A stretch of DNA of 11,184 nucleotides, from contig JALHOS010000238.1 of assembly GCA_022842905.1 (NCBI GenBank), positions 1-11,184 of the forward strand, in the 5' to 3' direction. Position 1 is the first letter of the stretch. Every line of letters begins with the position of its first letter. Under the pieces are notes generated by a model. It was not told the DNA's origin and ran no database searches. It was given only the letters and a program-made list of their open reading frames with translations. This stretch comes from Myxococcaceae bacterium. GTDB taxonomy: Bacteria; Myxococcota; Myxococcia; Myxococcales; Myxococcaceae. The translations under genes and the position numbers were made by a program. Shown one piece after another: positions 1-11,184 of the stretch.

Positions 1-165
1 GAGCCTGCGCCGAAGCCTGCCGAGCCTGCGCCGAAGCCTGCGCCGAAGCCTGCCGAGCCTGCGCCGAAGCCTGCCGAGCCTGCGCCGAAGCCTGCCGAGC
101 CTGCGCCGAAGCCTGCCGAGCCTGCGCCGAAGCCTGCCGAGCCTGCGCCGAAGCCTGCTGAGCCG
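1..165 (+). repeat. 21-bp perfect tandem repeat (gagcctgcgccgaagcctgcc), at least 7.5 copies, in-frame coding for EPAPKPA; one 12-bp half unit at 43-54; array continues upstream of the window
   Basis: Direct reading: units at 1-21, 22-42, 55-75, 76-96, 97-117, 118-138 and 139-159 are identical apart from the last base of two units; degenerate copies follow to about 240. Confidence 0.95.
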
Positions 166-465
166 GTGGCCAAGCCGGCCCCGAAGCCCGTGGAGAAGCC
201 TGCGGCGAAGCCAGCCGAAGCCGAGCCCAAGGCGGAGGCCATGGGGACCTTGTCCCTCAAGGCGAGCGACACCGCCGAGGTGTTCGTCGACGGCAAGAAG
301 GTCGGCTCGTCGCCCATGTCGGGCTTCAAGGTGAAGGCCGGGCCGCACAAGGTCCGCTTCGACTGTCTCGACGCGAGCGGCGCGCCGCAGAAGGGCGAGC
401 TGCAGATTGTGGTGGTCGAGCCCGACCAGAACGCTGACGTCGACTACACCTGCGCGACGGAGTGA
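1..465 (+). CDS. 3' fragment of a gene (5' end outside the window) encoding a Pro/Ala/Lys/Glu-rich repeat protein with a C-terminal PEGA-like beta-sandwich domain
   Basis: Frame 1 is open from base 1 to TGA at 463-465. Bases 1-159 encode perfect EPAPKPA heptads. The C-terminus (...SDTAEVFVDGKKVGSSPMSGFKVKAGPHKVRFDCLDASG...) fits the PEGA domain pattern (xEGAxVxVDGxxxGxTP...GxHxV), a domain common in myxobacterial Ser/Thr kinases and surface proteins. GC3 bias is strong. Confidence 0.7.
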   Translation, partial: EPAPKPAEPAPKPAPKPAEPAPKPAEPAPKPAEPAPKPAEPAPKPAEPAPKPAEPVAKPAPKPVEKPAAKPAEAEPKAEAMGTLSLKASDTAEVFVDGKKVGSSPMSGFKVKAGPHKVRFDCLDASGAPQKGELQIVVVEPDQNADVDYTCATE

Positions 466-479
466 TCGGCGCGCAGTCC

Positions 480-950
480 TTCGGCGCCAGCCCCGACGGC
501 TTGAGCAGCAGGGGCCTTCGCCGGAGCCGGTGGTGGAGGCGTCGCCTCGCCTTCACCTACGAAGCGCAGCGGGGTTCCCGCAGGCTCGCCGACGGCCACG
601 ATGGCGCCCCTGCCCTCGTCGCCGAGGAGGCTGGGCGTCAAGGGGCCTCTGGCGGAGCCGTTTGAGGCGTCGCCGCTGGGGCCAGCGAAAGGACCCCGCC
701 TTCACCTTCGAAGCGCACGATCGCTCCGTTCGCGTCGCAGCCCAAGGGGCCGAGCCTCAGGGGGCCTTCGCTGGAGCCGGCACCGGTTGCGCCGGTGGAG
801 GCGTCGCCGCTGGGACGGCGGGCACCGCGGCGACCGTGATGCTGAGGCCGGTGAACATGACCTCACCTTCCCCTTCGAAGCGCACCGGGTTTCCCGCTGG
901 CTCGCCGACGGCCACGATGGCGCCGCTCGCGTCGTAGCCGAACAGGCACA
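480..950 (-). repeat. three degenerate tandem DNA repeats (about 150-170 bp) spanning the 3' end of the minus-strand lipoprotein gene and the region downstream of it
   Basis: The anchor 'gaagcgca' recurs at 561, 710 and 877. On the minus strand the copies encode GAIVAVGEPAGNPVRFEGEGE (in-frame in the CDS), GAIVRFEGEGG (middle copy, carries a deletion, different frame) and GAIVAVGEPAGTPLRFVGEGE (ORF 444..641, third frame), each followed by a PAPAKAP-like linker. Confidence 0.8.
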
Positions 951-1290
951 GGTGGCCGCTGGTGCCCTGGGGCACGAAGAACTCTGCGAAGAAGGAGCCC
1001 GGCGTCGACAGGGGCATGCTGCCGAGGGTCGCCGGCGTCGGCGTGGCGCTGCACGGCGGGACCTGCGCGACGAAGGCGTACTTGGCGGCGGATGTGGCGC
1101 CAGGGCTCCATGTGCCCATGAACTCACACTCGGCGCTCGCTGGCTGGGCGGGCTTGCTCGGCGGCGCAATGGACGGGGCGAGGACCTTCGGGCCGGCGTC
1201 GAGCTCCGGAGGAGGAGGCGGCGTGTCTTTCTTCGGGCACGCCTCGAACGCGAGCAGCGCGGCGCAAGCGACGACAATCCGGGAGATCAT
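757..1290 (-). CDS. small secreted or lipoprotein of unknown function with Pro-rich linker and Gly-rich repeat motif (GAIVAVGEPAGNPVRFEGEGE)
   Basis: Minus-strand ORF 757..1314 is listed in the ORF track. The internal ATG at 1288-1290 gives MISRIVVACAALLAFEAC..., with a positive n-region, hydrophobic core and a Cys (signal-peptide or lipobox-like). GAGG sits 8 nt upstream of that ATG. Stop TGA is the reverse complement of 757-759. The alternative start at 1314 adds 8 aa. Confidence 0.5.
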   Translation of the reverse strand: MISRIVVACAALLAFEACPKKDTPPPPPELDAGPKVLAPSIAPPSKPAQPASAECEFMGTWSPGATSAAKYAFVAQVPPCSATPTPATLGSMPLSTPGSFFAEFFVPQGTSGHLCLFGYDASGAIVAVGEPAGNPVRFEGEGEVMFTGLSITVAAVPAVPAATPPPAQPVPAPAKAP

Positions 1291-1499
1291 GGGGTCGCCT
1301 CTACCCTGCGACAAGGTGCGCGTCGACGGCGCGAGTGACTGAGGTGGGTCGGCGCGGATTCGCTGGTCCAGCGGCCCCCGCTCCGATCCGCCCGTGGCTC
1401 GTCAACGCTCTGGCGCTCTTCGACAAACGGGGCGGATCGGCGGCACCCCGCGCGTGGCCTTGCCTTTGCTCTGTCGGTCCTCACGCATCGGAGGGGACC

Positions 1500-2114
1500 A
1501 TGGCGGGAGCGGCGGCGGGTACGAAGCGAGAGGTCGAGCGGCTCAGGGCAGAGGTCGACCGGCTCAAGGACGAGAACCGTCGCCTCATGCAGGTGGCCTA
1601 CCGCGATCCCCTGACCGGGCTGCGCAACCGGCGCTTCTTCAACGAGCGGCTGGGCGAAGAGCTGTGTCGCCTGCGCCGGGAGCCGGACCGCGTGTGCAGC
1701 GTCATCATGGTCGACCTCAACGCCTTCAAGGCGCTCAACGACACGCGGGGCCACGCCGCCGGAGACGCCGCGTTGGTCGCCGTCGGTCACTACCTCGAGT
1801 CGCTCACGCGCACGACGGACCTGTGCTGCCGCGTCGGGGGCGACGAGTTCATCGTGCTGCTGCCGAACACCGACGTGGCGCAGTGCCAGCGCGTGCTGCA
1901 GCGGCTGCGCGCGTACCTGCCTCGGCTGGCGACGACGGGCCTGGGCCAGCGAGGGCTGTCCCTGGGCGCGGCGACGGCGACGGCGAGCGACGACGAGCTG
2001 CGGCTGCTGAGCCGGGCGGACGAGCTGATGTACGCGGACAAGCGTGAAGCCCGCGGCGGCAGCGCCGTGGAAGTGTGCGACGAGCCCGAGCCGTGGCTCG
2101 CTCGGGCGGCCTGA
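1500..2114 (+). CDS. GGDEF-domain diguanylate cyclase (stand-alone: N-terminal coiled coil plus GGDEF, no recognisable sensor domain)
   Basis: The translation contains YRDPLTGLRNRRFF, DLNAFKALNDTRGHAAGD, the exact GGDEF motif (CRVGGDEFIVLLP), an RxxD I-site (RTTD) five residues upstream, and RADELMYADKR. The ATG at 1500 is preceded by GGAGGGG at 1489-1495. The N-terminal 30 aa (REVERLRAEVDRLKDENRRL) look like a heptad coiled coil. The alternative upstream ATG at 1335 lacks an RBS. Confidence 0.85.
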   Translation: MAGAAAGTKREVERLRAEVDRLKDENRRLMQVAYRDPLTGLRNRRFFNERLGEELCRLRREPDRVCSVIMVDLNAFKALNDTRGHAAGDAALVAVGHYLESLTRTTDLCCRVGGDEFIVLLPNTDVAQCQRVLQRLRAYLPRLATTGLGQRGLSLGAATATASDDELRLLSRADELMYADKREARGGSAVEVCDEPEPWLARAA

Positions 2115-2139
2115 CCTCAACCGGTTGTTCTCGGTGTGG

Positions 2140-2620
2140 TGAGCGGCGACGAGCGATGGCGCGACGTCACGCGCCCGTCCTCCTCTCAGCGACGGCGACA
2201 GTGAGCGACCGCCCACGTCACCAGCCGTACACCGCGTGGCGATGACCCGGCGAGGGACGACGAGCGCCCCCCGACGTCACGCGACCGTCCTCTGCGCGGC
2301 GACGGTGATGGTGAGCGACGACGAGCGGCGGCCCAACGCGCCGGTCGTCCTGCGCGTGGCGAGAATGACCGGCGAGGGACGACCTGACGTCACGCGACGG
2401 TTCTCTGCGCGGCGATGATGATGGTGAGCGACCGCCCTACGTCACCAGCCGTCCACCGCGCTGTGACGGTGACCCGGCCAGCGACGACGAGCGACCCCGC
2501 GACGTCACGCGATCGTCCTCCGGGTGGCGATGACTCGACGAGCGACGACGAACGAGGGCCTGACGTCACGCGACGGTCCTCTGCGCATTGTGACGACGAC
2601 GAGCGGTAGCCGAGCAGGGC
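2140..2620. repeat. degenerate 57-bp tandem array of about 9 units, derived from a segment of the GGDEF 3' coding region
   Basis: The motif (g)agcgacgacgagcg recurs about every 57 bp (near 2150, 2258, 2316, 2371, 2430, 2482, 2540, 2594). Each unit contains gacgtcacgcg...cgtcctctgcgcggcgacggtgatggtgagcgacgacgagcg, alignable to GGDEF bases about 1929-1998 (gcgacgacgggcctgggccagcgagggctgtccctgggcgcggcgacggcgacggcgagcgacgacgagc). In the gene the two GACGACG direct repeats lie exactly 57 bp apart (1931 and 1988). Confidence 0.75.
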
Positions 2621-2759
2621 GGACGAGCTCATGGACGCCGACCAGCGTGAAGCCCACCTGGGCTCCTCCGTCGTATTCGGCGACGAGCCCGCGCCCCGAC
2701 GTTCTCAGGCCCTCCTTCATGGGCAACGACCGTGTGCCCCGCGCGCGGCAGAATCGTGA
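2610..2759 (+). pseudogene. remnant of a GGDEF C-terminus (duplicate of bases about 2005-2114), preceded by an in-frame TAG
   Basis: 2619-2700 translates to ADELMDADQREAHLGSSVVFGDEPAP versus ADELMYADKREARGGSAVEVCDEPEP in the intact gene. Nucleotide alignment of ggcggacgagctcatggacgccgaccagcgtgaagccc against ggcggacgagctgatgtacgcggacaagcgtgaagccc is clear. TAG at 2607-2609 is in the same frame immediately upstream; the frame ends at TGA 2757-2759. Antisense ORFs 1287..2216 and 2505..2726 both contain GFTLV(R/G)VH(Q/E)LVRPA, which independently shows the duplication. Confidence 0.55.
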
Positions 2760-2851
2760 ACTCCAGCTGATTCTCTTGGGCTGCGTCGATTACTCGCAGT
2801 TCGGCCGCCGCGCTCGATTCGTCGCGTCGGTGGAGCGCGGCCCACGCGTAT

Positions 2852-2863
2852 GGTGCGCGCACC
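2852..2863. promoter_or_regulatory. 12-bp perfect palindrome GGTGCGCGCACC in the upstream region of the NfeD-flotillin operon (candidate operator)
   Basis: Read directly from the sequence; it lies about 135 bp upstream of the nfeD-like ATG in the only extended non-coding stretch of moderate AT content (2700-2990). Confidence 0.2.
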
Positions 2864-2998
2864 ACCGCGAACGAGAGGAGGTCGGGGGCGAAAGCGCGGC
2901 GCCTCGAGCAGCGCAGGGTCGACACTCCAGCTTCAAGCGTCGAGCCGAACAGCGTGAGCGCGACACCGCCAAGCCGTCGTTGCGGTGCCCAGACAAGC

Positions 2999-3781
2999 AT
3001 GGTCGAGTCCGCCCGCCCCATGACCTCCTTCGTCGAGCTCCTGGTGGGCTTCCCCACCGCGCCGTTCACCGCCGCGCTGGGGGTGGCGGTGTTGTACTGG
3101 CTGCTCGTCATCGTCGGCGCCGCGGGGGTCGACCTGCTCGACGGCGCGGGCGACGGCGCGGCGGGTGGGGTGAAGGCCGCCGGTGAAGCGCTGTCCGGTG
3201 GGCTCAAGGCGGCGGGCGACGTGCTGGCGGCTGGCAAGGCCGGCGCCGAGGCAGCGCAGGCGAAGAGCGGCGTGTTCGAAACGCTGGGCCTGGGCGGCGT
3301 GCCGGTGACGGTGGCGTTCACGGCGCTGACTTTCTTCGCCTGGGCGACGAGCGTGGGCGTGGTGTCCTGGCTGCACCCCGAGGGCCTCGCGCTGCGGCTG
3401 GCCGTGTTCGTGGGCTCGCTGGTGGCGGGCCTCGTGGCGGGCAGCGCGGTGACGCGGCCGCTGCGTCGGGTGTTCACCAGCGCCGAAGGCCGCCGCCGAG
3501 ACCAGCTGGTGGGGCACCTGTGCACGGTGACGAGCACCAAGGTCGACGCGGGCTTCGGCACCGCCGAGGTGTCGGACGGCGGCGCGGCGATCGCCGTGCA
3601 CGTCGTGTGTCACAAGCAGAACGGGCTGAAGAAGGGCGATGCCGCGCTGCTGATCGCGTACGACGCGCAGAAGGACACGTACGACGTGGAGCCGCTGGAC
3701 TTCCTCGAGCCCCACGAAGTCAAGGCGCTGGACGACCCCGAAGCGCGCAGTCGGGTCTTGGCAGGCCGCATCAAGCTGTAG
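2999..3781 (+). CDS. NfeD-like short-form membrane protein (three TM helices plus C-terminal OB-fold beta-barrel), the usual flotillin partner (YuaF/YqiJ-like)
   Basis: Three hydrophobic helices (FVELLVGFPTAPFTAALGVAVLYWLLVIVGAAGV; VPVTVAFTALTFFAWATSVGVVSWL; LRLAVFVGSLVAGLVAGSAV) are followed by a Gly/Val-rich beta segment (GHLCTVTSTKVDAGFGTAEVSDGGAAIAVHVVCHKQNGLKKGDAALLIAYDAQKDTYDVEP) typical of the NfeD C-terminal domain. The gene sits immediately upstream of flotillin. Start is uncertain between GTG 2954, ATG 2999 and ATG 3020, with no clear SD at any of them. Stop TAG is at 3779-3781. Confidence 0.7.
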   Translation: MVESARPMTSFVELLVGFPTAPFTAALGVAVLYWLLVIVGAAGVDLLDGAGDGAAGGVKAAGEALSGGLKAAGDVLAAGKAGAEAAQAKSGVFETLGLGGVPVTVAFTALTFFAWATSVGVVSWLHPEGLALRLAVFVGSLVAGLVAGSAVTRPLRRVFTSAEGRRRDQLVGHLCTVTSTKVDAGFGTAEVSDGGAAIAVHVVCHKQNGLKKGDAALLIAYDAQKDTYDVEPLDFLEPHEVKALDDPEARSRVLAGRIKL

Positions 3782-3834
3782 CGAAAAGCAGACAGACGAA
3801 CGAGCGCAGTCACATACCGAAGGGGAACGTACCG

Positions 3835-5928
3835 ATGGACATGCACAACGTGGTGGCCGTGTTGACGGTGATTGGCCTCGCCTTCCTGTTCGTGGTGGGC
3901 GTCGCCGTCATGGTGGCGCGCTTCTACCGACAGGTGGCGCAGGGCCAGGTGTTGATCGTCAACACCATGAAGAGCGAGCCGCGGGTGAGCTTCACTGGCG
4001 CGGTGGTGCTCCCCATCATCCACCGGGCGGAGATCATGGATATCTCGCTCAAGACCATCGAGATCGATCGCCGCGGGAAGGAAGGCCTCATCTGCGCGGA
4101 CAACATTCGCGCCGACATCAAGGTCGCCTTCTTCGTGCGGGTGAACAAGACGGTGGAGGACGTGGTGAAGGTGGCCGGCGCCGTCGGCTGCGCCCGCGCG
4201 TCGGACCAGCAGACGTTGAGCCACCTGTTCGAAGCGAAGTTCTCCGAAGCGCTCAAGACCGTCGGCAAGCGGCTCAACTTCGAAGACCTCTACAAGGAGC
4301 GTGACAGCTTCAAGGACCAGATCGTCCAGGTCATCGGCAAGGACCTGAACGGCTACCACCTCGAAGACGCGGCGATCGACTTCCTGGAGCAGACGCCGAT
4401 CGAGATGCTCGACAAGGAGAACATTCTCGACGCGCAGGGCATTCGGAAGATCACCGAGCTGACCAGCAACCAGAACGTGCTGACCAACGATTTCAAGCAG
4501 ACCGAGCGCAAGCGGATCACCCAGCAGAACGTCGAAGCCGACGAGGCGGTGTTCGCGCTCGAGCGGCAGCGCGCCGAGGCCGCGGCCAAGCAGAAGCGGG
4601 AGATCGAGACCGTGCAGGCCCGCGAGCAGGCCGAGACGATGAAGGTGCAGCAGGAAGAGCACCTGCGCGCCGAGCAGGCCCGCATTCGGTCGGACGAAGA
4701 GATCAGCGTGCTCGAGCAGAACCGCATGCGGCAGGTCGAGGTCGCCGAGAAGAACCGCGAGCGTGTCGTCGGCATCGAAGCCGAGCGCGTGAAGAAGGAC
4801 CGCGACCTCGAGGCGATCGCCCGCGAGCGTGAGGTGGAGCTGCAGCGGATCGTCAAGGAGAAGGCGCTGGAAGTGGAGCGCAAGGCGATCGCCGACGTGA
4901 AGGCGACCCGCATCACCGTCGACAAGAAGGTGGCCACCGAAGAGGAGACCATCAAGGACGTGCACGTGCTGGCCGAGGCCAAGCGCAAGAAGGACGCGCA
5001 GATCATCGCCGCCGAGGCCACCGCCATGGAAGACGCGGTGCAGCGGGTGAAGGCCGCCGAGGCCGCCGAAGAGGTGTCGCGGCACGAAGCCAAGCAGCGG
5101 CTCATCTCCGCGGAGGCGTCGCTGGAGGCCGCCGACAAGGAAGCGCGGGCGAAGATTCGGCTGGCCGAAGGCGCGCAGGCCGAAGCCGCCGCGCAGGGCC
5201 TGGCCGACGCCAAGGTGAAGGAAGCCAACGCCGCCGCCGCTGAGAAGGTGGGCCTGGCGAACGTGCGCGTGAAGGAAGCGGACGCGGTGGCGACGGAGAA
5301 GGCGGGGCTCGTGCAGGCGCACATCACCAAGGAGCAGCTGGCCGCCGAGGCGCTGGGGCTCGAGCAGAAGGGCGTGGCGCAGGCGAAGGTGAAGGAAGCC
5401 GACGCCGCCGCGCTCGAGAAGCAGGGGCTGGCCGAGGCGTCGGCGATCAAGGCCAAGGTGTCGGCCGAGGCGTCCGGGGTGCAAGAGCGGCTGCTCGCCG
5501 AGTCGAAGGGGCTCAAGGAGAAGGCCGAGGCCATGAAGCTGCTGCAGGGCGCCACCAAGGAGCACGAGGAGTTCCGCCTCAAGCTCGAGAAGGAGAAGGC
5601 GGTCGAGCTGCGCGGGCTCGAGGTCAAGCGCGACATCGCCGAGCAGCAGGCGAAGGTCATGGGCGCGGCGTTCTCGCAGGCGAAGATCAACATCATGGGC
5701 GGCGACGGCGCGTTCTTCGACCAGTTCATGAAGGCGGTGACGCTGGGCCAGTCGGTGGACGGCGCCATTGGCCACAGCGATTCGCTCAAGACGCTGCTCA
5801 AGCCGTACCTGAACGGCGACAAGAGCCTGCCGGACGACGTCAAGGAGATCCTCTCCAAGCCGGGCCTGACGCAAGACGCGCAGAACCTCGCGCTCACCGC
5901 CCTGCTCACCAAGCTCGCCAAGAGCTGA
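3835..5928 (+). CDS. flotillin-family protein (YqiK/FloT-like): N-terminal TM anchor, SPFH/Band-7 domain, long EA-rich coiled coil, flotillin C-terminal region; 697 aa
   Basis: ATG at 3835 is preceded by AAGGGGA at about 3816-3824. The TM segment is VVAVLTVIGLAFLFVVGVAVMVARF. The SPFH core reads GQVLIVNTMKSEPRVSFTGAVVLPIIHRAEIMDISLKTIEIDRRGKEGLICADNIRADIKVAFFVRVNK. Heptad Glu/Ala/Lys/Arg-rich coiled coil spans roughly 4550-5560, with internal KVKEA(D/N)AAA(L/A)EK repeats near 5190-5420. Stop TGA is at 5926-5928. Confidence 0.9.
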   Translation: MDMHNVVAVLTVIGLAFLFVVGVAVMVARFYRQVAQGQVLIVNTMKSEPRVSFTGAVVLPIIHRAEIMDISLKTIEIDRRGKEGLICADNIRADIKVAFFVRVNKTVEDVVKVAGAVGCARASDQQTLSHLFEAKFSEALKTVGKRLNFEDLYKERDSFKDQIVQVIGKDLNGYHLEDAAIDFLEQTPIEMLDKENILDAQGIRKITELTSNQNVLTNDFKQTERKRITQQNVEADEAVFALERQRAEAAAKQKREIETVQAREQAETMKVQQEEHLRAEQARIRSDEEISVLEQNRMRQVEVAEKNRERVVGIEAERVKKDRDLEAIAREREVELQRIVKEKALEVERKAIADVKATRITVDKKVATEEETIKDVHVLAEAKRKKDAQIIAAEATAMEDAVQRVKAAEAAEEVSRHEAKQRLISAEASLEAADKEARAKIRLAEGAQAEAAAQGLADAKVKEANAAAAEKVGLANVRVKEADAVATEKAGLVQAHITKEQLAAEALGLEQKGVAQAKVKEADAAALEKQGLAEASAIKAKVSAEASGVQERLLAESKGLKEKAEAMKLLQGATKEHEEFRLKLEKEKAVELRGLEVKRDIAEQQAKVMGAAFSQAKINIMGGDGAFFDQFMKAVTLGQSVDGAIGHSDSLKTLLKPYLNGDKSLPDDVKEILSKPGLTQDAQNLALTALLTKLAKS

Positions 5929-5935
5929 AGCCCCC

Positions 5936-8900
5936 ATGGCGACCAGTGAGGTGAACCTCGAGGGCGGCAGCTACGAGGTGATTCGGTCGCGGCTGGCCGG
6001 CCAGGCGACGCAGCTGGCCCAGGCCGCCGAGGCGCTCAACCAGAAGCGCCGCGAGGAGTTCGGCGGTGACGAGCTGGCCGTGGCCGGCAACGACCGCGTC
6101 CGCACCGAGCACAGCTGCGTGGCCCGCGACATCGTCCCGTTGGGCAGCCGACTCTTGCTCGGCTTCAACGTCTTCATGGGCCTCAAGCAGGAACGCGCCC
6201 CGAAAGACGTGTTCAGCCTGCACCAGTTCGTTCGCCAGCCCGACGGCACGTTCAACTTCGACGAGCTCAAGCCGAGTGAGGGCGGCGGCTTCCTCGAGGA
6301 CCGCCGCTTCGCCAAGGACTTCGGCGAGCTGACTCGCTACTACAAGGACTGCAAGCTGCTGCGGCTCTTGCGCACCGACGGCCGGCTCCTCGCGGTGATG
6401 CAGACGGGCCTGACGCTGCGCGACGTGAAGGTGTTCCGCTTCAGCGTCGACCAGGAAGGCCGCGCCACCTACCTGGACCTCAACGGCGAGAGCGAGCTGC
6501 CCCGCGTGCCCACGCACGACTTCGAATGGACCCGGCTGGGCCGCGAAGACGTGGTGCAGGGCCGCTTCCCGCACGTCAACGTCTTCGACGAGATCTTCGT
6601 GGAGACGATGGGCGGCGACCTGACGGTGAAGGTCGAGAACAACACCGAGACGGGCCAGGGCATCTTCTCGGAGCCCGTCGCCGAGAAGGACCAGTCGCTG
6701 GACGACGCCGAGTTCCACGTCGCGAAGGCCGGCGGCCTCATCCTCCTCAAGGTGCGGCCGTTCCGCGAAGAGGCGTACCGCTACCTCGTCTACAACCCGA
6801 GCACGCGGGAAGTGCACCGCGTGGACGGCTTGGGGCTGTCTTGTGTGCAGCTCCCAGAAGAGCAGGGCGTCGCGTTCCCCGGCGGCTACGCGCTGCGCAC
6901 CGGCGAAGTGAAGACGTTCGACGGCGACTGGTCGGAGCTGGCGTTCGAGCGCGCGCTCAAGAGCCCCAACGGGGAAGACGTGCTGTACGTCTTCTTCGGG
7001 CTCAAGTCCGGTCGCTACCTGCTGCTGCCGTACAACCTGGTCCGCAAGGAAATGGCGAGCCCGCTGCCCTGCCACGGCTGGTCGCTCTTCCCTGACGGGC
7101 AGCTCGTCATCTTCAAGGGCACCAGCGACGAGCCGACCCGCGTGCACCCCATGCAGGTGTGGAAGACGCCGTTCCTCTCGGCCGAAGTACACGCCGCCCG
7201 CCCGCCCCGGGCCACCGCGCTCGGCCGAATCGGCAACGCGGACCTGGTGCGCGGCATCGCCGACGTGCTGACGCTCAAGCGGCTGGCCAGCGCGGACAAG
7301 CCGACGCGGCGCACGTGGGAAGAGCTGGTCTCGCAGGCGCAGCGCGCGCTCGACGCGTACTTCTGGCTGTCGGAGCCGAGCGTGGCGCTGGCGGACCAGG
7401 TCCGCGCGGTGAAGGCGTCGGCGGAGCTGATCCTCGACGAGTTCGAGAAGGTACAGGCGCTCAAGAAGCGCGCGCAGGACGGCATGGCCGACGCCGAGGC
7501 GCAGGTCAGCCAGCTGCTCTCGAACACCACGCCCGGCGTGCTCACCAGCACGCAGGAGTTCATGGGCGCGCTGCAGGCCATTCGCAGCCAGCGGGGCAAG
7601 CTCATCACCCTCAAGGAAGTCCGCTACGTCGACGTGGCCCGGCTCGACGCCATGGAAGGGCAGCTGGTCGAGCAGGCCGGCGCCGTCAGCCAGGCCTGCG
7701 TCGAGTTCCTTTTGACGCCCAGCGCCTTCGACGCGGTGAAGGCCGAGCTGGCCCAAGCCCAGCAGCGCGTGGACGCCGTCGCGCGCACGGCCGAGCTCGA
7801 GCCGCTCGTCAAACAGCTCGAGGAGACGGGGCAGGGGTTGGACCTGCTCGGCGAGGCCGTCGCGGCGCTCAAGGCCGGCGACGCGGACCAGAAGGCGCAG
7901 ATCCTCGAGCGGCTCTCGGAGGTGTACGCCCAGCTCAACCGCACCCGCGGCGGCGCGCTGGCCAAGCGCAAGGACCTGCTCACCAAGGACCAGCGCGCGG
8001 AGTTCGGCGCGCAGTTCAAGCTGCTGGGCCAGGCGCTGGAGAGCGCGCTGGCGCTGACCGACACCCCGGAGCGCTGTGACGAGCAGCTCGCCCGGCTGTC
8101 GGTGCAGCTCGAAGAGCTCGAAGGCCGCTTCGCCGAGCTCGACGAGTTCGCCACCCCGCTCGCCGAGCGGCGAGAGGCGCTGTTCGAAGCGTTCGAATCG
8201 AAGAAGCGCACGTTGGTGGACGAGCGGCAGCGACGCGCGCTCAACCTGTTCCAGGCGGCGGAACGAATCCTCCAGGGCGTGCAGCGGCGGGTGAAGGCCT
8301 TCACCACCGAAGACGAGCTCAACGCGTTCTTCGCCGGCGACGCCATGCTCGAGAAGCTGCGCGAGCTGGGCAAGCAGCTGCTCGCGCTCAAGGACTCGGT
8401 GAAGGCCGACGAGCTGGAGTCCAAGCTCAAGGCCGCCAAGCAGGACGCGCTGCGCGGCCTGCGCGACAAGAAGGACCTGTTCGAAGACGGCCAGAACGTC
8501 ATCAAGCTGGGCGATCAACGCTTCAACGTGAACACGCAGCCGGTGGAGCTGACCGTGCTGCCCAAGGACGGCGCGCTCTGTCTGCACGTGACGGGCACCG
8601 ACTACCTCCAGCCGCTTCAGGACGCCGCGCTCGAGCAGCACAAGGCGCTGTGGGACCGCACGCTGCCCAGCGAGGCGCCGCACGTGTACCGGGCCGAGAC
8701 GCTGGCCGCGACGCTGCTGTTCCGCGCCGAAGCCGGAGAAGGGGGCCTGTCGCTGCTGCGCCTGCGTGAGGCCGTCAACGCCGCGGACGGCGGGCTGTCG
8801 GCGGTGCGGCAGGTCGCGCAGGACCGCTTCGACGAAGGCTACGAGCGCGGTGTGCACGACGCCGACGCCACGGTGATCCTCGGCGAGGTGTTGCGCGCGT

Positions 8901-11184
8901 ACGAGCTGGCCGGCCTGCTGCGCTACCCCGGCACCGCGCGGGCGTGGGCGGCGCTGTACTGGGGCCTGCTCGTCGACCCCAAGGACAAGCCTTCGGCGCA
9001 GCGGCAGGCGCAGAGCTTCGGCCGGCTCAAGGACACCTTCGCCACCAGCCCTGCCTTCGCGCAGGTGGTGCAGGACTGGGCCGGGCGCCTGGCCAAGCGC
9101 TGCGGGGCCGAAGGGCTGGACGTGAAGGGCGCGGACGCGGCGCTCGCGGCGCGCTACCTCCTCGAGGAGCTGGGTCAGGACGACGTGCGCTTCGTCACGT
9201 CGCACGACGCGCTGCTGCTCAAGGACGGGCTGCTCGCCGCGCTGGACTCACAAGGGACCCGGGCCCGCTTCCTGGACGACCTGAGTCAGGTGAGCGCGCT
9301 GTTGGACCGCTGGCGGCTGGCCCGCGCGTGGCTCGACGCGGTGGTGGTCGCGCCTTCGAGCGGCGCTGCGCTCAAGGGGCTGGCGCACGCGGTCGACGAA
9401 GCGGCGGCGCTCTTGGTGGTGGGGCCCGACGTGCTCCCTCGCCGCGAGAGCCAGGCGCTGGTGGCCGGCCGCGTCACCGGCCTGCTCGGGCAGCACCCGC
9501 GCATCGTCGACCGAGCGCTCGACGTGCGCATCGACGAGTTCGTCAGCCGGCTGTCGGCGTTCGTGCGCGACGACGTGCCGGCGTTCCACACGTTCCGCGG
9601 ACTGGTGCGCCGCGTGCTCGACGAACAGAAGGCGAAGCTGCGCCTGGACGAGCTGGTGCCCAAGGTGCTCTCGAGCTTCGTGCGCAACGAGCTCATCGAC
9701 AGCGTGTACCTGCCGCTCATCGGGAAGAACTTGGCCAAGCAGCTGGGCGCCGCCGGCGACACCAAGCGCACCGACCGCATGGGCATGCTCTTGCTCATCT
9801 CCCCGCCGGGCTACGGGAAGACGACGCTCATGGAGTACGTGGCCAGCAGGCTGGGGCTCGTGTTCGTCAAGGTGAACGGGCCGGCGCTGGGGCACCAGGT
9901 GCTGTCGTTGGACCCGGCCGACGCGCCCAACGCCACCGCGCGGCAGGAGGTCGAGCGCATCAACTTCGCGTTCGAGCTGGGCAACAACGTCATGTTGTAC
10001 CTGGACGACATTCAGCACACGAACGCGGAGCTGCTGCAGAAGTTCATCTCCCTGTGTGACGGGCAGCGCCGGGTGGAAGGTGTCTGGGGCGGCAAGACGC
10101 GCACGTACGATCTGCGCGGCAAGAAGTTCTGCGTGGTGATGGCCGGCAACCCGTACACGGAGAGCGGCGAGACGTTCAAGATTCCGGACATGCTCGCCAA
10201 CCGCGCCGACACGTACAACCTGGGCGACATTCTCGACGGGAAGCAGCAGGTGTTCGCGCAGAGCTACCTCGAGAACGCGCTCACGGCGAACCCGGTGCTC
10301 GCGCCGTTGTCCGGCCGCGCGCGCGGCGACGTGCTCAAGCTGTTCGCCATGGCCCGAGGTGAGCCGGTCGCGGCGACGGATCTCGAGCACCCGTACTCAG
10401 CGGTGGAACTGCAGGAGATCGTCGCCGTGCTGCAGCGCCTGTTCCGGGTGCAGGCGACGCTGCTCAAGGTGAACCAGCAGTACATCGCCTCCGCCGCGCA
10501 GGACGATCGCTACCGCACCGAGCCGCCGTTCAAGCTCCAGGGCAGCTACCGCAACATGGGCAAGCTGGCCGAGAAGGTCGTCGCGGGCATGACGGACGAC
10601 GAGGTGGAACGGCTCGTCGACGGGCACTACGCCCAGGAATCCCAGACGCTCACCACCGCGGCGGAGCAGAACCTGCTCAAGCTGGCCGAGCTGCGCGGGC
10701 GGCTGACCGAAGCGCAGGCGCAGCGCTGGGCCGAGCTCAAGCGCGGCTACCAGCGCGTGCAGCTCATGGGCGGAGGTGAAGATGACCCGGTGGCGCGCGT
10801 CACCGGCTCCATCGCCACGCTCGGCGCGAGGCTCGAGACCATCGGCACTGCCGTCGAGAAGGCCACTGCACGGCCTCCGCCACCCGCGCCCAACCTGGAA
10901 GGCGTGACAGAAGGGCTGTCCGTGGTGGCCTCGGCGCTCGAGAAGAGCCTGGCGCCGCGAGCTGCCTCGGAAGACGGAACCCTCAAGGCGCTGCTCGGCT
11001 CGCTATCTGCGTCTCTGGCGGAGCGCGCGGCCACACCTCAGAAGGTCAGCGACGACGCGCTGGTGCACGCGGTGCAGAGCGTCGCGCGGGTGTTGGCCGA
11101 GGTCGGTCAGAAGCCCACCGGCGGCGACGGCGGCCTCGTGGAGGCGGTCGAGGGGCTCACCCAGGTCGTCAAGGCGGCGCTGGA
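5936..11184 (+). CDS. giant multidomain protein of at least 1749 aa (3' end outside the window) with an ATPase core near residue 1290; N-terminal roughly 480-aa beta-rich region and roughly 450-aa alpha-helical/coiled-coil middle region
   Basis: ATG at 5936 lies 7 nt after the flotillin stop. The frame is open to the window end; I translated it by hand with no stops, GC3 bias is strong throughout, and no '+' track ORF shares the frame. Walker A is LLISPPGYGKTTL (9800-9826) and Walker B is VMLYLDD (9989-10009); CVVMAGNP fits sensor 1, then ...NRADTYNLGD.... Minus-strand ORFs 5906..9205 and 9248..10390 are its antisense shadows. Confidence 0.85.
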   Translation, partial: MATSEVNLEGGSYEVIRSRLAGQATQLAQAAEALNQKRREEFGGDELAVAGNDRVRTEHSCVARDIVPLGSRLLLGFNVFMGLKQERAPKDVFSLHQFVRQPDGTFNFDELKPSEGGGFLEDRRFAKDFGELTRYYKDCKLLRLLRTDGRLLAVMQTGLTLRDVKVFRFSVDQEGRATYLDLNGESELPRVPTHDFEWTRLGREDVVQGRFPHVNVFDEIFVETMGGDLTVKVENNTETGQGIFSEPVAEKDQSLDDAEFHVAKAGGLILLKVRPFREEAYRYLVYNPSTREVHRVDGLGLSCVQLPEEQGVAFPGGYALRTGEVKTFDGDWSELAFERALKSPNGEDVLYVFFGLKSGRYLLLPYNLVRKEMASPLPCHGWSLFPDGQLVIFKGTSDEPTRVHPMQVWKTPFLSAEVHAARPPRATALGRIGNADLVRGIADVLTLKRLASADKPTRRTWEELVSQAQRALDAYFWLSEPSVALADQVRAVKASAELILDEFEKVQALKKRAQDGMADAEAQVSQLLSNTTPGVLTSTQEFMGALQAIRSQRGKLITLKEVRYVDVARLDAMEGQLVEQAGAVSQACVEFLLTPSAFDAVKAELAQAQQRVDAVARTAELEPLVKQLEETGQGLDLLGEAVAALKAGDADQKAQILERLSEVYAQLNRTRGGALAKRKDLLTKDQRAEFGAQFKLLGQALESALALTDTPERCDEQLARLSVQLEELEGRFAELDEFATPLAERREALFEAFESKKRTLVDERQRRALNLFQAAERILQGVQRRVKAFTTEDELNAFFAGDAMLEKLRELGKQLLALKDSVKADELESKLKAAKQDALRGLRDKKDLFEDGQNVIKLGDQRFNVNTQPVELTVLPKDGALCLHVTGTDYLQPLQDAALEQHKALWDRTLPSEAPHVYRAETLAATLLFRAEAGEGGLSLLRLREAVNAADGGLSAVRQVAQDRFDEGYERGVHDADATVILGEVLRAYELAGLLRYPGTARAWAALYWGLLVDPKDKPSAQRQAQSFGRLKDTFATSPAFAQVVQDWAGRLAKRCGAEGLDVKGADAALAARYLLEELGQDDVRFVTSHDALLLKDGLLAALDSQGTRARFLDDLSQVSALLDRWRLARAWLDAVVVAPSSGAALKGLAHAVDEAAALLVVGPDVLPRRESQALVAGRVTGLLGQHPRIVDRALDVRIDEFVSRLSAFVRDDVPAFHTFRGLVRRVLDEQKAKLRLDELVPKVLSSFVRNELIDSVYLPLIGKNLAKQLGAAGDTKRTDRMGMLLLISPPGYGKTTLMEYVASRLGLVFVKVNGPALGHQVLSLDPADAPNATARQEVERINFAFELGNNVMLYLDDIQHTNAELLQKFISLCDGQRRVEGVWGGKTRTYDLRGKKFCVVMAGNPYTESGETFKIPDMLANRADTYNLGDILDGKQQVFAQSYLENALTANPVLAPLSGRARGDVLKLFAMARGEPVAATDLEHPYSAVELQEIVAVLQRLFRVQATLLKVNQQYIASAAQDDRYRTEPPFKLQGSYRNMGKLAEKVVAGMTDDEVERLVDGHYAQESQTLTTAAEQNLLKLAELRGRLTEAQAQRWAELKRGYQRVQLMGGGEDDPVARVTGSIATLGARLETIGTAVEKATARPPPPAPNLEGVTEGLSVVASALEKSLAPRAASEDGTLKALLGSLSASLAERAATPQKVSDDALVHAVQSVARVLAEVGQKPTGGDGGLVEAVEGLTQVVKAAL

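Follow-up and report, generated by a model that had tools for sequence, protein, structure and literature searches.

The window, by which we mean the whole 11,184-bp stretch of DNA that was analyzed, has a G+C content of ~70%, and its genes were mapped on the basis of third-position GC (GC3) and Pfam matches. A gene truncated by the left contig end (positions 1 to 465, plus strand) shows a marginal PEGA match that is subthreshold (20.0 bits against a cutoff of 20.8) and is followed on the minus strand by a lipoprotein gene (757 to 1290), placed by the same gene map. The next gene, on the plus strand, is an intact GGDEF (diguanylate cyclase) gene of 204 amino acids (1500 to 2114; Pfam GGDEF, E = 5e-38, residues 33 to 185), which is the parent of the duplicated material that lies beyond it and in which GC3 bias is strong (1500 to 2100). 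Its orthologs constitute a Myxococcota family of ~200 amino acids with the C terminus ...AA*, and those relatives that carry names in a protein search are Myxococcota. Farther downstream, all on the plus strand, are the genes for a 260-amino-acid protein (2999 to 3781) and a 712-amino-acid protein (about 3790 to 5928), neither with a Pfam match, and for a DUF3686/DUF7902/AAA ATPase of more than 1,749 amino acids (5936 to the contig end); these three genes make up a conserved operon. Long minus-strand open reading frames (ORFs) at 5906 to 10390 were discarded as shadows of the ATPase gene.

The DNA between the GGDEF gene and this operon contains a tandem array of eight decayed units, arranged head to tail on the plus strand (2141 to 2599). 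When borders are cut at the recurring GAGCGAC motif, the units occupy 2141 to 2202, 2203 to 2251, 2252 to 2312, and 2313 to 2373 (U1 to U4; 62, 49, 61, and 61 nt) and 2374 to 2425, 2426 to 2478, 2479 to 2539, and 2540 to 2599 (U5 to U8; 52, 53, 61, and 60 nt), for a range of 49 to 62 bp and a mean of 57 bp. All eight are homologous from end to end in a MAFFT alignment, with pairwise identities of 63 to 86% and with the divergence distributed across all alignment columns. The long and short forms of the unit differ by the 10-nt GAGCGACGAC, and every long unit starts with the GCGACGACG motif. A preliminary description of this DNA had counted about nine copies; the tandem array is indeed there, but it comprises eight units plus the parental segment inside the gene.

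Tandem Repeats Finder (TRF) scores just the best-preserved 2.3 copies, with a period of 61, and self-comparison of the region favors offsets of 61, 113, 227, and 603, with sub-periods within the array of about 57 to 61, 113, and 226 bp. Identity is ~70 to 78% at each of the offsets 57, 113, 226, and 603. This similarity suggests that the underlying events may have occurred near one another in time, and it also means that their order is unreadable from divergence.

At its 3' end, the array passes seamlessly into a dead copy of the last ~40 GGDEF codons (copy B; 2592 to 2710, plus strand), exactly as the parental segment passes into the live C terminus of the gene (copy A). Copy B lies at an offset of 603 from copy A and is 74% identical to 1989 to 2107 without gaps. 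When read in the GGDEF frame, it has a TAG (2607 to 2609) in place of a CTG of the gene, and the terminal TGA has been lost, so that the stop-containing GGDEF C terminus reported earlier at the end of the array is confirmed. The 31 mismatches between the two copies are spread over codon positions 1, 2, and 3 in 12, 10, and 9 cases. Compared with the live gene and its orthologs, copy B is nearest to copy A (70.6% identity, as opposed to 60.3% for L003 and 52.1% for L001), and the derived GCGACGAGCCCG is common to copies A and B. Because copy B resembles copy A more than it does the orthologs and derived bases are common to both, the duplication arose in this lineage.

The units can also be traced to the 3' end of the GGDEF gene. 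A unit profile spanning the junction between units has a sole significant match in the window with the array masked, at 1965 to 1999 (18.9 bits, E = 1.7e-5), and the next-best match scores 5.5 bits. For tiles of the array of ~90 nt, the best match anywhere in the window, on either strand, is the GGDEF 3' end in 8 of 8 cases, and the same applies to 7 of the 8 single units. The tile at 2243 to 2332 is colinear with 1918 to 2004 over 87 nt (score of 35.5 versus 22.5 for the best match elsewhere), with further colinear matches pairing 1918 to 1996 with 2470 to 2551 and 1918 to 1947 with 2531 to 2560; in the self-comparison (family D3), 2125 to 2182 matches the unit junctions.

The parental segment is a 58-nt piece of the gene (1929 to 1986, plus strand; codons ATTGLGQRGLSLGAATATA) delimited by two plus-strand direct repeats of GCGACGACG, one at 1929 to 1937 (codons A-T-T) and the other at 1987 to 1995 (within S-D-D-E). 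The spacing is 58 bp both for these repeats and for the GACGACG pair (1931 and 1989), so the members of each pair are read in different frames. The period of 57 bp had been equated with the spacing of the direct repeats, an identity that fails given this 58-bp spacing and units of 49 to 62 bp. The first repeat is present in this lineage only, its position being occupied by GCGCGGGTC in L003 and by GCGCCCACG in L001. Homology that is individually significant is confined to 1961 to 2004. The earlier claim that each unit aligns to the GGDEF segment therefore stands for all eight tiles and for the flanking 35 to 44 nt, which are significant, but not for a core of ~25 nt, which by itself aligns to the parent no better than to other, random positions of the window. 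On these alignments, a gene origin is secure for about 35 to 44 nt of each unit, and for the remaining unit sequence it is plausible and not proven.

Orthologous loci establish when the array appeared. The protein search returned just two close relatives of the GGDEF protein (82% amino acid identity globally and 86 to 87% locally), and all others reach at most 72% in the best local alignment. Gene order in L001/L002 and L003 is the same as in the window and the next gene is 82 to 88% identical, but the GGDEF gene and that next gene are separated by 259 to 268 bp there versus 885 bp in the window. Neither L001/L002 and L003 nor three more distant loci (L029 to L033) contain the array, and the spacers of the orthologous loci without it measure ~190 to 330 bp. 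Positions 1687 to 1954 of L003 align with 2709 to 3010 of the window at 86%, which places the extra ~600 bp precisely in the interval that separates the live stop codon from the ancestral spacer (2709 to 2998, plus strand), where the insert ends and blocks are conserved in a three-way comparison with L003 and L001. Comparison of orthologous loci, as proposed in the preliminary description, thus finds the ~600-bp block missing and the ancestral spacer resuming directly after it; an intact second GGDEF gene, which that description had regarded as incompatible with its reading, was not seen at the loci compared. Judged from these alignments, the ~603-bp insert arose in this lineage. The window and L003 are only 61 to 72% identical at 4-fold degenerate sites, so the time since the split has been ample for decay to the 63 to 86% observed among units.

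The most conspicuous sequence within the units is ACGTCAC, which occurs seven times in the array (at 2164, 2215, 2274, 2387, 2439, 2502, and 2563, always on the plus strand) and nowhere else in the 11-kb window. This count exceeds the 1.56 expected and is reached in 0 of 200 shuffles, which, together with the eight alignable units, substantiates the array as a real feature. Among the 7-mers of the unit, ACGTCAC is conserved best; it is present in all units except U4, and two further unit motifs, GAGCGAC and GCGA, are likewise conserved. Palindromes are less widespread than the "nearly every unit" previously reported, with GACGTC in 5 of the 8 units and TGACGTCA in 2 of the 8, as opposed to 7 of 8 for ACGTCAC. 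Since ACGTCAC is common to both the long and the short unit subtypes, a single founder mutation before amplification suffices to account for it, and the run of conserved columns around it is no longer than in column shuffles (P = 0.07). The ACGTCAC/GACGTC core is accordingly best accounted for by inheritance from a single founder unit, and the suggestion that the palindrome was gained unit by unit, possibly under selection, is not supported.

The source of the core is less clear than that of the flanks. Alone, the ~25-nt core with ACGTCAC matches 1934 to 1968 no better than it matches unrelated positions of the window, and its match to the region of the stop codon (2100 to 2140) is also no better than background; as an alternative source, the stop-codon region (GGCCTGACCTCAAC, 2108 to 2121) fits about equally well. 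With no parental match of the core above background, the precise register in which the piece was amplified is uncertain. The unit flanks are clearly closer to the parent than is the unit middle, a pattern that uniform neutral decay does not predict and that counts against the model that we favor.

A functional product of the region was considered in several forms, namely, a second GGDEF gene disrupted by a frameshift, a protein made of repeats and encoded on either strand, or a diversity-generating retroelement (DGR) template repeat that serves the C terminus of the gene. ORFs of 60 to 91 codons exist but look spurious: there is no GC3 periodicity from 2115 to about 2790, each of the six frames has 2 to 7 stops within the array, and no ORF joins 2114 to 2999, and the coding reading was rejected on the lack of GC3 bias and the stops in every frame. 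A second GGDEF gene is further contradicted by the extent of the duplication, which covers the last ~40 codons only. The near-copy downstream of a gene 3' end is superficially like the variable-repeat/template-repeat pair of a DGR, but adenine accounts for 6 of the 31 mismatched positions in copy B and 4 of the 31 in copy A, and no reverse transcriptase domain was found by Pfam among the proteins of the window. The even spread over codon positions and this absence of adenine bias, which led us to reject a DGR, argue against both a coding paralogue and a DGR template, rendering an encoded function scarcely credible and upholding the noncoding fossil of the preliminary description. A cis-acting role is distinctly unlikely. 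In that case, eight sites of the form ACGTCAC(GCG)/GACGTC in the same orientation and spaced by ~57 bp would be maintained for a DNA-binding protein to occupy, or the array would be transcribed as a spacer and thereby modulate the operon. The restriction of ACGTCAC to the array within the window, the greater divergence of the unit middle from the parent, and the position of the array directly upstream of a conserved, regulatory-looking spacer are all consistent with such a role. Against it, the conserved run is no longer than column shuffling yields, descent from one founder accounts for the sharing of GAGCGAC and GCGA as well as of ACGTCAC, and the orthologous loci have kept the downstream genes and spacer without any array. 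Nor does the array fold with excess stability relative to dinucleotide shuffles (z = +1.71 for the plus strand and +0.24 for the minus strand), the scan of 1300 to 3100 disclosed no promoter-like or terminator-like sites, and the whole window has no Rfam match at E ≤ 1. Co-option after a neutral birth, as a putative multisite platform or long transcribed leader modulating the downstream operon in this lineage only, is similarly quite improbable; if true, it would mean that coding sequence had given rise to a regulatory array.

The array could instead be a member of a family of dispersed repeats, comparable to the REP/BIME elements (palindromic repeats that cluster in enterobacteria) or the MIRU elements (interspersed tandem repeats of mycobacteria), that landed at this site, in which case its likeness to the gene would be secondary. 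When 185,579 species genomes (a set that does not include the source genome) were scanned for three spaced ACGTCAC cores, 25 loci were recovered, and nearly all of those inspected are tandem arrays from genomes rich in GC; in one Myxococcaceae metagenome-assembled genome (MAG), a single ACGTCAC array family occupies at least 5 loci. However, ACGTCAC-bearing arrays among these loci are to be expected from the search pattern itself, and in a profile search none of the 25 is homologous to the unit of the window. The family in the Myxococcaceae MAG, which is not homologous to that unit, alternates ACGTCAC and GTGACGT as BIME-like hairpins, whereas the seven cores of the window all point in one direction and form no fold beyond that of shuffles. 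In the metagenome collection, a window-specific 25-mer had 0 matches and a looser pattern had 80, all of them single-site chance matches and none an array; further copies of the unit were found neither elsewhere in the 11-kb window nor in these genome and metagenome scans, which did not include the source genome. Literature on related myxobacterial repeats or on TGACGTCA sites yielded nothing pertinent. These results, along with the seamless transition of the units into copy B, make a dispersed family very improbable. That the block is an artifact of a metagenome-assembled contig is extremely unlikely. This lineage is represented by a single assembly, and all three related contigs end within a PAPKPAE-coding repeat, indicating that repeats do break these assemblies, but assemblers misjoin repeats that are nearly identical, and here the divergence is 14 to 37% among the units and 26% between copies A and B. 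Furthermore, the pattern of decay, with its stop codon and even codon-position spread, is biological.

The array is, with good probability, a lineage-specific, nonfunctional fossil of a local tandem duplication, for which we favor a model of three steps. The insert is absent from relatives, derived from the gene, and free of constraint, and we infer two steps that would have led to this state. In the first, a segment of ~211 bp (about 1914 to 2124) spanning the GGDEF stop codon would have been tandemly duplicated; its proximal copy, as delimited approximately by the colinear matches (1914 to 2124, plus strand), would consist of the last ~62 codons, the stop, and the ~10 nt that follow it. As the duplication runs across the end of the gene, the gene itself is left intact and the downstream 3' fragment has neither start nor promoter, making the event neutral. 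In the second step, the 58-bp piece between the GCGACGACG repeats in the distal copy would have grown to eight copies, likely by replication slippage or unequal exchange and probably through successive doublings (57, 113, and 226 bp). The third step, decay of everything 3' of the live stop codon, is evident from the alignments.

The model accounts for the layout of the locus, in which the parental segment is followed by the live C terminus, the stop, about 10 to 25 nt, the eight units, the dead C terminus, and the ancestral spacer. It also fits the lengths, since 211 + 7 × 57 = 610 compared with observed offsets of 603 to 613. Plain slippage between the intragenic direct repeats was rejected, because it would put the array upstream of the live C terminus and, at 58 bp, frameshift the gene; the observed layout requires that the ~211-bp duplication across the stop codon came first and that expansion followed in the distal copy. 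Hence, of the earlier proposal that a gene 3' end was amplified by slipped-strand or short-homology events and then decayed, the duplication and decay are retained, but simple intragenic slippage does not match the layout. The upstream GCGACGACG repeat that would permit slippage is, as already mentioned, found only in this lineage.

The array and the dead copy are a locally born, decayed minisatellite and a gene-fragment pseudogene, exemplifying known processes; the array opens no new mechanism and no new class of element. In bacteria, intergenic minisatellites or variable-number tandem repeats (VNTRs), whose copy number differs among strains, serve for strain typing by MLVA, the mycobacterial MIRU loci being an example. 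The MIRU loci were reportedly described by Supply and coworkers in 1997. With at least two direct repeats of 10 to 100 bp, the array qualifies as a minisatellite, and it resembles VNTRs in having head-to-tail units of ~50 to 60 bp between co-oriented genes and a growth presumed to be by slippage or unequal exchange. It differs in that its units are strongly diverged (63 to 86% identity), such that it is probably no longer unstable, and in being one locus whose unit comes from the adjacent gene rather than a family dispersed over many loci. MIRUs also lie between co-oriented genes, where they carry short ORFs overlapping the neighboring stop and start codons, but no such ORFs link the genes on either side of the array.

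Copy B shows homology to a parent, disabling changes, and absence from relatives, as do the gene-fragment pseudogenes that remain after a tandem duplication across the end of a gene: it has no start, is situated 3' of its intact parent, contains a premature stop, is unconstrained, and is not in orthologs. Unlike such pseudogenes, the fragment in the window has had a 58-bp piece of its interior expanded 8-fold. Eukaryotic satellites form higher-order repeat arrays, and the nesting of monomer (~57 bp), dimer (~113 bp), and tetramer (~226 bp) in the window is comparable, suggesting growth by multiunit blocks, but the array is tiny (459 bp), bacterial, and without signs of ongoing homogenization. 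As in REP/BIME elements, the array is intergenic and GC rich and bears a short palindrome (GACGTC), but its cores are all on the plus strand with no GTGACGT, no hairpin exceeds those of shuffles, and no dispersed copies were found, and with neither the hairpins nor the alternating orientation of that class, it was not assigned to it. The regular ~57-bp periodicity in noncoding DNA recalls CRISPR, which was rejected because the units are homologous over their full length from copy to copy, leaving no unique spacers, and because the repeats are degenerate, and no cas gene occurs within the 11 kb; the view that the block is not CRISPR-like was therefore correct. None of the proteins of the window has a cas-related Pfam or PADLOC match, and the downstream proteins have no PADLOC match of any kind.

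The locus provides a small and clean example of the birth of noncoding DNA and of repeat arrays in a bacterial genome, in which a neutral duplication straddling a gene end, and the units later added to its dead copy by slippage, would both have persisted long enough to decay. Such a process is probably easier in the large genomes of myxobacteria, where deletion bias may be weak. For annotation, it illustrates that periodicity and a palindrome do not by themselves make an intergenic block a CRISPR array, a REP element, or a regulatory array. Independent support comes from a second fossil of the same process next door. Downstream of the minus-strand lipoprotein gene, a dead copy of its 3' end occupies 522 to 631, with a core of 87 nt (545 to 631) that is 85% identical to 861 to 947 and translates as ...GAIVAVGEPAGTPLRFVGEGE..., and a second, decayed dead copy of the same 3' end occupies 693 to 754. 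Neither copy is found in L001 or L003, where the lipoprotein gene and the adjoining gene are 17 nt apart. The presence of two fossils within 2.5 kb suggests that such events occur often in this lineage.

The window contains a second lineage-specific fossil, at 466-756, beside the duplication of the GGDEF 3' end. In it, a lipoprotein gene's 3' end is present as decayed copies at 522-631 and 693-754, downstream of the minus-strand parent gene (757-1290). The 87-nt core of one copy (545-631) is 85% identical to 861-947 within the parent, and the translation of this copy reads GAIVAVGEPAGTPLRFVGEGE. The gap between the same two flanking genes is only 17 nt in the contigs of the two closest relatives (L001 and L003).

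The stop-codon region of the live GGDEF gene (2108-2121, GGCCTGACCTCAAC) differs by two changes from GGCCTGACGTCAC, the core of units 5 and 8 in the downstream array of decayed ~57-bp repeats, a similarity that is not significant relative to background. The resemblance is either a coincidence or a hint that the middle of the unit originated from the stop-codon region.

Among the loci recovered by scanning a genome collection for three spaced ACGTCAC cores, those from the Myxococcaceae MAG STL-MYX2 include tandem arrays of a ~57-nt unit at five or more intergenic sites (L007, 2378-2640; L011, 4800-5190; L015, 6870-7235; L016, 7720-7980; and L021, 6260-6445). These arrays switch between ACGTCACGCG and its complement, GCGTGTGACGT, at ~28-nt intervals and form ~10-bp hairpins with variable loops, an alternating-hairpin architecture similar to that of BIME clusters; the unit has no homology to that of the window. 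Seven other loci (L004, L006, L010, L012, L013, L023, and L025) carry tandem arrays with ACGTCACGC(G) in units of 15 to 60 nt, apparently intergenic for the most part and distributed among unrelated GC-rich genomes (Streptomyces, Paraburkholderia, Vicinamibacterales, and several Myxococcota), although their frequency does not measure overrepresentation because the search pattern itself selects for the motif.

Downstream of the GGDEF gene, a conserved gene cluster (2999-11184; 1908-10350 in L001) is also retained in both closest relatives and encodes, in order, a 260-aa protein, a ~712-aa protein, and a DUF3686/DUF7902/AAA ATPase of >1749 aa. Neither of the first two proteins matched Pfam, and none of the three matched PADLOC. 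Two minus-strand ORFs (1099 and 380 aa) listed by mechanical ORF calling are shadows of this ATPase gene. The ancestral spacer preceding the cluster (2750-2998) is 86% identical to that of L003, clearly above the 61 to 72% at 4-fold degenerate sites, and the blocks CGTGAAC, GCTCGATTCGTCGCGTC, CGTATGGTGCG, and CGTCGTTGCG are kept in all three lineages. A perfect 14-bp palindrome also lies within the spacer, which contains, for instance, TGGTGCGCGCACCA at ~2851-2864. The spacer probably serves the downstream operon as a promoter, operator, or leader.

The left end of the window (1-164) is a near-perfect 21-bp coding tandem repeat (6.4 copies, 98% matches) whose product is (AEPAPKP)n, within a gene with a marginal PEGA match. 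Because the window and the L001 and L003 contigs all start inside this repeat, it probably breaks these assemblies, and it may be an active variable-number repeat.

Follow-up and report, generated by a model that had tools for sequence, protein, structure and literature searches.

A flotillin gene and its YqiJ-like partner followed by a gene for a giant beta-propeller AAA+ protein in a Myxococcaceae bacterium

Introduction

SPFH scaffolds repeatedly pair with AAA+ machines, as HflK/C does with FtsH and prohibitin with the m-AAA protease. Within the AAA+ superfamily, MoxR ATPases normally act with a partner that carries a VWA/MIDAS domain. The operons yqiJ-yqiK of E. coli and yuaF-yuaG (floT) of B. 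subtilis are NfeD-flotillin operons of the SPFH2 type (Hinderhofer et al., 2009; PMC2636767), in which a small NfeD-like membrane protein is encoded ahead of a flotillin that combines an N-terminal anchor with an SPFH domain and a coiled coil rich in Ala and Glu.

A module of YqiJ/YuaF, a band-7/flotillin protein and a 'novel AAA+ ATPase with beta-propeller' has been described by comparative analysis, often adjoining a CesT/Tir-PspA pair, for example in Dokdonia donghaensis (ANH61663.1) (Popp et al., 2024; PMC11237479). Its authors offered a functional suggestion similar to ours, the remodeling of flotillin scaffolds in membrane stress; they noted the regulation of assembly by PspA homologues that lack an associated AAA ATPase as unknown, and suggested that short operons may work with a PspA encoded elsewhere. 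The study is purely comparative, with no experiment, Pfam family name or AAA+ clade assignment.

Here we analyze a related locus from a Myxococcaceae bacterium (assembly GCA_022842905.1). The window, which is the whole 11,184-nucleotide stretch examined (contig JALHOS010000238.1), encodes the same three families, likewise ordered, and its giant protein shares the published domain architecture; Hymenobacter and Pontibacter loci that match the published arrangement encode giants that we confirmed as homologues of the window protein. Of the full published operon, the window has neither the CesT/Tir-PspA pair nor the phospholipase-D gene, and it carries what that study terms an abbreviated form. 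The earlier note on this DNA held that the system had not been characterized experimentally, and our literature search found no paper that mentions DUF3686, the N-terminal family of the giant; the association of flotillin and ATPase, however, is not new, having been reported in PMC11237479. The opening genes resemble yqiJ-yqiK and yuaF-yuaG in kind and order, but the E. coli operon ends after yqiK and has no giant ATPase.

Results

Organization of the three-gene locus

Three co-oriented genes on the plus strand span positions 3020 to 11184:

3020..3781, plus strand: YqiJ/YuaF-type NfeD-like membrane protein of about 253 residues (hydrophobicity scan, homologue alignment, hhalign and conserved position)
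3835..5928, plus strand: YqiK-type flotillin (SPFH2-like) of 697 residues (BLASTP and hhalign against E. coli YqiK)
5929..5935, plus strand: 7-nt spacer from the TGA of the flotillin gene to the ATG of the giant gene (read from the sequence)
5936..11184, plus strand: giant cytoplasmic DUF3686-DUF7902-AAA+ protein, 1749 codons in the window (open frame and Pfam)

The spacer between the first two genes is 53 nt, and no terminator-like site lies between the module genes in the window. The flotillin gene runs from an ATG at 3835 to a TGA at 5926-5928, and the giant gene begins with an ATG at 5936; the 7-nt gap reported in the earlier note is therefore exact. Its claim of an unbroken giant reading frame also stands, as all 1749 codons from 5936 to 11184 are free of stops and the frame continues beyond the window end. 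The minus strand holds an open reading frame of 1099 residues at 5906-9205; long antisense frames are common in DNA of 70% GC. Despite such frames, homology identifies the plus-strand genes as the real ones.

The flotillin and its YqiJ-like partner

The flotillin gene encodes four regions:

3835-3939, plus strand: N-terminal transmembrane anchor (hydrophobic segment, residues 1-35)
about 3940-4524, plus strand: SPFH domain (YqiK homology)
about 4525-5634, plus strand: Ala/Glu/Lys-rich coiled-coil repeats (composition)
after the repeats and before the stop codon, plus strand: conserved C-terminal region

The protein matches E. coli YqiK by BLASTP (2e-34, 27% identity over 470 residues) and by hhalign (probability 99.9%), with homology that covers the transmembrane and SPFH regions and runs to residue 464 in the former and about residue 427 in the latter. 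Ala, Glu and Lys make up 21%, 17% and 11% of residues 231-600. The predicted SPFH domain, N-terminal anchor and Ala/Glu-rich coiled coil together mark it as an SPFH/flotillin protein. It has no Pfam Band_7 match even at E<=10, and the NCBIfam FloT model scores it at 25 bits against a cut-off of 700, while close relatives carry Band_7 (PF01145). It belongs to a longer subfamily (650-750 residues) whose members are 32-53% mutually identical across phyla, and most of which fail the Pfam Band_7 model.

For the upstream gene, the start at 3020 is likelier than the ATG at 2999, which would give 260 residues, because it agrees with the homologue alignment (seven other taxa) and with the 251-residue gene call in the closest relative. 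Its product comprises:

about 3038-3148, 3284-3367 and 3380-3457, plus strand: three hydrophobic segments (hydrophobicity scan)
about 3491-3718, plus strand: beta-rich C-terminal domain; the protein also has a Gly/Ala-rich loop

The protein has no Pfam, NCBIfam or PDB sequence match of its own. It aligns with E. coli YqiJ by hhalign (probability 76%, E 2e-5), and one of eight homologues matches Pfam NfeD (E 0.0024). In 56 of 60 metagenomic loci the flotillin gene is directly preceded by a co-oriented NfeD-like gene. We consider this gene better named YqiJ/YuaF type, on sequence evidence that is moderate. In the earlier note's classic NfeD-flotillin pair, the flotillin is a strong YqiK homologue and its partner a probable YqiJ homologue on moderate evidence; neither protein passes any Pfam model.

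Architecture of the giant protein

The closest relative (P0001) is 84% identical and 1842 residues long, and the full-length giant is probably about 1840 residues; relatives range from 1744 to 2162. Pfam finds DUF3686 over residues 27-476 (2e-182), bearing out the family that the earlier note named together with its 'DNA repair ATPase' label, as well as DUF7902 (1e-20) and AAA (7.7e-7), the domain set expected of this family of proteins of about 1600-2000 residues. DUF3686 is matched by 735 cluster representatives and is always N-terminal. A hydrophobicity scan found no transmembrane segment in the giant. Its regions outside the ATPase are:

6077..7165, plus strand: beta-propeller, residues about 48-410, the core of DUF3686 (AF2 model m2dca519d4b1d, mean pLDDT 87.5)
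7235..8479, plus strand: all-helical region, residues 434-848, with helices of up to about 60 residues (Pfam and AF2 model)
7724-7972, plus strand: DUF7902, residues 597-679 (Pfam)
8546..9655, plus strand: second mostly helical domain, residues 871-1240 (AF2 model m9c31db70e3cd, pLDDT >90)
10766..11182, plus strand: helical low-complexity C-terminal tail (pLDDT 48-70)

A long helix (residues 12-42) precedes the propeller, whose Foldseek matches are propeller-containing proteins (E 3e-7 to 1e-3). No PDB match covers residues 871-1240. The C-terminal tail varies in length among relatives and is truncated where the window stops; similarity in tblastn tapers off about 80 residues past the AAA+ module. 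The region ahead of the ATPase, described in the earlier note as a long coiled coil, is thus more than that: a propeller is followed by a helical region (434-848) and a second, mostly helical domain (871-1240). The pairing with the flotillin coiled coil that the note suggested is speculative.

For the arrangement of a propeller followed by long helices, the best Foldseek matches are Nup155, IFT-A subunits and clathrin heavy chain. These model-based matches would be consistent with a coat-like membrane protein with a built-in motor, which with flotillin might drive or reverse budding, vesicle formation or microdomain turnover. We regard this as very unlikely; if true, the giant would be a prokaryotic analogue of a coat and its uncoating ATPase in one polypeptide.

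A MoxR-like AAA+ motor

The ATPase core lies where the earlier note placed it, near residue 1290:

9683..10765, plus strand: MoxR/midasin-type AAA+ module, residues about 1250-1610
9809-9823, plus strand: Walker A GYGKT, residues 1292-1296
9998-10015, plus strand: Walker B YLDDIQ, residues 1355-1360
10139-10153, plus strand: sensor-1 MAGNP, residues 1402-1406
10193-10210, plus strand: arginine motif LANRAD, residues 1420-1425

Among solved structures, its fold is closest to midasin and to the MoxR-family remodelers CbbQ and NorQ; in sequence, the half that contains Walker A resembles classical AAA proteins more. The module has a MoxR/midasin-clade AAA+ fold, and its nucleotide-binding motifs are intact. 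All four motifs are invariant in 83 homologues, which argues for an active enzyme. The DD of Walker B, also invariant in the family, replaces the usual DE, and catalytic behavior may be unusual. Compared with CbbQ-CbbO, NorQ-NorD, RavA-ViaA and midasin, the giant carries, in the same chain as its ATPase, propeller and helical domains of about 1250 residues. It differs from MoxR-family remodelers in its Walker B and in the lack of a VWA/MIDAS partner: neither the window proteins nor the annotated and Pfam-listed neighbors in related loci showed a VWA domain.

Pfam and NCBI label such proteins 'ATPase involved in DNA repair' or 'DNA repair ATPase', and on that reading the flotillin adjacency would have no bearing on function. 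The AAA+ module does show a weak RuvB_N match (E 3.6e-4) and Foldseek matches to RuvB at about E 1e-3, but this similarity does not extend beyond the generic P-loop region. The giant showed no DNA-binding domain, no DNA-repair gene recurs among its neighbors, against a flotillin gene in 96% of loci, and our literature search found no paper backing the label. A DNA-repair role therefore appears extremely improbable; the label seems to have been carried over from an old annotation of a long helical ATPase, and 'MoxR-like' is a better description of the motor.

Conservation of the gene linkage

In 67 of 70 informative metagenomic loci (about 96%), the gene immediately upstream of the giant, in the same orientation, encodes a flotillin-like protein. 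Such a gene takes the same position in all ten PLSDB plasmid-collection records, which span Pseudomonadota, Actinomycetota, Bacteroidota and Deinococcota, as well as in about 27 of the 30 loci from Myxococcota; look-ups that started from two flotillin homologues both led to an adjoining DUF3686 giant. At least five bacterial phyla share the trio. The neighborhood survey thus bears out the conserved, co-oriented module that the earlier note foresaw, with flotillin the usual rather than a rare neighbor of the giant. Its tight coupling applies to this locus but is not universal: junctions range from a 4-nt overlap (L041) and a 1-nt spacing (L048) to about 200 nt. A few giants have no flotillin neighbor and adjoin kinases or AIM24 and an M48 peptidase, which shows that the ATPase can exist without an adjoining flotillin gene.

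The wider neighborhood bears on two further readings. PspA is encoded directly upstream of the module in 19 of 51 metagenomic loci, about a third, and the order in Bacteroidota is CesT/Tir-PspA-YqiJ-flotillin-giant; neither gene turned up in the window or the Myxococcota loci when three PspA and two CesT sequences were used as tblastn queries. The giant may mainly remodel ESCRT-III-like PspA/IM30 polymers, as Vps4 acts on ESCRT-III, with flotillin and NfeD serving only as a recruiting membrane platform. The linkage to PspA fits this reading, as do the published remarks on PspA homologues without an AAA ATPase and on short operons with a remote PspA (PMC11237479). We consider it a credible but rather unlikely account of the giant's main role.

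The second reading is an anti-phage or conflict system, in which the propeller-AAA+ giant would sense invasion and flotillin/NfeD would act as a membrane-disrupting effector in abortive infection. Defense systems often include large NTPases with repeat domains, and the module is patchily distributed and often borne on plasmids or megaplasmids (pQBR103 and plasmids of Hymenobacter, Streptomyces and Deinococcus). In Bacteroidota its neighbors include regulators of the LexA-like or HTH type and a DUF559 insertion, and one orphan giant has a HipA toxin kinase close by. However, the PADLOC output was only Walker-A-level noise, no homologue was found among 50,697 phage records, and the module has no nuclease, protease or other effector domain. 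The flotillin component occurs on at least 1000 Proteus mirabilis contigs and looks like a widespread chromosomal gene, and the module's neighbors are ion transporters, PspA and other housekeeping genes. A defense function is improbable on this balance.

Discussion

We propose, with moderate confidence, that the three genes encode one membrane-associated module in which the giant is an ATP-driven remodeler or assembly factor for a flotillin scaffold in membrane stress. The flotillin would be anchored by its one N-terminal helix, with the SPFH domain and coiled coil in the cytoplasm, where they would oligomerize into a scaffold against the inner side of the cytoplasmic membrane, and the YqiJ/NfeD-like protein, with its three predicted transmembrane segments, would be its usual small partner. 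As the giant has no transmembrane segment, and the single N-terminal segment of the flotillin is followed by basic residues, the two should meet in the cytoplasm. There the N-terminal propeller and helical arms may bind the flotillin/NfeD assembly or the clients that it holds, and ATP hydrolysis by the MoxR-like module, presumably ring-forming, could drive assembly, opening, disassembly or repositioning of the scaffold in membrane or envelope stress. Because the module is joined to CesT/Tir-PspA in many genomes, it probably acts alongside ESCRT-III-like membrane repair by PspA; the PspA and CesT/Tir-PspA neighbors, together with a yjf operon at the pQBR103 locus, speak for a stress context. 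The conserved linkage, the short or overlapping junctions and the identities of the flotillin and the ATPase also favor this proposal. Against it stand the lack of a VWA/MIDAS partner, the DD of Walker B, the few giants that have no flotillin gene beside them and the linkage of PspA in only about a third of loci.

By analogy, this module may resemble HflK/C-FtsH and prohibitin-m-AAA as an SPFH scaffold coupled to an AAA+ machine at the membrane. In those systems, however, the AAA+ protein is a membrane-anchored protease inside the cage, whereas here it is a soluble giant of another AAA+ clade with no protease domain.

The widely propagated name 'DNA repair ATPase' is probably misleading for this family. 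A giant AAA+ partner offers an experimental handle on the mechanism of bacterial flotillins, since ATPase-dead mutants, pull-downs and cryo-EM are all feasible, and the module is present in tractable Proteus mirabilis, Myxococcus and Streptomyces and on the P. fluorescens plasmid pQBR103. Furthermore, the frequent PspA neighborhood ties SPFH scaffolds to ESCRT-III-like polymers, linking two systems of membrane maintenance.

Gene layout of the window

The window has a GC content of about 70% and carries the following features.

1-465, forward strand: 3' end of an (EPAPKPA)n repeat/PEGA-like gene, cut by the window start
1-164, forward strand: perfect 21-nt tandem repeats coding for (EPAPKPA)n
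1335-2114, forward strand: GGDEF diguanylate cyclase (Pfam, 1e-37)
2954-3781, forward strand: open reading frame of gene 1 (NfeD-like), with candidate ATG codons at 2999 and 3020
3835-5928, forward strand: gene 2 (flotillin-like), 697 aa, from the ATG at 3835 to a TGA at 5926-5928
5936 to window end, forward strand: gene 3 (the giant), opening with an ATG

The domain that follows the (EPAPKPA)n repeats narrowly misses the Pfam cut-off for PEGA (E 6e-4), and a spacer of about 900 nt separates the GGDEF gene from gene 1. Alignment of homologues and a 251-aa gene call in the closest relative favor 3020 as the start of gene 1. Upstream of the gene 2 ATG there is a GAAGGGGAA motif. Our promoter and terminator scan detected no terminator-like site between the three genes; it returned no promoter-like sites, and terminator-like sites did not exceed those in shuffled sequence. 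Rfam found no RNA families in the window at E<=0.1. The earlier note had described an NfeD-flotillin operon extended by a giant ATPase gene; the coordinates, with the giant's frame open for 1749 codons from a start 7 nt past the gene 2 stop, and the lack of a terminator-like site between the genes show that this layout was correct as written.

Gene 1 encodes a probable YqiJ-type protein, gene 2 a YqiK-type flotillin

Neither the flotillin-like nor the NfeD-like protein passed any Pfam model or matched a PDB sequence, whether searched as single sequences or as homologue profiles, and the flotillin-like protein reached only 25 bits on NCBIfam FloT. As these searches were essentially empty, we set the identity of both proteins by direct comparison with E. 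coli yqiJ-yqiK, taken from MG1655. The 697-aa protein matches YqiK by BLASTP (E 2e-34, 27% identity over 470 residues) from the membrane anchor through the SPFH domain into the first part of the coiled coil, and by profile comparison with a probability of 99.9%. Among its relatives, PF01145 is present or the annotation reads 'flotillin family protein' or 'SPFH domain-containing protein'. The protein is a flotillin of a longer, distinct subfamily, whose members from five phyla are 32-53% identical to it. The NfeD-like protein, which combines three hydrophobic segments with a C-terminal domain rich in beta structure, aligns with YqiJ with an hhalign probability of 76% (E 2e-5). DUF1449 features in the annotation of both its Hymenobacter homologue ('DUF1449 family protein') and YqiJ of MG1655 (a DUF1449 domain-containing protein). 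On sequence and position we accept it as the probable NfeD partner, of the YqiJ/YuaF type.

Some Myxococcota loci (L003, L014, L020 and L022) have a further SPFH-domain gene, short at about 200 aa and seen as matches of about 600 nt between the NfeD-like and long flotillin genes. It shares 53-58% identity with the flotillin's N-terminal part, a situation reminiscent of the SPFH2 gene duplications reported in cyanobacteria (PMC2636767).

The flotillin-giant linkage is conserved across phyla

The giant's neighborhood was surveyed in three collections. Among 33 Myxococcota genome loci, 30 had usable upstream sequence, and a full or contig-truncated flotillin-like gene lies directly upstream of the giant in 27 of these; a Deinococcus marmoris locus counted among the 30 has a flotillin fragment only, and two (L016 and L019) have no flotillin-like gene, a Ser/Thr kinase standing upstream in L019 instead. 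All ten records from the PLSDB plasmid collection show flotillin followed by the giant, with an NfeD-like gene detectable in 7-8. They come from Pseudomonas fluorescens (pQBR103), two Streptomyces, Nonomuraea, Hymenobacter, Proteus mirabilis, Deinococcus grandis, Vibrio campbellii, Photobacterium and Halomonas, and several are multi-megabase replicons, apparently mislabelled chromosomes or chromids. A profile-based metagenome scan yielded 80 loci at 41-57% identity, with a flotillin-like gene directly upstream in 67 of the 70 that had at least 1 kb of upstream sequence and an NfeD-like gene in 56 of the 60 with at least 3.1 kb; the three without flotillin adjoin a histidine kinase, a Ser/Thr kinase, and AIM24 with an M48 peptidase. 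In a reverse look-up from two flotillin homologues found by profile search, both had a DUF3686 giant downstream and a gene of about 200 aa, free of Pfam hits, upstream.

The three genes are thus co-oriented and often tightly spaced, and their linkage is conserved across phyla. That homologues of the giant mostly adjoin flotillin genes bears out the association put forward in the earlier note. The tight coupling it stressed holds in the window but is not universal, as flotillin-giant spacers in relatives range from a 4-nt overlap (L041) or 1 nt (L048) up to about 200 nt (L036).

Giants lacking an upstream flotillin-like gene were seen in loci L016, L019, L053, L061 and L102. Ser/Thr kinases lie near the giant in L019 and L061 and a hybrid histidine kinase in L053; in L102 its neighbors are AIM24, an M48 peptidase and, further upstream, a HipA kinase. 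In Proteus mirabilis (L037; protein P0429) the module sits on the chromosome and seems to be widespread. Its flotillin partner occurs on at least 1000 contigs, mostly annotated 'hypothetical protein', and the 4-Mb PLSDB 'plasmid' records that hold the module are apparently mislabelled chromosomes.

Relation to published operons

The literature searched contained no mention of DUF3686, no paper joining flotillin with 'DNA repair ATPase', and nothing relevant on Myxococcus or Proteus flotillin. The SPFH operon survey of Hinderhofer et al. (2009; PMC2636767) described NfeD-flotillin pairs and did not mention the ATPase. Popp et al. (mSystems 2024; preprint 2020; PMC11237479) described CesT/Tir-PspA combined with the three-gene module, gave a supplementary example from Dokdonia donghaensis, and noted of the abbreviated operons, which have no PspA, that they 'are more widely distributed'. 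Our Hymenobacter and Pontibacter loci show this published arrangement, and their giants are confirmed homologues of that in the window. PspA and CesT are absent from the window, which therefore represents the abbreviated form. The flotillin-giant association is already on record, as a comparative-genomic note only (PMC11237479). The locus adds one more case to an operon type that computational work had described before, and is not a new discovery.

Domain structure of the giant

Pfam searches and two AlphaFold2 models, built from an 83-sequence alignment of Myxococcota and Bacteroidota homologues and both confident (mean pLDDT 87.5 and 83.9), give the following map of the giant.

Residues 12-42: long N-terminal helix (AlphaFold2)
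Residues 27-476: DUF3686, 'ATPase involved in DNA repair' (Pfam, 2e-182)
Residues 48-410: all-beta domain (AlphaFold2)
Residues 434-848: all-helical region (AlphaFold2)
Residues 597-679: DUF7902 (Pfam, 1e-20)
Residues 871-1240: second, mostly helical domain (AlphaFold2)
Residues ~1250-1610: AAA+ module (AlphaFold2)
Residues 1285-1408: AAA (Pfam, 7.7e-7) and AAA_5 (Pfam, 1.5e-5)
After the AAA+ module: poorly ordered helical tail (AlphaFold2)

The DUF3686 family, suggested in the earlier note, is borne out by the Pfam search of the translated giant. This domain matches 735 cluster representatives at 50% identity and always stands at the protein N-terminus. A true role in DNA repair is very improbable, and we could see no support for the name 'DNA repair ATPase'. 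The giant has no membrane segment and is a soluble protein. The closest relative (84% identity) has 1842 aa, which places about 90 residues beyond the window end; full-length relatives span 1744-2162 aa by stop-to-stop frames, which overstate protein length.

Foldseek matched the first half of the giant to proteins with propeller and helical domains (Nup155, IFT-A, clathrin heavy chain, Elp1, DDB1 and prolyl oligopeptidase; E 3e-7 to 1e-3, low TM-scores), which confirms the modelled beta-propeller and little more. A STAND/NACHT reading was rejected: the Pfam NACHT match (E 0.0027), in the helical region, gave no qualifying stretch, and the domain order does not fit either.

By sequence, the giant resembles solved proteins in the Walker A half only, where the likeness is to the classical-clade proteins VAT, Rix7 and NVL; among PDB sequences, a family profile matched no more than Rix7 and NVL in their Walker A region. 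Across the alignment, Walker A (GYGKT), Walker B (YLDDIQ), sensor-1 (MAGNP) and the LANRAD arginine motif show little or no variation. Walker B (LDDIQH; residues 1355-1360, window 9998-10015) has Asp-Asp, not the canonical Asp-Glu, in all 83 aligned homologues, and this is unusual where an AAA+ protein should hydrolyze ATP. We assign the motor to the MoxR/midasin clade, as a MoxR-like motor with conserved catalytic motifs.

A proposed role for the module

We propose, with about even confidence, that the giant is an ATP-driven remodeller of the flotillin/NfeD scaffold. The flotillin body would face the cytoplasm, because Arg residues come after its single N-terminal transmembrane segment, just as they do in YqiK and FloT. 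The giant would bind the scaffold or its clients through its propeller and helical arms, and would spend ATP on assembling, opening or dismantling it, probably in membrane stress. The link to stress comes from neighboring genes: about a third of loci have PspA and CesT/Tir nearby, pQBR103 has the yjf operon, one orphan giant adjoins an M48 peptidase, and Streptomyces loci have K+/Na+ transport genes. PspA itself was present in 19 of the 51 metagenome loci with at least 4.4 kb of upstream sequence. That the giant has a Vps4-like role on PspA polymers we consider unlikely. Less probable again is that the module is a defence system, as PADLOC gave only Walker-A-level matches, to IetA and mad8, and the phage collection held no homologue of the DUF3686 domain. 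The remaining probability falls to functions outside the remodeller proposal and its rivals, DNA repair among them.

In the three Streptomyces loci (L035, L040 and L047) the module adjoins TrkA/TrkH, NhaA, an ArsB/NhaD transporter and a Na+/H+ exchanger, suggesting that in this clade it is tied to ionic or osmotic stress.

Upstream repeat array and GGDEF genes

A degenerate repeat array occupies window positions 2125-2640, between the GGDEF and NfeD-like genes. Its units of about 55-61 nt are often paired at about 110 nt, and GACGTCACGCG occurs in five exact copies (2163, 2273, 2386, 2501 and 2562) and nowhere else in the window. Rfam gave no match for the array. At its place the closest relative's locus (L049) has a spacer of only 268 nt, and none of the 49 related loci compared has the 13-mer GACGTCACGCGAC, which three of the five window copies contain. 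To judge by this, the sequence upstream of the operon has apparently undergone an insertion or expansion specific to its lineage. The array could consist of regulator-binding sites or be a dispersed repeat.

In several unrelated loci a GGDEF gene lies no more than a few kb from the module (window 1335-2114; L049 1032-1640; L038 3336-4994; L004 and L018 ~15970-16480; L030 4449-6446, minus strand). Their side and strand are inconsistent among loci, and we treat a functional link to the module as unproven; the recurrence may be chance in GGDEF-rich genomes or a hint of c-di-GMP control.

Significance

Overall, the finding of the earlier note is real and its interpretation largely right. What is new here is the quantified flotillin-giant linkage (~96%), the placement of the motor in the MoxR/midasin clade together with its invariant DD Walker B, the domain map of the giant, and the finding that the 'DNA repair ATPase' label lacks visible support. 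The system is widespread and experimentally accessible.

What the first reader, a model, noticed from the sequence alone, without database searches (positions are those of the whole stretch)
5936..11184. Architecture of the giant ORF: one ATPase module at the end of a very long non-catalytic N-terminal region
Residues 1 to about 480 are beta-rich and globular, with no motif I recognise. Residues about 480-930 are strongly alpha-helical with heptad character (for example LEELEGRFAELDEFATPLAERREALFEAFESKKRTL). Residues about 930-1270 form another globular segment. The P-loop GYGKTT follows at residues 1292-1297 (Lys 1295), with the Walker B LYLDD about 60 residues later, a compact MoxR/AAA_5-like spacing, and a probable sensor-1 Asn in CVVMAGNP. 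At least 300 further residues follow the ATPase, and the gene continues past the window. A single ATPase domain in a protein longer than 1750 aa is unusual; it may oligomerise through the coiled-coil stalk like dynein/midasin-type or McrB-like machines.
Basis: seen in the sequence. Interest (0 to 1): 0.6.

Follow-up and report, generated by a model that had tools for sequence, protein, structure and literature searches.

The report
Flotillin-operon giant AAA+ ATPase (DUF3686 family)
The long gene is a real but already catalogued type of bacterial protein: a propeller-shaped domain, a long helical stalk and one ATP-driven motor module, almost always encoded just after two membrane-scaffold genes (flotillin and its partner), so it probably serves membrane scaffolds rather than DNA repair, as databases name it.

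Summary

The gene is not an oddity. It belongs to a catalogued family (Pfam DUF3686 + DUF7902 + AAA, named "DNA repair ATPase" by NCBI). Members are 1,600-2,000 aa and occur in at least 582 species of several phyla. The closest relative is 84% identical and 1,842 aa long, so only about 91 residues lie beyond the window.

AlphaFold models show five parts:
- an N-terminal beta-propeller capped by a helical bundle;
- a segmented helical stalk;
- an all-helical middle domain;
- one AAA+ module;
- a variable tail.

The best structural matches of the AAA+ module are the MoxR ATPases NorQ and CbbQ, then dynein and midasin.

In 72 of 76 assessable loci the gene directly follows a YqiJ/NfeD-like gene and a YqiK-type flotillin gene, as it does here. 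This operon and architecture were described computationally in 2024, in work on PspA membrane-stress systems. No experiment was found.

The most likely role is an ATP-driven remodeller tied to flotillin scaffolds, which is inferred and not shown. Novelty is low and interest modest.

The parts
3020..3781 (+). YqiJ/YuaF-type (short NfeD-like) membrane protein gene, 253 aa. First gene of the conserved three-gene unit.
   Evidence: It has about 3 hydrophobic segments. A profile of 25 orthologues matches E. coli YqiJ by hhalign (prob 91%, E 9e-7). The only PDB hit is the YuaF NfeD domain, and it is weak (E 0.34). The gene is present upstream in 65 of 83 related loci.
3835..5928 (+). YqiK-type flotillin/SPFH scaffold gene, 697 aa: N-terminal membrane anchor, SPFH domain and a long Ala/Glu/Lys-rich helical region. 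Second gene of the unit.
   Evidence: A profile of 28 orthologues matches E. coli YqiK by hhalign (prob 99.8%, E 1.5e-29, 410 columns). NCBIfam FloT hits 13 of 28 members and Pfam Band_7 hits 6 of 28. There is one N-terminal hydrophobic segment. The start at Met106 of the long ORF is supported by the 697-aa gene called in L001. The gene is present directly upstream in 72 of 76 assessable loci.
5936..11184 (+). Giant ORF, 1,749 codons in the window and about 1,840 aa when complete. It has no transmembrane segment, so it is predicted to be cytoplasmic. Third gene of the unit.
   Evidence: The frame is open to the window end. It is 84% identical over 1-1749 to the 1,842-aa P0001. The maximum 19-residue hydropathy is 1.36, so there is no TM segment.
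6014..7363 (+). DUF3686 domain, residues 27-476. An N-terminal helix (12-42) packs with helices 416-499 into a bundle that caps a beta-propeller-like domain (48-410).
7373..8485 (+). Helical stalk region, residues about 480-850. It is segmented, with partial heptad periodicity, and includes Pfam DUF7902 (residues 597-679, nt 7724-7972).
   Evidence: Pfam PF25472 E=1e-20. Heptad z-scores are 2.6-5.2 in parts of 442-780. This region was not modelled in 3D.
8723..9655 (+). Mostly alpha-helical middle domain, residues about 930-1240, followed by a long linker helix (1199-1235) leading into the ATPase.
   Evidence: The AF2 model of 930-1749 has pLDDT above 90 through this part. No Pfam family matches. 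Heptad z is 6.2 at 1198-1260.
9779..10231 (+). AAA+ alpha/beta core, residues 1282-1432. Walker A GYGKTT lies at nt 9809-9826 (Lys1295). Walker B LYLDD lies at nt 9995-10009, with Asp-Asp in place of Asp-Glu. A predicted pre-sensor-1 beta-hairpin VEGVW-GG-KTRTY lies at nt 10073-10108. Sensor-1 Asn1405 lies at nt 10148-10150. The Arg-finger candidate Arg1423 lies at nt 10202-10204.
10244..10855 (+). AAA+ helical lid with extra helices, residues about 1437-1640. It holds the sensor-2 candidate Arg1539 in QGSYRNM (nt 10550-10552), preceded by a long inserted helix (about 1489-1520), and ends in helices with strong heptad character.
   Evidence: AF2 secondary structure. QGSYRNM is invariant in 40 cross-phylum sequences. 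Heptad z is up to 9.7 at 1618-1680.
10856..11182 (+). Variable Ala/Pro/Gly-rich C-terminal tail of short amphipathic helices. It is truncated by the window end, with about 91 aa missing.
   Evidence: Model confidence is low here (pLDDT 55-75). After residue about 1639 the tail is 28 aa or shorter in 34 of 77 loci and 49-466 aa in the rest. The full tail is seen in P0001.

Best explanation
The ORF encodes a soluble, cytoplasmic member of the DUF3686 'beta-propeller + helical stalk + AAA+' family.

Shown:
- It carries a single AAA+ module whose nearest structural relatives are MoxR, dynein and midasin (Pfam AAA_5).
- The nucleotide-binding and sensor residues are fully conserved.
- It is the third gene of a tightly linked, widely conserved unit: a YqiJ/NfeD-like membrane protein, a YqiK-type flotillin, then this ATPase.
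- In some proteobacteria the unit is extended by YjfI and PspA/IM30 genes.

Inferred:
- The protein oligomerises through its AAA+ module, probably as a ring like other AAA+ proteins.
- It docks on the cytoplasmic flotillin/NfeD scaffold through its propeller and stalk.
- It uses ATP binding and hydrolysis to assemble, remodel or dismantle that scaffold, or clients held in it, as part of a membrane-maintenance or envelope-stress response.
- The invariant Asp-Asp Walker B hints at slow, switch-like hydrolysis. This last point rests on my recollection of DnaA-type motifs and was not tested.
- The database name 'DNA repair ATPase' is most likely a misnomer.
For: Family membership and architecture:
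- Pfam DUF3686 scores 2e-182, with DUF7902 and AAA also present.
- About 3,800 homologues share the same domains.
- The ATPase module starts 1251 +/- 37 aa from the N-terminus in 77 loci.

AAA+ fold and clade:
- The AF2 model has pLDDT 84.

Localisation:
- The giant protein has no TM segment. The flotillin has one and the YqiJ-like protein about three.

Operon:
- A flotillin-like gene lies directly upstream in 72 of 76 assessable loci from Myxococcota, Actinomycetota, Acidobacteriota and Gammaproteobacteria. The median gap is 52 bp.
- These are the only three gene families conserved around the locus.
- Pairwise-identity matrices of the flotillin and the propeller correlate at r=0.94, as high as between domains of the giant protein itself.

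Identity of the partners:
- The flotillin-like profile matches YqiK at E 1.5e-29, and the NfeD-like profile matches YqiJ at E 9e-7.

Link to PspA:
- On plasmid pQBR103 ten same-strand genes run YjfI, PspA/IM30, rhomboid, DUF2491, DUF350, DUF1190, GSP-synthase-like, YqiJ-like, SPFH, then this ATPase.

Literature:
- PMC11237479 describes the same operon and a 'Betapropeller+Coiled-coil+AAA-ATPase' protein.
Against: - No experiment on any family member was found, so function rests on gene context and fold.
- Physical contact with flotillin, the oligomeric state and ATP hydrolysis are all untested.
- Four loci with enough upstream DNA (L003, L028, L031, L037) and a Bacteroidota member (L085) lack an adjacent flotillin gene, so the ATPase can be encoded apart from it.
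- The correlation of identity matrices is also expected for any two vertically co-inherited genes.
- MoxR ATPases usually work with VWA partners, and none is present here.
- Sequence-only comparisons cannot resolve the AAA+ clade. Only the P-loop stretch aligns to solved structures or to E. coli AAA+ proteins.
Confidence: 0.6

Rival explanations
1. Client-directed machine. The flotillin/NfeD scaffold only recruits or confines the ATPase, as HflK/C does for FtsH. The real substrates are other membrane or membrane-proximal proteins, or PspA polymers, which the AAA+ ring unfolds, extracts or disassembles.
For: It rests on the same operon evidence as the main explanation. PspA/IM30 and YjfI lie in the extended operon on pQBR103. 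The literature proposes chaperone-like assembly roles. The propeller is a typical client or adaptor-binding platform.
Against: Most loci, including this window, carry no PspA gene within 6 kb upstream or 10 kb downstream, and no third partner family is conserved. No protease or other effector domain is fused or adjacent.
Confidence: 0.25
2. Conflict or anti-phage defence system. A large NTPase with a propeller sensor, together with membrane proteins, acts as an abortive-infection or immunity module.
For: The taxonomic distribution is patchy across distant phyla, with 60-76% identity in the ATPase module. The family occurs on a few megaplasmids, and a phospholipase D gene lies nearby on pQBR103.
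Against: There is no significant PADLOC match for any of the three proteins. There is no match in 50,697 phage records, and only 13 of 72,556 plasmid records match, several of which are chromosome-sized. Conservation is very high and the architecture is fixed, unlike fast-diversifying defence genes. Flanking genes are ordinary housekeeping genes.
Confidence: 0.08
3. DNA repair ATPase, as named by Pfam and NCBI. The protein would act on DNA or on repair complexes.
For: Only the database label supports this, together with weak P-loop-level similarity to RuvB.
Against: No DNA-binding, nuclease or helicase domain was detected. The similarity to RuvB is confined to 40-45 residues around the P-loop. 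The conserved partners are membrane proteins. No repair genes are conserved nearby. No paper supporting the name was found.
Confidence: 0.03

Closest known systems
DUF3686/DUF7902/AAA 'DNA repair ATPase' family (Pfam PF12458), which is the 'Betapropeller+Coiled-coil+AAA-ATPase' of flotillin/YqiJ operons described by Ravi et al., mSystems 2024 (PMC11237479)
   Same: The domain order, length and invariant motifs are the same, and so is the gene order YqiJ-like, Band-7/flotillin, ATPase.
   Different: This window carries the 'abbreviated' operon without CesT/YjfI and PspA genes. A GGDEF gene and a repeat-rich spacer lie upstream instead. The Myxococcota members have an extra variable C-terminal tail.
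MoxR-family AAA+ ATPases NorQ and CbbQ (Pfam AAA_5/AAA_3)
   Different: Sequence identity is only 14-16%. MoxR proteins are about 250-500 aa and work with VWA/MIDAS partners. This protein is about 1,840 aa, with a propeller, a stalk and a helical domain in front. Its Walker B is Asp-Asp, and it has no VWA partner.
Dynein heavy chain and midasin/Rea1 AAA modules
   Different: Dynein and midasin have six concatenated AAA modules in one chain. This protein has one, so any ring must form from several chains.
HflK/C-FtsH and prohibitin-m-AAA protease assemblies (SPFH cage plus AAA+ machine)
   Same: The pairing is conceptually the same: an SPFH scaffold with an AAA+ ATPase at a membrane. This rests on knowledge of those systems and on papers listed.
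   Different: FtsH is a classical-clade AAA protease anchored in the membrane. This ATPase is soluble, belongs to a different AAA+ clade and has no protease domain. Its partner is a YqiK-type flotillin and not HflK/C.

Membership tests
AAA+ superfamily | Walker A GxxGxGK[ST] and Walker B hhhhD[DE] | tested here: met
   GYGKTT 1292-1297 and LYLDD 1354-1358 are present and invariant in 62 and 40 homologues. Walker B is the Asp-Asp variant.
AAA+ superfamily | Alpha/beta core with strand order 5-1-4-3-2 plus a C-terminal helical lid. Sensor 1, Arg finger and sensor 2 residues are present. | tested here: met
MoxR / AAA_5 (helix-2-insert, pre-sensor-II-insert) clade | Closest structural and profile similarity is to MoxR, dynein or midasin modules | tested here: met
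MoxR / AAA_5 (helix-2-insert, pre-sensor-II-insert) clade | Pre-sensor-1 beta-hairpin | tested here: met
   The model places strands at 1380-1384 and 1387-1391, between helix alpha3 and strand beta4.
MoxR / AAA_5 (helix-2-insert, pre-sensor-II-insert) clade | Beta-hairpin insert in helix 2, and an extra helix before the sensor-2 helix | tested here: inconclusive
   A conserved insertion of about 18 residues follows beta2 (1315-1332), but it is modelled as a loop and not a hairpin. A long helix (about 1489-1520) precedes QGSYR. Coordinates could not be inspected; only secondary structure was available.
MoxR family proper | Conserved partner gene encoding a VWA/MIDAS protein | tested here: not met
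   ORF clustering over 83 loci finds only the flotillin-like and NfeD-like families as conserved neighbours. No VWA family appears in the Pfam-annotated neighbourhoods.
Pfam DUF3686 'DNA repair ATPase' family | A full-length DUF3686 domain followed by DUF7902 and one AAA module in a protein of about 1,600-2,000 aa | tested here: met
   PF12458 covers 2-448 of its 448 positions at E 2e-182. PF25472 scores 1e-20. The 120 best homologues carry the same Pfam set.
PSP-associated YqiJ-flotillin-AAA+ operon (PMC11237479) | [quoted passage not shown] | tested here: met
   Window genes lie at 3020-3781, 3835-5928 and 5936 onward. hhalign links them to YqiJ and YqiK.
PSP-associated YqiJ-flotillin-AAA+ operon (PMC11237479) | CesT/YjfI and PspA genes in the same operon (full version) | tested here: not met
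   They are not in the window or in L001. The upstream genes there are a GGDEF gene and unknown ORFs. They are present in the homologous pQBR103 locus. The window therefore fits the paper's 'abbreviated operon'.
Dynein/midasin-type motors | Six AAA modules concatenated in one polypeptide | tested here: not met
   Only one AAA module is found by Pfam and in the models. Residues 1-1240 contain no P-loop domain.
McrB-like GTPases | Closest fold match is McrB, with a McrC-type partner | tested here: not met
Known anti-phage defence systems (PADLOC) | A significant match of any component to a defence-system model | tested here: not met
   The best hit is IetA at E 0.0012 over 30 P-loop residues. 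The two upstream proteins have no hits.

The most novel reading that the evidence does not exclude
The family is the missing energy source of bacterial flotillin biology. It would be a dedicated AAA+ machine, functionally analogous to Vps4 for ESCRT-III or NSF for SNAREs, that binds YqiK-type flotillin/NfeD cages through its propeller and stalk. It would drive their ATP-dependent assembly-disassembly cycle during membrane stress.
Probability: 0.3. Interest if true: 0.7.

Novelty: new member of a known kind. Interest (0 to 1): 0.3.

Why it matters
Bacterial flotillins and their NfeD partners are widespread, yet their mechanism is still debated. No ATP-driven factor is known to act on them.

This family is a strong candidate for such a factor. 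It is conserved in hundreds of species, encoded immediately after the flotillin gene, and linked to PspA/IM30 in some lineages.

For annotation, the result shows that the label 'DNA repair ATPase' has no support from domains or context and should not be propagated.

For this particular window the gain is modest. It adds one more orthologue of a family whose architecture and operon were already described computationally.

Tried and rejected
- An exact look-up of the upstream 802-aa ORF found nothing. The true gene starts at Met106 (697 aa), and the sequence is new at the exact-match level.
- Literature searches for 'DUF3686' and 'PF12458' returned no papers. The searches gave no experimental study of the family.
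- Sequence searches against PDB align only about 40-70 residues around the P-loop, so they cannot place the AAA+ clade. This held for the single sequence and for the 40-sequence profile.
- hhalign of that profile against E. coli RavA, YifB, ClpX, Lon, RuvB, FtsH and McrB behaved the same way, aligning 15-41 columns.
- The flotillin-like profile found nothing in PDB sequences. Pfam misses the window's own copy. Identity was established through orthologues and through hhalign to YqiK.
- I tested whether flotillin length tracks the length of the giant protein's N-terminal region. The correlation was weak (r=0.23), so there is no support for a 'ruler' relationship.
- I looked for PspA-like genes next to a Vibrio member and in the window's upstream ORFs and found none.
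- The long antisense ORFs overlapping the gene (for example 5906-9205 on the minus strand, 1,099 aa) are treated as by-products of 70% G+C. The plus-strand frame carries all the homology.
- The reading 'defence system' was considered and rated low.
Full report

The window has about 70% G+C. The frame beginning at 5936 stays open for 1,749 codons to the last base.
- GYGKTT at 1292-1297.
- LYLDD at 1354-1358.
- CVVMAGNP at 1399-1406.
- The quoted helical example at 725-760.

Long ORFs on the opposite strand are the usual by-product of high G+C. All homology lies on the plus strand.

**2. What the protein is**

Pfam recognises three elements:
- DUF3686 ('ATPase involved in DNA repair') over residues 27-476, at E=2e-182.
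- DUF7902 over residues 597-679, at 1e-20.
- A single AAA module at 1285-1408, matching AAA at 8e-7 and AAA_5 at 1.5e-5.

A search of 5.8 billion proteins returned about 3,800 homologues. The best 120 all have the same Pfam set and are 1,650-1,970 aa long. Most are labelled 'DNA repair ATPase' or 'AAA family ATPase' in Myxococcota.

The closest, P0001, is 84% identical and aligns 1-1751 to the window's 1-1749, out of 1,842 residues. The window therefore lacks only about 91 residues.

An exhaustive HMMER scan with residues 1200-1749 found 386 clusters at 50% identity with E<=1e-30. In full-length members the ATPase again starts at about residue 1150-1260.

A scan of one genome per species found at least 582 species carrying the family. 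They include Myxococcota, Actinomycetota (Nonomuraea, Amycolatopsis, Micromonospora, Nocardiopsis and others), Acidobacteriota and Gammaproteobacteria. Bacteroidota and Vibrio members also exist.

**3. Anatomy**

Residues 1-500 (AF2 pLDDT 89, pTM 0.86):
- An N-terminal helix (12-42) is followed by a run of four-stranded sheets from 48 to 410 and then helices 416-499.
- This is a divergent beta-propeller capped by a helical bundle, with no close solved relative.

- Composition favours helix, with P+G at 7.7%.
- Heptad periodicity is significant only in parts of 442-780.
- Pro or Gly breaks occur every 30-60 residues.
- Residues about 855-900 have a strand-like sequence.
- This looks like a segmented helical stalk and not one long coiled coil.

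Residues 930-1749 (AF2 pLDDT 84):
- A confident, mostly helical domain spans 930-1240.
- A long linker helix follows.
- Then comes a canonical AAA+ alpha/beta core at 1282-1432, with a beta-hairpin (1380-1391) just before the sensor-1 strand.
- A helical lid follows, in which a long helix precedes the invariant QGSYRNM motif.
- Heptad-rich helices run to about residue 1640.
- The model ends in a low-confidence tail.
- The tail is lineage-specific. In 34 of 77 loci the protein ends within 28 residues of position about 1639.

The protein has no transmembrane segment.

**4. Which ATPase?**

Foldseek against the PDB gives only AAA+ proteins. MCM and RuvB have the best E-values, and NorQ and CbbQ have the best target TM-scores (0.53-0.58).

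- Every other clade scores 13.1 or less. McrB scores 11.1-11.7.

All 40 cross-phylum ATPase modules hit both Pfam AAA_5 and AAA.

Sequence-only comparisons align only the P-loop and cannot decide the clade. This covers solved structures and E. coli RavA, RuvB, FtsH, ClpX, Lon, YifB and McrB.

The placement near MoxR, dynein and midasin therefore rests on predicted structure, with a moderate margin.

The following are invariant in 62 diverse and 40 cross-phylum sequences:
- Lys1295.
- Asp1357-Asp1358.
- Asn1405.
- Arg1423.
- Arg1539.

The module is unusually conserved, at 59-76% identity between phyla.

Walker B is always Asp-Asp, in the motif LDDIQH. From memory, DnaA uses a similar motif and is a slow, switch-like ATPase. 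This is a lead, not a test.

**5. Context, the decisive evidence**

Two genes lie immediately upstream in the window. One encodes a 253-aa protein with about three hydrophobic segments (3020-3781). The other encodes a 697-aa protein with one N-terminal anchor and a long Ala/Glu/Lys-rich region (3835-5928).

Profiles of their orthologues match E. coli proteins by hhalign:
- The 697-aa family matches YqiK, a flotillin-family protein (prob 99.8%, E 1.5e-29).
- The 253-aa family matches YqiJ (prob 91%, E 9e-7).

Among the flotillin-like orthologues, 13 of 28 also hit NCBIfam FloT and 6 of 28 hit Pfam Band_7.

Across 83 fetched loci, tblastn and all-against-all ORF clustering give a consistent picture:
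- The flotillin-like gene lies directly upstream of the giant gene in 72 of the 76 loci with enough upstream DNA.
- The median gap is 52 bp.
- The YqiJ-like gene lies in front of the flotillin gene in 65 loci.
- No other gene family is conserved around the locus.

Pairwise-identity matrices of the flotillin and the propeller correlate at r=0.94. That is as high as between domains of the giant protein itself. It is consistent with inheritance as one unit, although shared phylogeny alone could produce it.

Exceptions exist. L003, L028, L031, L037 and a Bacteroidota member lack an adjacent flotillin gene.

**6. What is already known**

Ravi et al. (mSystems 2024, PMC11237479) describe operons combining CesT/Tir-PspA with three further genes. 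[quoted passage not shown]

They note that abbreviated operons without PspA are widespread. Their table writes the gene order for Dokdonia as YqiJ-YuaF, then Band-7+Coiled-coil+Flotillin, then Betapropeller+Coiled-coil+AAA-ATPase.

I confirmed the link independently. On plasmid pQBR103 a homologue with 60% identity in the ATPase module ends a ten-gene same-strand array. The array runs YjfI, PspA/IM30, rhomboid, DUF2491, DUF350, DUF1190, GSP-synthase-like, YqiJ-like, SPFH, then 'DNA repair ATPase'.

The window carries the abbreviated form. I found no experimental study of the family.

**7. Mechanism**

Shown:
- The protein is a soluble AAA+ protein.
- It has an intact and highly constrained nucleotide site.
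- It has a propeller and a stalk.
- Its gene is fixed after the flotillin and NfeD-like genes.

Inferred:
- It oligomerises through the AAA+ module.
- It docks on the cytoplasmic flotillin/NfeD scaffold.
- It uses ATP to assemble, remodel or dismantle that scaffold or its clients, in a membrane-maintenance or envelope-stress pathway related to PspA systems.

Rivals:
- A client-directed machine merely housed by flotillin, on the HflK/C-FtsH analogy.
- An anti-phage system. This is rated low because PADLOC gives no hit, no phage record matches, few plasmid records match, and the family has a fixed architecture and high conservation.
- DNA repair. Only the database label supports it.

**8. Verdict**

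The module is AAA+ with MoxR/AAA_5-like affinity and conserved sensors.

This is a new member of a known but experimentally uncharacterised kind. Interest is modest.

Noticed in passing
window 2125-2600: A degenerate direct-repeat array lies in the spacer between the GGDEF gene and the YqiJ-like gene. Units are about 55-61 nt (or about 110-nt doublets), and each carries a GACGTCACGCGAC(C/G)GTCCTC core. The whole stretch of about 590 bp is absent from the closest related locus L001, where the spacer is about 270 bp.
   Followed up: partly
window 1335-2114 (+): A GGDEF diguanylate cyclase gene (Pfam E 1e-37) lies upstream of the three-gene unit. It is syntenic in L001 but is not seen next to the unit in the other 81 loci.
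   Followed up: partly
window 9995-10009 (residues 1354-1358): Walker B is Asp-Asp (LDDIQH) and not Asp-Glu, and this is invariant in every homologue examined. The whole ATPase module is 59-76% identical between phyla, more conserved than the rest of the protein.
   Followed up: partly
window 10856-11182 and P0001 residues 1641-1842: The C-terminal tail consists of short amphipathic helices separated by Pro/Gly-rich linkers, recurring as '..L.P.L..L..'. It is 28 aa or shorter in 34 of 77 loci and up to 466 aa in others.
   Followed up: partly
window 8498-8635 (residues about 855-900): A short stretch with strand-like sequence (NVIKLGDQRFNVNTQPVELTVLPKDGALCLHVTGTDY) interrupts the otherwise helical region between the stalk and the middle domain. 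It was not modelled.
   Followed up: no
L094/L095 (pQBR103, NC_009444.1 84437-97641): A Pseudomonas fluorescens megaplasmid carries a ten-gene same-strand array: YjfI, PspA/IM30, rhomboid, DUF2491, DUF350, DUF1190, GSP-synthase-like, YqiJ-like, SPFH and the giant ATPase. A phospholipase D gene lies 8.6 kb downstream.
   Followed up: yes
L003, L028, L031, L037, L085: Some family members (Sorangium, Labilithrix, another deltaproteobacterial MAG, and the Bacteroidota species Aureibacter) have no flotillin or YqiJ-like gene within the fetched flanks. In L009 the flotillin gene lies 4.4 kb upstream and not adjacent.
   Followed up: partly
L016 and L082: In these two loci the N-terminal and ATPase parts of the giant gene are in different reading frames. 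This suggests a frameshift, a sequencing error or a pseudogene.
   Followed up: no
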